DNA of 64,000 bases from a virus (IMGVR_UViG_3300033121_000719:1-64000); one strand, 5' to 3'. Shown: positions 1-64,000, counted from the stretch's first letter. Numbers and translations: made by a program. The notes: generated by a model from the letters alone, not told the origin.

Positions 1-77
1 ACACTAGAGACTGGACACACTAGAGACTGGACACACTAGAGACTGGACACACTAGAGACTGGACACACTAGAGACTG
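1..77. repeat. Tandem repeat of 16-bp unit ACACTAGAGACTGGAC (4 full copies + 13 bp; runs off the window edge)
   Basis: Units read directly at 1-16, 17-32, 33-48, 49-64 and 65-77; no spacers. Confidence 0.95.
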
Positions 78-245
78 TTAAACCATAAAAAAACAACCAT
101 AATTTAAAGCCTTAAAACATGGGTAAAATCAAACGTTTTTTTTAATACCTTATAAATGTATACTTTGAATTGTAACGTTTAAAAAATGACATTTTAGAAC
201 GCTTTAAATGGTATATTTTAGCCCAGTCTAAACTCGATATAAATG

Positions 246-261
246 TAGAACGATTGTTCTA
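246..261. promoter_or_regulatory. LexA/SOS-box-like palindrome TAGAAC-GATT-GTTCTA
   Basis: Matches the GAAC-N4-GTTC Gram-positive/Chloroflexi-type LexA box; same arms recur at 2511-2526. Confidence 0.5.
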
Positions 262-296
262 TCTTCTAGGTGGGCATCCGGATGACAAGTTAAATA

Positions 297-328
297 AAAA
301 AAACACTCTCAATTGAGAGTGTTTTTTT
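297..328. terminator. Bidirectional intrinsic terminator
   Basis: Perfect palindrome AAAAAAACACTCTCAATTGAGAGTGTTTTTTT downstream of the 470-aa gene. Confidence 0.75.
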
Positions 329-392
329 GTGTGGCCTAAAGATATTGTTTGTATAATGTTTCCATTGAAGCACTCGTGCGAGGCGCGGGTGG

Positions 393-417
393 TAAGTGGT
401 GGTTCAACCACCACTTA
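393..417. terminator. Hairpin 3' of the DUF262 gene (terminator or stabiliser)
   Basis: TAAGTGGTGGTT-C-AACCACCACTTA inverted repeat. Confidence 0.5.
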
Positions 418-454
418 AACCAATACTTTTTTTGAATCCGCTTGTTTAAGTGTT

Positions 455-1867
455 TCATTTATTTAGCCCCTTGTCGGCTGAAGCCATCTTCTCGGCCGTT
501 GTATGCTGTCTCTTGCCACGATTGGCAAGGGCGCTGGCGGCGGGCCCGGCCGTCAGGCTGGCATCTTTCTCTTCATCTGTTTTTGCCGTCTCGGCAGCGG
601 GCGCCTTGTCGGCTTTGCCGCCCTTGTTGGCATCAATAATCGCCGGATCAACGGCTGCCACTTTTTTTGCTTTTTTATCAGGCCGCTTGCCACTTTCAAA
701 GCCGCTGCCCGCTTTGCCCATGATGATGGCGTTCATAATTGAAACACGTGCCACCACATTATCTTCGCCGCCAGTGTTGGAGCCTGAAGCATTGAAGTAT
801 GCCATCCTCAAATCTGACGGCTTCTTGGTTGAAGCCGTGCAGGCAAAAAATTCGATTAAGCCAGATGCCAGCCGAATGGCAGCCGATTCTTTTTTATCGC
901 CAGCCAAAGCGGGCACTGGAGTCAAACATAAGGCCGCCAACAGGCTGATAATATTCGTGCGCTTTGCAATTGCATTATAAATTGTAATGTCATCTGCCAA
1001 TGACATTTGAGCAAAGGCACTTGTTATTTCTTTTACCGCTTTGACAACCATTTTAACGTCGGCCTCTTCCACTTTCATTTTAGAGACGTTATCCCATAAC
1101 GTCTTGGCCGTCTCGGCGGAAGGGCGCTTGCTCAATTTTTTGGCCTCTTCAGTCAGGCCATCATAAATGACCTGCCCCTTAATCTGCCGGGCGATAAAAA
1201 GCGCCGTGAGTGTCATCTCTTCAACATCATTGGCATTATAGCCGACCAAAGTACTTGACAAGTGGGATTTGAAAGTAGCCAGCAGAATGGCGGACGCCTC
1301 GGCAACCGCTTTGATCTGGGCTAAAATCTTCCCTCGCCACTGTTGGGCACTTGTCAACGGCGCCGGGCGATTAAGATCCAAGAACAACTGGCGAAGGGCG
1401 TGTTCATCCAATTTATGAATAGTCAAATCAATCATATAGCCCATGATATTCTCTTGAGCCTGGGCAGGCCATTCAGTAAACACGACGCCATTTAATGATT
1501 GCCATTCTCCAGTGAGGCATGAGGGTGTATACTCGCCCCTTACAAGCCGGCGAATAACACGAAGGCGCTGTTGGCCGTCTTGCAATTTTAACACGCCATC
1601 TTCATCATAACTAACATGGATGGCATTGATTGAATTGCCAGATAAGATATTCTGAAATAAGCCATCTTGTTTAGCGGGCTTATCCCATGCAGGCGCGGGC
1701 GGGCGCTGCCAAGTGGGCAATCCAACTTTGCCATTGTCATAAGCGGCAAGGTATGAACGAATTGCCATTAATTTTTTGTCAAATGTCATGGCGGCGGGCT
1801 GAATGGCCAAAGTGTCTTCAATAACTTCTTGGACGGCCTCAAACTTGACTTCAGTAGATTCTAACAT
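455..1867 (-). CDS. DUF262 (GmrSD N-terminal / ParB-Srx fold) domain protein with Ala/Lys-rich C-terminal tail
   Basis: LPTWQR..W and LQDGQQRL motifs, LFLDLN; AAGGAG RBS upstream; no C-terminal HNH motif seen. Confidence 0.75.
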   Translation of the reverse strand: MLESTEVKFEAVQEVIEDTLAIQPAAMTFDKKLMAIRSYLAAYDNGKVGLPTWQRPPAPAWDKPAKQDGLFQNILSGNSINAIHVSYDEDGVLKLQDGQQRLRVIRRLVRGEYTPSCLTGEWQSLNGVVFTEWPAQAQENIMGYMIDLTIHKLDEHALRQLFLDLNRPAPLTSAQQWRGKILAQIKAVAEASAILLATFKSHLSSTLVGYNANDVEEMTLTALFIARQIKGQVIYDGLTEEAKKLSKRPSAETAKTLWDNVSKMKVEEADVKMVVKAVKEITSAFAQMSLADDITIYNAIAKRTNIISLLAALCLTPVPALAGDKKESAAIRLASGLIEFFACTASTKKPSDLRMAYFNASGSNTGGEDNVVARVSIMNAIIMGKAGSGFESGKRPDKKAKKVAAVDPAIIDANKGGKADKAPAAETAKTDEEKDASLTAGPAASALANRGKRQHTTAEKMASADKGLNK

Positions 1868-1950
1868 TTTAAGCTCCTTCCCATTTTAGGCATGGGTGCC
1901 GATAAAAGAATGTGGGGCGCTAGCGGCGCCGTGTTCAAATGAACACTTAT

Positions 1951-1979
1951 ATATTATCACCAACGAATTGTAGTGTCAA
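1951..1979 (-). promoter_or_regulatory. sigma70-type promoter of the DUF262 gene, followed by palindrome GTGTTCA-AA-TGAACAC (1931-1946)
   Basis: Minus strand reads TTGACA-17 bp-TAATAT. Confidence 0.65.
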
Positions 1980-2510
1980 GCATTTTAAAAGAATTGATTA
2001 AATTGATTTTATCATCTCGAAAACAGATAAAATCAATGTATTAAATGAAGAGAATTTTTTTGCCGAGTAAAGTTTAAAATACGCGCTTATAGATACCTTA
2101 AATAACGTTTTTTAATAACAGGTATAGAATGACATATTGAATAGTAAAATTGAAAATAACCCATGTTTTAACGTCTTAAACAACGTTTTTTAATAGGGTT
2201 ATATACTGGTTTAATCCTATGATAGCAGTATGCAAATATCATTAGTATATACTAATATTGATTATTATTATTGATTAATAATATTATTGAATAATTAATA
2301 AATGTTAATTGTTTACTTATATTAATCGCAATTTTTTATCATAGATCATAACACGCAGCACACGGAGCGAACACTACAAAAAAATAGATACTTCTCACAA
2401 AAAAATAATTAATGTCCATTAACGTTAATAAACGATTATTCTTTGGATAATGTTTTATTATGCAAAGCATTTATTAACATTTGACTATATGCCCCCCAGT
2501 TTACATTTTA

Positions 2511-2526
2511 TAGAACATTTGTTCTA
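2511..2526. promoter_or_regulatory. LexA/SOS-box-like palindrome TAGAAC-ATTT-GTTCTA
   Basis: GAAC-N4-GTTC; a degenerate copy lies at 3099-3114. Confidence 0.5.
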
Positions 2527-3220
2527 CGAAATCCCCCGTTAGCTATTTCATTCACACGACACGACACGATATGATAAGACACGACATGATACTTTGCATG
2601 ATTGTTTTGAGTTTAACCAGTAAAAAAGTAGAGTATTTGAATGATGCTGAAACAATATAGCTACTATAAAGCAAAGGAATATAAATAGAATGAGAAAACT
2701 GGTTAAAACATTATGCAAAGTATTTTACAAAGTTGTGAGAAAACTCGAAAGCAAAATATAAAGTAGAAATTTTTCTAATTATAAAAGCATTAAAAAGTGA
2801 GTAAAAGCTCATTTTAATAAAAAAAAGAATAAAATATTGAATAATAATGAATTAACGTTCATTTTTGGGACATGCCTTATTTCCGCTCGGATTCGATTAT
2901 TTGTGCGCCCCGCCGACCAGCTAATAAATGTATTTAGATTTTACCTAAAAAAGAAAATGTATTTTGTTGGGATTATGGTATGCGTTTAAAGCCCCCTAAA
3001 TAGCGTTTTTTCGCATTTTGTGTGTGTTACGTATGATTTTACCTTTTATACTATAACTTTTTATTTTACCCCGCTTTAGACCCCATAGAAAACGTTTTTA
3101 GAACATTTGTTAGAAAAATATTTTTTTAGAATATGATAAAAAAAATGCCACCACCGATCAGATCAGCAGGGGCATCTAATTACTTTCAAAAATTCTTCGG
3201 TCGTCCAGACTCCTTTAAAG

Positions 3221-3510
3221 GTATATATGTAGTATATGTATTTATATACTAGAATATAAATACTATGAATATATATATACATAGTATTATTTTAATGTAT
3301 AGGTAGTATTTATATACTATTAAGTATATATAAGTAATAGTATTAAGTATACTATTATATATATTTAATTAAGTATTAAGTATTTATATATTCTGTAAGA
3401 GTATATATATACTTAATAGTATTTTTAAGTAGTATATATATACTAATAGAATCATTAAGAGTATATAAATACTATTAGTATTTATATTAATACTTATAGT
3501 ATTATTAATA
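3221..3510. other. Extremely AT-rich low-complexity tract (TAAGTAT/TATATA motifs); possible origin or unwinding region
   Basis: Composition seen directly; function inferred. Confidence 0.35.
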
Positions 3511-3533
3511 CCACAAAAGTGTGTTTTTGTCAA
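3505..3533 (-). promoter_or_regulatory. sigma70-type promoter firing leftward into the non-coding region
   Basis: TTGACA-17 bp-TATTAA with extended -10 TG. Confidence 0.55.
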
Positions 3534-3558
3534 GGTGTATAATGTCATATTTTTAATA

Positions 3559-3738
3559 TTACTTTTGTACAAATTTTGACGTAAACTTTTCAAACTCAAA
3601 ATATTCTTTACAATGACTACAATATCCTGAGATTGAAAGCACCTTTATTCCACATAGTAAAACGAGATAACCAAGTTCATCTATAATACCAATCTTTCTA
3701 TCACACTTTGAACAACTGAAAACACCATTCTTTATCAT
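3559..3738 (-). CDS. 59-aa zinc-ribbon protein (CxxC...CxxC), missed by the ORF track
   Basis: MIKNGVFSCSKCDRK...GYCSHCKEYF...VQK; AAGGAGAG RBS; consensus promoter directly upstream. Confidence 0.75.
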   Translation of the reverse strand: MIKNGVFSCSKCDRKIGIIDELGYLVLLCGIKVLSISGYCSHCKEYFEFEKFTSKFVQK

Positions 3739-3764
3739 ATACTCTCCTTTTCTAAATTTTTATC

Positions 3765-3793
3765 ATTATACCACGATATTTATTATTTGTCAA
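3765..3793 (-). promoter_or_regulatory. Consensus sigma70 promoter (leftward)
   Basis: TTGACA-17 bp-TATAAT with TG extension. Confidence 0.85.
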
Positions 3794-3811
3794 GGTTTTT
3801 TATATTTACCC

Positions 3812-3840
3812 TTGACAAAATAGAAAAAGTATGGTATAAT
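3812..3840 (+). promoter_or_regulatory. Consensus sigma70 promoter (rightward) for the RNA polymerase operon
   Basis: TTGACA-17 bp-TATAAT with TG extension. Confidence 0.85.
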
Positions 3841-3883
3841 GTTAGAACATTGAAAACTACACTGAGAAAGGAGGATTCTATTT

Positions 3884-4072
3884 TTGGCTAGAATTTGTAA
3901 TACTTGTTTTTATGAAAATGAATGTTCTACTTCAACTGAATTGAATACTGATGATTTATGTCCAGACTATTTTGAAATGGACATATATGAAAAAGAAATT
4001 GAAACTGGATTTTGGACTGAAATGAGTTACTATAGATACGTTGATAATTTTTGGAACTATATTCCTGAATAG
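3884..4072 (+). CDS. Small acidic Cys-rich hypothetical protein
   Basis: AAGGAGG RBS; CxxC...C...C. Confidence 0.7.
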   Translation: MARICNTCFYENECSTSTELNTDDLCPDYFEMDIYEKEIETGFWTEMSYYRYVDNFWNYIPE

Positions 4073-4089
4073 AAAGGATTTTTACAGCA

Positions 4090-6804
4090 TTGAAGAAACA
4101 ACAAAGTTTTTATGTTTTAAAAATTTCAAGCACAAGAATAAGAGAAAGTAATTACAATATAAAGTTGAGTTTGTCTCAGGCACGAAAAAATGGAGAAGTC
4201 GTTTCAATAGCAGAAAATCAGGTTATAAAATCTTTATTTAGTATCCAAAATAGAAAATACGATTCTGATGAGATTAAGGAACTTTTTATAAATAAAAGAA
4301 AAATAAAGAATAAAAAGTCAAGCGTTGAAAATTCAGAGAAACTAAAAAAGATTGAAAAAAGAATAAATGAGATATTATACATTCCTGAACTTGTTTCAGT
4401 TTATATGGATAATAAGAAACATTATTCAAATATAATAAACAACTCTTTCTTTATAAACAACAAAAAATATGTCAGACTATTGTGTGGAGCTGGACATGCT
4501 AGAAGAAATACTGTCATTTTCATTTCTGAAGAGTACGAAAAGACTTTGAAAGATGTTTTGAATAATGGCAGAAAAGAAATGAAAATGATCCCTGCTAAAA
4601 ACAATGCTTATTTTGCTTTAGCTTACAGTGGAACGTCTACTGTTAGACAACCTTATTTTTGTGTAGTACCTGATTGTGAAATAAAGAGAATCGAGAAAGT
4701 TGACTTTATCAATGACGATAACGAAGTAATTGAAACTGAAAAAGAACTTGATTTCAATTTGTTTGACGGACAGGGTTTGATAAGCCCAAGATTAGCCCAA
4801 TGGTGGGCTGAGGATTTGGAACTGGATTATTTACCATCAACTTTTATTATTAGAAACTCTTTTTTGAAAGGAATGGTTTGTACTTTTGACTTTCATAGAT
4901 TTAGTGATGAATGTGGAGTTCACATAGTAAAAGACGTTTGGGGTAATGATGTAAATATCAGAGATATGGATTTAGTTATAACTGCTTCACAATTCAAGAT
5001 GTGGAACGCTTACAACAATATTGATGAATACATTCAAAACTGTAAAAAGAATAATATGACTTTTGGTGTTACGAGATGTTCTCCAAAGACTGAAAATGAT
5101 TATGTTTTTACAAATTACCAGTTTGTTCAAGTTTTAAACTTGAATGACCAGCAGGTGGAAAACTTATGTCAAAAGACTATAGATTTCTTTGATGGTTCAA
5201 TAACTTCAAATATCAATTATACTTTACTTTACCTTTTAGGTAAAATGTCTACTGACAACTTTGATCCTGATATGTTTTCAAAGATCAACGATCCAGTTAC
5301 TAAAAGTTTGATTTTGAATAATAATCTACTACATGACCCTTATGTTCAAAGTCATCTAATTCATAGCCTTAACAGAAAGATTAGAGATTCTTATATAGGT
5401 AATCTTTTAGTTGATGGAAATTATACTATGGTAGTATTTGATCCTTACGCTTTTTGTGAACATTTATTTGGATTTGAGGTAAAAGGATTACTGAAAAGAA
5501 ATGAACATTACTGTAGCTATTGGAATCATAAAGATGTTGACACAGTTGCGGCTATGCGCGCTCCTTTGACTTGGAGAAGTGAAGTAAATGTTCTGAACTT
5601 GAAAAAAGAACCTGAAATGAGAGACTGGTATGAATATCTTGGTACTGGTGCGGTCATTTACAATGTTCATGGTGCTGATGCTATGATTCACTCAGATTGT
5701 GACGCAGACGGGGATATTGTAATGTTGACCAACCAGAAAGAATTCATAGATGGTGCTTATGGAGGACTTCCTATCACATATGAGAAAAAGAAAGCTGTCA
5801 AGACAGATGTAGTAGAAAGTGAATTATATAAAGTTGATTTATTGTCTTTTGATAGCAGAATTGGTTATATTACAAACTGTAGCACTACCATGTACGCTAT
5901 GGAAAAACTTTATGATGATAATTCATCAGAAAAGAAAGAAATTATCAATAGGTTAAAAATATGCCGTAGATTGCAAGGGGATCAGATTGATTTAACCAAA
6001 GGTATTGAAATTAATCCATTTCCATCTCATTGGGTAAGATGGAATAAAGATGGGACAGATTTTGATAATAGCTTAATTATTGATAAGAGACCATACTTTA
6101 TGAGATGGTTATATCCTGAATACAATAAGAATTATTTGAAATACATTTCCAATTTTGATTTTTATTGTTTAGCTAATTTTGGATTTGGTTTGAATGAATT
6201 ACTGAATAAAACTGAATTGAACGAAAAGGAAACTGAAACAATCTCAAAATATTATAGATTTAATCCATTATTGGATACTGACTGTATTATGAATAAAGTC
6301 TGTCATCTTATGGAAAGAAAAGTAAAGGAAATAAAATCAGACAAAAGAAAACAGAATAAGGAACTTGTTTCTATTTTGAAAGATAATGATATACCATTTG
6401 ACAGAGAAAAGCAAAAATTACTTGATGCTCTTTATAGAAAATATAAGAATGAAAAAAGAAACTTTGCTAATTTTACTGATGAAGAAGGTGAATCAAAATT
6501 TAAATCCATTGAGCAATATAATAAACATATCAGGGATTTGGCTTTTGAAATTAGTTCAAATATTCAAGAACTTACCAACCTTGCCGTCAGCATCTGTTAC
6601 GAATTACATCCAAGCGATAATAAAAATTTTGTTTGGGCTGTATTTGGAGATGGTGTTGTTGAAAACGTAAAAAAGAATAAACAGGAAAAGGTTTTAGTTC
6701 CAACTGTATCTTTTGAGGAAGACTCGTTTTCTTATTTAGGTAAAACTTTCAAAATGGTAGAAATTAATACAGAAGAAAAGGATAACTATGAATTTGATTT
6801 TTAA
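4090..6804 (+). CDS. yonO: YonO-like single-subunit (two-barrel, RdRP-related) DNA-dependent RNA polymerase
   Basis: DCDADGD metal-binding motif, FDGQGLISP, FLKGMV, MRAP; 904 aa; SPbeta-like synteny with an HU gene and the late operon. Confidence 0.88.
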   Translation: MKKQQSFYVLKISSTRIRESNYNIKLSLSQARKNGEVVSIAENQVIKSLFSIQNRKYDSDEIKELFINKRKIKNKKSSVENSEKLKKIEKRINEILYIPELVSVYMDNKKHYSNIINNSFFINNKKYVRLLCGAGHARRNTVIFISEEYEKTLKDVLNNGRKEMKMIPAKNNAYFALAYSGTSTVRQPYFCVVPDCEIKRIEKVDFINDDNEVIETEKELDFNLFDGQGLISPRLAQWWAEDLELDYLPSTFIIRNSFLKGMVCTFDFHRFSDECGVHIVKDVWGNDVNIRDMDLVITASQFKMWNAYNNIDEYIQNCKKNNMTFGVTRCSPKTENDYVFTNYQFVQVLNLNDQQVENLCQKTIDFFDGSITSNINYTLLYLLGKMSTDNFDPDMFSKINDPVTKSLILNNNLLHDPYVQSHLIHSLNRKIRDSYIGNLLVDGNYTMVVFDPYAFCEHLFGFEVKGLLKRNEHYCSYWNHKDVDTVAAMRAPLTWRSEVNVLNLKKEPEMRDWYEYLGTGAVIYNVHGADAMIHSDCDADGDIVMLTNQKEFIDGAYGGLPITYEKKKAVKTDVVESELYKVDLLSFDSRIGYITNCSTTMYAMEKLYDDNSSEKKEIINRLKICRRLQGDQIDLTKGIEINPFPSHWVRWNKDGTDFDNSLIIDKRPYFMRWLYPEYNKNYLKYISNFDFYCLANFGFGLNELLNKTELNEKETETISKYYRFNPLLDTDCIMNKVCHLMERKVKEIKSDKRKQNKELVSILKDNDIPFDREKQKLLDALYRKYKNEKRNFANFTDEEGESKFKSIEQYNKHIRDLAFEISSNIQELTNLAVSICYELHPSDNKNFVWAVFGDGVVENVKKNKQEKVLVPTVSFEEDSFSYLGKTFKMVEINTEEKDNYEFDF

Positions 6805-7516
6805 TGAATTAAAATATGCTGAAAATTTACTTACTGAGCATAACGAAAAAATAAAAGTAGCAGACCTTTTTATATTAGCTAAATATTTTAGACATTTAGG
6901 TAAAAACAATTCTCAAATTAAAAAAGATTTAATTGACTACTGTTTACAACATGACAGTTCTTTTAATGTTGACTTGTCTTCAAAAATGATTAATTCAGTA
7001 TTAAATAAATCAAAGAAATATCAACTCAGGATTGTTGAAAGTGTTTTGGTTACTCAAAAAGAAATAGAAAAAATAAAAACTCTAAATGACTATAAGTGTG
7101 AAAAAATACTTTTTACGATGCTGGTTTTATCTTTGGTTAAAGGTGAAAAGCCAGATGGAAAAAACTACTATGTCAACGAAAGTTTTTATAGGGTAGTTAA
7201 ATTAGCTAAAATTGCAACAATAAACAAAGCTGAAAGAAACGCCTTGATGTTTAAGATAAATTCTTCTGGATTAGCAGTTGCTACGTTGTATGGATCATTC
7301 AAAGTAAATTTTGTTGACAGAGAAGATAAAACAAATTCAATCATCGTTGACGATTTTGATAACATAGGAAATTTCTATCATATATATTGTGAATGTGGGA
7401 ATATGATTGAAAAGAATAGTTATAAAAAATCCATATGCTCAAAATGTTATAAAGAAGAAAGAAAAAGAATGAAAAACGAGTATATAAAAAATGTTAGAAT
7501 GAAAAATAACCAATAA
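6788..7516 (+). CDS. Hypothetical protein coupled to the RNAP gene, C-terminal Zn finger
   Basis: Overlaps the RNAP stop; CECG...CSKC. Confidence 0.75.
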   Translation: MNLIFNELKYAENLLTEHNEKIKVADLFILAKYFRHLGKNNSQIKKDLIDYCLQHDSSFNVDLSSKMINSVLNKSKKYQLRIVESVLVTQKEIEKIKTLNDYKCEKILFTMLVLSLVKGEKPDGKNYYVNESFYRVVKLAKIATINKAERNALMFKINSSGLAVATLYGSFKVNFVDREDKTNSIIVDDFDNIGNFYHIYCECGNMIEKNSYKKSICSKCYKEERKRMKNEYIKNVRMKNNQ

Positions 7517-7563
7517 TAGACAGATTCTGTGCATTTTCTGTTAAAGGAAAGGAGGTCAAAACT

Positions 7564-8697
7564 ATGATAAAAAATAAAACTTTTAAAATAAGAATATATC
7601 CAAATAAAGTACAAAAAAGATTGATTGATAATAACATTGGAGCATGTAGATACATTTACAATTATATGTTGAATTTAAAAATAAAAAGATATAACGAACT
7701 CAAAGAAAATCTTAGTTATAACGAAATGTCTTCTATGATTACTGAATTAAAACACGAACCAGAAAATGGATGGATAAGGATATGCGATTCAGTATCGCTA
7801 GAATATTCAATTTATAATTTAAATTCTGCTTTTCAGAATTTTTTTGATGGATTGAAGAAAAATAAAAGATGTGGATTTCCAAAATTTAAATCAAAAAAAA
7901 GGTCTAAATTATCATATAAAACAAATGGAACAATAAAAGTTTTTAAGAATAAAATAAAAATTCCAAAAATAGATTCTATAAAATGCAAACATAGTTTTGA
8001 TCTTTCGCAGATTCAAAAAATTGTTTATGCTGTTGTTATAAAATCAAAATCAGATGAATATTATATAAATGTTTCTTGCGAAGTTGAAGTGAAAACCAAA
8101 CAAAAAACTGAACAAGAAGTAGGTATTGATTTAGGTATAAAAACTCTTGCTACATTATCTGATGGAACTTGTTTTGAAAATCCAAAATTATATCAAAAAT
8201 ACAAAAATAAAATAGAAAAAGCAAGCAAAAAAATATCAAGAAAAAAATATGGAAGTAAAAATTATTATAAACAACAAGCCAAAAACTCAAAAATATATGA
8301 AAAAATAAACAGATCAAGAATTGATAATATACATAAAATAACAACCTTTTTAATCAATAATTATGATAAAATAATTATAGAAGATTTGGATGTCGTTGGT
8401 ATGATGAAGAATAAACTTTTATATAAAAGTTTATTAGACGCTTCATTTAGAGAGATAAGAAATCAATTAGAATATAAAAGTGATTGGTATGGAAAAGAAC
8501 TGATTATTATTGGAAGGTTTGAACCTACAAGTAAAAAATGCTCTAATTGTGGAAATATTAAAGAAAAACTTGATCTAAATGAAAGAGTGTATTTTTGTGA
8601 AGAATGTAATTTAAAGATTAATAGAGACCTTAATGCCTCTTTAAATATTTTGGCCGCAGGAATGACGGTTACAGCTTGCAAAATATATTTGACATAG
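7564..8697 (+). CDS. tnpB: IS200/IS605-family TnpB RNA-guided endonuclease (solo, no tnpA)
   Basis: N-terminal KIRIYPN HTH; RuvC GIDLG, IEDL and DLNA intact; CSNC/CEEC Zn finger. Confidence 0.92.
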   Translation: MIKNKTFKIRIYPNKVQKRLIDNNIGACRYIYNYMLNLKIKRYNELKENLSYNEMSSMITELKHEPENGWIRICDSVSLEYSIYNLNSAFQNFFDGLKKNKRCGFPKFKSKKRSKLSYKTNGTIKVFKNKIKIPKIDSIKCKHSFDLSQIQKIVYAVVIKSKSDEYYINVSCEVEVKTKQKTEQEVGIDLGIKTLATLSDGTCFENPKLYQKYKNKIEKASKKISRKKYGSKNYYKQQAKNSKIYEKINRSRIDNIHKITTFLINNYDKIIIEDLDVVGMMKNKLLYKSLLDASFREIRNQLEYKSDWYGKELIIIGRFEPTSKKCSNCGNIKEKLDLNERVYFCEECNLKINRDLNASLNILAAGMTVTACKIYLT

Positions 8698-8760
8698 AAA
8701 GTTAAACTTAAGCAAGAAGTCTTTTTAGACAATTCAAAATATGACTATTATTTTTTTGTA
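8650..8760 (+). ncRNA. Putative TnpB omegaRNA scaffold and guide overlapping the tnpB 3' end
   Basis: Position typical for TnpB; ...AAGCAAGAAG...TTCAA resembles an IS605 right end; boundaries approximate. Confidence 0.4.
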
Positions 8761-8805
8761 GACAGATTCTGTTCTGTGTATGTATATGGATAAGGAAATG
8801 AAAAA

Positions 8806-9153
8806 ATGGATATAAAGGACGAAAACGAAAGAAACATATTGATTAAAAAAGACATTATAAAATTGATGTCAATTGAAACTGGATATTCTTTAAGAGATTG
8901 CACAATATTTCTAAATGCTTTTATTGATGTAATTGATGATTTGGTTTTTAAAAAGATTGGGGTCTCAATTTCCAATCTTTTTGTAATATCGTATAAAACT
9001 ACAAAACCTTATTATAGCAGGGGTATTGATGGTAAAAGAGTTTTAAAGGGTGGGACTGTAAAAGTCAACATGAGAATTCCAACTAAGATTGCTCGTGAAA
9101 TAAAAGAAGATTCTAAAAAAATAAGAAACGTTCCTGTTGATGAACAGGATTAA
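8806..9153 (+). CDS. HU/IHF-like DNA-binding protein
   Basis: KKDIIKLMS...FLNAFIDVI...VSISNLFVI...KV pattern; YonN-like position near the RNAP. Confidence 0.75.
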   Translation: MDIKDENERNILIKKDIIKLMSIETGYSLRDCTIFLNAFIDVIDDLVFKKIGVSISNLFVISYKTTKPYYSRGIDGKRVLKGGTVKVNMRIPTKIAREIKEDSKKIRNVPVDEQD

Positions 9154-9168
9154 AACAGGAGGTTTGAT

Positions 9169-9360
9169 ATGGCAACATTTATAAAATCTATTCATGACGG
9201 GCAACCAAATTATCTTGCGTTGTCAACTGAAATTTCTGGATCAAAAATTAGTGATGTTGGTATTATTGGTGCTATCGTATATATGACTGACACCAAAAAA
9301 AATTATATTGTATTGAATGATTTAACTTTAGTCCAATATAACGTAACCACTGGAAGTTAA
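9169..9360 (+). CDS. Hypothetical protein
   Basis: AGGAGG RBS; 63 aa. Confidence 0.7.
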   Translation: MATFIKSIHDGQPNYLALSTEISGSKISDVGIIGAIVYMTDTKKNYIVLNDLTLVQYNVTTGS

Positions 9361-9371
9361 AATAAAAACGT

Positions 9372-9443
9372 TGCGAGTTAGAGTAGTGGTTAACTCACGA
9401 GAATCATAATCTTGTTACATGGGTTCAAATCCCATACTCGCTA
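9372..9443 (+). tRNA. tRNA with CAT anticodon (Met; unpaired 1:72 is initiator-like)
   Basis: Cloverleaf: TGCGAGT/ACTCGCT, GAGT/ACTC, CGAGA-ATCATAA-TCTTG, ATGGG-TTCAAAT-CCCAT. Confidence 0.85.
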
Positions 9444-9450
9444 CTATATT

Positions 9451-9482
9451 GCTGGAATAGCTCAATAGGCAGAGCTTCTGTT
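9451..9482 (+). pseudogene. 5'-half tRNA fragment
   Basis: GCTGGAA-TA-GCTC-AATAGGCA-GAGC (acceptor 5' strand + D-arm); no 3' half found. Confidence 0.55.
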
Positions 9483-9498
9483 AATATCTCTGCAAAAT

Positions 9499-9570
9499 GC
9501 AGGAATAAATTCAATGGCAGAATTTTGGTTTTGTATACTAAAGATGAGGGTTCGACCCCCTCTTCCTGCT
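9499..9570 (+). tRNA. tRNA-Thr(TGT)
   Basis: GCAGGAA/TTCCTGC acceptor, TTGGT-TTTGTAT-ACTAA anticodon arm, GAGGG-TTCGACC-CCCTC T-arm. Confidence 0.85.
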
Positions 9571-9662
9571 TTACAAGAAGATAGGTTGGCTTAATTACCC
9601 AACTGACAAGTGAACCTCACACTTCTTCTTTTTCAATTTTATTGAGGTTGAGAGGAATTTTA

Positions 9663-10256
9663 ATGCGAAAAGTTTCAGAAGATGGTTTAAGAAAAATAAA
9701 CGAAGCAAGACAAAGAGGAATAGAGACATCAAAAAAGAAAAAAGAACAGAGGATTAAGGAATATTACGAAAATCCTAAATGTTGTAAAACCTGTGGAAAT
9801 CCAATTAGGTATGAAGTAAAGACCAGTAATGATTATTGCTCGCACGTTTGCGGAGGATATCATGATAGTCCGATTAAAAAACCAAGAAATAATTGTTTGA
9901 ATTGCGGAAAAATGTGCAAAAATATACATTCTATTTATTGTTCAACTAGGTGCTGGAGACAATTACAATCAAAAAAATCAGACATTATTATTGAATCGGA
10001 TAAAAACGTAGGGCAAAGAATGTTGAGAAAATATTTAATGAAAAAACAAGATAGTAAATGCTCCAAGTGTGGTTGGGGTGAAATAAATCCAATTTCTCTT
10101 ACTGTTTGTCTTGATTTGCACCATAAGGATGGAGACTCGAATAATAATGTTTTATCAAATGTTGAATTGATTTGTCCAAATTGTCATTCTTTGACAGACA
10201 CTTATAAAAAGGTTGGAAAAGAAAGAAAAAGTTCTAGAAATAAAAGAAGAAAGTAG
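9663..10256 (+). CDS. Free-standing HNH homing endonuclease with N-terminal Zn-finger repeats
   Basis: CSKC...LHHKDGDSNNN...LICPNCH; likely start is ATG 9663 after GAGAGG. Confidence 0.85.
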   Translation: MRKVSEDGLRKINEARQRGIETSKKKKEQRIKEYYENPKCCKTCGNPIRYEVKTSNDYCSHVCGGYHDSPIKKPRNNCLNCGKMCKNIHSIYCSTRCWRQLQSKKSDIIIESDKNVGQRMLRKYLMKKQDSKCSKCGWGEINPISLTVCLDLHHKDGDSNNNVLSNVELICPNCHSLTDTYKKVGKERKSSRNKRRK

Positions 10257-10321
10257 TATTGGGCAGGGTATAGCGTAACAGGGTGCTTAAATTTTGATAT
10301 ATTATATGCTAAAGGGAGAAT

Positions 10322-10447
10322 ATGAATAATTCTTTTATAGTGGCAATAATCATTAGTTTTGCGTTAGAAGGAGAAAGTATTCCAGATTATATTATGTCTG
10401 GCTTATGGCGCAACAAAATGAGGTACGTTAATGAAATCAATGAATAA
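10322..10447 (+). CDS. 41-aa hypothetical peptide
   Basis: AAGGGAG RBS; MNNSFIVAIII... Confidence 0.4.
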   Translation: MNNSFIVAIIISFALEGESIPDYIMSGLWRNKMRYVNEINE

Positions 10448-10470
10448 AAGGACAGAAAGGATGAATAAAA

Positions 10471-11433
10471 TTGGACAGTAAAATTTTTGATATTGTTTAT
10501 AAAGAGTGGAGTAATCCTGATAGACCAAAGAAGAATTTTTGGCCCATTATGGGTAATAGATTCAATTATGTAAATGCTGAGGCTTGTCGTAGTGATTTTA
10601 AGAATGAAAGAAAAGCGAGAGGGTTGCTTGGTGTTCAAACTGAAAATTTTGAACAAAACAAAAGCAATCACCCTAGAATTCTTTTGTTTGATATTGAGAC
10701 AAGTCCTATTCAGGTTTTGACTTGGGGATTATTTGACCAAAATATAACTCAACAACAAGTCGTTGAAGATTGGCATTTAATGAGTTGGTCAGCTAAATGG
10801 TTGTTTGATGATGATATTGTCACTGAATATTTGACTCCAGATGAAGCCCGCAGGCATGATGATAAAAGATTATGCAAAGGTATTTGGGAAATGTTGGATG
10901 ACGCTGATATTGTGATTGGACATAATATTGAAAAATTTGACTGCAAAAAATTGAATACAAGATTTTTGATGAATGGACTGTTTTCTCCATCACACTATAA
11001 CACGATTGATACTTTGAAGGTTGCTAGAGATAATTTTAGTTTTAGCCGCAATAGCCTAAACTACATTAACGAACAGCTTGGACTCCCCATGAAAACTGAG
11101 ACCAATTTTAAGTTATGGAAAGATGCTTATTTTGGTGATGAGTTAGCCTTGAGGGAACTTGCCAGATACAATGCAAACGATACATCTATTCTTGAAGACT
11201 TGTTCTTAAGATTTAGACCATATATTCGCAATATGCCAAATATGAATATGTGGAATGAAGATAATGTGTCTGTTTGTCCAAACTGTGGAAGTGAAAAAAT
11301 TGTTTGGAATGGAAAATTTTACTATACATTTACTGGAAAATATAAGGCTTTTAGGTGTGACTCTTGCGGTGCGATAGGTAGATCAAGAAAAACAGAAGTT
11401 TCCAAGGAAAAGAGAGAGACTATTGTAAGATAG
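10471..11433 (+). CDS. DEDD 3'-5' exonuclease (RNase H-like) with C-terminal Zn ribbon
   Basis: FDIET, GHNIEKFD, YNAND; CPNC/CDSC. Confidence 0.85.
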   Translation: MDSKIFDIVYKEWSNPDRPKKNFWPIMGNRFNYVNAEACRSDFKNERKARGLLGVQTENFEQNKSNHPRILLFDIETSPIQVLTWGLFDQNITQQQVVEDWHLMSWSAKWLFDDDIVTEYLTPDEARRHDDKRLCKGIWEMLDDADIVIGHNIEKFDCKKLNTRFLMNGLFSPSHYNTIDTLKVARDNFSFSRNSLNYINEQLGLPMKTETNFKLWKDAYFGDELALRELARYNANDTSILEDLFLRFRPYIRNMPNMNMWNEDNVSVCPNCGSEKIVWNGKFYYTFTGKYKAFRCDSCGAIGRSRKTEVSKEKRETIVR

Positions 11434-11471
11434 TCTCTTTTTATTTAAAATTCATCAAGGAGGAACTTACA

Positions 11472-12299
11472 TTGTACACTGGCATTAGAGAGTTGACGTT
11501 AGCAGATGAAGAGTTTCAGAAATTATATGAGGATGGTTCTAGTTATGGTTTTTATAAAAATGAATACGTTCTCATAAAAGATTCAAGTGGGGTTTCAAAA
11601 GACTGGCGAAAGTGGGATGGCGAAAAACTAATTCCGCTACGATGGAAACAAATTGATAATGACTATTTTGGGAAAATAAGGCCACTTAATGACGAACAAA
11701 GATTTTTGTTTGACATGCTTCAAGATGAAGCTATTATTGGAAAATTAGTCCAAGGTGGATTTGGAAGTGGCAAAACATTCTTAAGTCTAAGCTGGGCTTT
11801 AGATTCAATCAGTGAGAGAAAGCCAAAATATGATAAAATTTGTTATGTCAGAAACCCAATTGAAGTAAAAGACGTTCCAAACCTTGGTGCTTTACCATCT
11901 GATTTAAATGCTAAATTGTTGCCTTGGGCAATGCCTATTGTTGATATTTTAGGTGATGAATCTATTTTTGAAGAGTATGTTCTTCGTGGTAAAATTGTTC
12001 TTGACCATTTGGGCTTTATTAGAGGTAGGTCTTTTAAGAGAACTATCGTCTATGTCAACGAGTGTCAAAATATTTCCAAATATCATTTAGCTTTACTTAT
12101 TTCAAGAATTGGTGAAGGTAGTTGTTTGATTATGGATGGGGATATTAGACAGGTTGATAAAGAAATTTTCAGCAAAAAGTCTGGAATGGCTTCAATGTCT
12201 GAAGCTCTAAAAGGCAATCCAATGTTTGGTATGGTAACATTAAAGAAAAATGAGAGAAGCGCTTTTGCTTCTTTGGCTGATGTTTTGATGGAAGCGTGA
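11472..12299 (+). CDS. phoH: PhoH-family ATPase
   Basis: GGFGSGKT, LGALP, FIRGRSF, NECQN, SRIGEG, GDIRQVD. Confidence 0.92.
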   Translation: MYTGIRELTLADEEFQKLYEDGSSYGFYKNEYVLIKDSSGVSKDWRKWDGEKLIPLRWKQIDNDYFGKIRPLNDEQRFLFDMLQDEAIIGKLVQGGFGSGKTFLSLSWALDSISERKPKYDKICYVRNPIEVKDVPNLGALPSDLNAKLLPWAMPIVDILGDESIFEEYVLRGKIVLDHLGFIRGRSFKRTIVYVNECQNISKYHLALLISRIGEGSCLIMDGDIRQVDKEIFSKKSGMASMSEALKGNPMFGMVTLKKNERSAFASLADVLMEA

Positions 12300-12300
12300 T

Positions 12301-12894
12301 ATGGAAGAAAATATATCCTACTCTCAAAACATAATTGAAAATATGAAGTTAGAAGCGTACATGCATGATAGGATTATCTATTTAGAAGGAACTATAGATA
12401 GCAATAGTAGCTTGATGACCAATAGAATGTTTTACAACTTAAAGAAATCAGATACTGTTTTTGGAGAAAAAAGACCAATTTCAGTTTATATAGATTCTTT
12501 GGGTGGTAGTGTACATTCAGCTTTGTCCATAATATCTACTATTGAGTCTATGAAACAAGATGGATATATTATTGATACTTACGCTTTTAGTGAGTGTATG
12601 TCTGCCGCTGTGAATATTTTTATTTGTGGTTCAACCAGATATGCACAAAAATATACTAGGTTTATGATACACCTGCCATCATTATATACTGAATCTGGTA
12701 GTTTGTCAAGTCTTGATAAGACTAGAAAAGTTACAGAGGATTTGGATGATTTATGGAATAAAATGACTGAACTCATGAAAAAGCATAGTAAAATTCCACA
12801 AAGTGTTTTGGATGAAGTTACAAAACATGATGTTGAAAAACTATTCTGGACGGATGAAGCAGTTACGTTTGGCATGGTTGATAAAATATTATAA
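12301..12894 (+). CDS. clpP: ClpP-family protease
   Basis: YIDSLGGSV, CMSAA (Ser), RFMIH (His), EAVTFGMVDKI. Confidence 0.9.
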   Translation: MEENISYSQNIIENMKLEAYMHDRIIYLEGTIDSNSSLMTNRMFYNLKKSDTVFGEKRPISVYIDSLGGSVHSALSIISTIESMKQDGYIIDTYAFSECMSAAVNIFICGSTRYAQKYTRFMIHLPSLYTESGSLSSLDKTRKVTEDLDDLWNKMTELMKKHSKIPQSVLDEVTKHDVEKLFWTDEAVTFGMVDKIL

Positions 12895-12913
12895 AAGGAA
12901 TAAAAGGAATGTT

Positions 12914-13225
12914 ATGACAAAGTGTGAAAATTGTGAAAATTGTTCTGGCGAAGATATTACTGATGAAATGATTGAAAAACAACTTCCTGAAGAAGATGAA
13001 CAATTTGGATTGTTTATTGAGGAAGAACCATTTATGGATGGAGTTAAGGCTGGTTCTTTTTATGCTGGCTTTTATCAATCATTGATTGGAAATATACCAG
13101 AAGAATCTGCTATACAAATTTTATTAAAATATATGGACAATGTTGGGAATCTTGAATCTATTACTAGAAGTGGACAATGTAATTTTGAGATAGCTAAACT
13201 TGATTCTCAAAAAATTTCTTTGTGA
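12914..13225 (+). CDS. Acidic hypothetical protein
   Basis: Likely start MTKCENC after AAGGA. Confidence 0.7.
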   Translation: MTKCENCENCSGEDITDEMIEKQLPEEDEQFGLFIEEEPFMDGVKAGSFYAGFYQSLIGNIPEESAIQILLKYMDNVGNLESITRSGQCNFEIAKLDSQKISL

Positions 13226-13235
13226 GGAATAAAAA

Positions 13236-14261
13236 ATGAACAAACCACGTTTGGCTAGAACTTCCTCAAAAACAAAAGAAACTCCAGTAAAAGGAAGACC
13301 ATCTGTTAGTATAAGTGTTTTCTGCCGTAAATGTGGTGATAAAAGACCAGAACGCGAATTTTATCCAACAACGTCTCCCCATCTTGATGCAAATGGGTAT
13401 TGTCCATTTTGTAAAAAATGTCACGGACTAATTTACTCAAATCATTTTAATGCATATCAGGATATCTCAAGAGCTTTGTACGAAACTTGCAGAGATGTTG
13501 ATTTTATATATAGAGAAGATGCTGTAACAAAAGTCCTCAGTCGTTTGAAAGAAATGACTGATAGAGAAATACAAGAAGAAGGACTTAATGTATTTGCTTT
13601 GTATAGAAAGTTCATCATGTCCTATTTAGACAAAGATGAGAGAAGTGATGGATTTAGATTCGCTTCAAGTGATAAGATTACTAAAATTTACGACATTCCA
13701 GATGAAAATGGAATAAAAAAAGAAGTAAATACGGCAGAGAGAGCTAGAAATCTTGAAAAGGTTTGGGGGATTGGAAAACCTTTATGGGAGTATGAATATC
13801 TTCAAGAAGATTTGGAAAAGATGCAAAAATCTTTTGAGTGTCCAGACTATGGAATGGAACTCATTATGAAAGATATTTGTCATTTAAATCTTGATATTGA
13901 AAAAGCTCGCAGAGAAGGACAATCAAGTTCAACTCTAAAATTGATTGAAGCAAGAACAAAGTTGATGGGTGAAGCTAAAATGAAACCTATTCAATCTAAT
14001 GGTCTTGAAGCAAATGAAACAGTAACATTTGGAACTTTGCTTGAAAGAATTGAAAATAACAAGCCAATTCCAAAACATCCTGATAATGAAATGAAAAAAT
14101 ATATAGACACTTATTTTGTGGGACAGATAGCAAGAATAGAAAATCTTGACGATCCTGCTGTTGACAAAATGTTAAGTGATCTTGAAGAATATACTATAGA
14201 TCAAACAAGTCTCAAACAATTGTTTGATGGCGAAGAAGTAAGTGAGGAATCTGATGCCTAG
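13236..14261 (+). CDS. Zn-finger protein upstream of TerL (YonG-like; candidate terminase small subunit)
   Basis: CRKC...CPFCKKC; synteny. Confidence 0.55.
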   Translation: MNKPRLARTSSKTKETPVKGRPSVSISVFCRKCGDKRPEREFYPTTSPHLDANGYCPFCKKCHGLIYSNHFNAYQDISRALYETCRDVDFIYREDAVTKVLSRLKEMTDREIQEEGLNVFALYRKFIMSYLDKDERSDGFRFASSDKITKIYDIPDENGIKKEVNTAERARNLEKVWGIGKPLWEYEYLQEDLEKMQKSFECPDYGMELIMKDICHLNLDIEKARREGQSSSTLKLIEARTKLMGEAKMKPIQSNGLEANETVTFGTLLERIENNKPIPKHPDNEMKKYIDTYFVGQIARIENLDDPAVDKMLSDLEEYTIDQTSLKQLFDGEEVSEESDA

Positions 14262-14643
14262 GGGAAGACCAACAACGTCTGGATTGACGAAAACTGGACT
14301 TGGACATCAGGTTCAAAAAAAGTCTGTCGTGACACCTTTTTTTACTCAAAAGGCTACTGAAGGACTTGACCCATTTATTGAAAATCCATCAAAAGTTAGC
14401 AGGATGATGGAAGGTGTTGAGACTTGGGGTTCATACTATAGAGAATATCCAGAAGTGTTTTGTGAAGAACACTTAGGAATTTCTCTCAGGCCATTTCAAA
14501 AAGTATTGTTATATAGTATGATGAAAAATAACTATAGTATGTTTTTAGCTAGTCGTGGCCTTGGGAAGACATTTTTGACTGCACTGTACTGTGTTGTTAG
14601 ATGTATTTTATACCCAGGCACTAAAATTGTAGTGGCAAGTGGT
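14254..14643 (+). CDS. Terminase large subunit, exon 1
   Basis: LRPFQ, Walker A ASRGLGKT, YPGTKIVVASG. Confidence 0.9.
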
Positions 14644-14986
14644 GGATAAAAAATGAATTATAAATTTTGGAATGAAGAAGAATTAAAAATTCTGAAATAT
14701 CATTAGACAGAAAATACGAAAAATATTTACAATTCATTAACGCCGTTTGATATAGTAATATGTCAAATTATGATTGGGTAAAGACGGTGAATTCCTCCAT
14801 AATTGGAAAATACCGTGATAATCTTTTGGATAGCGAAAGGTCAAAAGATATCGTAACGCGTAGAGGTGAATAAATATAACCCTCCAAGAGTACCCAATAT
14901 CCTATTAGGATAAAAATGTACGCTGAACTTGTATGATGGAAAAATACAAGAATATATGGATAAAAAGCCATATAGATAACAAATTG
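14644..14986 (+). mobile_element. Group I intron 1 in terL (343 nt) carrying an eroded homing-endonuclease remnant
   Basis: 5' site after U, ends in G; IGS GCCGTTT pairs with AAGTGGT, TTAAC pairs with 3' exon GTTAA; P7 GTAACGCGT/GTACGCTGAAC; splicing restores ASG|VKSQA. Confidence 0.88.
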
Positions 14987-15527
14987 GTTAAATCCCAAGC
15001 TATGAAAATAGTTAGTGAAAAAATACCAGAACTAATGAATTTATCAAAAACTGGAATGTTAAAGAGAGAGATATTAGGTAACGTCAGAACAAACTTAAAT
15101 AGTGATGATCCAAATGTTGTGTTTAGAAATCATTCTTGGATAAAAATTGTATCATCAACTGACAATGCTAGAAGTGCTAGGGCGAATCTGCTAATTTTAG
15201 ATGAATTCCGCATGGTTAAACCAGAAATATACACATTGGTTTTGAGACGATTTTTGTCTAACTCAAGGCAGCCAGGGTTTTTAAGTAAACCTGAATATAA
15301 AAAAAGACCAGAGTTACAAGAAAGAAATCAGGAAATATTTTTGACTTCTTGCTATTATAAATACAACTGGTCTTATCAAAGATATAAAGTATTCTTAAAA
15401 AATATGTTAGAAGGTAAAGGTTATTTTGTTGTTGGTCTACCTTATCAGGTAGCCATCAAAGAAGGACTTAGTTCAAAAGAACAACTTTTAGATGAAATAA
15501 AAGAAGATGATTTTGACGAAATAGCAT
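14987..15527 (+). CDS. Terminase large subunit, exon 2
   Basis: NARSARANLLILDEFR (Walker B), FLTS. Confidence 0.9.
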
Positions 15528-15769
15528 TAATATCATGGTGCTATAAAAATTCTGTGAACCCTATTGCTCAGGGGTGTGTGACTAAACGTCATGCTAACAG
15601 GGAACTCCCATTGGGACAATCCTGTGCCAAGTCACTTAAAAAAGTGAAAGGTGAAACGACTATCTCTTACGAGAGTACAATGTAGGACGAGCTAACATTG
15701 GAAGCGCAGAACGTTAATAAAAAATTAACGATGATATAGTCTACGCACATAGTAATATGTGAATACGTG
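15528..15769 (+). mobile_element. Group I intron 2 in terL (242 nt, no ORF)
   Basis: P1 TAGCAT/GTGCTA; AATCCTGTGCCAAG, GAAACGACTA, GATATAGTCTA core; splicing restores EIA-F-DMEM. Confidence 0.9.
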
Positions 15770-16791
15770 TCGATATGGAGATGAATTGTTTGTTTTTTGG
15801 TGAAAGTCAAAATGCTTACTTTAAGTATGATGAACTTAGCAAGTGCAGGACACTACAAAAACCAAATGTTCCATTTACAGATCAACAGTTTATAGAAACA
15901 AAAGGTGACCCAAGAAAATTGCCATTTTTTAGGCCAAAAATGCAGAATGAAACACGCATTTTATCTGTTGATTTAGCCCTCTTAGGAGGTAAAGCTAATG
16001 ATGCAACTCAATATATGATTATGAGTATGGTTCCAAATGGCGATAATTTTATAAAGTCAGTTGAGTATCTAGAATCTGCTGATGGTGGAAACACTGAACT
16101 TCAAGCGTTCAGAACAAAACAATTATTTTATGATGCCAATTGTGATGTTTGTGTCATTGACACACACGGCAACGGGATTGGCGTATATGATATATGCACT
16201 AAAGAAACTCTTGATGAGGCTAGAAACATTACGTACCCGCCTTGGGTTGCAATGAATGATGAAAATAAAGGCATCATCAGAGCATTGGATAAAAATGCAA
16301 TTCCAGTAGTGTATAGTATTACTACATCAGGGTTAAGCGCAAATGCAATTTTACATGAAATGTACACTTACGCTAAGGTTCAAATTGAAAGAAAGAAAGT
16401 GAAACTTTTGATAAATGAACTTGATGCTAAAGAGTATCTGATTGACAACTATGAATATATGATGAAGCCAGCCTATGAACAGGCACGTATGCTTTTACCA
16501 TATGCTCAAACAACAAGACTTATATCAGAACTTACACAAATGGAATCTGAACTAAAAAATGGATACATAAAATTAACTGAACCATCTGGAAAAAGAAAAG
16601 ATAGAGCTATGTGTTTCTTTTATGGGCTTTATTATATTAGAATTTTAGAGTCGGAATTAAAAAAGAAATCGCAAAAAGAAGATATATCTTCAATGTTTAA
16701 ATCGTCACAAGTGACGAGACAAAGCATATCTCCATTTGGTAATTCAATGAATCCATTTGGTAAAACTGGAAACCCATTTGGAAGAAGATAA
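15770..16791 (+). CDS. Terminase large subunit, exon 3 (nuclease domain); spliced product about 650 aa
   Basis: SVDLAL..ND, IDTHGNG, RKDR motifs. Confidence 0.9.
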
Positions 16792-16792
16792 A

Positions 16793-17176
16793 ATGATATA
16801 TAAAATTTTGATAGATGGTATTGACTTATTTAAAAAGTCAATGAATATATTTAAAGAGGAAAAAGGCTTCATCTATGTTGATGGAGTCTTTTTCGTAAAT
16901 TCAAGTAAATCAAAAGTTGAATTATCAGATATGCTTGATAAATTAAAAATAAAAGGTGAACTTTTCTTTGTTCAAGAAGTTGAAAAAGAAAAGACATATT
17001 TATTTTCAGATTCTGTCAAGTCATGGATAGACTATCAATTTAAACTTGAAGAAAGAGAACAAGCAACTCTAAATAACTTGGAAATTTATAATGATTTTTT
17101 AACATTCTTAGAGAAAGAGATAAATAAAGGCAACTTTATTAAAAATAAGGATGTAGAAAGGAGCGAAGATGGGTAG
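16793..17176 (+). CDS. Hypothetical protein
   Basis: ORF between terL and portal. Confidence 0.7.
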   Translation: MIYKILIDGIDLFKKSMNIFKEEKGFIYVDGVFFVNSSKSKVELSDMLDKLKIKGELFFVQEVEKEKTYLFSDSVKSWIDYQFKLEEREQATLNNLEIYNDFLTFLEKEINKGNFIKNKDVERSEDG

Positions 17177-18947
17177 ACCTAAAAAAAATATTTCAACTCC
17201 TATTGAACAAAAAACTATTACTCAAACAACAGAGCAGAAAATAGAAAACATAAAAAATAGATGGAATGAAATCTTTTCAAACTTTTCAAACGTTGATTAT
17301 ATTGCCGCAATGCAAACTTGGTATACAAGCAATCCATACGTTCAAAACGATAGATTAAAAAACCTAAAAACAAATCCCGTGTTTGTTGACAGAGAAACGC
17401 TTGAAAGTAGTTTGCAGTCTCCACAAAATAATGAACGCTCTCTACGTCAAATGTCTTGGTCATTATTAGCTAATACATATCCTTATTATAAAATATTAAG
17501 AATGTATGCTGATATATTAACGTACAAGCATTATGCTTATCCTAAGTTTGTTACAAAAGAAGAGATGGATACTCCTAGGTTCAAGTCAGATTCTAAAATA
17601 GTCAGTATGTTAATTGATAAAATTCAGCCTGAGTATAATTTTAGAAGAATTGTTCTTGAAACGATGATTGAAGGAAAAAGAGCTTATACAGTTAGAATTA
17701 AAGTAGATACTACAACTGGAAAAGAAAATGTATCACACTTTTTATTACAAGAACTTCCTTCAAACTGGTGGAGACCTGTCGCCAAAAGTGACGCATCTTA
17801 TTATGTTCCATCTTTTGATTTTACTTATTTTTGGCAAGCTGGTACAAGCATAAAACAATTTCCTCCTGAGTTTGCAAAATATTATGAGGAGTTAATGTTT
17901 GTTTCAATTAAAGACAAAAATGGTAATTGGGATTTAGATGAAAATAAAATGCCAGACCTCAAGGAAAAGGGATTCTTATACGAGAATAAGGGTGGAAAGT
18001 GGTATCTTTGGCACGAGATAGAAGATGGTTTTGTGTTTAGCGCAGATGAATCAAATGCTTGGATGTCTCCAACATTTACTGGTTTGTTTTTAGCTGGACA
18101 AGATTTACAATCATATTATACATTACAAACACAGTTGGCTTCAATTCCTTTATATGGATTGGTAACTGGCGAAATTCCACTTGCTGATGAAAACAAGACA
18201 GGTAACTATGTTAATGATATGAGATTGTCTCCTGATGTTGTAGTTGGTTTGACAAATCAGGCTACATCAATATTGCCCCCAGGCGTCAGTTTTTATGCGG
18301 CTCCATTTCAAAACATGAAATTTGAGCAGTTTGAAGAACAAGTAAATAGCTCAAAAATATATACTGATGCTTTGCAACAATTTTTGGGAAGCAGTGGAAC
18401 AACTGGACTTGTTTCAACCTCAAATAAACCATCAGTAGCACAAGTAAAAGCCGCTGAGAAAATAGAATCCAGATATGCTGATGTGTTCTATGGGCAGTTT
18501 GAGAATTTCATGAATATAGTTTTTAGTAAATATGTAAAACTATCTTTTGTATGGAATTTTAAAATATTTGGTGATGTTTTTAGTGATGAAGATAGAACTC
18601 AGAGATTAAAAGATGGGTTATCTATGGGTATTATTCAACTCATGCCTGAATATTTAGCTATGAGTAACTTGGATATGGAATCTGCAACTGCAATTGGTAA
18701 TTGGGTTGATTCTACTGGATTATACGATCAAATGAAATCATTAACTTCAACGTTCAATTCTAAATCTCAGTCAGGAACAAATGGAAGGCCAGCTAAACCT
18801 GATAGTGAAGTTGATAACGATTCAACTGCGGCAAGCAAAGATGGAGGTCAAAACACTTCAAAGAATAGAAGTTTTGATTTATCTGATACCCAAATGGAAA
18901 CCATAGCTGAACTTGTTCTTGATATGACGGAAGGTAATCAATCATGA
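17169..18947 (+). CDS. Portal protein (YonE-like)
   Basis: Synteny, 592-aa size, C-terminal GRP motif. Confidence 0.75.
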   Translation: MGRPKKNISTPIEQKTITQTTEQKIENIKNRWNEIFSNFSNVDYIAAMQTWYTSNPYVQNDRLKNLKTNPVFVDRETLESSLQSPQNNERSLRQMSWSLLANTYPYYKILRMYADILTYKHYAYPKFVTKEEMDTPRFKSDSKIVSMLIDKIQPEYNFRRIVLETMIEGKRAYTVRIKVDTTTGKENVSHFLLQELPSNWWRPVAKSDASYYVPSFDFTYFWQAGTSIKQFPPEFAKYYEELMFVSIKDKNGNWDLDENKMPDLKEKGFLYENKGGKWYLWHEIEDGFVFSADESNAWMSPTFTGLFLAGQDLQSYYTLQTQLASIPLYGLVTGEIPLADENKTGNYVNDMRLSPDVVVGLTNQATSILPPGVSFYAAPFQNMKFEQFEEQVNSSKIYTDALQQFLGSSGTTGLVSTSNKPSVAQVKAAEKIESRYADVFYGQFENFMNIVFSKYVKLSFVWNFKIFGDVFSDEDRTQRLKDGLSMGIIQLMPEYLAMSNLDMESATAIGNWVDSTGLYDQMKSLTSTFNSKSQSGTNGRPAKPDSEVDNDSTAASKDGGQNTSKNRSFDLSDTQMETIAELVLDMTEGNQS

Positions 18948-19108
18948 TAAAACAAGAATGTGTTCACAAGATTGTTTGGATGAAAAAATGGTTTGGTATT
19001 TTTCCTAAACGTAAAGAAGGAATTTGCACTATTTGTCATAAAGAGTTTTTTATGACAAATGGAAAAATTACTGAAAAGGAGGTAAAAGATGAACGGGAGA
19101 CTGAGTGA
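18944..19108 (+). CDS. 54-aa Cys/His peptide, missed by the ORF track
   Basis: ATGA overlap with the portal stop; CVH...CTICH. Confidence 0.55.
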   Translation: MIKQECVHKIVWMKKWFGIFPKRKEGICTICHKEFFMTNGKITEKEVKDERETE

Positions 19109-19577
19109 TAACATGGTATCTATTCTTTTATCTCAAGCGTTAAAAGAGAAATACAACTCATCTTTTTATGCAACATTGGCAAACAATATGTCAGTTTTGG
19201 GATATACTAATAGCGCCAATTTCTTCATGTCACAACATGAGGAAGAAACTGAACATTACTTAAAAATATGGAAATATTTGATGGATAGAAATTCAAAGAC
19301 TACAATGTATGAAATAGATGGAGTTGTAGTGACCTTTGATAATCTCATTGAAGCGTTTTCAGCGGCATTAGATTTAGAATATCAAACCACTGAAGAATGG
19401 AAAAAGATATATTCTGAAGCTATGAAAGAAGCTGATTTTATTACATTAGAATTGGCAAGATCATTTATGGAAATTCAGAAAAACGAAGAAGAAGAATTTA
19501 TGACTATCAATGACGAGTTGAAGTTAATTGGAAACGATACCTCTCTTTTGAAAATTTGGGACAATAATTTTAAATAA
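19089..19577 (+). CDS. Non-heme ferritin (FtnA-like)
   Basis: Q..KE..SS.FY; FF..Q.EEE.EH; LEYQ.T; Q..EE ferroxidase-centre pattern; AAGGAGG RBS. Confidence 0.85.
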   Translation: MNGRLSDNMVSILLSQALKEKYNSSFYATLANNMSVLGYTNSANFFMSQHEEETEHYLKIWKYLMDRNSKTTMYEIDGVVVTFDNLIEAFSAALDLEYQTTEEWKKIYSEAMKEADFITLELARSFMEIQKNEEEEFMTINDELKLIGNDTSLLKIWDNNFK

Positions 19578-19615
19578 ATTTTTCTTTTATTTTTAGAAGA
19601 AAGGAGGAAAACCAA

Positions 19616-21406
19616 TTGACAAAAACACTTAGTTTTGAAGTTGATAAAATGAAGTTTGAGACAATAGATAATTCTTTTCTCAAATGCAAATTTTATGCAA
19701 TTGCTGAAGGTGAAAACCTTAATCAAAGCACTTTTACCATAGAGTCAATGAATAGAGCGTTGCCAACAGTTATAAACAAGCCAATCTTAGCATATTATGA
19801 TGCAAATTTATTAGGCAAAGATGGAATAGTTGGTGATATGTTAGGACATGAAAGTAATATACACATAGACCCCATAACTGGCGAAATATATTATTCATAT
19901 TTAGATAAAGCTGAGAAATGTGTTGGAATCATTCCTGAAAGTTCAGACGTAAAGATTGAAACGTATCGCGGAAAAAGATGGCTGACATTTACTGGCTTAA
20001 TCTTTACTGAATATAATTATGAACTCGTAAAATTACTTAAGCGCAGAAGATTTAATGATGTTAGTGTTGAAGTTAGAGTTGATTCTAGTGAAATAGATGA
20101 AAATGAGTGGGAAACTATTCATGATTTTAGCTTTATGGGCATTACATTACTTGGATCAAACATTGCGCCAGGAATTTCTGATGCTCACTTAGAGCTTGAT
20201 ACTTTATTGCAATCTGATGAGTTTTTAAAATTCAGAAAAGAATTCTCTATGAATTACGAAAAAATAAACAAAAGTGAGTTTATCAATAAAGATGCAATTG
20301 GTAAGAGGCCTGCTTTAACTATTGATAAAAGCAAAGATTCTTTGAGTTCAACCCCTTGGGGTGATGTCAATAAATCTGCTTTGGTAAAAGATATTTTTGA
20401 GGCTTCAAACTGGAGAACAGCTATGCAATCAGCATTTATGTTGCTTGAAGATGGCTGGTCTGAAGGTAAAGAAGGCTCTTGTAAATATCCAGTAATGCAA
20501 AAAAAAGGTAATAAACTTGTCTACAATAAAGGTGGGATTGCTTCTGCTTTAGGTTATGCTAAGAAAGAAGGAGTGTCATCTGTTGTTAGGAAAGTTGAGG
20601 CTATAAGAAAAAAGATGGGTCTTGACGATCCAGAAAAGGAAAAGGAGTCTATAAAAATGACATTAAAGAATGTTTCAGAAAACTATAAACTCATCTTTTC
20701 TACTGCGGAATTTGCTTTCTTTGGTTGTGATGGAAAAGTCATGGCTCATCCTGTGAATGGTGAAGAAGAAGACTTTTCAGAAGAAAAATTGATGCAAGCA
20801 GATTTCGTAGCTGAAGTTGGTGAGGAAAAAGAACGATATGAAGTCAGCGAAGAATTTACTCAATACGCTGATGAATCTGAAGACGAAAAGAAAGAGCTCG
20901 CTAAGAAACTTGAAGAGGAAGTTGATAAATCTAAAGAAAAAGAAGAAGAGTATGCTAAATTAGCTACTGAATCTAAAACTTTTGAAGATGAAAAAGCTGA
21001 CTTTGAAAAGAAATTAGCTGAGGCTGAAGACGAAAAGTCAAAGAAAGAACTTGAACTTGATGAAGCTAAAAAAGAACTTGAGAAACTTTCTGCTGAATTT
21101 GCATCGTTAAGAATGGCACGTATGTCAGAAGACATGAATTATGCCGTTGATGAAGATGAAGATTTAGATGAAGATGAAAAAGAAGAGTTCAAAGCTAAAA
21201 TTTCTGAAGGTAAATTCGCTTCAGTTGAAGATTTTGAGAAGGATTTGGCCTATGCAAAGTATGTAAAAGCCAAAGAGATCAAGAAAGCTAAAAAAGATGA
21301 AATGGCTAAAATGCAGTTCAGTTTAGTTAATTCTGAACAGTCTGATAAATCAGTTATTTCTGACCCTGTTACCGCCGCCGCAAAAGCAGTTGGCGTTATT
21401 AAGTAA
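19616..21406 (+). CDS. Prohead protease-scaffold fusion (YonD-like)
   Basis: N-terminal protease (N.N.S.F, GHE, SVEV, F.G.TLLG..PG); acidic coiled-coil C-terminus; internal RBS + ATG at 20657. Confidence 0.8.
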   Translation: MTKTLSFEVDKMKFETIDNSFLKCKFYAIAEGENLNQSTFTIESMNRALPTVINKPILAYYDANLLGKDGIVGDMLGHESNIHIDPITGEIYYSYLDKAEKCVGIIPESSDVKIETYRGKRWLTFTGLIFTEYNYELVKLLKRRRFNDVSVEVRVDSSEIDENEWETIHDFSFMGITLLGSNIAPGISDAHLELDTLLQSDEFLKFRKEFSMNYEKINKSEFINKDAIGKRPALTIDKSKDSLSSTPWGDVNKSALVKDIFEASNWRTAMQSAFMLLEDGWSEGKEGSCKYPVMQKKGNKLVYNKGGIASALGYAKKEGVSSVVRKVEAIRKKMGLDDPEKEKESIKMTLKNVSENYKLIFSTAEFAFFGCDGKVMAHPVNGEEEDFSEEKLMQADFVAEVGEEKERYEVSEEFTQYADESEDEKKELAKKLEEEVDKSKEKEEEYAKLATESKTFEDEKADFEKKLAEAEDEKSKKELELDEAKKELEKLSAEFASLRMARMSEDMNYAVDEDEDLDEDEKEEFKAKISEGKFASVEDFEKDLAYAKYVKAKEIKKAKKDEMAKMQFSLVNSEQSDKSVISDPVTAAAKAVGVIK

Positions 21407-21450
21407 CCGTCAACACGGTAATCTTATTTATTTAATCTTGGAGGTTTAAA

Positions 21451-22023
21451 ATGAAGTTTTTTCAAAAAGTTAATATGATGTCTGAAGCTGGCGGTAAAGC
21501 TAATGCCATGAACCGCACTGGTTTATATCAGGCTTCTGGCTCAAACGCCGCTGTTGATGCTGGCGCATTTGTTATCCTTGGTGCTTTGGCTTCAAGTGAA
21601 GTTTATAACACCTTTACTGGTGGGTCTGCTAAGGACTGGAACAAATTTATTTGTACTGCTCCTACCGCTGTGACCAACAAGGGTGTGTATGTGGTTGATC
21701 CCGTGAAAGTTTCTGATGGTACTATTAACGGTAACGTTTATCGTATGGGCGACAAAACCCTTGGGCTTGGAGCTAATTCTGGTGAACCTGTTGCTTTACG
21801 CAGACTTGATATGTCTGACCAATTCCTTTTGGGTGCTGATAACTTTGTTTCTGCTCCTACTGTTGGTCAGTATGCTATTTTGACTGCTGGCTCAACTGTG
21901 TTGACTGGTTCTGCCGGAGTTCCTGCCAGTGGTTTCTGTGTGGCTATTGACCAGACCGTTACTCTTTCTCAGGGTATTACTGCTAATGGATCAGGTTATC
22001 TGGTTCATGTGGTTCAGCTTTAA
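21451..22023 (+). CDS. Head decoration / minor capsid protein
   Basis: Between scaffold and MCP; Gly/Ala/Val-rich beta protein. Confidence 0.65.
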   Translation: MKFFQKVNMMSEAGGKANAMNRTGLYQASGSNAAVDAGAFVILGALASSEVYNTFTGGSAKDWNKFICTAPTAVTNKGVYVVDPVKVSDGTINGNVYRMGDKTLGLGANSGEPVALRRLDMSDQFLLGADNFVSAPTVGQYAILTAGSTVLTGSAGVPASGFCVAIDQTVTLSQGITANGSGYLVHVVQL

Positions 22024-22057
22024 TTTGTAAAATACTAAGAAGGAGACGATATATAAA

Positions 22058-22580
22058 ATGAAAACTTTTTCTCAATTTAAGCACGTTGCTCTGATTGATG
22101 ATGTTGCCAATCAGATTGTTGATGCTGGCGTTGAACTTACCAAACAATATTCCATGTCTTTGAAAGAAAAGAATTTTAGCACCTCTGATAATGAAAAATA
22201 CGAGACTGCTAACAAACTCTTTTCTGAAACTTTGGCTAAATATTGTGTGGAAGCCGCTGGCTACAAGTACACTGGTTTAGAGATGCTTCGCAATCCTCAG
22301 ATCACTGGTGATGCTACCTTTGTTCGCAAATTCAATGCTGTGATCGCTCAGATCATGACTCCTGTTGCTCCTGCTGTTGTTTCTGAACAGTTCATGGACA
22401 TTTCAGAAGTTAAACAAATTGGCTTTGGTGAAACCGCTCGATTCGTGGTTCGTCCCAATGATTTGTTCCTTGTGAACGATATTGCTGAAGGTGTTCAACT
22501 TGGCGGGTTGCAGAGACTCTACAACGATGAATTCACCGTCAATCCCACTCCCAAACAGATTCGCTATGATATGCCTTGGT
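22058..22580 (+). CDS. Major capsid protein, exon 1
   Basis: Synteny, strong RBS; joins in frame W-Y|Q with exon 2 to give 372 aa. Confidence 0.85.
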
Positions 22581-23427
22581 TAAATTGATAGCCACTTACA
22601 ATAGTAATATTGTTTGAAAACATCTCCCAACTGCTGGAAACTCTTGTTAGACAATTATACTACAACGTAATTCGTGAGAATAAGCGTGACAGTCTGAAAA
22701 ATAATTGGTAGAGACAATCAGCATCCAAGTTACTTTTATATTTATCATAAAAAAATAATGAAAAATGGAAAAAATAAATTTAGAAATTTTAAAAGATTAT
22801 TATTTTATAGATAAAGATGGAAATATTTTTAGTACAAAAACCAACAAACAAATGAAGTCTTATTCTGATAGTAAAGGTTATTTACAAATAGAATTAAGAT
22901 GTAAAGATGATACGTCAAAAAGTTTTTTGATTCATAGATTGGTTATGAAAACATTTAATCCAATTGAAAACGATAAAAATTTTGATATAAATCATAAAAA
23001 CGGAAATAAAAAAGATAATAGTCTTGATAATTTAGAGTGGTGTACTACTCAATATAATATTACACACTCATATATAAATGGTTTTCAAAAAAGAAAACTT
23101 ACAGATCAAGACGTTATAGATATTTACCTTGCTTTAAAAACAGAAAACATTCCAGTAAAAGATATTAGTAAAAAATATGGAGTTTCTGAAGGTATGATAA
23201 AACATATAAAAGCAAAAAGTAAATATCAAAGAATTTTAGACAAAATGGGTTTTTGATAAATATAAAAGTAAAAGGTTCAACGACTATTCCGCAAGGAAGT
23301 ACACTCAAGTGAGTGGATATGGAGATTTCCCCAAGTGGGAAAAGATATAGTCTATTCTTTTCTGAGAAGAAAAGCAGTCCAACAATTTGGACGATACGAA
23401 AATAACGAATTCGTGTGAATATTTAAG
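22581..23427 (+). mobile_element. Group I intron (847 nt) in the major capsid gene, encoding an HNH endonuclease
   Basis: TGGT/GCCA P1; TGCTGGAAA, AATCAGCA, TTCAACGACTA, AAGATATAGTCT core; ends in G. Confidence 0.92.
22765..23256 (+). CDS. Intron-encoded HNH homing endonuclease
   Basis: IHRLV...INHKNGNKKDN...NLEWCT; bracketed by a long inverted repeat. Confidence 0.9.
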   Translation: MEKINLEILKDYYFIDKDGNIFSTKTNKQMKSYSDSKGYLQIELRCKDDTSKSFLIHRLVMKTFNPIENDKNFDINHKNGNKKDNSLDNLEWCTTQYNITHSYINGFQKRKLTDQDVIDIYLALKTENIPVKDISKKYGVSEGMIKHIKAKSKYQRILDKMGF

Positions 23428-24023
23428 ATCAGGTTGCGGCTGGAATCTTTGATTTTGGTATGTGGAGCTATAAAGTTGGTGTGTCGTTTGGTGGTTATTT
23501 GAACGCTTTGATTATCAAGGCTTTTACTGACACTATTACCTCTGCCTGTGTAGCTTCTTCGCCATATGTTGCTTCTGGCTTTAGCGACTCTAACTTCATC
23601 ACCATTGCACAGCGTGTTTCAACCGCTAATGACAATGCTGAAGTTTATGCTATGGGTTCCTTGGAAACCATTGGTAAAATCTTCCCTTCCACTACTGGTT
23701 TGCAGTATGGTTTAGGTCAAGAACTTGCCAAGCAAGGTTTCTTGGACAGATATAAGGGTGTAAGAGTTATGCCCATCAATCCTGCTCAGGTTCCTGGCAC
23801 GGTTAACACTACTGCCAATTTGATTGTTCCTACTGGTTCAGTCTATATGATTGGTATGGGTTCTTATAAACCCATTAAGGTTGTGTTTGAAGGTCAGAAT
23901 GTGACTGTTGAAACAGTTCCTACTGAAACCCCTGACAAAACTGGTGGAATGGCTTTAACGATGCGCTTGGGCGTATCCGCTGTTGTTGGTAGCCGCTTTG
24001 GTGCTATCATCAATATTGTTTAA
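23428..24023 (+). CDS. Major capsid protein, exon 2
   Basis: In frame after splicing; followed by a terminator. Confidence 0.85.
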
Positions 24024-24035
24024 TAAAATAAGCTG

Positions 24036-24067
24036 ATAGTGGGGGGTTGAAATATACCCCCCACTAT
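24036..24067 (+). terminator. Terminator hairpin after MCP
   Basis: ATAGTGGGGGGT-TGAAATAT-ACCCCCCACTAT. Confidence 0.7.
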
Positions 24068-24111
24068 ATAAAAGAATAAAAGGAATAAAAGGAATAAAAG
24101 GAGAATATAAA

Positions 24112-24795
24112 ATGACAAGAACATATACTAAAAAAGTAAATACTCAGACAGCACAAGAACAGGTGACTGAAACTGTTAATCCTATGGAAGTTATTGCGGC
24201 TCTTCAAAAACAGCTTGATGAACTTTCAAAAAAAATGAATGAACAAACCGCTAATCCAAATATTGTTCAACAAAAAGATAATAAATTAGACGCAAATCGC
24301 TATGTTAAGGTTGTACATTTATTGGACAATATTGACGGAGTGACTACTCATCTTTCAATATCGAATCGTGATATTGATTTTAGAAAATTTGGAGATTTTA
24401 TAAGACTTAGATTGACTGAGTTTGAAGAACTCTATTATAAGCATCGTAATTTGTTTGAACAAAACATTATTGGACTTTCTTCTGAAGATGATGATTTAAT
24501 TGATTTATACAACATTACATGCTCAGATAAATTGCCAATAAATGGACAGAAACTTGAACAGTTTCCAAATATGGATGAAAAATCAATGCAAGAATTATAT
24601 AATAGTTTATCTCAGGTTCATAGGGCCATGTTGATTAGAAAATGGTATACTGGATATTATGATGTTGATGAAAAAGGCGTTACGAAAAATTCAGTATTTT
24701 TGAATAAGAGAAAAATCAATCTTTTAAATGAGCTATCTGGTGGTGAAATGGAAAGACTCATTGAAGATTTAAAATACAAAGAAATAAAAAAATAG
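24112..24795 (+). CDS. Hypothetical virion-assembly protein (YonA-like position)
   Basis: ORF with RBS; synteny. Confidence 0.6.
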   Translation: MTRTYTKKVNTQTAQEQVTETVNPMEVIAALQKQLDELSKKMNEQTANPNIVQQKDNKLDANRYVKVVHLLDNIDGVTTHLSISNRDIDFRKFGDFIRLRLTEFEELYYKHRNLFEQNIIGLSSEDDDLIDLYNITCSDKLPINGQKLEQFPNMDEKSMQELYNSLSQVHRAMLIRKWYTGYYDVDEKGVTKNSVFLNKRKINLLNELSGGEMERLIEDLKYKEIKK

Positions 24796-24806
24796 AAGGA
24801 GGATAA

Positions 24807-25478
24807 ATGGCAACAAGTTTTATAGAAATTTATAATAGAGCCATTTCTGAATTAGATGATCCTGATTTGACAAAAATTTTTGAAAGAAATCCAGAGTCTC
24901 CAATAGAACTTTACCAGACTATGTATCCATTTTTGCAGAATTCAATACCAAAATTTAATAATCCAATATCAATGATAAATAGACTTTCTGCAATTAGTGA
25001 TTCAGATGGTGCTATTGAAACATTTAATGGCAGTGGTTCAACTAAAACTTTTGTTGTCTCTACAACTCCTTTAATTGGATCGTATTATCAATTCATAATA
25101 AATGGCGAAATTGTTGAAGGAACATATGATTCTTCAGCTAGTTCAGTGACTTTTCAGTATCCAATTCCATTGAATGAGACTGGAAGTTTTGAATGGTATT
25201 TTGCTGGACAATTTACAAACGATCTAAACATTACTGAAAAGATGATTTTAGGAAAACTAACTATTTGTTCTTGGGCTGAGAAGGAAGTCAATTTTCTTTT
25301 GGATATTAGAAGATTACTTGGAGATACTGATTTTAAACTTGGTTCAGAAGCAAACAGTATTAGAGCAAAAGATATGTGGTTGTATAATAAGATAGAGGCC
25401 ACAAACAAAGCTATGCAAAATTATTCTTGGAATACTGCCCTTTATAATTATAGCAAGGGTGCTGGATTTGGAGCTTGA
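24807..25478 (+). CDS. Head-tail adaptor-like protein
   Basis: MATSFIEIY...; F..DL...E..IL pattern; synteny. Confidence 0.6.
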   Translation: MATSFIEIYNRAISELDDPDLTKIFERNPESPIELYQTMYPFLQNSIPKFNNPISMINRLSAISDSDGAIETFNGSGSTKTFVVSTTPLIGSYYQFIINGEIVEGTYDSSASSVTFQYPIPLNETGSFEWYFAGQFTNDLNITEKMILGKLTICSWAEKEVNFLLDIRRLLGDTDFKLGSEANSIRAKDMWLYNKIEATNKAMQNYSWNTALYNYSKGAGFGA

Positions 25479-25479
25479 T

Positions 25480-25830
25480 ATGCAAGACGAAAACAAAGTA
25501 GAGTATGTTACAAATAAAATAAAAGTATCAAATTCTGCTAAGTTTGTTTATCTTGATGGATTAACTGGAAAAATATACAAAATATTGCCCATCATAGAAA
25601 AAGAAGGATATGATATTGCAGGTGTCTATATTTGGGGATTGCTCAACGATATTTCAAGTGCAAATGATATAATTTTTGATGGTGAAATAATAGAATTAAT
25701 TCCAAAACTAAATTCAATCAAGTTCAATAACTTAGGTTTCAAAGAATCAAGAAAAATAATTTTTGAATGTATTAACTTAGTCAGTAAGTTCAAAGAAAAA
25801 CATTGCATAAAAATAGAAAAGGCAGGTTGA
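25480..25830 (+). CDS. Hypothetical protein
   Basis: ORF in the neck module. Confidence 0.6.
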   Translation: MQDENKVEYVTNKIKVSNSAKFVYLDGLTGKIYKILPIIEKEGYDIAGVYIWGLLNDISSANDIIFDGEIIELIPKLNSIKFNNLGFKESRKIIFECINLVSKFKEKHCIKIEKAG

Positions 25831-25831
25831 T

Positions 25832-27145
25832 ATGGGAAACGTTAAATCAACCAATTCAGCTTCTAACTTGACTAAAGCTACAATGAGAAAAAATACCACA
25901 TATGGCAAAACACCAAAAGATTACTATTTGAATGATTTGCAAAATAAAATAAATAAAGAATGGGATTATGCTTCTGACATATATACGATTGAAGAAGAGT
26001 CTTCATTTGGAAGCAATATGTTTGCTTATGTTGATGTTAGGGTTAATCATGAACCATTGTCAAATACTGGTGATAAACTAAGTGATGATTTCAAGGAATT
26101 TATTTTTAAAAATATTGACCACGCAAGAGGAATTGGATATATTTATAAATTTTCCAATAACTATTGGTTGACAATAAACTCTGATCTATATAAAAAAGCT
26201 ACTGCTTCAAGTACAGTAAAAAGAATGAATAATATGTTGAGATGGGTAGACCCTGACGGAAGTTATCATGAAGAACCATGCATTATTGACTATTCAGTTA
26301 AAAGAGCTGTTGATACTTTATCAAATAGTGACGTGACAACGCCAAATGGTTTCATTATGGTTATAGCTCAACTCAATGATAGAACAAATAAGATAAAAGA
26401 AAATCAAAGATTTTTATTTGGAAATTCTTCAAATTGGGCGGCATATAAAGTATATGGTAATGGTGTAAGAAACTTTTTAAATCAGCAAACTGATGACAAT
26501 GATTCGTGTACGCTGGTTGAGTTTCAAATGGGCATAAACTATGACAACACATCTTATGATGATGTTGTAAACGGTGTTGCTGATAGGTATAGGTATTCTT
26601 ATCAAATTACAGTTTCTCCAAGCTCAATAACTGCGAATGTTGGAGATAAAATCCAGCTCAATACACTATTAACAATGAATGGCAATCCAATAACAAAAGA
26701 CATTGAATATGATACAAGTTCAAGTGCAATTGCTACAGTTGATACAAATGGTCTTGTAACCTTAAACGGTCTTGGTTCTTGTGATTTGCTTGTGAAAATG
26801 TCTGATAACGATGTTACCAAACAAACTGTTTCTGTGACCTCAACGGGATCAGCAATAAATAATTATGAAGTAAGAATATCTCCAAATCAAGATTACATTT
26901 TCCAAAGCGATACACAGACGTATAATGTTCATGGATATTTGGATGGTGTTTTACAGGCTGATACATTTAATTTTACTTTATCTGGTTCAACTATTCCAAA
27001 AGATAAATACTTGTTTAGCATAATTGATGGGAATTCTTTCTCAATAACCAATTATTCAAAATACTTAGAATCTCCGTTGAGTGTTTTATGTAGTGGAAGT
27101 AGCGGAAGCTCATCTATAAACATAAAACTGAAAGGAGCTTGGTAA
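25832..27145 (+). CDS. Head-closure/neck protein with Ig-like (Big_2) domain
   Basis: YDTSSSAIATVDTNGLVT Ig motif; synteny. Confidence 0.65.
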   Translation: MGNVKSTNSASNLTKATMRKNTTYGKTPKDYYLNDLQNKINKEWDYASDIYTIEEESSFGSNMFAYVDVRVNHEPLSNTGDKLSDDFKEFIFKNIDHARGIGYIYKFSNNYWLTINSDLYKKATASSTVKRMNNMLRWVDPDGSYHEEPCIIDYSVKRAVDTLSNSDVTTPNGFIMVIAQLNDRTNKIKENQRFLFGNSSNWAAYKVYGNGVRNFLNQQTDDNDSCTLVEFQMGINYDNTSYDDVVNGVADRYRYSYQITVSPSSITANVGDKIQLNTLLTMNGNPITKDIEYDTSSSAIATVDTNGLVTLNGLGSCDLLVKMSDNDVTKQTVSVTSTGSAINNYEVRISPNQDYIFQSDTQTYNVHGYLDGVLQADTFNFTLSGSTIPKDKYLFSIIDGNSFSITNYSKYLESPLSVLCSGSSGSSSINIKLKGAW

Positions 27146-27693
27146 TGAGTATTGATTATATAAAAAAATCATACAACAAATTTTCACAAGTACCTTTATT
27201 TCCATATAATGTAGTTGAATATCTTGTTAATAATAACGACTATTTATGGAAACTATTAAAGTACCCAACTTATGATGCTTGGAATAAAGCAAACTTAACT
27301 AAGAGTGAAAAAAGAGAACTAATTTTCAATGGGGAACAAAAACAAACAGACTGTAGGGTTTTTTTAGGCGAAGGCCAGAACGATGTATGGACTGAAGAAC
27401 AAACATTTCTTAGGGTAAGTGTTGTTGAAGTAGTTCCAGAAAATTATGTTTATGGAAGTATATCAGTTGGATTTGAAGTATATACTCACTTTAATATTGA
27501 AACACTCTCTAATTATACAGTTAGACAGGATGCATGTATACAATCTATAATTGAAACATTAAACGGTGCTGAAGTTGGTGGTCTTGGAAGACTTTATTTT
27601 GATTCTGAAATCAATAGAAATTGTAGAATTAGAATAATTGGCAAAATACCATATAAAGGTAAAGCATTGATAATGGGAAATTGGGCTCAGTAA
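27145..27693 (+). CDS. Tail-completion/terminator-like protein
   Basis: Synteny; GGLGRLYF. Confidence 0.55.
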   Translation: MSIDYIKKSYNKFSQVPLFPYNVVEYLVNNNDYLWKLLKYPTYDAWNKANLTKSEKRELIFNGEQKQTDCRVFLGEGQNDVWTEEQTFLRVSVVEVVPENYVYGSISVGFEVYTHFNIETLSNYTVRQDACIQSIIETLNGAEVGGLGRLYFDSEINRNCRIRIIGKIPYKGKALIMGNWAQ

Positions 27694-28493
27694 TGAATAC
27701 ATATATCTCTAGTTTTTATAAAGAAAATAATGATATTTGGGGAAAGCCTCAAGTATATAAAGGTTTAAATATATATCCAATAAAAATTATTGATGATGAA
27801 TACATGGACTTATTTTACAGGTTGTTGTTTTTTCATAAAAACACAATCCCTGACAAAACAATTATAAAAATGTCATATCTAAAATTTCTTTTATATGTCG
27901 TATCAGATAATGGATACATAAAAGAATTAGAAATTGATATGTATGATTTATTGTCAAAGTTTTTAAAATATATTTTCAAAGAGGATAATGTTGAAATAGT
28001 TGGATACTTCAAGCAAACAGTTGAAACATTAGATACTCTTGTTTTAAAAATAAAAGTAAAGGATGTTGTTTTAGACGAATATGATTTTGATGTAATTAGA
28101 GCTGTAATATTACAACAAAATGGATGCTCGTATGAGTACGTTGAAGAATATAATCCTGATCTTGAAGAAAAGTTAAAGTTTATGAATAGACAAAATTCAG
28201 ACATAACTTTCAAAGATCAAATTTTTAGTTTGGCGGCCCTATGCAACAAAACACTTGAAGAAGTAGGGCAAAGTTTTACTATGTTTCAAATGAAGAACTG
28301 GATAAGAGCCAAAGATGATTTAATGTCATATGGAATGTATCATATTGAATTATCTTTGCCAGAAGGTTCTGAAATAAAACATTATCTAAATCATCATGAA
28401 GATGGTGGAAGATATAGTAATATACTTATTGATAAAGATAGTTTTGTGAAAAAGGGCGAATATTTCAAATCAGAAAAAGAAATCGCCAAATAA
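27693..28493 (+). CDS. Hypothetical tail-assembly protein
   Basis: Synteny. Confidence 0.55.
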   Translation: MNTYISSFYKENNDIWGKPQVYKGLNIYPIKIIDDEYMDLFYRLLFFHKNTIPDKTIIKMSYLKFLLYVVSDNGYIKELEIDMYDLLSKFLKYIFKEDNVEIVGYFKQTVETLDTLVLKIKVKDVVLDEYDFDVIRAVILQQNGCSYEYVEEYNPDLEEKLKFMNRQNSDITFKDQIFSLAALCNKTLEEVGQSFTMFQMKNWIRAKDDLMSYGMYHIELSLPEGSEIKHYLNHHEDGGRYSNILIDKDSFVKKGEYFKSEKEIAK

Positions 28494-28523
28494 TAAAAAT
28501 CATAATTATAAGGAGTAATAAAA

Positions 28524-29558
28524 ATGGCAGATAAATTTTTAGTCTCAGTTGCAGACGTTATTTTACGTGATCCTACGACTAAGGTAGCCATAGCTCATGG
28601 TGTTACCAATGCTACCACATCCTTGACTCAGACAATGCAAAAAACTGAAGCAAGAGGCGGTATTAACAACCCATTGCGCTATACGTACTATCATGATCGT
28701 AACGTTGAATTTAAAATTGAAATGACTACATTCAATGAATATGTTTTAGCCTTAAACTCTGGTACTACGGTTGCCAATGGTTCAGTTCAGTGTGTGAAAA
28801 CTGACTGTGTAACCCTTTCTAGCGGTAGCGGAACTTTAACTAAAACACCCGTTGGTAATGTTACAGTCATTTATCAAAATGGTGCTACTCAAACAGTAAC
28901 GCCCGTTGGAACTTCTGTGTATATCGCTGGTGGTGGTTCTCAGATGGTTGATCTTGTTTACGATTATATGACAACCGCTGATAGATTGACTGTTGGAGCC
29001 ACAACTCCCCCAAGCATTGTTGAATTAATTCTTACTGCTGAAGTTAGAGACGCTTCTCATTCTACAGTTCTTCAATATTTTCAGGTCGTTGTTCCTTCGT
29101 TCAGTGTTGCTGGTAACTATACATTATCGTTAACCGCTAATGGTATTTCTAATCAGTCTCTTGATGGTACTGCCCTTGTAAATAAAGCAAGCGATTGTTC
29201 AAGTGGTGATTATTTCTATACTGCTACTTGGATTGACGCTTCTGGTACGATTGCGCCCGTTGTTCAGATTTCTGCTACACCTGATCCCGTACCCTTCTCT
29301 GTTGCCGCTGGATTACCTGCTTCAAAACAGATTAGTGTGTTGGGTATTCGTGGTGGAGTCTATCAGAACTTCCCAATTACTACATCTTGCTCGTATGTAA
29401 AGACAAGTGGATGTGCTAGTATTACTGTGAGTTCTGGAGGTTTGGTTACTGCTGGTTCAGCTGCCGCCGCTAGTCATAATGCTATTATTGGTGTTACGTA
29501 CTATGATGCTACTTCTGGTAGCTTAACTGACACCGTTCAGGTCATGGTTTCAGCCTAG
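28524..29558 (+). CDS. Major tail (tube) protein with C-terminal Ig-like domain
   Basis: EARGGINN...YYH; Thr/Gly/Val-rich; synteny. Confidence 0.75.
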   Translation: MADKFLVSVADVILRDPTTKVAIAHGVTNATTSLTQTMQKTEARGGINNPLRYTYYHDRNVEFKIEMTTFNEYVLALNSGTTVANGSVQCVKTDCVTLSSGSGTLTKTPVGNVTVIYQNGATQTVTPVGTSVYIAGGGSQMVDLVYDYMTTADRLTVGATTPPSIVELILTAEVRDASHSTVLQYFQVVVPSFSVAGNYTLSLTANGISNQSLDGTALVNKASDCSSGDYFYTATWIDASGTIAPVVQISATPDPVPFSVAAGLPASKQISVLGIRGGVYQNFPITTSCSYVKTSGCASITVSSGGLVTAGSAAAASHNAIIGVTYYDATSGSLTDTVQVMVSA

Positions 29559-29570
29559 TAGGATATTGAT

Positions 29571-29780
29571 ATGGTATGTGCTAACGGAGTTGAAACAAGT
29601 TTACCTCCAGATGGTATATACTTCATATGTCAAAAAGGTGATTATGAAGGCAACCAGTGTAGGTTTGTTAGATGGTGTGGCTTACAACATCATTACGTCA
29701 TGTTAGATGAATCTAATACTGCTTGCAAAGATTATTCCTTAACTAGACAGAACAACAATGAATCACTCCCAAAAGAGTGA
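29571..29780 (+). CDS. Small Cys-rich protein
   Basis: 69 aa, 5 Cys. Confidence 0.6.
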   Translation: MVCANGVETSLPPDGIYFICQKGDYEGNQCRFVRWCGLQHHYVMLDESNTACKDYSLTRQNNNESLPKE

Positions 29781-29783
29781 ACT

Positions 29784-29815
29784 AATTAAGGACGGTCGCA
29801 AGACCGTCCTTAATT
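29784..29815 (+). terminator. Intrinsic terminator
   Basis: AATTAAGGACGGTC-GCAA-GACCGTCCTTAATT followed by Ts. Confidence 0.85.
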
Positions 29816-29845
29816 TTTACATTATTATAGAAAGTAGGGATAATT

Positions 29846-30292
29846 ATGACAGACGTAGAGCATGATGTTGTTGGCTGTGTGATGCAAGATAGAGTTCTGT
29901 CTATTACTGAATCTTTAGCAGAGCTAAATGATAGGATAGCGGCTGTGGATAAAAAAGCATCAATTTCTGAGCAAATTTTGCTTAGACAAGAAGAGAATCA
30001 AACTAAACTTGCTGAGGTTATGCAAAACTTAAGTTCAGTAATGCAGAAGTTTGAAATCACTATAGTAAAAATGCAAACATCAATTGATACAAATATTTCA
30101 AGAACTGAAAATGTTGAAAGAAAATTTGATTCTTTTGAAAGGAAATTTGAAGAATCCGAATCAAAAAGTAAATTTGACATCAGAGATATTTTGAAAAAAA
30201 ACTATATCTGGTTCTTTGGTGGTGGTGGTATCATTTTTGTTATAGTAAATTTTGACAAAATAAAAACATTCATATCTTTATTTACGAAGTAA
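29846..30292 (+). CDS. Coiled-coil protein with C-terminal TM segment (holin/XhlA-like)
   Basis: Heptad region then YIWFFGGGGIIFVIV. Confidence 0.55.
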   Translation: MTDVEHDVVGCVMQDRVLSITESLAELNDRIAAVDKKASISEQILLRQEENQTKLAEVMQNLSSVMQKFEITIVKMQTSIDTNISRTENVERKFDSFERKFEESESKSKFDIRDILKKNYIWFFGGGGIIFVIVNFDKIKTFISLFTK

Positions 30293-30294
30293 AC

Positions 30295-30819
30295 ATGGAA
30301 AAAATTAATTTAAAAACTAAAAAAGCAATAGATTTAGCTGTATTTGAATTTGATGGAAACACTATTATAGTCAATCCTTATATTACCCTTGGAATTAGAC
30401 AAATAATTGTTGAAAATTATATTCACAACTTATATGATGATGTAATAGATTTTTCTAAGAATTATTTTATAGCAAAAGTATCAATGCAGATGATGTTGAT
30501 TGATATGTGCACCAACATTGAAGTGGATTCAGATTCTTTTGATTATGTATTAAGTAGCGGACTGTGGGATGAAATCATAAAAAGAATTTCAAACTATAAT
30601 ACTGTTCTTGAGGATATTTATGAGGTTGCTAAAATATATCAAGAAAAGAAGGATTTAGAAAATGTAATGGCTGGACTTATTGGCGATTTGATGAAAACAT
30701 TTGATAGCAAAGAATATAAACAAGCCGTTGATAAAACGGTCAAGTTAGATGTTCTTAAAGATGAAAAACCAAAACAAAAGAGAACAAGAGCTAAGAAAAA
30801 TGTCCAGCAAGAGAAATAA
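30295..30819 (+). CDS. Hypothetical protein
   Basis: 174-aa ORF. Confidence 0.7.
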   Translation: MEKINLKTKKAIDLAVFEFDGNTIIVNPYITLGIRQIIVENYIHNLYDDVIDFSKNYFIAKVSMQMMLIDMCTNIEVDSDSFDYVLSSGLWDEIIKRISNYNTVLEDIYEVAKIYQEKKDLENVMAGLIGDLMKTFDSKEYKQAVDKTVKLDVLKDEKPKQKRTRAKKNVQQEK

Positions 30820-30991
30820 AAAATATGGAAAAATCTGTCCTGATTGTGGGGCTGAGGGATTGCACAACGTAATTTTCAAGAAAAATAAAAGTGGGATTTT
30901 ATTTGATGAAATCTATGAAAAATGTAACAATTGTGGCTATTCTGAGCGTATAAAAAAGAGAAAAAAGCAAGAACGGGACGATTTAGAATAA
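30800..30991 (+). CDS. Small Zn-ribbon protein
   Basis: CPDC...CNNC. Confidence 0.6.
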   Translation: MSSKRNKKYGKICPDCGAEGLHNVIFKKNKSGILFDEIYEKCNNCGYSERIKKRKKQERDDLE

Positions 30992-31007
30992 GAATTGGGG
31001 TAAAAAT

Positions 31008-31532
31008 ATGCCTATTTATATTAATTCTCCGCTTGAAGCTGAGATGTTTTTAATGCGTGATTTAAATAAAGTTATTGATGACCTTATGATGCAAATTAAG
31101 AAGGAAATTAGATCAAGCATCATGCAAGATGTTTATAGTATTTTCAAACCAGAAGTGTATCATAGGCATAATAAAAATGGAGAACAAGGGTTTCTTTCTT
31201 CTTTTGACAAAGCAAAAGAAATTCCATCAAGAAACATGATTGAAGGAATGATTTATCATGATCCAGAACTAATGTTTGAGTATCAATATTCTGATGACGA
31301 ACCAGAAAAATTTGAGCATGGTAGCCCAATTAGTGATCCAGAAGATATTAGAGACAGTTTATTTGAAATTATAACTAAAGGTAAAGCTGGAGATTTGTTT
31401 GGAAAAGGCCCTTGGCAAATGAGAAGAGACTTTACAAAGTCAGTGGACGTTAAAATGAGGGGTGAGGTTTTTGATACTTTGTTTGTTCGCTGTTGTAAAA
31501 AAATAGGACTAGAAGTTATTAAAATAGGATAA
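31008..31532 (+). CDS. Hypothetical (tail-completion-like) protein
   Basis: DVYS...P..Y.R pattern; synteny. Confidence 0.55.
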   Translation: MPIYINSPLEAEMFLMRDLNKVIDDLMMQIKKEIRSSIMQDVYSIFKPEVYHRHNKNGEQGFLSSFDKAKEIPSRNMIEGMIYHDPELMFEYQYSDDEPEKFEHGSPISDPEDIRDSLFEIITKGKAGDLFGKGPWQMRRDFTKSVDVKMRGEVFDTLFVRCCKKIGLEVIKIG

Positions 31533-31546
31533 AAGGAGTGATAAAA

Positions 31547-31738
31547 ATGGAAAAAGAGTGGTATAAGTCTAAAACGATTTGGTTTGGTATTCTTCAAACA
31601 CTGGCTGGTGGATTGACTTTACTTGCTGATGCTTTGAATAGCGGGACTTTAGGCAATCCTGCTGGCGTCACCTTGTTTGCTACTGGTATCATAACTTTGA
31701 TTATGAGATACTGGTTTACTGATACTGCAATCAAGTAA
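31547..31738 (+). CDS. Holin-like membrane protein
   Basis: WYKSKTIW start and two hydrophobic helices. Confidence 0.65.
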   Translation: MEKEWYKSKTIWFGILQTLAGGLTLLADALNSGTLGNPAGVTLFATGIITLIMRYWFTDTAIK

Positions 31739-31747
31739 AACAATTAT

Positions 31748-31778
31748 GAAAGTGTATAGGGTTACCCTATACACTTTC
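31748..31778 (+). terminator. Terminator hairpin
   Basis: GAAAGTGTATAGGG-TTA-CCCTATACACTTTC. Confidence 0.75.
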
Positions 31779-31790
31779 TATTTTTAAAAT

Positions 31791-32243
31791 ATGACAAATA
31801 AAACCAAATTTAATGTTGATAAAGGTAAGCAAGCCCGTACATTTGATGGAAAATGTTTTGATAGCATTTTGGAAATGAAATATTACAGAGATGTAGTTTG
31901 TCCAATGCTTGAATCTGGTGAAATAAAAAAATGTGATTTACAAGTTTCATTTGAACTTCAACCAAAATATAAACATGATGGTGAGAATATCCATGCCATT
32001 ACATACGTAGCGGATTTTGTAATAACATACCAAGACGGAACCGTTGAGGTAATAGATACTAAAGGCTTACCAGATAGCGTTTCAAAAATAAAAAAGAAAT
32101 TATTCCACTATAAATATCCAGGCGTAAAATATACGTGGATAAGTTACAGTAAACAGGATGGTGGATGGGTTGAATATAAAAAATTATCTTTAGCGAGAAG
32201 TAAGAGAAAAAGAGAAAAGAAAAAGGTTGATAAAAATGGCTGA
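31791..32243 (+). CDS. DUF1064-like PD-(D/E)XK nuclease
   Basis: FDS..E..YY, LQ..FELQP, YVADF, VIDTKG. Confidence 0.85.
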   Translation: MTNKTKFNVDKGKQARTFDGKCFDSILEMKYYRDVVCPMLESGEIKKCDLQVSFELQPKYKHDGENIHAITYVADFVITYQDGTVEVIDTKGLPDSVSKIKKKLFHYKYPGVKYTWISYSKQDGGWVEYKKLSLARSKRKREKKKVDKNG

Positions 32244-33240
32244 TAAACACGTTTACAACAGAATATACACCAAAGAAGAATTTGATTTAGTCAATAAAAA
32301 GAATATAGATATTATAGATGATTTTCTTGAGGAATATACTCAGAGAAAAATAAAAAAAACAACACTATATCAATATTATAATGATTTAAGAATAGTTGCT
32401 CTTTTTGTTAGAAGATTTTGTGATAACAGATCGTTTTTAGAACTCAATAAAAGAGATTTTCGCAAAATGAGCATTTGGCTGAACGATGAGTGCAAAATGT
32501 CGTCAGCAAGAACAAACAGAGTTATGTCAGCTTGTAGATCAATGTTGACATACATTGAAGATAATGATGACTATGAATATAATAATAACATAGCCAAAAA
32601 GGTTAGGGGGCTGCCAAAAGAAGCAGTAAAGACAAATGAAGATGATTTCTTTATGTCTTTTGAACAGATAATGAAGGTCAGAGAAGAACTTTTAAAAAGA
32701 GATGAGATTCAATTATGTCTCTTACATATGATATTCTTTGATAGTGGCGCAAGAAGAAACGAAGTTTTTCAAATTCAGAAATATAACCTTCTTGATAGCA
32801 ATAAAACTAATTTAGTTATTGGTAAAAGAGGTAAAACTTTTCCATTAGTTTATATGGATGATACAAAAGAACTTATAAAATTGTGGCTTGAAAAAAGAGG
32901 TGAGGACGATATAGATTCTTTGTGGGTAACTTATAATGGTTCTGTAAAAAAGAAGGCATCATATAATAATTTATATGAGTGGACTTTAAAAATACGAAAT
33001 ATTTTAAGTGAAATTGAAGGAAAAGAAATACGGATATTTCCACATAGTTATCGTCATAGTCGTTGTGAATCTCTTTTGCAAGGGACTGATACAAGAATTA
33101 TTGATAAAGAAACTGATCTTCCAAAAAAATTTCCTTTAGAACAGGTTCAAATATTTTTGCATCATGAAAATCCATCAACCACACAGGGATATGCAAAAGA
33201 TCATAGTGAAGATTTAATTAATGAAATGTTTAATATATAA
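32236..33240 (+). CDS. Tyrosine recombinase (YomM-like, within the tail module)
   Basis: SGARRNE, GKRGK, HSYRH, LHHE, TTQGY. Confidence 0.9.
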   Translation: MADKHVYNRIYTKEEFDLVNKKNIDIIDDFLEEYTQRKIKKTTLYQYYNDLRIVALFVRRFCDNRSFLELNKRDFRKMSIWLNDECKMSSARTNRVMSACRSMLTYIEDNDDYEYNNNIAKKVRGLPKEAVKTNEDDFFMSFEQIMKVREELLKRDEIQLCLLHMIFFDSGARRNEVFQIQKYNLLDSNKTNLVIGKRGKTFPLVYMDDTKELIKLWLEKRGEDDIDSLWVTYNGSVKKKASYNNLYEWTLKIRNILSEIEGKEIRIFPHSYRHSRCESLLQGTDTRIIDKETDLPKKFPLEQVQIFLHHENPSTTQGYAKDHSEDLINEMFNI

Positions 33241-33271
33241 TGATAGAGAGATTCATTCTCTCTAAAGGAGG

Positions 33272-36200
33272 ATGAATATGGCTGTTGATATGTCAAGGCG
33301 TTATCACGTCAAGGTTCTTTTAGAAGGTGATGTAAAAGAATTAGAAGAAAGTTTAAAAAATAGACCACCCATAAAATATAAAGCTACACTTGGGGCTGAT
33401 ATAGATACAGATGCCGCTGACTACAAAATACAAATGTGGACTAATAGATTGACCAAAATGACTTCTGGCAAACTGTTGAATATTGGTCAATTTGATTTGA
33501 TGGATAGAAATAGGATAACGCAACAAGTAAATGAATTACAAAATTTAATTGGTGGGTTTGGAGTTAAGGGTGGCCCATCCGTAAAGGCAGTTGAACTTGC
33601 TTTTAGCAACTTAAGTGCGGCAATATCTGTTACTGATAAAAATATGAAGGCACATAAAAAGTCAAGTGATGATCTAACTAAATCACAAAAACAACAAGAA
33701 GCCGCCACGCAAACCTTAAATCATCAGGTTAATACCTATGAAGACCAAATAAAAAGAATGTCCGCAAGACAGCCAGCAATTTTCAATACTGAAGAAGTAA
33801 AAAAAGCTGTTGAAGAGTTTAGGCAACTTGCCACTGTGGCAAAAGCAACTGGAAACTATGAAAACTTAAAGAAAAATTTAGATAATTTATCAGAATCTTT
33901 TAATCACATAAAAACTAAGGCAACTGAAGCTGGCGGAGCTGTTTCTAAGCAAAACATGACTTGGGCTAACTTTGGCGAAATGATAAAAATAGCAATTAAA
34001 AAACTATCAGCGTGGGCTATTGCGACTGAAATTCTTTTTGAGGTAAACAAACAGTTTAAACAAACAGTAAAGTATGTGACTGATTTAAATACTGAAATGA
34101 CAAAGATTTTAATGGTTACTGATTTGACAAAAAATCAAGCAAAAGAATTAGTTGAGAGCTACAAAGAGTTAGGTCGTGAGCTTGGTGTTACTACATTAGA
34201 GGTGGCTAAAGGCGCAATTGAATGGCAAAGGCAGGGCAAAAGCATAAGCGAAACAAAAGAACTTTTGAGAGACAGTGTTATGCTTGCTTCAATTGCAAAT
34301 ATGGATCAAGCAAAATCAACTGAATATCTTACCTCAATTATCAATGGTTATCAGTTGAGTTTGGATGAAGTAAAACCTGTTTTAGACGGGTTGATTGCAC
34401 TTGACAATAATTATGCAACCAGCGTTGAGGAAATTGCTCAGGCTATGCAGAGAGTTTCAAATATTGCAAATCAAGCTGGAGTTCCTTTAAAAAACTTAGC
34501 GGCTCAAATTACAGTTATATCTTCTGTTACAAGAAAATCAGCAGAATCTATTGGTGAATCATTAAAAACCATTTACTCAAGAATGCAAAATGTGAAACTT
34601 GGGAAATCTCTTGATGAAGAAGGTCAACGAATTAGTGATGTTGAAACTGTTCTCAGTAGACTTGGTGTAAAACTAAGAGATGATGTTACTGGTGAATTTA
34701 GAAACATGAATGATGTAATGGAAGAAACCAGAAAAATCTATAAGAAACTTATGGATGAAGGACAGACCACAAGAGCAAACCAATTAGTTACGGTTTTTGC
34801 TGGTATCAGACAGGCTGAAAACTTAAAAGCATTTTGGGGTAATCCTGATATTTATGAAGAAGCTCTTAATGTTTATGATGAAAACCTTGGAATTATGGAA
34901 GAAAAATACAAGGCCAAAGCTGAAAGTATTGAAGCATATAATAATAGAATAAGTGCTGGCTGGGAAAATACTAAGGCCGCATTTTTTCCAGAAGAAAGCT
35001 ATCTTCGTTTATTGAAATTTACTGATGGATTGCTTGCATTTACTCAGGCTTGGGGAAAACTTAATACAGAAATAGATAACAGTAATATTTTATTGCGCTT
35101 ATTTTCAAATATAGGCGGCCCTATATTAAGAGGCATAGGAACTGGAGCTGTAACTGCATTTCAACAAACACCAACTGATGAAATGACTCAGTATGCAAAC
35201 AGTGAAATAGGTAAAAGAAAAGAAAGAATTGAGAGAATTAAGCGCGGAGAAGAAGACTTGCTTGGCGCAACATCTCAACAATATAGAGATGAACAAATAG
35301 CTCAGCTAGAAGCTGAAATTGAAGAAATAAAAAAGACCATTCCAACAGAATATCAATATAAAGATTATGAAGATACTAGAGAAATGGAACGCCTTAAGGC
35401 CGCAAGCGGAATTGGTGATTCTTCAAAATCAAAACCTGTTATGCCAGATGAATGGTTTGACTTAGTTTCTAAAATGGAAGCTTTGACTGAAGTTGATAAT
35501 AAACTGTTAAAATTAAAAGCAGATTATGAAGAAACTGGAAAAATGACTTTTGACCAGCTTACTCAGTTGCAAGATGTTCTTCCAGATTCATATCTTCAAT
35601 TTGTAAAAGCTGAAGGCGACCAACTTATTTTGAATACTGATGCATTAAAAGAATATATGATAACTAAAGCTCATAATACGGTTGTAACAGCGGACGATAA
35701 CAATGCCTCAGAAGAACAATTAAACATTTTGATAGCCTACGAAAACCAACTTAGATCAGGAGTTATAGGTGCTGTAGAAGAAGCCGCTAAACAACAAAAG
35801 GCATACGACCATATCCTTCAACTTACGATCAATATGCTTAAGCAGTCAAAAGAAGATGAAAAGAAGGCACTTCAAGAAGAACTCAATAGATATAAAAAGA
35901 TTATTGATAATAAAAAGAAATTGCTTGATCTCCAATTAAAAGAACTTCAATATCAAAATAAGATTGAAGATAAGAATAAATCAATTTCAAAAATACAAAA
36001 TGAGTTGCTTGAATTACAAGTTGATAATAGCGAAGAAGCGGTCGCAAAAAGACTTGAACTTGAAGAAGAACTTGAAAAGCAAAATGAAGAATTGTCAGAG
36101 ATGCAAAATGAGCATAGCATTGAGATGCAGAAAGAAGCTCTTGACGAAGAATTAAGAAACTTTAGTCAAGCAATTGATGATAAAATAAGTGAAATTGATA

Positions 36201-36844
36201 ATTATCTCAACCATGAGGGTGAAATTACTCAACAAGCTATAGCTATGATTGGCAATATGTCTTATAATTTATACCAACAGTTGATAGACTATAATTATAA
36301 ATACGGTGATGGTAAGAAAGAAACAATTGATCTTGAGTGGAAGCAAGTTAGAGCTTTACAGGCAGTAAAAAACGCCGCTTATGAAGCTGCCGCCGCAATT
36401 AGTTCAGTTGATATGTGGAGTTATGAAAACGCACCTTGGGATTGGACTGGTAAACCAGAGACTGATCCATACAGTTATGAAAACGCACCTTGGGATTGGA
36501 CTGGTGAACCAATTGGATACCATCATGATGGAATAAAATCTGGAAAAGTTGGTAGAACACCAAATTTAAGACAAGATGAAGTATTAGAGATTCTTACTAG
36601 AGATGAAACTGTTTTGAAACCATCAGATATTAATAACTTGGTAAGTAAAATTCCAAGTTTAGCTGGCGGTAGAATTGGTTCTGGTGTTTCTTTTGATAAC
36701 TTAATAAATCTAACAATTCATGGAAATGTAACTGATAAAAATATTGCTGATATAAAAACAATAGTGAATGAAGCTGTTGCTAAACTGAATAAATCTCTTA
36801 CTGATAGGGGATATTCACCAAACGCTACTGTTTATTCAATTTAA
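33272..36844 (+). CDS. Tail tape measure protein
   Basis: TP901-type TMP core (WQRQG, IGESLKTIYSR, FAGIRQ), long coiled coils, C-terminal YHHDG/DE.L motif. Confidence 0.9.
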   Translation: MNMAVDMSRRYHVKVLLEGDVKELEESLKNRPPIKYKATLGADIDTDAADYKIQMWTNRLTKMTSGKLLNIGQFDLMDRNRITQQVNELQNLIGGFGVKGGPSVKAVELAFSNLSAAISVTDKNMKAHKKSSDDLTKSQKQQEAATQTLNHQVNTYEDQIKRMSARQPAIFNTEEVKKAVEEFRQLATVAKATGNYENLKKNLDNLSESFNHIKTKATEAGGAVSKQNMTWANFGEMIKIAIKKLSAWAIATEILFEVNKQFKQTVKYVTDLNTEMTKILMVTDLTKNQAKELVESYKELGRELGVTTLEVAKGAIEWQRQGKSISETKELLRDSVMLASIANMDQAKSTEYLTSIINGYQLSLDEVKPVLDGLIALDNNYATSVEEIAQAMQRVSNIANQAGVPLKNLAAQITVISSVTRKSAESIGESLKTIYSRMQNVKLGKSLDEEGQRISDVETVLSRLGVKLRDDVTGEFRNMNDVMEETRKIYKKLMDEGQTTRANQLVTVFAGIRQAENLKAFWGNPDIYEEALNVYDENLGIMEEKYKAKAESIEAYNNRISAGWENTKAAFFPEESYLRLLKFTDGLLAFTQAWGKLNTEIDNSNILLRLFSNIGGPILRGIGTGAVTAFQQTPTDEMTQYANSEIGKRKERIERIKRGEEDLLGATSQQYRDEQIAQLEAEIEEIKKTIPTEYQYKDYEDTREMERLKAASGIGDSSKSKPVMPDEWFDLVSKMEALTEVDNKLLKLKADYEETGKMTFDQLTQLQDVLPDSYLQFVKAEGDQLILNTDALKEYMITKAHNTVVTADDNNASEEQLNILIAYENQLRSGVIGAVEEAAKQQKAYDHILQLTINMLKQSKEDEKKALQEELNRYKKIIDNKKKLLDLQLKELQYQNKIEDKNKSISKIQNELLELQVDNSEEAVAKRLELEEELEKQNEELSEMQNEHSIEMQKEALDEELRNFSQAIDDKISEIDNYLNHEGEITQQAIAMIGNMSYNLYQQLIDYNYKYGDGKKETIDLEWKQVRALQAVKNAAYEAAAAISSVDMWSYENAPWDWTGKPETDPYSYENAPWDWTGEPIGYHHDGIKSGKVGRTPNLRQDEVLEILTRDETVLKPSDINNLVSKIPSLAGGRIGSGVSFDNLINLTIHGNVTDKNIADIKTIVNEAVAKLNKSLTDRGYSPNATVYSI
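36419..36505 (+). repeat. Perfect 33-bp direct repeat (SYENAPWDWTG x2, 54-nt period) inside TMP
   Basis: AGTTATGAAAACGCACCTTGGGATTGGACTGGT at 36419 and 36473. Confidence 0.9.
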
Positions 36845-36853
36845 CGTTAATGA

Positions 36854-36885
36854 TCCTTAGTAGGACTCTAAAGTCCTACTAAGGA
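36854..36885 (+). terminator. Hairpin after TMP
   Basis: TCCTTAGTAGGACT-CTAA-AGTCCTACTAAGGA. Confidence 0.6.
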
Positions 36886-36908
36886 ATTCATAGAAAGGAG
36901 ATGTAAAT

Positions 36909-37709
36909 TTGGCCGCTAATTTTAAAGGATTAGAGTTTATTTTTGACAACAAAAGTTCAGACTTTTATGGATTGAAGTTATATAATTCAGATACTGGAAG
37001 TTCTGAAGGTGATGCTGGTTCAAAAGTTGAAATTCTTGAAAAAACAATTTTGAGAAAACCAAAAACAATTCTTTTTGGTACGAGTCAAAATACTCAACTT
37101 GAGTTTGACCTAATTATAGGAAGCACATCAGAAGTTGATGCTCAAACTAGAAGTGCGATTTCAAGATGGTTACTTGGTAGAAGTTCATACCTTCCACTAA
37201 GCATTGTCCAAGAGGATATGTTGTCAACAATTTATTATGTCATTTTTACAGAAATGAAACCAGTATTTTATGGGAATTTAAATTATGCTTTTGTTGCTCA
37301 TGCCAAATGTAATGCTCCTTGGGCTTATATGAGTCCAAAAACAAGCACATATAACTATAGTGGAAGTAGCATAGTTTCAACAACTATAAATTACAATAAT
37401 CTTTCAGATAATAATGATTACACTGATACAATAGTTTCTTTTACAATGAATGGTATTGGAAACTATTTTACAATTACGAATGTAACTGATAATAATAGAG
37501 TTTTTTCATTTACTAATATTTTACCATACGAGACAATAACTGTAAACGGGAATACTCTTGAGGTATATTCTTCAACTGGATTAAAAAGAGTCGATTCTTT
37601 CAATAAAGGTTTTGTCAGATTTGTGCCTGGAATAAATGTCTTGCAAATACAAGGTGGAATTAATCAATTAAGTTTTACCACTGAATTTGCAGTAAAAGCT
37701 GGAGGTTAA
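36909..37709 (+). CDS. Distal tail protein (Dit)
   Basis: FIFDNKSSDFYG, CNAPWAY, FVPGIN; position after TMP. Confidence 0.8.
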   Translation: MAANFKGLEFIFDNKSSDFYGLKLYNSDTGSSEGDAGSKVEILEKTILRKPKTILFGTSQNTQLEFDLIIGSTSEVDAQTRSAISRWLLGRSSYLPLSIVQEDMLSTIYYVIFTEMKPVFYGNLNYAFVAHAKCNAPWAYMSPKTSTYNYSGSSIVSTTINYNNLSDNNDYTDTIVSFTMNGIGNYFTITNVTDNNRVFSFTNILPYETITVNGNTLEVYSSTGLKRVDSFNKGFVRFVPGINVLQIQGGINQLSFTTEFAVKAGG

Positions 37710-37711
37710 CG

Positions 37712-39628
37712 ATGAATCAAGGTTTTGATTATTTTAATAGATACCAGATTCCAACCTTTACTCTTTGCAATCCTGATAAAACTCAATTATATATTTTGGG
37801 TGATATTTATGATAGAAAGCTAACTTTAAAATACAACGCAATATCAGAATTGTCGTTTACTGCAAAATCTGGTACTGCATATTATGATCTTTTGAATTAT
37901 AGAAGATTAATACATATTGAAGAATTTGGATACTTTATGATTACTGGAATTGAAAATGAATCTGATGGTATCCAAGACATCAAGAAAATAACAGCCCAAT
38001 CAATAGATGTTGAATTATATTACAGAAAATTGTCAAACTTTAAGGGAACTTATAAGTTTTATGACTATTTTAATCCATCTACAACTTTGATTGGGACATT
38101 ACTTGCATATTTACCAAATTGGAGTGTTGGAGTTATTGATGGTTCTCTTATACCATTGTATAGAACTTTTAATGAAACTGATACAACTATCTATGCTTTT
38201 CTAATCAACAAAGTTGAACAAGCGTATAAATGTGTTTTTGTTTTTGATTATGAAAACTATACAATTTCAGCGTATTCTCCAAGTACCGCTACGAAAAATA
38301 CTGATATTATATTGTCTCATAAGAACTTGATTGAAGATATAAAAATCAAAACATCAACAGATCAGTTGGTTACAGCGTTAAATGTGTTTGGAAAAGGCGA
38401 TCTTGATATTAGAACAGTCAATCCTCTTGGCACTGCAACTTTATATGATTTTACTTTTTATAAAAATGCTGAGTGGATGAGTGGTTCATTAATTAGTAAA
38501 ATAACCGCATGGGAACAACTGGTTGACACTTATCAACCAACATATGCAACAAAACTTACTGAATTAAAAAACTTATATGAAGAATTGACAATATTAAACT
38601 CTGAATATGCTGATTTAAAAGCTGACTATAACTCTCTTGATGGCGTAAGAAAAGCTAGAATAGAACAGGGAAATTCAGACCTGTCTGGAATTACAGCCCA
38701 ATGTGAAGCCAAACAAGCAGAGATGGATTCAAAACAAGGACAGATAGATAATAAAAACACACAAATAACAGCCAAAAAAGCTGAACTTGTAGCGATAAAT
38801 GACCTACTTAAATTTGAAAATAATTTTACCGCTTCTGAATTGATTGAATTAAACAACTTTATTATAGTTTCTACATATCAAAACGAAAATTTTGTGCAGA
38901 CTGACACTATGACAAATGCTGAAATACAAGATATGGCTCAACAATTATATGACCAAGCCGCTGATGTTTTGAGTAGAATGGCTCAAGCTAGATATACATT
39001 TGAACTAAATGCGGTAAATTTTATTTTTGCCATAGAGTATGCAAGATCAACGATACAACTTGAACTTGGAAGTGTAATAAATCTTGAAGTTAGTGATGAT
39101 GTTTGGGCTTATCCAATCCTTCTTGAAATATCATTGAACTATGAAGACCCAAATGATTTTGAATTAACATTTGGAAATAGATTGAGACTAGATAATGGCC
39201 CAATGACGTTTGCTGATTTGCTTGGTTCAACAGTAAATAATAACCTTAAACTAGCTACTAATGATGTAAAATGGAATAGCTTTGATGATAACTATAAAGA
39301 TGGAGTTTCAGCATTATTGACTGAGGCTTTTGATGCTTCAAAAAATGCTATTATTTCAGCGACTAACCAAGAAATTAGAATAAATCAGAATGGTTTATTG
39401 GGAAGAAAATATATTGGCGTAGTTGCTGGAAGTCCAATTTACGATCCTGAACAATTGTGGATGATTAATAATCAAATTGTTTTCACAGACGATGCTTTCA
39501 ATAGTGTGAAATCAGCTATTGGTAAAATATCAACTTCAAGTGGATCGTTCTACGGCGTAATAGGTGAAAAAATTTATGGGAAAAATATAGTGAATTGGAA
39601 CTGTTATGATAATAACGAAATTTGTTGA
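37712..39628 (+). CDS. Tail hub/Tal-type (prophage endopeptidase-like) protein, N-terminal part of an apparently split gene
   Basis: TLCNP, IRTVNPLG, coiled coil, LTFGN; ends shortly after YGVIGEKIYGK. Confidence 0.8.
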   Translation: MNQGFDYFNRYQIPTFTLCNPDKTQLYILGDIYDRKLTLKYNAISELSFTAKSGTAYYDLLNYRRLIHIEEFGYFMITGIENESDGIQDIKKITAQSIDVELYYRKLSNFKGTYKFYDYFNPSTTLIGTLLAYLPNWSVGVIDGSLIPLYRTFNETDTTIYAFLINKVEQAYKCVFVFDYENYTISAYSPSTATKNTDIILSHKNLIEDIKIKTSTDQLVTALNVFGKGDLDIRTVNPLGTATLYDFTFYKNAEWMSGSLISKITAWEQLVDTYQPTYATKLTELKNLYEELTILNSEYADLKADYNSLDGVRKARIEQGNSDLSGITAQCEAKQAEMDSKQGQIDNKNTQITAKKAELVAINDLLKFENNFTASELIELNNFIIVSTYQNENFVQTDTMTNAEIQDMAQQLYDQAADVLSRMAQARYTFELNAVNFIFAIEYARSTIQLELGSVINLEVSDDVWAYPILLEISLNYEDPNDFELTFGNRLRLDNGPMTFADLLGSTVNNNLKLATNDVKWNSFDDNYKDGVSALLTEAFDASKNAIISATNQEIRINQNGLLGRKYIGVVAGSPIYDPEQLWMINNQIVFTDDAFNSVKSAIGKISTSSGSFYGVIGEKIYGKNIVNWNCYDNNEIC

Positions 39629-40844
39629 TGTAAAAATAGTTAGAACGAATCATAATCACTATAAAAATCTTGGTTATGACGCTAAATATAAAAGCGTCAT
39701 AACCATTCCAATAGAACATTTAACGTTGGGCAGTCACGTTGAGATTGAAGTTAAGTGCGATTATTGCGGTCTTATTATAAAAAAAATGTACAGGCAAATT
39801 ATAAAAGAAAGAAAAGATTCTGTTATAAAAAAAGATTGTTGTAAAAATTGCGCCAATAAAAAAAGAACAGAATCTAATCTTTTATTATATTATGTGGAGA
39901 ATACATTTCAAAGAGACGACATAAAACAAAAGATAAAAACAATATTGATAGAAAGATACGGATACGACAGCATCTCAAAAACAGAAGAAAATAAAAAGAA
40001 AATATCAGAAATATGGAAAAACAAACCTAAAAAAGAAAAAGATTTAATTGTATGTAAAATGATGGAAACACAAATAAAAAGATATGGAATGTGGTATACA
40101 AAGACTGAAGACTATAAAGAAAAAAAAAGAAAAACTTGTATAGAAAAATATGGCACAGATGATTTTTCAAGATCAGTAATTGTTAGAGACAAGTATAAAA
40201 ATACTATCAAAGAAAGATATGATAATGTTGATAATTATTTTGCAACTAAACAGTTTAAATCATACATAAAACAATATTGGATGCTTCTATATGGAGTAGA
40301 TCATTATTCAAAAACTGATAATTTTCATAAAAAAATTTGTTCATATTGGGATAATGTCACTGAAGATATACTAAAATATAAAAATGAAAAAACATCAAAA
40401 ACCGTAAAAGAAAGATATGGGGTTGATTATGTTTTTCAATTAGAATCTGTTAGAGAATCAATAAAGAACACTTCAAGAAATGGTTCTAAGCCTCAATATA
40501 AACTATATTCTATATTGAAAGAAATATTTCCAGAATATATGATTTCTTACAATTTTATTGATGCGCCATATACACTAGATATTTTATTATTTTTTGAAAA
40601 CATCAAGATAGACATTGAGTATGATTGTTCTTATTGGCACACACCAGAGTTGGACAAAAAAAGGGACAATATATTAATTGAAAGAGGGTATAAAATCTTA
40701 AGAATAAAATCAGGGAGAAATATTCCTGAACACGAAGATTTGAAATCTTCAATAAATATATTATTAAAAACTGAAGAAAAATACCTAGAATTATTTTTAA
40801 TAGATTGGAATGAAACTATATATAAAAAAAAGAGAGGTAAATGA
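39606..40844 (+). CDS. Putative homing endonuclease (CDYC N-terminus, KYG/RYG repeats, C-terminal Vsr/DUF559-like PD-(D/E)XK domain)
   Basis: SKPQ...LDI...IEYDCSYWH...DKKRD...GYKILRI. Confidence 0.8.
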   Translation: MIITKFVDVKIVRTNHNHYKNLGYDAKYKSVITIPIEHLTLGSHVEIEVKCDYCGLIIKKMYRQIIKERKDSVIKKDCCKNCANKKRTESNLLLYYVENTFQRDDIKQKIKTILIERYGYDSISKTEENKKKISEIWKNKPKKEKDLIVCKMMETQIKRYGMWYTKTEDYKEKKRKTCIEKYGTDDFSRSVIVRDKYKNTIKERYDNVDNYFATKQFKSYIKQYWMLLYGVDHYSKTDNFHKKICSYWDNVTEDILKYKNEKTSKTVKERYGVDYVFQLESVRESIKNTSRNGSKPQYKLYSILKEIFPEYMISYNFIDAPYTLDILLFFENIKIDIEYDCSYWHTPELDKKRDNILIERGYKILRIKSGRNIPEHEDLKSSINILLKTEEKYLELFLIDWNETIYKKKRGK

Positions 40845-42934
40845 TGAGTAATTGTTTAATTTTACAAACTAAAACAAAAGTATTTTTTGGATCAGATACA
40901 GCTCTCACAACAAAAATAAAAGATGAATATATTAGAGTGAGTAAAAATCAAGAAAAAATATATACATTTAAAAATGGGATTATGTTTTGTTCTGGAAATA
41001 ATTTTTATGTTGATAAAATAGTTTCATATTTTTCTAATGTTAAATGGTTGGATCAAAATAATATATCACTATTTATAAAAGAATTAAATCCTAAAAAAAA
41101 TAAGGAAGTCTTTAATATAGAGATTATTGTAGCGATAATTGAAAAAAATAGTGTATCTGTTTTTCAGATATCTGAATACAATAACTATGACGTTGTAAAA
41201 CTATCAGTTAATGATAACGAAACTAAAGTGTTTTCTGCTGGAATTGAAACCAAAAAATGCGTTGATTTTGCTGTGCATGAATTAAATTTAAAAAACAATG
41301 TATTTGACGTGTATAGAAATGTTTTTAATAAAATAAAATGTGAAAAAATAGGCGGAAACTTACAAGTATACGAAGTATCAAATTCAATAATAAAGCATAT
41401 TGACGAGCCAATTAAAGATGATATTATTCCAAGGATTTCTGTGTATTCAGTAATTGGCGAGGCACTAATTGGCAAAATTTTAGCTGGTAATCAACTTACT
41501 ATTACAAATGATTCCAACACGTTCTATGTTGATGGTTCTGGTGTTTCGTTAACTACATCAAATCTTCAAGGAACTGGAAGAGTTACAATAAATGGACTGA
41601 ATGGAATTAGACTTCAAAAAATAGTTCCTGCTTCTGGAAGTTCTTCTGGAAGTGTAATAAATACATTTTGGGTTGATAGTCAAGGAAACTTACAAATAAC
41701 TGGTAATTTAGTTGCCGCAACTGGAACTTTCAACGGAAGTTTATCAACTGAATTGGGAAGTATTGGTGGGTGGATTATCACTAAAGATGGATTGATGGAT
41801 AATTTAGGTAACTATATCTATAGTGACGGTAGAGTTCATCTTGGTATGCTTGATATAAATGGGTCTACTGCAACTTTCAATGGGTATGTATATGCCGATA
41901 ACTTGGTTGGTCTTATTACTGAAGCTAAGTTGGCTGATGGTAGTGTTACAAATGCTAAAATTAAAAATTTGAGCGCAGACAAGATAAATGCTGGAACGCT
42001 TAGAGCTATCAACATTGAAGGATGCACAATAAGATGGGGTTCAAATAATTCTTATGCTATAATGCGTGATGTTGGAACTGGAGCACTAGAAATATCTTCA
42101 AACAATGTTATACAAATGGTAAATTATAATGGACAAAATGCCAGCGGACTTATTTTAAAGTCAGATGATGCAATTTTTGGCGGAAACTCAAAGACAACTA
42201 TTGGAACTTTATCTTCAAGCACAATAAATCTCAACGGTTCTCTTATGACAAGAGGACAATATGCCCAAACGCAAACCGTATATGTTGGTAATAAAAGAAT
42301 GGTGTTTGTAAATGGATTATTTATGGGTGCTACTGGATGGAATGGCACAACATATCCTCCAACTGAAAGTGGAACTCCAATAACTACAGAACCTAACTTT
42401 ACTTGGACTGAGGGTGGACTAGAGTTTATTGCTGTTGATATAAGTAATGATTGGCAAACGCCTGGCGATTTTTCTAGGAGATTGGATTTATCTTATTCTA
42501 AAATACCAGCGGATTGCTATTATGTTGGTTTAGCTATTTTTAATGCTTCTTCGTATACAACCTTATGGCCTAATCATTTTCAATATGTTCCAAATGGAAA
42601 TTCTTATGATGTTCACACAAATTATAACAATGTAACGCTTGGATTTTGGATTAATAATGATTCTTGGACAGGATTTACAGGATTTTCAATAAGTGGAGAT
42701 GGTAGTGGCTATGAAAGTCCTGCTGCTGCTGTTTATGATTTTTGTAGCAAGAAATCACAAAGTAGTCCTCTTAATATTGGTGATATTTACCTTTCTGGAA
42801 CTATGGAACGTTTTTATGGTGGAGTATATAATTATTTTGAATGGAATAATGATACTATAGATTATAGTGATGGAAGCTGGAATATAGATAATAAAAAAAA
42901 ATGGATGATTTGTGTTAAAAATCCAAACCCATAA
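40844..42934 (+). CDS. Ntn-hydrolase (proteasome-beta/HslV-like) domain fused to the C-terminal part of the tail hub/spike protein
   Basis: After Met removal S1, D17, EKI Lys, CSG, FSAG, IGG; from about aa 200 YSVIGEALIGKILAGNQL and beta-rich spike repeats (LSADKINAG). Confidence 0.72.
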   Translation: MSNCLILQTKTKVFFGSDTALTTKIKDEYIRVSKNQEKIYTFKNGIMFCSGNNFYVDKIVSYFSNVKWLDQNNISLFIKELNPKKNKEVFNIEIIVAIIEKNSVSVFQISEYNNYDVVKLSVNDNETKVFSAGIETKKCVDFAVHELNLKNNVFDVYRNVFNKIKCEKIGGNLQVYEVSNSIIKHIDEPIKDDIIPRISVYSVIGEALIGKILAGNQLTITNDSNTFYVDGSGVSLTTSNLQGTGRVTINGLNGIRLQKIVPASGSSSGSVINTFWVDSQGNLQITGNLVAATGTFNGSLSTELGSIGGWIITKDGLMDNLGNYIYSDGRVHLGMLDINGSTATFNGYVYADNLVGLITEAKLADGSVTNAKIKNLSADKINAGTLRAINIEGCTIRWGSNNSYAIMRDVGTGALEISSNNVIQMVNYNGQNASGLILKSDDAIFGGNSKTTIGTLSSSTINLNGSLMTRGQYAQTQTVYVGNKRMVFVNGLFMGATGWNGTTYPPTESGTPITTEPNFTWTEGGLEFIAVDISNDWQTPGDFSRRLDLSYSKIPADCYYVGLAIFNASSYTTLWPNHFQYVPNGNSYDVHTNYNNVTLGFWINNDSWTGFTGFSISGDGSGYESPAAAVYDFCSKKSQSSPLNIGDIYLSGTMERFYGGVYNYFEWNNDTIDYSDGSWNIDNKKKWMICVKNPNP

Positions 42935-42946
42935 AAGGATAAAAGG

Positions 42947-43138
42947 ATGCAATACATTTTAGATGAAAATATGAAAAAAATATTATGTGATAGTTTGTTA
43001 TATCTTGATAAGGTTTCAATAGCAGGATGTCAAAATATCCTGCTATTGTCACAAAGTATCGCAAGAATACAAACAGTTATTGATGAACTGGACAAACAAG
43101 ATGTTCCAATAAACGTTACTCAGGAGATAAAAAAATGA
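42947..43138 (+). CDS. Small hypothetical protein
   Basis: RBS; 63 aa. Confidence 0.6.
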   Translation: MQYILDENMKKILCDSLLYLDKVSIAGCQNILLLSQSIARIQTVIDELDKQDVPINVTQEIKK

Positions 43139-43485
43139 CTGATGCTGTAAAAAGAATTCCTGATATTCCTCTAGTTGCTGGCGGAAAACAAAGGATTTAT
43201 TTTAATAATTATGATGCCAATGGAAATATAGCAGACATAAGTTCTACTGTTGGCGTTTATGTTTCAATATGGAGATATGGTGATTCTAGTGGTTCAGCAA
43301 TTTTAAAAAAGACTGGAACAAAGACTGGTTCTGCTGTACCATATCAATTCTATATTGATTTTGCCACTAATGATACAAAAGATTTGTATGGAGCTTATCA
43401 GTTTCAAACCATACTTATTGATTCGACAGGCAACGAAATAAGAAATAATACAGGGCGATTTATATTTGACCCTAGAATACCATAG
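43135..43485 (+). CDS. BppU-like baseplate/adaptor protein
   Basis: DTKDLYGAY.FQ pattern. Confidence 0.55.
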   Translation: MTDAVKRIPDIPLVAGGKQRIYFNNYDANGNIADISSTVGVYVSIWRYGDSSGSAILKKTGTKTGSAVPYQFYIDFATNDTKDLYGAYQFQTILIDSTGNEIRNNTGRFIFDPRIP

Positions 43486-43494
43486 GAGGTAGAA

Positions 43495-43911
43495 ATGGGT
43501 GTAAGTAGATTATGTGCAGATTCAGTTAATGATTTGCTTTTAGGTAGTATTAGTTTTTCAGTTCCTGCGACATGGTATGTTGCTTTAAGCACTACCCATA
43601 TTTCAAGTTCTGGAAGTGGACTTACTGAACCATCAAGTGGTTCTTATGCTAGAGTTGCTGTTACAAATAGTTTATCTAATTTCACAACTTCTTCTAGCGG
43701 CAGTAAAGTTAATATTAATGCTATAACTTTCAACGAAGCGACTTCAGCTTGGGGAACAGTTCTTGATGTTGCATTAGTTGACAGTTCAGGTTCAGCCGCA
43801 AATGTCTGGTATTATCAGGCTTTAGCTGACCCAAAAATTATTCAATCAGGAGCGACATTTAATTTTCCAGCAGGAACTCTACAATTTAGTGTTTCAGGAA
43901 GTCCTCTATAA
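43495..43911 (+). CDS. Tail-fibre-associated structural protein
   Basis: YVALST...EPS.GSYARV...ITF...T..WGTV...F.FPAG.L. Confidence 0.7.
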   Translation: MGVSRLCADSVNDLLLGSISFSVPATWYVALSTTHISSSGSGLTEPSSGSYARVAVTNSLSNFTTSSSGSKVNINAITFNEATSAWGTVLDVALVDSSGSAANVWYYQALADPKIIQSGATFNFPAGTLQFSVSGSPL

Positions 43912-43923
43912 AGGAGGATAAAG

Positions 43924-44481
43924 ATGTCAACAGATATAGTAGTTAATGTAATAAAACAGGAAGATGTATGTGTAGATGTTTTATACATTACTGAATTTTC
44001 AGTTTGTGCATTATATCAAACTGAAATGACGATAGATATTGACGCTAGTTCATTTGACGTAATAACATCTTCTTTTTTGAAAATAGTTTATCATATTGAT
44101 ATGACAATCAATAATTTAATAAATTATTTAAATGAAAGATCAGCTAAAATAATTATTCCAGATGTTGTGATTAGCGTTCAAAACAAAATATTAGAAAATG
44201 TAAGGAATAATATCGTTGTATTTCCAAATACAACGATATTTGCAACACCAAAATCAACATTAAAGGCTAGTAATGAAACAATAATATTTCCCAATACTGA
44301 ACTTCTAATTTATCCAAAACAAACAATTAATGTTAGTTGTAAAATAATTATACCAGATGTGGTTATAAGTGGAAGTCCAAGAAAATTTGGATATTATTAT
44401 TTATCTGATTGGGATAATACATATTTTGGCGACATTGACAACTTATATTTATCAGAAATTGAAACATATGATATTCCATAG
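43924..44481 (+). CDS. Hypothetical structural protein
   Basis: Ile/Val-rich beta repeats. Confidence 0.6.
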   Translation: MSTDIVVNVIKQEDVCVDVLYITEFSVCALYQTEMTIDIDASSFDVITSSFLKIVYHIDMTINNLINYLNERSAKIIIPDVVISVQNKILENVRNNIVVFPNTTIFATPKSTLKASNETIIFPNTELLIYPKQTINVSCKIIIPDVVISGSPRKFGYYYLSDWDNTYFGDIDNLYLSEIETYDIP

Positions 44482-44495
44482 AAAGGAGGTTTTTA

Positions 44496-45596
44496 ATGGG
44501 TTTAACACCAAATTTAGGCTTAACAACCTATGATGTTTCAGAGGGAGCATCTACAAAAGTTATTAATTGGAGACAAGTAATTAGCGGAAGTCCTTCTGAC
44601 ATGACAAAAATAGATGATTGGGCTGGAAATATTAATGAGATCATTTCCGTATTAAGAACCTCCAACGGAATAAATCCAGTAATTGGAAGTATAGTATCAT
44701 CTGATAGTGGCTCTTCTTATTATGAAGCTGGCTCTAATAATATAACCCTATATTATGATGGACTTATGATTGAATTTGTTCCAAACACAACCAGCTCTGG
44801 TTGTGTTTTATTAGATATAAATGGATTAGGTGTAAGAAGTTTATATAAACAAAATTCAGATGGAACTCAATCTAATTTAATATCAGGCGATTTACAAGCA
44901 TATCATGGCTATTTATTCAGATATAGTTCTGTAAATGATGCTTGGATTTATGATTTGTCTTTTATTGGTTATTTGACAGGCGGTCATGTTATTCAAGTAA
45001 ATAGTGGTTCTACTGTTCAAAGAAACTATTTAAATATTAAATCTGGTAGCAATATTACATTGAGTTACGAAGATAATACGTCTGGAAGTTTAACAGATAT
45101 TACTATTAGTGGTAGTAATACTTATCATACAATTTCTGGTTCAAGTGGTTCACAATTAGCATTTCAACCTGTTTTAAAATTTACGGGTGATGGTGTAACA
45201 AGTGTAGTTAACTCTGCTGGTTCAACAGTAGTGACAATTACTGCTGGTTCATATAGTGGTAGCTCTACAGGTGGTGGGCATGTAATTGTTGATTCTAGTG
45301 GTTCAATTATGCCACAAGAAACTAAATTAAAATTTGTAGGTGCAACAGTCACCGATTCGAGCGGTAGCACAATAGTGACAATTACTACTGGTTCATCAAG
45401 TGGAAGTTCCACTATTGATGGACATATTATAATAAGTGATACTGAGACATTAACGCAAAGACCAAAAATGAAGTTTACTGGAACTGGTGTGAGCGTAGCA
45501 GATGATTCTAGTGGAAGTACAATAGTTACCATTACTGCTGGAAGTGGTGTGCCATCCTCATCAGTAGATTTTTTGATAGTTCAAATATTTTCATAA
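44496..45596 (+). CDS. Tail fibre protein (short paralog)
   Basis: TPNLGL start; L.INGLG domain; internal GH...LKF.G...SSGSTIVTIT repeats. Confidence 0.7.
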   Translation: MGLTPNLGLTTYDVSEGASTKVINWRQVISGSPSDMTKIDDWAGNINEIISVLRTSNGINPVIGSIVSSDSGSSYYEAGSNNITLYYDGLMIEFVPNTTSSGCVLLDINGLGVRSLYKQNSDGTQSNLISGDLQAYHGYLFRYSSVNDAWIYDLSFIGYLTGGHVIQVNSGSTVQRNYLNIKSGSNITLSYEDNTSGSLTDITISGSNTYHTISGSSGSQLAFQPVLKFTGDGVTSVVNSAGSTVVTITAGSYSGSSTGGGHVIVDSSGSIMPQETKLKFVGATVTDSSGSTIVTITTGSSSGSSTIDGHIIISDTETLTQRPKMKFTGTGVSVADDSSGSTIVTITAGSGVPSSSVDFLIVQIFS

Positions 45597-45606
45597 AGGA
45601 GTAAAA

Positions 45607-45963
45607 ATGGCAACAGCAGTAAAAAGATTATTGTCTGGTTCTACTGGTGGTGATGGAATCATGGTATCAGGTTCAGCAACAGCTACAGCGGTAACTGTTC
45701 ATACCGCCACTTCAAGCACTACACAAGGAACATACGATGAAATATGGCTATGGGCGTTTAATTTAGATTCGTCTAATGTTTCATTAACACTTGAATACGG
45801 TAGTAGTACAACAAATACATTAATAGTTTCAATTCCTGCACAATCTGGATTAATACCAATCTTGCCTGGATTGATTCTTCAAAACTCGTTAACTATAAAA
45901 GCATTTGCGACAACAATAAATAAAGTTGTACTAGTTGGTTTTGTGAATAGGATGACTGATTAA
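45607..45963 (+). CDS. Hypothetical virion protein
   Basis: LSGSTGG...DEIWLWA...GFVNR. Confidence 0.65.
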   Translation: MATAVKRLLSGSTGGDGIMVSGSATATAVTVHTATSSTTQGTYDEIWLWAFNLDSSNVSLTLEYGSSTTNTLIVSIPAQSGLIPILPGLILQNSLTIKAFATTINKVVLVGFVNRMTD

Positions 45964-45964
45964 T

Positions 45965-46504
45965 ATGAGTATAGATTTTGCTCCACATGACATGACAAGT
46001 AATAGTTCACATTCGCCATTTATTGCGTCTGTTTCATCATATTATTCTGGTGATTTTATGGCTAAAAATGCGTTCAATGCAAGCATAACAAGTCCATTAT
46101 CTTATTGGGTTGCTTCAACATCAACAGGATGGCTTATGTTGTTTACGGGAGGTAATAGATATGTTTTAAATAGTTATGCCATTGCCGCAAATACAATTCC
46201 TGAACCTTCTAGGATGCCCAAAAATTTTACAATGCAAATTAGTGATGATGGCGTAACATGGGTTATAGCTGACACTAGAACAAATCAAACATCTTGGGGG
46301 TCTGGAGAAATTAGAGCTTTTGATTGTGCATCTCCAACGGTAGGTAGGTATTTTAAATTAAATGTAACAGCTAATAATGGAGATGGTGTATTGGTTGTTC
46401 AAGAATTGTATTTATATGGAGATGTTGCATCAGCACCTGCCTGTTACTTAAAAGGAAGAAATAGGAATAGGACAGATTTTAGAGGTGTTTCATTATCATT
46501 ATAA
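45965..46504 (+). CDS. Discoidin/F5/8-type C (carbohydrate-binding) domain protein
   Basis: AFN...W, PKNFT.Q.SDDG..W, RYFKL.VT. Confidence 0.75.
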   Translation: MSIDFAPHDMTSNSSHSPFIASVSSYYSGDFMAKNAFNASITSPLSYWVASTSTGWLMLFTGGNRYVLNSYAIAANTIPEPSRMPKNFTMQISDDGVTWVIADTRTNQTSWGSGEIRAFDCASPTVGRYFKLNVTANNGDGVLVVQELYLYGDVASAPACYLKGRNRNRTDFRGVSLSL

Positions 46505-46592
46505 CGAAAAGTGAATTTTATTACAATATATATAGCGACATACAGGTTTTAAATAACTTAAGACCCATGTGCGAACATATTAGAAAGGAGGC

Positions 46593-49500
46593 TTGATGAC
46601 AACTACACCATTTTTAGGTTTAGATATTTATACTATTGCTTCTGGTTCTCTAACCAAAGTCGTAGATTGGCGTAATGCTATAGCAGGAACAAATAGCAAT
46701 ATGACAGATATTGATACTTGGGCTAGTGGTATTAGTGGTTCTGTAACAGGACTATTATCGTCTTATGGTATTTCACCTGTATCTGCTAGTTTAGTTAGTA
46801 CAGGAAGTTTTTCAAGTTATTATGAAGCAAGTTCTAATTCTATTGTGAACTATGCTGACGGTATGATGATGGAGTTTATACCTAATTCCACAAACTCAGG
46901 TAGTGTGACATTGAACATCAATGGGTTAGGAGTTAGGAGTTTATATAAAGTAAATTCTGATGGAACGCAAAGTTACATGCAAGCAGGTGATTTGGTTTCG
47001 TATAGAGGTTACTTATATAGATATAGTTCAGTAAATAATGCTTGGTTGGCTGATATGGTTTTAGTTGGCTATAATCAAGCAGGACACTTAATTAAAGTTG
47101 GTAGTGGTTCAACTGTTGTCAGACCTGTTTTAAACTTTATTGCTGGTAGTGGTGTAAGTGTTACTTACTTTGATAATGTTACAGGAAGTGCTATTGATTT
47201 GACAATAAACAGCAACGGACATACTATAATTAACTCTAGTGGTAGTGCTTTTGTTCAAAGACAAAACTTAAAGTTTGTTGGTGCAACCGTATCTGACAGT
47301 AGTGGTTCAACAATTGTTACTATTACTGGTGGAAGTTCTGTTTCTGGAAGCTCGCCTTATTATTTAAGTTCAGGGATAACTGGAAGTCAAATAAACATAA
47401 CAGACAACAACAATGGAACTGCGACATTTACTGGTGGTAGTGTATTGTTATATGATAACCCATATTTCTTAGGAAATGTGTCTAAATATTATGTATCTGG
47501 CTCAACGTTTACCTTTACAGATGGGGCAGAGGAATATGTTGCAATAAAATATAATTCTGGTAGTCCTTATATGTATAAGGAAACTAATATAAATAATTTG
47601 AATTATAGTGACACGGTTGCAGTGTTGACTTGTTGGAGAGTTGGAAATACAGTACATTCTTTAAATTTGGATAGCACAGGTGATGGATTATCAAATAAAC
47701 AACAAACAACAGATTACAGAACTGACCTTTATAGAATTGACTATAATGGAGGCATGTTAATATCTGAATCTATTACGCCCAACCCAAGAACTGTTGTCGT
47801 AACTGGCGCAACCGTTTATGCGGCCAATATTCCTCAAACTGTGGGTGCGTTTAATTCAAGCACAGATACAATGACTTTAGTCTATCACTCTAGCGGTAGC
47901 TGGTTATATACAAATGAATTAGTGTATAACAATACTCAATATGATGATGGCACAAATTTACAGTCAATTCCACTAAATAAATGGGCAGTTCGCTGGTTCT
48001 ATCGCTCCATTGGAGATGTAAAACAGGTGTTTTATGTTTTAGGTGATGCAACATATAATAAACAAGCAGATGCAGAATCTTTATCAATACCTAGAACGGA
48101 TTTACCACCTGTTATAAAAAGACATTGTATCTTGATTGGTAGGTCAACTATTCAATTAAATGCAACAAGTGGTAATATGGAGTATTTAGCAAGTGCGCCT
48201 TTAGCTGGACAAGCTACAATTAGTCATAATGACACAACAAACATACAAGGTGGAGATTCTGGAAGTTCTCAGTATTATCATTTGAATTTATCAGATTACA
48301 CTATGGCTACATCTTCAGGTTCTATTACAAAAGAGCCAACTGGTTTCTTATATCCTGAATCTGTAATTATATCATATGACTCAACAGCGAGAACGATTTC
48401 TATTTCAGGCTCTACTACAGCATACTGGCAAGGAAAACCAATAAGTGCATTATCTGGTAGTTATGTTTCAGGTTCTCATACAAACTCTGCTGGCGTATAT
48501 TATTTTTATTATGATAGTGGTAGTTTTGTTTGGTCTACGAGTCCTTGGTCTTTTGATAAATTACAGATTGCATATGTAAGTTATTCAGCGGATAATAAAT
48601 ATGGCATGAGAGAATGTCATGGAATAATGCAATGGCAAACACATAAAGAATTACATGACACTATAGGTACATATAAAAATTCTGGTGGAGATATTACTGG
48701 CGTAAATTTTGGTTCAACGACAGCTACAGATAGACGACCCGTTGTTTCTGCTACATCAATATATGATGAAGATATGTTGACTACTTTGTCGTCCTTGACA
48801 AGTGGGAGTTATACTAAATACTTCTTGTCAGGTTCATCAATAAACAGTGGTTCGTTCATTGTTGAAACAGCAGAAATCGTACCTCTCTCTGGCAACAATC
48901 CTTACTATAATTCGTATACTGCTCCAAATTGGGGTCAAACCCTAATGGCAAATAATTCGTATATGAGTGTATGGTTGGTTGCTATGCCAATGGCGTCTGA
49001 TACTACTAGCCAAAAATATAGATATTTATGGATTCAGGGACAGAGCAACGGAAACCTTTCTTCGCAACAAGCATTGAGTCCAGCTTCTTTAAATCTTGGT
49101 GGATTGAGTGCAAGATCACCTGAATTTGTATTTTTAGCACAATTTATTTTACAGTATACGGGTGGAAACTGGAATATCAATAGTATCGTAAATCTAACTG
49201 GAAATAAATTAAATCAGGTTGGTAGTGCTGGTGGGACATATTTAACTGGTGTAACAACGAGTGGTTCAAACTTAATTGGAACAGGGACACCAACGAGTCC
49301 ATTAGGATTATACATTCAAGGCAACTTAAATGAAATCCCCGTTTTATCCACAGGTGGAAGTGGTTTACAGAGTTCTGGAAGTTCTGTAGCGCAAATAGTG
49401 GCTAGAACTAGAGACATATTGAGTGCTGACCGCACTTATTATGTAAATCCAACTACGGGTAGTGATACTTATAGTGGACTAAGTTCTGGTTCTGCTTTTG

Positions 49501-50174
49501 CAACAATTCAAAAAGCAATGAATGTTGTAGGAACATTAGATATTGGTTTATATAATGTTACAATTCAATTAGCTGATGGAACATATGCAGAAAATGTTGT
49601 TGCAAAGCCTTGTGTTGGTGCTGGAACAATAACTCTTAAGGGCAATTCTGTAACTCCTGCAAATGTTAACATAGCAAAATCTACGGGGACTTTAATTCAA
49701 GTATCATATTGTCCTCAAAATTGGGTTATTAGAGATTTAAAATTATCTGGTTCAATTGTAGGTTCAACTACTGGAATTATTGTTAGTGGTGGAAATACTC
49801 AAGTTGGTATTGCTAATATCGTGTTTAACGGAAACTTTATTGATATTAACGCCGCCGTTGGTGGACAAGTTAATGTAATTGGTGATTATAGTATTACCGC
49901 TGGAATGAATTGTCATTGGTTGGCTGGAACAAGTGCTGTAATTAATGCGTCAAACAAAGCAATATCAATAAGTGGTTCTCCTGCAATTGGAAGTGTTTTT
50001 GTACTCTGTCAAATGCTTGGAGTAATTAACACCTATAATTGTACTTTTGGATATATGACAGGCACAAGATATATAGTTACAACTAATGGCATTATCTGGA
50101 CAAACGGCGGTGGAGCTGCTTATTTTGCTGGAACTGTAGCTGGTTCAACTGGAACAGGAGGACAGTATGTCTAA
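46593..50174 (+). CDS. Long tail fibre / receptor-binding protein
   Basis: N-terminus paralogous to the 44496 gene; C-terminal YYV..TGSD..GL....AFATIQKA followed by beta-helix. Confidence 0.8.
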   Translation: MMTTTPFLGLDIYTIASGSLTKVVDWRNAIAGTNSNMTDIDTWASGISGSVTGLLSSYGISPVSASLVSTGSFSSYYEASSNSIVNYADGMMMEFIPNSTNSGSVTLNINGLGVRSLYKVNSDGTQSYMQAGDLVSYRGYLYRYSSVNNAWLADMVLVGYNQAGHLIKVGSGSTVVRPVLNFIAGSGVSVTYFDNVTGSAIDLTINSNGHTIINSSGSAFVQRQNLKFVGATVSDSSGSTIVTITGGSSVSGSSPYYLSSGITGSQINITDNNNGTATFTGGSVLLYDNPYFLGNVSKYYVSGSTFTFTDGAEEYVAIKYNSGSPYMYKETNINNLNYSDTVAVLTCWRVGNTVHSLNLDSTGDGLSNKQQTTDYRTDLYRIDYNGGMLISESITPNPRTVVVTGATVYAANIPQTVGAFNSSTDTMTLVYHSSGSWLYTNELVYNNTQYDDGTNLQSIPLNKWAVRWFYRSIGDVKQVFYVLGDATYNKQADAESLSIPRTDLPPVIKRHCILIGRSTIQLNATSGNMEYLASAPLAGQATISHNDTTNIQGGDSGSSQYYHLNLSDYTMATSSGSITKEPTGFLYPESVIISYDSTARTISISGSTTAYWQGKPISALSGSYVSGSHTNSAGVYYFYYDSGSFVWSTSPWSFDKLQIAYVSYSADNKYGMRECHGIMQWQTHKELHDTIGTYKNSGGDITGVNFGSTTATDRRPVVSATSIYDEDMLTTLSSLTSGSYTKYFLSGSSINSGSFIVETAEIVPLSGNNPYYNSYTAPNWGQTLMANNSYMSVWLVAMPMASDTTSQKYRYLWIQGQSNGNLSSQQALSPASLNLGGLSARSPEFVFLAQFILQYTGGNWNINSIVNLTGNKLNQVGSAGGTYLTGVTTSGSNLIGTGTPTSPLGLYIQGNLNEIPVLSTGGSGLQSSGSSVAQIVARTRDILSADRTYYVNPTTGSDTYSGLSSGSAFATIQKAMNVVGTLDIGLYNVTIQLADGTYAENVVAKPCVGAGTITLKGNSVTPANVNIAKSTGTLIQVSYCPQNWVIRDLKLSGSIVGSTTGIIVSGGNTQVGIANIVFNGNFIDINAAVGGQVNVIGDYSITAGMNCHWLAGTSAVINASNKAISISGSPAIGSVFVLCQMLGVINTYNCTFGYMTGTRYIVTTNGIIWTNGGGAAYFAGTVAGSTGTGGQYV

Positions 50175-50454
50175 TATTCATTTTGATATGATGGATATTG
50201 AATTTGATATGGAAGAAGGATTATTGTACTATATTACTAATGGTTTGTCTTTATTTAACGTAACTGGAGACGTCCTTATGAATGAAATTTTAGCAGGACG
50301 TTATCGTGTCATAGGTGGCGACAATAACGATGCTTTTACATTGTTGGGACTAACCACTCCTGTAAAAATTGAAGAAAGAGTGGCAGCACTTGAAGCAGAA
50401 AATGAATCCCTAAAACAAGTTATTCAGGAGATGTTAACAAATGTCAGCAATTAG
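50167..50454 (+). CDS. Hypothetical protein (fibre chaperone-like)
   Basis: IEERVAALE coiled coil. Confidence 0.6.
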   Translation: MSNIHFDMMDIEFDMEEGLLYYITNGLSLFNVTGDVLMNEILAGRYRVIGGDNNDAFTLLGLTTPVKIEERVAALEAENESLKQVIQEMLTNVSN

Positions 50455-50599
50455 TGATTTTTTAGACAAACGTGTGTCAAAAGGAAAGATGACAAGAGAA
50501 CAAGCTGATTTAGCACTAACCAATTTTACAAAAGAAAAAAAAGATATTAAAAAAATAAACGATATTGTTAAAAGGCTTGAAAAACTAGAAAAGAAATAA
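50441..50599 (+). CDS. 52-aa basic peptide, missed by the ORF track
   Basis: AGGAG RBS; MSAISDFLDKRV... Confidence 0.5.
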   Translation: MSAISDFLDKRVSKGKMTREQADLALTNFTKEKKDIKKINDIVKRLEKLEKK

Positions 50600-50605
50600 G
50601 TATTT

Positions 50606-50637
50606 TTATAAGGGAGTTGAAATATACTCCCCTATAA
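50606..50637 (+). terminator. Hairpin with TGAAATAT loop
   Basis: GGGAGT-TGAAATAT-ACTCCC; same loop as the 24036 hairpin. Confidence 0.6.
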
Positions 50638-50652
50638 TCTAAAAAGGAAGAT

Positions 50653-51663
50653 ATGATAGATATAAATAAATGGCAAAGTCTATGGAATAGTTTAATTTAT
50701 AAATGGGATTTGAATAAAATAAATACTGATTATGAGTTATTTATAGATGTTTCCCATTGGACGCACAATTCATCTTTTAATGAAGAAAAATTTGCAGAAC
50801 AAATAGAAAAGAAAAATTTAAAAGGTATTATTTTTAAAGTTAGTGATGCTACAAGAGATACAGGAAAATTATATTTAGATGATAAAGCTGAAGTATGGTA
50901 TAATTTAGCACAAAAATATAAATTATTAACTACTGGTTACCATTGGCTACAGCCATCTGTAGACCCAAAAATAGCTTATAAATATTATGACTCTTGGATG
51001 AAAGACCATCCTTGTACTTTACCATATGTCGTTGATTTTGAAGAGCCTAGTGTCGTAAATGCCTCTGATTATCTTTGGAGGTTGAAAACATTTCTTGAAT
51101 GTGGAAAACCAGATTCAATTATTTATACAGCTACAGGATACATTTCTACTTTAAAATCTAAAATTACATCTTCAAACTGGAACAAAAATTTTGGTTTTAT
51201 GTCTGGATATACATTGTGGGTGGCTCGGTATTCAAGATATTGTCCTAAAAATTTGTTTCCTTGGAAAGAAGATGGTTGGGATTTATGGCAGTATTCTGCA
51301 AAAGCAGATTATCCTTTTTATTCTGATGGTGATGGCATGGATGGTAGAGAGTGGGGGTTACCTAGTGGTGGATTAGATATGAATTGGGTAAAGAAATCCT
51401 ACTTATCTCAATTTACAAGTGGTAGTAATACCATTACTCCTGAACCAGAAAAAGAAACATCTTTTGGAATATATACTAACAGAAATATGAATGTAAGAAA
51501 TAAACCTTCTACATCTGGAATCATTGTTGACAGTCTACTAGAAAATACAAGAATTAAGATAAAAGAGATTGTTGGAAATTCTGCTTGGGCAAAAATAGAT
51601 GAAGAAAAATTTGTATGTCTCACTGAGAATGGAATAAATTACGTTAATTGTAAGGAGGAATAG
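50653..51663 (+). CDS. Endolysin, GH25 muramidase with C-terminal SH3b
   Basis: IDVSHW, GYHW, VDFE, LWVARY, WQYS, LDMN; NVRNKPST SH3. Confidence 0.88.
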   Translation: MIDINKWQSLWNSLIYKWDLNKINTDYELFIDVSHWTHNSSFNEEKFAEQIEKKNLKGIIFKVSDATRDTGKLYLDDKAEVWYNLAQKYKLLTTGYHWLQPSVDPKIAYKYYDSWMKDHPCTLPYVVDFEEPSVVNASDYLWRLKTFLECGKPDSIIYTATGYISTLKSKITSSNWNKNFGFMSGYTLWVARYSRYCPKNLFPWKEDGWDLWQYSAKADYPFYSDGDGMDGREWGLPSGGLDMNWVKKSYLSQFTSGSNTITPEPEKETSFGIYTNRNMNVRNKPSTSGIIVDSLLENTRIKIKEIVGNSAWAKIDEEKFVCLTENGINYVNCKEE

Positions 51664-52671
51664 ATGGGTATATATACAAATAATGCAAGAGGTATTCAAT
51701 TAGGTGAAAATGCTATATCAGTTGATATTGATAAAATAAAAGGAAAGATTGATTTTATCGTTGCAAGAGGTGTTGATGGAACAAATGTTAATAAGAAATT
51801 ATGGTTAAATCCTAGAATTGGCGAGAATGTTACTTTAGCTGATAATTTAGGCGTTCCGTTGGTTATGCTTTTTGCTTTCTCAGTTGACGATTATATTGAA
51901 AACGCCCCTGAAAAATTGCCTGATTTTGACGAAAAAGATAGACACGTATCTTTGTTAGATCAAGCAATTTTTATTGGATCAACCAAAATTAAAAGAAAAA
52001 TATCCGCAATTATTATTGAAGCAACAAGTTTAATTGCTTCTGATGGCAGGGTGATGACTGAAACAAACTACAAAAATTATCTTGCGTTTTTTGTTTCTGG
52101 TATCTGGAATAGATATAAAATTCCAGTATATATTTATGCGGATAATGAGATTATGAAAAAATATTGGGGAAAGTTTGATGTAATGAATGGGTATCTATCT
52201 GGATTTGATGGTATGTGTTCGTTTTCATCTTTGACCCCAGGCGCACTTCCAACTACAATCAGTGTAGACAACATCCCTGTTCCAAATGATTATTATAAAG
52301 TTTCATATATTTGTAATGCACCATATATTCATTTTACCAAGTATGCCAGCACAGCATACATTTTAAAAGAGATTAGAGACGCATCTGGAAATAGTATAAA
52401 GGTTCCACTGTGGCAATACTTCAAACCAAAAGCAACATTGTTCAACACTCTTGGTTTTATTCCAAATGTAGCCACGCCAATTGTTACTCCAACTACTCCT
52501 GAAACTCCAATTGTAACCCAACCAACAGTTTCAATTGATTTGAGTGAACTTCAAGAAGGGTTGGAACATTTAAAAGCTGAACAAGATGCTGAATTACAAG
52601 AAGAAAAGAAACAGACTGCTCTATTAGAATGGTTGGTTTCTACAATTAAAAGAATTTTTAACCTTATTTAA
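51664..52671 (+). CDS. Degenerate GH25-like protein with PT linker and coiled-coil tail
   Basis: DFIVAR, PVYIY, LWQY; catalytic DxS and DxE motifs not evident. Confidence 0.5.
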   Translation: MGIYTNNARGIQLGENAISVDIDKIKGKIDFIVARGVDGTNVNKKLWLNPRIGENVTLADNLGVPLVMLFAFSVDDYIENAPEKLPDFDEKDRHVSLLDQAIFIGSTKIKRKISAIIIEATSLIASDGRVMTETNYKNYLAFFVSGIWNRYKIPVYIYADNEIMKKYWGKFDVMNGYLSGFDGMCSFSSLTPGALPTTISVDNIPVPNDYYKVSYICNAPYIHFTKYASTAYILKEIRDASGNSIKVPLWQYFKPKATLFNTLGFIPNVATPIVTPTTPETPIVTQPTVSIDLSELQEGLEHLKAEQDAELQEEKKQTALLEWLVSTIKRIFNLI

Positions 52672-52682
52672 GGAGGTTTCTT

Positions 52683-53087
52683 ATGACACTAAAATTTTCT
52701 GTTGGCGTTAGAAACGCTGAGATGGATGCCATAGAAACAGCAGTTGGTAGTTCAGCAGTATTAAAAATATTTGCGGGGTCTGTTCCCACAAATATCACTG
52801 ATTCTGATACTGGAACTGTTTTGGCTACATTGAATTTACCTGCTGATTGGATGAACTCTGCTTCTAGTGGGAGTAAGACAATGAGTGGTGTGTGGAGCGC
52901 AAATGCTTCTGGCTCTGGTATTGCAACTTATTTTAGAATCTATGCTACTGGTGGAAGCACTCAACACATTCAAGGAACAACTTCTCTTGTTGGAGATGGA
53001 GGCGATCTGATCTTGGATAACACAAATATTCAAAGTGGTCAGACAATTTCTGTTACGGAATTTACGATAATTTCTGGAAATGCTTAA
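52683..53087 (+). CDS. Structural protein
   Basis: RNA..DAI...L.IF.G..P...G.ATYFRI. Confidence 0.65.
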   Translation: MTLKFSVGVRNAEMDAIETAVGSSAVLKIFAGSVPTNITDSDTGTVLATLNLPADWMNSASSGSKTMSGVWSANASGSGIATYFRIYATGGSTQHIQGTTSLVGDGGDLILDNTNIQSGQTISVTEFTIISGNA

Positions 53088-53098
53088 GGGGGATATAT

Positions 53099-53668
53099 AT
53101 GTCCTCTTTATATAATTTAGTAAAAGTAAAAACCAATACGACTGGTTCAGGAATTATTGATTTAGGAAATCCTGTTTCTGGTTTTTTATCTTTTTCAACT
53201 GGTGGCGTTTTAGATGGAGATACTGTGTCTTATGGCATTATTGATTCTACAAACTCAGAAGTTGGAAAAGGTTTTTATTCTGCTTCTGGTTCAACTTTAA
53301 CTAGAAGTGTTATAAACAGCACAAACAACAATAACCCAATATCTTTATCTGGTGACGCTACAGTTTTTATTACTGCTTTAGCGGATGATTTTAGAAGGAC
53401 AATACAAGTTACAGTTGATTTTGGTTTTTCTAGTGGTAATGAAGGCGATACTGCCATTGTTACAGTTCCATGTTCTTGGGTAAAATCAGATTCAATTATA
53501 TTGTGTAATGCGAGTGGTGGAAGTACATTAGACCATTCAGGTGAAGATGCAATGATTGAGGACATTCAAGGATTTGCAACAAATATTGTTGAGGGCGTTA
53601 GTTTTGATATAGTTGCTTATGCTCCCTTGGGAACGTGGGGACGATATAATATAAACGCAATCTTATAA
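53099..53668 (+). CDS. Structural/tail-fibre-associated protein
   Basis: VK..T.TTGSG.I.LG...EVG.G.Y...TLTR. Confidence 0.65.
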   Translation: MSSLYNLVKVKTNTTGSGIIDLGNPVSGFLSFSTGGVLDGDTVSYGIIDSTNSEVGKGFYSASGSTLTRSVINSTNNNNPISLSGDATVFITALADDFRRTIQVTVDFGFSSGNEGDTAIVTVPCSWVKSDSIILCNASGGSTLDHSGEDAMIEDIQGFATNIVEGVSFDIVAYAPLGTWGRYNINAIL

Positions 53669-53684
53669 AATAGGAGGACATAAT

Positions 53685-55121
53685 ATGTCTGTAATGATAA
53701 AAAGTGGCAATAGTGGCGAACTTGCTGAAGTAAAAAGCGGATCGCTAGTTACTGCCTTAACGCAAGACCCTGAAAATGCAGGTATAGTTGCGTTTATGAG
53801 TCAAAACGATGATGGAAGCGTCACTGGAACTCAATACCTAAAATCACCAGAAACTTCTGGTGATTTTAGGCTAAGAGTTGGAGTTGATACTCTCTATTTT
53901 ATTGACACATTCAACTATGCGGCACAAAATACTTCAAACTGGATTTATAGAACATCAACCCTAACTACAACGTGGGCTGGTGGTTATATGACATTAAATG
54001 GCGGAGCGGCTACTGGTACAGGTTCAACGTCAGTTCAAACGTATAAATATATTCCCATGTATGGGGCTTCATCTTTGTATGTTGAAATGAGTATAGCATT
54101 GACCAACACTCCACCCGCCAACTGGCAGGCTGATTTTGGTTTAATGACTATGGGTACATCTGCTCCATTTACTCCTTCTGATGGTGTCTATTTTAGAATT
54201 ACATCAGCTGGTATATATGGGGTAATGAATTATAATACAAGTGAATCTACAACTAATTTATTAATTTCTGCTTCTGCCATTTCTCTTAATTCAAACAAGA
54301 AATTTACTATCGTTGTAAGTGAAGATGAATGTGAATTTTGGATGGATGATGTCTTACTTGGTGAAAAAAAAGTTCCAGCAGGAGTTGGACAGCCTTTTAT
54401 GGCGGCTTCTCAACCATTTGGTATGAGATTGGTTCATACAAATACTGCTGGTGCAATTTGTCAACTCAAAATTAGTGATGTAATTATTTCTCAAGCTGAC
54501 TTGAATGTGACTAAGCCTTGGTCATATCAGATGGCTGGAACTGGTCATATGTCATACCAAGCTCAAAATGGTGCAACTATGGGTTCTACTGCAAACATGA
54601 TAAACAGCTATAATCCCACTTCTGGATCAATTGCAAACGCTACTGTATCCGCTTCTTTTGTGGGTCTTGGTGGACAATTCGCTGTTTTACCAACATTAAC
54701 TGCAAATACTGATGGTATTTTGTGTAGTTATCTCAATCCAGCGCCAACAGTTAACTTGACGGGAAGAACTTTAGTTGTCAACGGAATAAGAATCAGCGGC
54801 GTTGTTACTACATTATTAGCAACGTCTGGTTCTGCGCCAGTCATTTACCTATTTTCTGCCGCATTTGGACATACAGGAATATCATTAGCTACCGCAGAGG
54901 GAGCTACAGCTAAATCGGCAAGGCGTGTTCCATTAGGAATTCAGACTTATGCTGGAAATGCTGTGGCAGGAACTCTTGGACAATCAGTTGAAATTAATTT
55001 TGAAACCCCAATTGTTGTAAATCCTAATGAATATTTTCAAATAGTGGCAAAAAACGCTGGAACTGTAACTACATCTGGGGTTATTACTTTCTTGGTAACG
55101 ATCATTGGATATTATCAATAG
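53685..55121 (+). CDS. Virion appendage protein (beta-rich, lectin-like)
   Basis: Thr/Gly/Ser-rich; DGVYFR, EFWMDD. Confidence 0.6.
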   Translation: MSVMIKSGNSGELAEVKSGSLVTALTQDPENAGIVAFMSQNDDGSVTGTQYLKSPETSGDFRLRVGVDTLYFIDTFNYAAQNTSNWIYRTSTLTTTWAGGYMTLNGGAATGTGSTSVQTYKYIPMYGASSLYVEMSIALTNTPPANWQADFGLMTMGTSAPFTPSDGVYFRITSAGIYGVMNYNTSESTTNLLISASAISLNSNKKFTIVVSEDECEFWMDDVLLGEKKVPAGVGQPFMAASQPFGMRLVHTNTAGAICQLKISDVIISQADLNVTKPWSYQMAGTGHMSYQAQNGATMGSTANMINSYNPTSGSIANATVSASFVGLGGQFAVLPTLTANTDGILCSYLNPAPTVNLTGRTLVVNGIRISGVVTTLLATSGSAPVIYLFSAAFGHTGISLATAEGATAKSARRVPLGIQTYAGNAVAGTLGQSVEINFETPIVVNPNEYFQIVAKNAGTVTTSGVITFLVTIIGYYQ

Positions 55122-55148
55122 GCCTAAATCCTAGAAAGGATGTGACCT

Positions 55149-55910
55149 ATGATATTTGATGCTCTTGGTAGTTTGCCATTAGGCGCGACAATTGAAAATA
55201 TAAATAATGCTTATTTAGTTCAAACACTAGAATCATCAAATGTTTTAAGTAACTCAATTGTTTCAATATCTGCTAGTTTAGTTAAAAATGTTGACAATAT
55301 TGTAGTTGTTGCAACTGGAAGTATTATTGCTGGAATAAATTGTTCATTAAATCAAATCGCTGAAAATGCAACAACAGTTTCAAACACTGATATTTTAATA
55401 ACTGCCTCAACAATTCAAACATTACAAAATGTTTCCAGTATATCAAATTCTGAAACAAAGATAAATTCTTATCTCGTTGAATCATTAAATAATGTTATTT
55501 CAATAATCAATTCAACATTAAGCATAAAATCTAACTTAACTTCAAACCTAAATGATTCTAATAGCATTTCAACTGCAAAGATAATTGTTACTGGTGCTTC
55601 TAGCAATAGATTAGAAAGCGTTTCCAATACTTCCAATGCCTCAGTGTCCATATCTGCAAATTTAATATCAAACTTAAGTGATGTTGTATTTAGTGGTTCA
55701 TGTAATGTATACTTTAGACCAGCAACCATATCATATTATAATTTTGATTCTAGTGTGTGTTATAGTTATGATATAGTTTTGGAATACGCCAATACGTTAG
55801 GAATTGAAGGAAACATGGCAGATGTATTTGTTGTTGATGCAGACATAACTGATAAAAAAGATTTTTATAGTTCTGTGTGTGATTATATAAAAATGGAGGC
55901 AAACTTATGA
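55149..55910 (+). CDS. Repetitive structural protein
   Basis: About 22-aa Ser/Asn/Ile periodic repeats. Confidence 0.6.
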   Translation: MIFDALGSLPLGATIENINNAYLVQTLESSNVLSNSIVSISASLVKNVDNIVVVATGSIIAGINCSLNQIAENATTVSNTDILITASTIQTLQNVSSISNSETKINSYLVESLNNVISIINSTLSIKSNLTSNLNDSNSISTAKIIVTGASSNRLESVSNTSNASVSISANLISNLSDVVFSGSCNVYFRPATISYYNFDSSVCYSYDIVLEYANTLGIEGNMADVFVVDADITDKKDFYSSVCDYIKMEANL

Positions 55911-56209
55911 CTTCACCTCATGTTGGGGATATAGGAACTCCTTTTACAATTACAGTTCATAAAACTGATGGTATTTCTATCTTAGACGTTAGTTCAACCA
56001 CAGCTAGAAACATAATTTTCACAAAACCAAATGGAATTAAATTAGTAAAGTCAGCAGATTTAGCTACTGATGGAACTGATGGGAAAATATTATACAAAAT
56101 TCAGTCTGGTGATATTGATGTTTCTGGAACATGGAAAATAAGAGGACAAGTAACTTTTGTGAATGGGAATTGGTTTACTGACGAATTGTCATTTACAGTT
56201 TTGGATTAA
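55907..56209 (+). CDS. BppU-like protein
   Basis: HVGDIGT, KPNG, DG.DGKI.Y...GD.D..G.W. Confidence 0.7.
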   Translation: MTSPHVGDIGTPFTITVHKTDGISILDVSSTTARNIIFTKPNGIKLVKSADLATDGTDGKILYKIQSGDIDVSGTWKIRGQVTFVNGNWFTDELSFTVLD

Positions 56210-56211
56210 AT

Positions 56212-56245
56212 AAAAATACCCCTGCAATTTTGCAGGGGTATTTTT
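56212..56245. terminator. Bidirectional terminator between the convergent late and replication blocks
   Basis: AAAAATACCCCTGCAA-TT-TTGCAGGGGTATTTTT. Confidence 0.9.
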
Positions 56246-56255
56246 TGTGCTTCAA

Positions 56256-57311
56256 TTATTTTTCTAGTTTATTTAGAATTTCTCGTTCTTTTTCTAAATC
56301 TCTATTGACTGCATTTTCTTCTGTGAATTTTTCAGGATATCTTGCTTTAAGTTTATCAATATTATTTTGAAGTCCTTTTTCAATATCAATATTTAACATT
56401 CTACATAGGTTCACAAGATACCAAAATTGGTCAAAAATTTCTTCTGATACATTTACTTTATCTAATGGTTTATTATATGCGAATTGTTTTTTGAACGCAT
56501 CTAATAATTCATTTGCTTCGGTGGAAGCTCCAATTGCCATGTGTAATTGGTTATTAAAATCACTACCCAAATCTGGACACGTTCTTGAAGATTCTTCCAT
56601 ATATTTATAAATATTCATTGACAACTCCTTTATTGTTCGTTTAATCAGTTTTGTATTGCTTATTTTTTCTCTTGTTTTATTAGATACTTCATGATTTAGT
56701 TTCGATTGTGATATTTTCTTTTTGTGCTCTTCTGATTTTGGTATTCCTTTTGTTTTCCCTTTATTTGCTAAACTTATTTTTTCTCTTGTTTCCTTACTGA
56801 ATATTTTATTTTTATTTGCTAAAGAGATTTTGTCTTTTTCTTCTTGTGTGTGTTTTCTGTTCCACCATTGAGATAATTCACCTTTTTTCCCATATTGATG
56901 ATTTTTGTCTCCAGACAAACGACCTTTATTTGATTTTCCTATTTTTAATTTTGTTTCTTCAGTTGGAATCCATCCTAATGTAGATTCTCCACCAAGAGTC
57001 ATATTATATCCATTTGAATTTTCAAAATGAATATAGGAATTATAAAACTTAATCCAATACATTTCTTTTTCATTTAATTCGGTGATTGAATCTGATATAT
57101 CAATTATTTCCCAGATTATATCGTTTTCTCCATACTTATTTATAGCATTATGAAAAACAACATTTTCTTTGTTTTTTGATGAAATATGATCTCTTTTTCT
57201 TGCATCCAAACTTCTTGTTGTTTGTCCTATATAACATTTCCCATTAGAAAATGTTGCTTTATATATTATTCCAAGACAGTTTGTTTTTTTATTATCATAT
57301 TCTATTATCAT
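56256..57311 (-). CDS. GIY-YIG/NUMOD3 homing endonuclease in frame with a MazG-like NTP pyrophosphohydrolase (MazG has its own RBS and ATG at 56618)
   Basis: GIIY...YIGQT...GYN.T.GG; H..E.K.KIS repeats; then EANELLD..KK...EEIFDQFWY...KLKARYP. Confidence 0.8.
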   Translation of the reverse strand: MIIEYDNKKTNCLGIIYKATFSNGKCYIGQTTRSLDARKRDHISSKNKENVVFHNAINKYGENDIIWEIIDISDSITELNEKEMYWIKFYNSYIHFENSNGYNMTLGGESTLGWIPTEETKLKIGKSNKGRLSGDKNHQYGKKGELSQWWNRKHTQEEKDKISLANKNKIFSKETREKISLANKGKTKGIPKSEEHKKKISQSKLNHEVSNKTREKISNTKLIKRTIKELSMNIYKYMEESSRTCPDLGSDFNNQLHMAIGASTEANELLDAFKKQFAYNKPLDKVNVSEEIFDQFWYLVNLCRMLNIDIEKGLQNNIDKLKARYPEKFTEENAVNRDLEKEREILNKLEK

Positions 57312-57319
57312 TTTCCCCT

Positions 57320-58749
57320 TTATCCACATTTACTAAAACCACAATTACAAACAATACATCCAGCCTCTAATCTCATTTTTTCTCCACAGTTGGGGCAAGT
57401 CATTTTTCCATCTTTGTCCTGTTTTGTTTGTTGTTGTTTTTTTGGTTTAGTTTCTTTAATAACAATATTGCCCTGTTCATATTTTTCTTTAATATATTTC
57501 GCCAATGCATCTGGACAAGAATTTTGAACATCTTTCCCTTGTGATTTCAATATGGTACACGCAGGACATTTTATATTGCTTAATTGGTCAACAATATTGT
57601 CAACTTTTATTCCACTACGAAAGGCCAAAGAAATTAATCTGCTAATTGCATTAATGTTTGATTGACAAATCCCACCTCTTCCCGTATTAATGAACGTTTC
57701 AACAATATTGCCATTTTCATCTCGACATAAATTTATATATAAATTCCCACATGCAACCCGTCTTTTTACGTTTGAACCATATGTTTCACCCAATTCTTCT
57801 TTGTCAACAGGATCGATATAATCATATTGTTGAATTTGCTCTTTTTCTTCTTCTTTATACGTTGAAGCTGTTGATAATGTTTGATTTTCTCTACATCCAT
57901 CACGATATACCGTTAATCCCTTTAATCCAGACTTCCAAGCATAAAAATAAATGTCATTAATGTCTTTGATAGAAGCATTTTTTGCAAAATTTACAGTTTT
58001 TGAGATACTTAAATCAACTGTTTTTTGAATTATTGACACCATATCAACATGGTCTTTTGGAGTCATATCAGAAGCGGTTACGAATATTTCCTGAAACTCT
58101 TTAGGAACTTCTTTTATTCCTTGACAAGACCCGTTATTTTTTGATATTTTATCCATTAATTCATCAGAATATAATCCAAGTTTTTCAAGTTCTCTTTTAA
58201 AAACTGAATTTACAACATAATATAATGTTCCTTCATAAGTTCTTCTGGTGTAACAAAGAGCATATGTTGGCTCACACCCGCCATTTACATTTGCTAAAAA
58301 AGCAATAGTTCCATTTGGAGCAATACTCAATAGAGACGAGTTCCTTATACTAATTCCCCTTTTTTCCCATTCACTACCTTTCCAAGCTGGATATACGCCC
58401 CTCTCTTTTGCTAAATCAATTGAACATTTTAACGCCGAATCATACATTGTTTTGGACACTTTATCAGCAAACGCAAGACCGTCTTGAGAATTATATCTTA
58501 TTTTTAATTCATATAGCACATCAGCTAGTCCCATAAAACCCATTCCAATGGGTCTAATTTGTTTTGTTACTTTGTCAATTTTTTCAAGAGGAAGAATATT
58601 GACTGTTATCATGTCGTCAAACCATCTTGTAGCTTTATAAGCCAACTCAGATAGTTTTTTGAAATTAAATGATCCGTTTTCAATGCAAGATGTCAGATTG
58701 ATGCTACCAAGATTGCACGAAGAATATGGAATATTACTAAATTCAGAAC
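57320..58749 (-). CDS. nrdJ: Class II (B12-dependent) ribonucleotide reductase, exon 2 with TSCPD-type C-terminus
   Basis: CNLGSINL, RPIGMGFMG, SIAPNGT, SISKTVN, KGLTVYRDG, SCPD, terminal Zn ribbon. Confidence 0.9.
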
Positions 58750-58959
58750 CATGCTACACTTATTTTCATAAGCACTTTCGTTTGTAGTCTGGACTATACA
58801 ATCTGCATAAAAATACAGGAGTGATGGTAGTCTCTGAGGGTTGATATAAAATCCTTCCCTGCTGATTGTCCAATTCTCAAAATTGTTACTCTATGGTATT
58901 TGAGACTCTAAGGAGTTTCCAGCATATCCACTCTTTTAAATCCCCATTCATTTTGGTTT
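58750..58959 (-). mobile_element. Group I intron (210 nt, no ORF) splitting the NPC Cys codon of nrdJ
   Basis: AATCCCT/GGGGATT P1; TGCTGGAAA, AATCAGCAGG, TCAGAGACTA, GTATAGTCC core; splicing gives NP-C-SE. Confidence 0.92.
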
Positions 58960-59824
58960 AGGGATTGGTATAAACTTTTGTTGAAATGTGTTTATTAGTA
59001 TTTGCCTTATCCATTAACGAAGAAAAATTTACCCCAGGTTCAGCAGTTTTCCAAGAGCTTTCTGTTATTTCCTTCATTAGCTGTTTTGCTTTAACTGTTT
59101 GATAAATTTTTACTGGATAACCTTTATTTTTCCAATTATCAATGTCTCCGTCCCATTCTTTATCGTATATTTCTTTACATGATTCATAATCTGGAAAACA
59201 TAAATCCCAATTTTCATCATTTTCAACTGCGTTCATAAATTCATCAGTCATTGATACTGATATATTCATTCTATGAAACTTTGTTAAGTCGTCTTTACAA
59301 TGAATAAATTCAATAATTTGTGGATGCCACATCTGTAAGTTAACCTTTAGTGCGCCTTTACGAGATGGATTAAATTTTGTCATTTGGTCTGCTGTGGCAT
59401 CATATTTTTCCATGAATGTTATAACACCACCTGAGTATCCTTTGCTTGTGTTTACCGCTGATTTTGCGGGTCTAAGAACACTTAAATCCGTTCCAGCACC
59501 ACCGTTTCTTTGAAAAATTTTAGCAAATTCTGCATCAAGTCTGCAAATATCATCAATTGTGTCTCTTGTGTCGCATATAAAACATGATGATAATTGGCCT
59601 GGATTTTCAGGGTCAGCATTTAATAAAACAGGAGTGCTAAAAACAAACGACATTGAAGACATTGCTCCATAAATTTGACCTTCAATTTCTTTTCTTTTTT
59701 CGTCATTGTCCTCAGCTTTAGATATTCCTTTTGCTACACGTGAACACAAATCTTCCCAACACAGTTCATTATCTTTAAAATACTTTTTTTCCTTTAATAA
59801 TTTTAGTGCATCATTATTTATCAT
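58960..59824 (-). CDS. nrdJ: Class II ribonucleotide reductase, exon 1 (spliced product about 764 aa)
   Basis: STPVLLNA, QLSSCF, GGAGTDLS.LRP, RKGA, NISV, EPG, TNP. Confidence 0.9.
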
Positions 59825-59838
59825 CGTCTAAAGTCTCC

Positions 59839-60372
59839 TTATAGGTTGAATTTTTTAATAAAACTACTAACTTTGTCTTCAAGTTGTTCAAGAGTTCCAT
59901 TGTTAGTAATAATGTGTGAATGAAAATAGTTGTCTAATGCAGTTTCGCTTTTATGATTTTTTTGTTCTTCTGACAGCATACTTATATGGTTTGGTCTTTC
60001 CACTCTGACTGAAATTATTGGCATATTTTTTTGCGTAAAATATTCAATTTCATTTGGAAATCTACAATCAGATATAATAAAATAATCAAATAAATCTGAA
60101 AAAATTCTTATAAAGTTATCAACTTCTTTTACCCAAAAATCAGGGTCTTTTTCTCTAACAATATCAGTTCCAATTCTTTGTAAAAGACTTCTTCCGTAAT
60201 CATCTTTTACACCATCCCAACCAAAATATTTTTGACAATAGAATTTAAGAACATCCGCATAATGTAGGATAATTACTCTTTCGCCACAATCTGATAATTT
60301 TGATTTTAATATGTTAGCAACAGTGTCTTTTCCGCCTTCAGCTTTAGCTGAGATACATATTATTTTTTTCAT
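59839..60372 (-). CDS. dNMP kinase-like P-loop kinase
   Basis: SAKAEGGKDT, R.LLQ.IGT, SDCRFPNE, H.SE. Confidence 0.8.
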   Translation of the reverse strand: MKKIICISAKAEGGKDTVANILKSKLSDCGERVIILHYADVLKFYCQKYFGWDGVKDDYGRSLLQRIGTDIVREKDPDFWVKEVDNFIRIFSDLFDYFIISDCRFPNEIEYFTQKNMPIISVRVERPNHISMLSEEQKNHKSETALDNYFHSHIITNNGTLEQLEDKVSSFIKKFNL

Positions 60373-60911
60373 ATTTTTACTCCTGTAAATGTTTGAATAT
60401 AATTATATATTTGATTCCAATTGTTTGCTCTCTCAGGTTTTCTGAGATATTTATTCCAAGGTCTATCTACAAGGATTGATAATCCATAAAATTTTAGGAC
60501 ATGCTCTGGATTATCGTCAACTATAATATCTCCTTTTATAAGAGACTTGTCTGATGTTACTATAAAATCATTTTTTGTCTCTTTAGATAAAAACCCATTC
60601 TCATGCAGAAAAATATATTTACAATTATCAATATTATTTACTGTTGCAAAGATAACTCTATGTCCTTGTTTCCTTAGTTTATCAATATTTTCTTTTGCCC
60701 CTTCAATTGGTTTGCAGGCGTAATAAATATCTGGACTTTTTATATAATCATAAATTTTTTCTCCACATTCTTTTTTTACAAAAAGAGAGATATTCCAATC
60801 TGTTATATTGTCAATTTTTAGGTTATCATTATAATCAGCATTGTACATCTCAAGCCATACTGGAACTAAATCAAGTACAGTATCATCACAGTCAACTATG
60901 ATTGTTGCCAT
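60369..60911 (-). CDS. 5'(3')-deoxyribonucleotidase (HAD)
   Basis: VDCDDT, K...., DKSLI.GD.IVDD, PWN. Confidence 0.85.
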   Translation of the reverse strand: MATIIVDCDDTVLDLVPVWLEMYNADYNDNLKIDNITDWNISLFVKKECGEKIYDYIKSPDIYYACKPIEGAKENIDKLRKQGHRVIFATVNNIDNCKYIFLHENGFLSKETKNDFIVTSDKSLIKGDIIVDDNPEHVLKFYGLSILVDRPWNKYLRKPERANNWNQIYNYIQTFTGVKI

Positions 60912-60923
60912 TCTATCTCCTTT

Positions 60924-63900
60924 CTATATAAGATTTTTCTTAGAAATTAAAGAATCAACTGTGTCAGTAACAACTGAATATTTTGCTATCCACCATGTTT
61001 TATCTGTTTCTGATCTAACAAATTTTCCATTGACCATACTTACTGATGGTTCTTGAACAAAATTATCAACATATATAATATCTCCACCAAAAATTGGAGT
61101 ACCATCATAAATTGGTTTTCTTATTTTTAGAGAATCTTTTTTTCCATTTGCTAAACAATAACATTCAATTCTTGGTGAGTATCTAGTGTCTACTTTATCA
61201 ACATAAATATACCTTTTATTCAATTCAGGATATGTTGAATAGATTCCACCAAGAATAATGGTTTCACAAACAATTTGTTCAGCAATACTTATTTTTTCAT
61301 TTGGCAGACTTTCAAACATTTCTCTGAGTTCACTCAATCTTTTTTCCTTTGTTTTAGCAACAAGTGTTTTAGTATATTTACTTTTTCCTTCAGTAAATTC
61401 TTTAAAGATTGTGAAGAGTTTTTTATTATTACCAAATCGCTGAAAATAATTTATTTTAATTAAGTCCTCAAACTTTGAAGACATACTACCATTCTCTTCA
61501 GCATAAACCAAGAAATCCAAAAAATTATCAAACTTCATTGTTGACAGTAGATATAGTTTTTGACTTAGTGCTTCGCTAAAACCTTTTATGCTTGTTAGAC
61601 TTGATGTTATTTGGTTTGTTTCTTTGATTCCAGTAATTGTCCTGTTATCTTGACCAAACATAGGTTGAGGAAATGTTATTTGATAAGCTGATTGTGCCTC
61701 AAGTCTTGTTTCTGCCATCCTATCTTTGTCGCCTTTTTCCTCAAGAACTCTTAGAATTGTTTCATAAAATTCAATTGGATAATGAGCTTTAAGATAAGCA
61801 CCAATCAAAGAATCACCAGCATAGGAGTAAGAATGTGAATTGCTTGTTACTAAACCATTTTTAGATACAAAAGTATGTGCTGGATCAGCCATTTCAATAT
61901 CATACACCATTTCTTCGCAAACGTAATCAATAGCCACTATTTTTGATAGAATTGTTTCAATTCCTTTTTCAAAAATTTTTGTTCTATTATTTTTATAATG
62001 TATTTTCTTATGACAAGAGACACATAACCACTGATAATTTGAATACTCATTATGTGTTTCGTCTAAATCAATATGATGGACTTCAAATCTACAAGAATCA
62101 TATAGTTTATTGCACAAAGAACAGCTTGACTTATTTTCAATATTTTCTCGTCTAAAATTATTATATATAACAGTTGATCCATCTGGTATTTTTTGAAAAC
62201 CCATTTGACCTTTTTTAGGAATATTTGATTTAAAAATACCATTCGTGAAACGGTATTTTGCATTTGATTTTATGTAAACACCTTTTGTATATAATTGATC
62301 CCCAACATTCAGTTCTTCTAATTTTTTTATTCCACTTGGCGTTGGAAATTTATGATTCATTGTACATACAATTGATTGTCCAGATTCCACTAAAACTTTA
62401 TATGTTTTTCTAATCCCTGATTGATAAATATTTACAATTTTGTTTTTTCTAATTTTTCCATCATCGTACATGGATAGTGCATTGCCATATCCACATCTCT
62501 TGTATTTTTTATGTAGATCAAGATGGTTGGTTTTAATTGCATAATCTTTATCATTCATTATAAAAAACATTTCTTCAATAGTTGGATCAAATCTACCTAT
62601 ACTTCCAGCTTTTTGAATTTTAGTTGAACCAGACACGCAGGCATTGAATGAGTAGCGTGAACTGTCTTCAATAATTTGCCAAGTGTTGTGTGAGATAGAT
62701 TCAGCATTTTCTTTGTCTATTTTTTCTTCTTCAATCAGTCTCTTTGTCATTCCTTCAAGAAAAATTTCTTTATATTTTATAACCTTTTCAGGTCTTTTCT
62801 TTGCAATATTTTTAACAACCTCATAGGTTACTGAAATTGGAATACCAGCATAAGCTAATACTTGCATAGCATTTTCTTGGTATAACATATAAGATTGTGG
62901 AAATTCTTTAGTTTGAATCAATGAATCTAGTGTTTTTACACCATATTCAAATGGTTCTCTGGCCTCAAATTTTTTATAATTTGACTTAAATCCAGGTCTA
63001 ATTGCCGCAATAAAGGCTGATAACTCTGATATATTCCTTGGTGAATATTTTGCAACTCTACCTTTTGTGGATGTTTGTTCAACTTGATTGATGCCCATTG
63101 TCCAAGCATTTTTATATACAACCCAAGTTTTTACATCACCTTTTGTTTTTTCAATAATGTCTGTCAATGGCAGAGGCTCAATCCCAATTCTCTCGTATAC
63201 TTTATAAATCAATTCAACGACTGAAACTTTTAACAAATCATTCTTTAAAAACTTGTAGTTTTCAGCCCAAAGACCATCCATCAAACAACACACATGCTCT
63301 GTATTTCCACTTTTAATTCTTATAAGTCCAATTTCATCTCTAATGTTTTCATTGAAGATTAAATAAGCGCAATTATGAACTGCAAAATTATTCACAGTGT
63401 AGCTATTATCTTCATCTACTTCAAGATTAAACACTTCAACATCATTTTCTTCAATTCTTTTTATGTTATCTACATTATAAAAACAGTATCCATTTTTGTA
63501 AAACTGCTTGCTGTGATAACCTGCGCCAATTTTTAATAAAAATGATGGTCTACAATTTACAGTTCTTCCTTCTATTTTTTCAGTTCTAAAATCTCTTGTT
63601 TGTATAATTGTGCAACATTTATTTTGTACTTTCTGTATTATTTGCTGAAATCCCAAAAGCAACTCTTTGCTTGTGCTGGAAATTCCAATGGCTCCTTTTT
63701 TTGTAGTATGACCATCAGCACTAATATATCCATCTATCAATGATGACAACAAATTTTTTGGCAAATCAAAAACAAATTTTGGGAGTTTTTTCCCATATGA
63801 ATATTTGCCAAAATCTTGTAAAAACTCATAAAAATTCTTGTTGTTTATATATATTTTGTAGGCTGTTTTTTCTTCACTAACTCTAAATTTATATATTTCT

Positions 63901-64000
63901 CCAATTTTTTTCAAAATTTCTCCATCAATTTGATGTTTTCCGCAAGAAATAACTATCCTATAATCTCCACTTCCTTTTAATCCTCTTTTAAATGTCCATC
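60924..64000 (-). CDS. dnaE: DNA polymerase III alpha subunit (5' end outside the window) with two inteins
   Basis: KNDLL, GINQVE, AAIRPG, LYQE, YSFNA/SH, YLKAHYP.EFY, SIKG; frame open to the window edge. Confidence 0.9.
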   Translation of the reverse strand, partial: WTFKRGLKGSGDYRIVISCGKHQIDGEILKKIGEIYKFRVSEEKTAYKIYINNKNFYEFLQDFGKYSYGKKLPKFVFDLPKNLLSSLIDGYISADGHTTKKGAIGISSTSKELLLGFQQIIQKVQNKCCTIIQTRDFRTEKIEGRTVNCRPSFLLKIGAGYHSKQFYKNGYCFYNVDNIKRIEENDVEVFNLEVDEDNSYTVNNFAVHNCAYLIFNENIRDEIGLIRIKSGNTEHVCCLMDGLWAENYKFLKNDLLKVSVVELIYKVYERIGIEPLPLTDIIEKTKGDVKTWVVYKNAWTMGINQVEQTSTKGRVAKYSPRNISELSAFIAAIRPGFKSNYKKFEAREPFEYGVKTLDSLIQTKEFPQSYMLYQENAMQVLAYAGIPISVTYEVVKNIAKKRPEKVIKYKEIFLEGMTKRLIEEEKIDKENAESISHNTWQIIEDSSRYSFNACVSGSTKIQKAGSIGRFDPTIEEMFFIMNDKDYAIKTNHLDLHKKYKRCGYGNALSMYDDGKIRKNKIVNIYQSGIRKTYKVLVESGQSIVCTMNHKFPTPSGIKKLEELNVGDQLYTKGVYIKSNAKYRFTNGIFKSNIPKKGQMGFQKIPDGSTVIYNNFRRENIENKSSCSLCNKLYDSCRFEVHHIDLDETHNEYSNYQWLCVSCHKKIHYKNNRTKIFEKGIETILSKIVAIDYVCEEMVYDIEMADPAHTFVSKNGLVTSNSHSYSYAGDSLIGAYLKAHYPIEFYETILRVLEEKGDKDRMAETRLEAQSAYQITFPQPMFGQDNRTITGIKETNQITSSLTSIKGFSEALSQKLYLLSTMKFDNFLDFLVYAEENGSMSSKFEDLIKINYFQRFGNNKKLFTIFKEFTEGKSKYTKTLVAKTKEKRLSELREMFESLPNEKISIAEQIVCETIILGGIYSTYPELNKRYIYVDKVDTRYSPRIECYCLANGKKDSLKIRKPIYDGTPIFGGDIIYVDNFVQEPSVSMVNGKFVRSETDKTWWIAKYSVVTDTVDSLISKKNLI
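61839..62639 (-). mobile_element. Intein (267 aa) with HNH endonuclease in DnaE
   Basis: FNA|CVSGST...CTMNHKF...VHHID...N...LCVSCH...VYDIEM...GLVTSN|SH. Confidence 0.9.
63372..64000 (-). mobile_element. Intein with LAGLIDADG endonuclease in DnaE (N-terminal part outside the window)
   Basis: LIDGYISADG; VFNLEVDEDNSY....VHN|CAY. Confidence 0.9.

Follow-up and report, generated by a model that had tools for sequence, protein, structure and literature searches.

We report that a phage tail-tip (tail hub) gene is divided in two by an apparently mobile cassette, which carries a putative homing endonuclease gene and a domain with a predicted proteasome-like fold, and that this domain probably re-joins or trims the two protein halves, which would be a way of healing a broken gene that uses neither introns nor inteins. 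The locus occupies positions 37712–42934 on the plus strand of a 64,000-nucleotide stretch of viral DNA (IMGVR_UViG_3300033121_000719:1-64000; hereafter the window). Every feature described in the first-pass annotation, which had been made from the sequence alone, was found again at the position it gave, and the observation therefore holds in full. Its interpretation, a selfish element that spreads by homing and repairs the hub by protein ligation, is only partly supported, as the data support the architecture, the predicted fold and a binding model, whereas no ligated product has been observed and hydrolytic trimming fits the same data.

The upstream ORF (37712–39628, 638 aa) contains the host part of the hub (hub-N, 37712–39556, residues 1–615, ending in SFYG), which matches the minor tail protein family phrog_6211 at positions 10–632 of 1168, as well as Prophage_tail and YOMG_N, and is 40–52% identical to uninterrupted hubs of 870–1060 aa. 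The motif YGVIGEKIYGK lies at 39551–39583 and is followed by 14 more codons before the stop, so that the cassette-encoded C-terminal tail of hub-N (39557–39628) consists of VIGEKIYGK, 14 residues and the stop codon. The next gene (39606–40844, 412 aa) overlaps the last 23 nt of the hub ORF and is a free-standing putative homing endonuclease gene with DUF7487 repeats (5e-21) and a Vsr-like/DUF559-type nuclease end. It matches the PHROG families phrog_12131 and phrog_3339, annotated as homing endonuclease, and although the copy in the window matches DUF559 only weakly (E 0.012), most homologues carry DUF559/Vsr-like domains (PF04480 and PF18741) and are named very-short-patch-repair endonuclease by JGI. 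The third ORF has ATG codons at 40841 and 40844, with the TGA stop of the endonuclease gene at 42–44 of that string (i.e., ending at 40844). The ribosome-binding site GAGAGG at 40832–40837 lies 6 nt before the ATG at 40844, which makes 40844 the better start, and all relatives also begin with M-S. The resulting ORF (40844–42934, 696 aa) opens with a domain of about 200 aa with a predicted Ntn fold (40844–41440), followed by the last cassette codons (41441–41449, V-Y-S) and the host part of the hub downstream of the cassette (hub-C, the fibre/spike part, 41450–42934), which continues with ILAGNQLTITNDSNTF as uninterrupted hubs do after the motif and matches phrog_19445 (Tal). The second motif copy, YSVIGEALIGK, lies at 41444–41476 and is of the host type from the V at 41450 onwards. 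The whole inserted cassette (39557–41449, 1893 bp), whose boundaries follow from the comparison of split and unsplit relatives, is low in G+C, with 22–27% across 39600–41400 against 30–36% on both sides.

The repetition of the motif is more than chance. Both copies align to the single motif YG[LIV][VI][AG][DE]x[ILV]VG[RNK] of uninterrupted homologues, and the same doubled motif recurs at every cassette-bearing locus examined. The two 11-mers in the window share 7 of 11 residues but only 19 of 33 bases, and five of the seven shared residues use different codons. In contrast to the first-pass annotation, which treated the two as copies of one motif exchanged within VIGE, the upstream copy is a cassette-encoded mimic with its own consensus rather than a second host copy, and the junction lies after YG, where the shared sequence ends in a close split/unsplit pair. 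Among 17 split copies, 11 have K at motif position 7 against 0 of 103 uninterrupted hubs, the otherwise invariant G10 is mostly lost, and the conserved positions K7, K/R11 and I13, which uninterrupted hubs lack, indicate that the upstream copy is functional rather than a scar. At the downstream junction the last cassette residues are most often x-H-L in the family, with His at −2 in 46 and Leu at −1 in 65 of 109 members.

The N-terminal domain of the third ORF is predicted to adopt the four-layer alpha-beta-beta-alpha fold of proteasome beta subunits. The AF2 model has a pLDDT of 96.3, the top Foldseek hits are all 20S beta subunits (E about 3e-9, TM 0.6–0.7), and VIA-align gives Z 17–20 to beta subunits with an rmsd of 2.6–3.1 over about 175 residues, followed by Anbu (17.3), HslV (15.1) and BPH (13.9), with model residue 2 aligned to residue 1 of the mature beta, HslV, Anbu, BPH and Connectase chains. 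At the sequence level, no Pfam hit was obtained at E up to 1 and the family profile returned no PDB sequence hit; the family is too diverged for HMMER, and a 2021 survey of proteasome homologues also needed structure-guided methods. The catalytic layout is conserved: Ser lies 16 residues before the Asp in 132 of 134 members, exactly one residue, the Met, precedes it in 127, and S1, D17, K37 and G50 are invariant in 74 sequences. D17, K37 and G50 sit at the end of strand 2, just before a strand, and at the end of the strand before helix 1, respectively, as in beta subunits, with K37 offset by a 4-residue insertion; their equivalence to Asp17, Lys33 and the oxyanion Gly47 is inferred from spacing and secondary structure rather than from superposed coordinates. 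Among the best 150 of 242 clusters, the domain starts at residue 1–5 of the protein in all but short fragments, no fused form with a long N-terminal extension was seen, and nearly all members run straight into the tail motif.

Comparison with related hubs indicates that the cassette is an insertion. About 105 of the 120 nearest hub homologues are single uninterrupted genes with one motif, split forms are scattered over the hub tree (at least 12 changes) and have close unsplit sisters, and GC dips over the endonuclease and the Ntn domain together. The same endonuclease gene sits at the same place in 12 metagenomic loci and in Psychrobacillus phage Perkons, which has the same three-gene layout although its hub is only 22–25% identical. 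In 13 of 16 loci with upstream sequence the endonuclease or its remnant lies immediately upstream of the Ntn-bearing gene with a conserved stop/start overlap, and one locus holds only remnants of a decayed endonuclease. While patchiness and decay fit a homing endonuclease, the Ntn and hub-N trees of ten loci are roughly congruent, so recent horizontal movement of the cassette is not shown, and repeated loss would also give the patchy pattern.

A complex model of the domain with hub-N places the upstream motif copy in the active-site cleft, with a score of 0.80 (runs 0.69–0.85) against 0.00 for the best of 3 controls, a mark that was reached by 58 of 80 solved complexes and 2 of 110 mismatched pairs. 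The runs agree in at least 68% of contacts and the pLDDT of the partner is at least 49. The predicted interface holds Ser (residue 2), K38 and G50–54 of the domain and residues 611–634 of hub-N, and the tail is modelled along a beta strand (127–134) and a helix (136–144) of the domain. G615 lies beside the invariant oxyanion-type Gly, which is the same YG|V boundary as given by the comparison of split and unsplit relatives.

We propose that a selfish cassette of about 1.9 kb sits in the Tal-like hub gene exactly between the Gly and the next residue of YG|[LVI][VI][AG][DE]x[ILV]VG[RK]. It would combine a short coding stretch that mimics the motif and ends hub-N with a tail of 7–23 residues and a stop, a Vsr-like homing endonuclease gene that spreads the cassette, and a proteasome-fold Ntn domain fused in frame to the downstream half and translated from its own start, so that Ser1 would be the free N-terminus once the Met is removed. 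By analogy with Connectase, the domain would bind the cassette-encoded tail of hub-N, its predicted recognition or leaving peptide, after which Ser1 would attack the carbonyl of the Gly of YG and release the tail peptide. The acyl group would then pass either to the domain's own N-terminal amine, giving hub-N-Ntn-hub-C in one chain, or, after the same enzyme has cut before the second motif copy, to the new N-terminus of hub-C, giving a scarless hub of about 1100 aa. The analysis itself establishes the architecture, the modelled fold, the conserved catalytic residues, the patchy distribution and a model that supports binding of the tail at the active site, whereas removal of the Met, catalysis, ligation and homing are inferred. 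Re-joining is the best reading, but it is about as likely as not. More tentatively, the cassette may represent a third class of self-healing mobile element beside introns and inteins, in which a homing endonuclease travels with a single-turnover transpeptidase that re-joins the invaded protein scarlessly at YG|V with the decoy motif copy as leaving group, and in loci of the L009 type (see below) the same enzyme could let one hub base be joined to either of two alternative tip modules, which would give protein-level switching of the receptor-binding end. If the domain re-joins the halves, it is a new natural protein-splicing system with a different fold and chemistry from inteins, which would show that selfish DNA has found at least three independent ways to make an insertion in an essential gene harmless, would give a biological role to a Connectase-like reaction whose natural purpose is still open (PMC7980362), would explain an unexplained group of proteasome homologues, and would offer a compact, sequence-specific ligase plus tag pair for protein engineering. 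Even if it only trims, the cassette is a widespread and undescribed kind of fractured gene in phage tail modules that annotation pipelines currently split into unrelated hypothetical proteins.

The arrangement resembles the fractured genes in which a host gene is split by a free-standing, often Vsr-like, homing endonuclease gene flanked by split-intein halves (Dassa et al. 2009, PMC2677866). In both, a phage gene is broken at a conserved site into two ORFs with an endonuclease gene between them and overlapping stops and starts, extra cassette-encoded residues sit at both broken ends, and a protein-level repair function is implied. Here, however, there are no split-intein halves, the upstream extra piece is only 23 residues long in the window and the downstream piece is the 200-aa domain, the host is a virion structural gene rather than a DNA-metabolism enzyme, and the chemistry would use an N-terminal Ser nucleophile instead of Hint-domain N-S/N-O acyl shifts. 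Inteins and split inteins are likewise selfish elements in essential genes, spread by a homing endonuclease and presumed harmless because of protein-level repair, but no Hint or intein Pfam hit was found in any of the three ORFs, the only extra domain has the modelled Ntn fold rather than a Hint fold, and the enzyme starts a new polypeptide and is not embedded in frame with both exteins. Connectase, an archaeal protein ligase of the proteasome family, shares with the phage domain a monomeric-type proteasome homology with an N-terminal Ser/Thr nucleophile and no propeptide, ligates proteins by reversible transpeptidation through an amide-bonded Thr1/Ser1 intermediate, and recognizes its motif mainly through the primed side by induced beta-sheet pairing, swapping the parts of two proteins that carry the same motif (PMC7980362); here, two motif copies exist and the primed side of the upstream copy gives the closest modelled contacts. 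The phage domain is, however, structurally closer to beta subunits, Anbu and HslV than to Connectase (Z 10.4–10.7), which corrects the comparison with Connectase in the first-pass annotation. It keeps helices H1/H2 (53–64 and 71–81), which Connectase lacks, has no earlier helical insertion where Connectase has a two-helix insertion between strands 3 and 4 that covers the active site, shows no KDPGA at the junction, where Connectase recognizes (5)KDPGA(10), and is fused to one of its presumed substrates on an apparently mobile element. The family was probably listed as ‘FC4’ (Firmicute cluster 4; representative WP_076223917.1) by Fuchs, Alva and Lupas 2021 (PMC8665760), a cluster of 62 sequences in nr90 from Firmicutes described as a proteasome-like domain whose C-terminal domains resemble phage tail proteins, which is the architecture of the family found here. 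That paper gives no model (the authors doubted theirs) and no function, and does not mention the endonuclease, the split hub or the doubled motif.

The main rival to re-joining, possible but less likely, is that the domain is a site-specific protease that cuts the cassette-encoded tail off hub-N, and perhaps itself off hub-C, after which the trimmed halves assemble non-covalently in the tail tip. Hydrolysis is the default chemistry of this fold and fits every computational result equally well, the closest structural matches are hydrolases, and the complex model shows only binding at the active site, which a protease needs as well. Moreover, in three of the compared loci (L009, L013 and L021) hub-C1 has no Ntn domain in front of it and starts at the motif, while the Ntn domain sits on a second downstream gene, so that a split hub may work without being joined in cis; in L009 and L021 hub-N and a hub-C starting at the motif exist as separate genes with their own strong ribosome-binding site. 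Yet if a non-covalent split works, neither trimming nor a 200-aa enzyme is obviously needed. A plain restart codon is enough for such a split, as in L009 and L021, and the constant presence of an apparently active enzyme therefore argues that it does something to the junction. The domain is kept with intact catalytic residues in more than 240 clusters, even where the endonuclease has decayed or is gone, and the primed-side peptide is the best-conserved and best-bound part in the model, as in the ligase Connectase.

It is unlikely that the domain is a virion-borne enzyme acting on the host envelope, i.e., a tail-associated lysin of a new kind, with the hub split only because an Ntn enzyme needs a free N-terminus and the endonuclease merely lodged in the gap. 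Tal-type tail proteins often carry cell-wall-degrading domains, a free N-terminal nucleophile does require a new polypeptide start or self-cleavage, and in L009, L013 and L021 the Ntn-bearing gene sits apart from hub-N without an endonuclease, but the conserved overlap with the endonuclease gene, the shared GC dip, and the cassette-specific form of the hub-N tail and its modelled position in the domain's own cleft speak against this, as a lysin would need neither of the latter two. Slightly less likely still is a non-catalytic docking module that clamps the hub-N tail like a split-protein zipper; the complex model would fit, but the invariant Ser1, Asp17, Lys37 and Gly50 and the strict requirement that Ser follow the initiator Met are hallmarks of catalysis that a clamp would not need. 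Removal of the interruption at the RNA level, ribosomal bypass or an assembly artefact is very unlikely, although phage genes are often interrupted by group I introns that carry endonuclease genes. An Rfam scan of 39000–42000 at E up to 10 matched no intron model and gave only a 23-bit chance match on the minus strand, the insert encodes two conserved proteins, the second fused in frame to hub-C with a conserved Met-Ser start, the same layout occurs in an isolated phage and in many independent metagenomes, and a 4.8-kb contig of a public run spans the region identically.

The window belongs to a 132.8-kb phage genome with terminal repeats. Downstream of the tape-measure gene (33272-36844), which encodes a tandem peptide repeat (…YENAPWDWTG…, twice) in its C-terminal part (36381-36536), and of a distal-tail-type gene (36909-37709) lies a 638-aa ORF (37712-39628) that matches the first 632 positions of a 1168-position minor tail protein profile, as well as Prophage_tail and YOMG_N. 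This ORF ends 14 codons after the motif YGVIGEKIYGK (39551-39583), and its end is overlapped by a 412-aa ORF (39606-40844). The best start of the third ORF is the ATG at 40844, which lies 6 nt after GAGAGG and overlaps the preceding TGA. Of the two adjacent ATG codons at 40841-40846, only the second gives Met-Ser and hence a removable Met and a free Ser1, as the usual removal of Met would not expose the Ser of a Met-Met-Ser start. The first 200 residues of the third ORF match no Pfam, PHROG, or NCBIfam family, but from YSVIGEALIGK (41444-41476) onward it reads like a tail fibre. The two 11-mers share 7 residues but only 19 of 33 bases, and GC drops to 22–27% over 39600-41400 compared to 30–36% in the flanks. 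Every element of the split tail hub gene described in the first-pass annotation is therefore confirmed.

The hub is normally encoded by one gene. Among the 120 best homologues of the 638-aa protein (40–52% identity), about 105 are 870–1060 aa long, carry the motif once as YG[LIV][VI][AG][DE]x[ILV]VG[RNK], and run straight on into …AGNxLxIxN…, whereas twelve are about 626–679 aa long and stop 11–23 residues after YG. A phage from a faecal metagenome also has an uninterrupted hub of 1056 aa. On a FastTree phylogeny of 122 hub N-parts, the split state requires 12–13 changes, and several split genes have close unsplit sisters, for example with branch lengths of 0.05–0.13. The split is therefore a derived state that has been gained or lost many times. 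However, small trees of the Ntn domain, the endonuclease, and hub-N from ten loci are roughly congruent and segment identities are similar, such that recent horizontal movement is not demonstrated and the patchy pattern may owe much to loss.

The same three-part insert recurs elsewhere. The hub of Psychrobacillus phage Perkons is only 22–25% identical, yet its hub-N ends in …DGVIGEKMYCK plus 10 residues and is followed by a homologous endonuclease ORF and by an ORF that starts with MSSLLVLQ… and resumes the hub at …LIVGERIYGKII. A search for related loci with the single domain sequence found nothing in viral contigs, but with a tighter 8-row alignment metagenomic and viral contigs were recovered that show the same gene order, with 4-nt stop/start overlaps, in at least twelve loci. 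In one related locus (L019:1217-2255), the endonuclease gene is reduced to N- and C-terminal remnants in a 400-nt gap, as expected for a homing endonuclease that decays after fixation; here the Ntn ORF stops after 209 aa and hub-C continues in another frame, due to either a frameshift or a sequencing error. In another (L005:1210-2127, the same DNA as L015), a second, unrelated endonuclease-like ORF with a GIY-YIG-type start (…GIYQIRN…) sits immediately upstream of hub-N, and this tail module is therefore invaded twice. In the close pair formed by the split locus L020 and the unsplit hub homologue P0271, the shared sequence stops at …TAYG and resumes at LVADVIVGRLL…. The insert therefore lies exactly after YG and consists of a motif-like coding stretch with tail and stop, the endonuclease gene, the 200-aa domain, and a short linker, which in the window corresponds to 39557-41449. 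The genome itself holds only one copy each of the domain and of the endonuclease.

The putative homing endonuclease matches PHROG families annotated as such and the DUF7487 repeats, but no relative was found among PDB sequences. Most of its 384 homologues carry DUF559 and the MTES_1575 nuclease domain, and several are named very-short-patch-repair endonuclease by JGI. This is the Vsr-like kind of free-standing endonuclease that Dassa et al. found between split-intein halves in “fractured genes” (PMC2677866).

For the 200-aa domain, an exhaustive HMMER search found 242 clusters (155 at E up to 1e-10), and in all but short fragments of the best 150 the match starts at residue 1–5 of the protein. 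A homology search with the domain restricted to proteins of near length returned only the window's own protein, and the family profile found no relative among PDB sequences. A Ser lies 16 residues before a G-x-D-T/S-A Asp in 132 of 134 members and is preceded by a single residue, the Met, in 127. S1, D17, K37, and G50 are invariant, and R30, G132, and G169-G170 nearly so. With a 91-sequence alignment, AlphaFold2 gives a model with pLDDT 96.3, for which the best Foldseek hits are all 20S proteasome beta subunits (E about 3e-9). An independent all-against-representatives structural alignment gives Z 17–20 to beta subunits, 17.3 to Anbu, 15.1 to HslV, 13.9 to BPH, and 10.4–10.7 to Connectase, with the Ser falling on residue 1 of the mature chains. 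The conserved Asp, Lys, and Gly sit where Asp17, Lys33, and Gly47 of the catalytic set (PMC8665760) sit in the beta-subunit topology. The interpretation in the first-pass annotation is thus partly supported: its prediction of a proteasome-beta-type fold is right, but the domain is a proteasome-family member in its own right and not an orthologue of the Connectase to which it was likened, as the model keeps helices H1/H2 and lacks Connectase's insertion, and the ligation that it proposed remains an inference. A 2021 survey of proteasome homologues (PMC8665760) lists a Firmicute cluster “FC4” whose C-terminal parts resemble phage tail proteins, without a model, function, or gene context, and the supplement holds no FC4 sequence. 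This is probably the same family. Literature searches for a described proteasome-like/endonuclease tail cassette found only this survey and no paper that describes the cassette.

After the domain, 109 of 150 family members show the host-type motif, usually preceded by His-Leu. The rest carry variants of it, and their C-terminal parts are fibre-like, some with the endosialidase chaperone domain. The family members P0047, P0053, and P0149 end in this self-cleaving domain (Peptidase_S74), such that a single chain can carry an N-terminal Ntn enzyme and a C-terminal autoprotease. In contrast, the upstream copies at the ends of 17 distinct split hub-N proteins are not host-type. Position 7 is Lys in 11 of 17 and in 0 of 103 unsplit hubs, the invariant Gly10 is mostly lost, and positions 11 (K/R) and 13 (Ile) are conserved although the tails differ in length. 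The upstream copy is thus a cassette-borne mimic under its own selection, which is hard to explain as a scar and easy to explain as a recognition peptide. This cassette-specific consensus, together with the mere 19 of 33 bases shared by the two copies, also led us to reject a target-site duplication.

To investigate whether the domain could bind this peptide, a complex prediction was run on the domain without its Met (residues 2-199, with alignment) and the last 64 residues of hub-N (with an alignment of split hubs). It scored 0.80 (runs 0.69, 0.80, and 0.85) against 0.00 for the best of three controls, a mark that was reached by 58 of 80 solved complexes and 2 of 110 mismatched pairs. The runs agree in at least 68% of contacts, and the pLDDT of the partner is at least 49. 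The confident interface holds Ser (residue 2), Lys38, residues 50-54, strand 125-134, and helix 136-153 of the domain, and residues 611-634 of hub-N. G615 lies beside the invariant oxyanion-type Gly, and residues 617-626 pair with strand 127-134. The model supports binding but does not show it. It places the YG|V bond, identified by comparative analysis as the cassette boundary, at the catalytic centre and makes the primed-side peptide the main recognition element, as in Connectase. A monomer model of the domain plus linker and second motif (residues 2-240) left residues 190-216 as coil at pLDDT 60–69 and gave no indication that the second copy docks in cis, although this model is uninformative because the fibre is trimeric.

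The most likely reading has two layers: we consider it likely that a mobile endonuclease cassette here carries its own protein-level repair enzyme, while our confidence that the repair is a covalent joining is about even. In the proposed mechanism, Ser1 would attack the carbonyl of Gly615 and the 23-residue tail would leave. The acyl group could then end on the enzyme's own alpha-amine, which is the amide-bonded state shown for Connectase and would here be a single chain hub-N-Ntn-hub-C, or on the N-terminus of hub-C, freed by a second cut before the downstream copy, which would reproduce the uninterrupted sequence exactly. Loss of the small leaving peptide, or assembly into the virion, would pull the reaction forward. 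While the layout of the insert, its recurrence, and the conservation of the residues and of both motif copies follow directly from the sequence comparisons, the fold is predicted, tail binding rests on a complex model, and cleavage of DNA by the endonuclease, catalysis by the Ntn domain, and each of the steps of joining are inferred, none of the latter having been observed.

The main rival explanation, which we regard as less likely but possible, is that the enzyme acts by hydrolysis and only trims the junk tail, and perhaps itself, after which the halves associate non-covalently. A tail-borne lysin that happens to need a free N-terminus and a non-catalytic clamp both appear unlikely, and explanations at the RNA level or by an artefact very unlikely. 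Contigs of the probable source run span 39075-42400 identically, with no joint and no cassette-free allele, and a wastewater run holds short identical pieces; no RNA dataset is listed among the sequencing runs, and these contigs confirm the assembly only and say nothing about expression or splicing. Low-depth contigs of the same probable source run (depth 2–4 against 68) differ by about 9–13% from the window over the 3′ part of hub-N (38789-39568), which indicates that a related phage strain coexists in the sample, although its junction region was not recovered.

A variant layout that bears on these alternatives occurs in the related loci L009 (118-5625), L021 (1184-4384), and L013 (2-3231). 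Here, hub-N with a short cassette-type tail is followed, after a strong AAGGAGG site, by a 302-aa hub-C1 whose start codon stands exactly at motif position 3 (M/V-IGNVIVGRLL), and then by a separate gene that carries the Ntn domain fused to a different, 894-aa hub-C2. This can be read in two ways: either a split hub may work without joining in cis, which favours the rivals, or the free N-terminus of C1 is just what a Connectase-like second substrate needs, in which case one enzyme could serve two alternative tip modules of one hub. There is no endonuclease in these loci, and an unsplit relative (P0159) reads YGIVGNVIVGRLL… at the same place.
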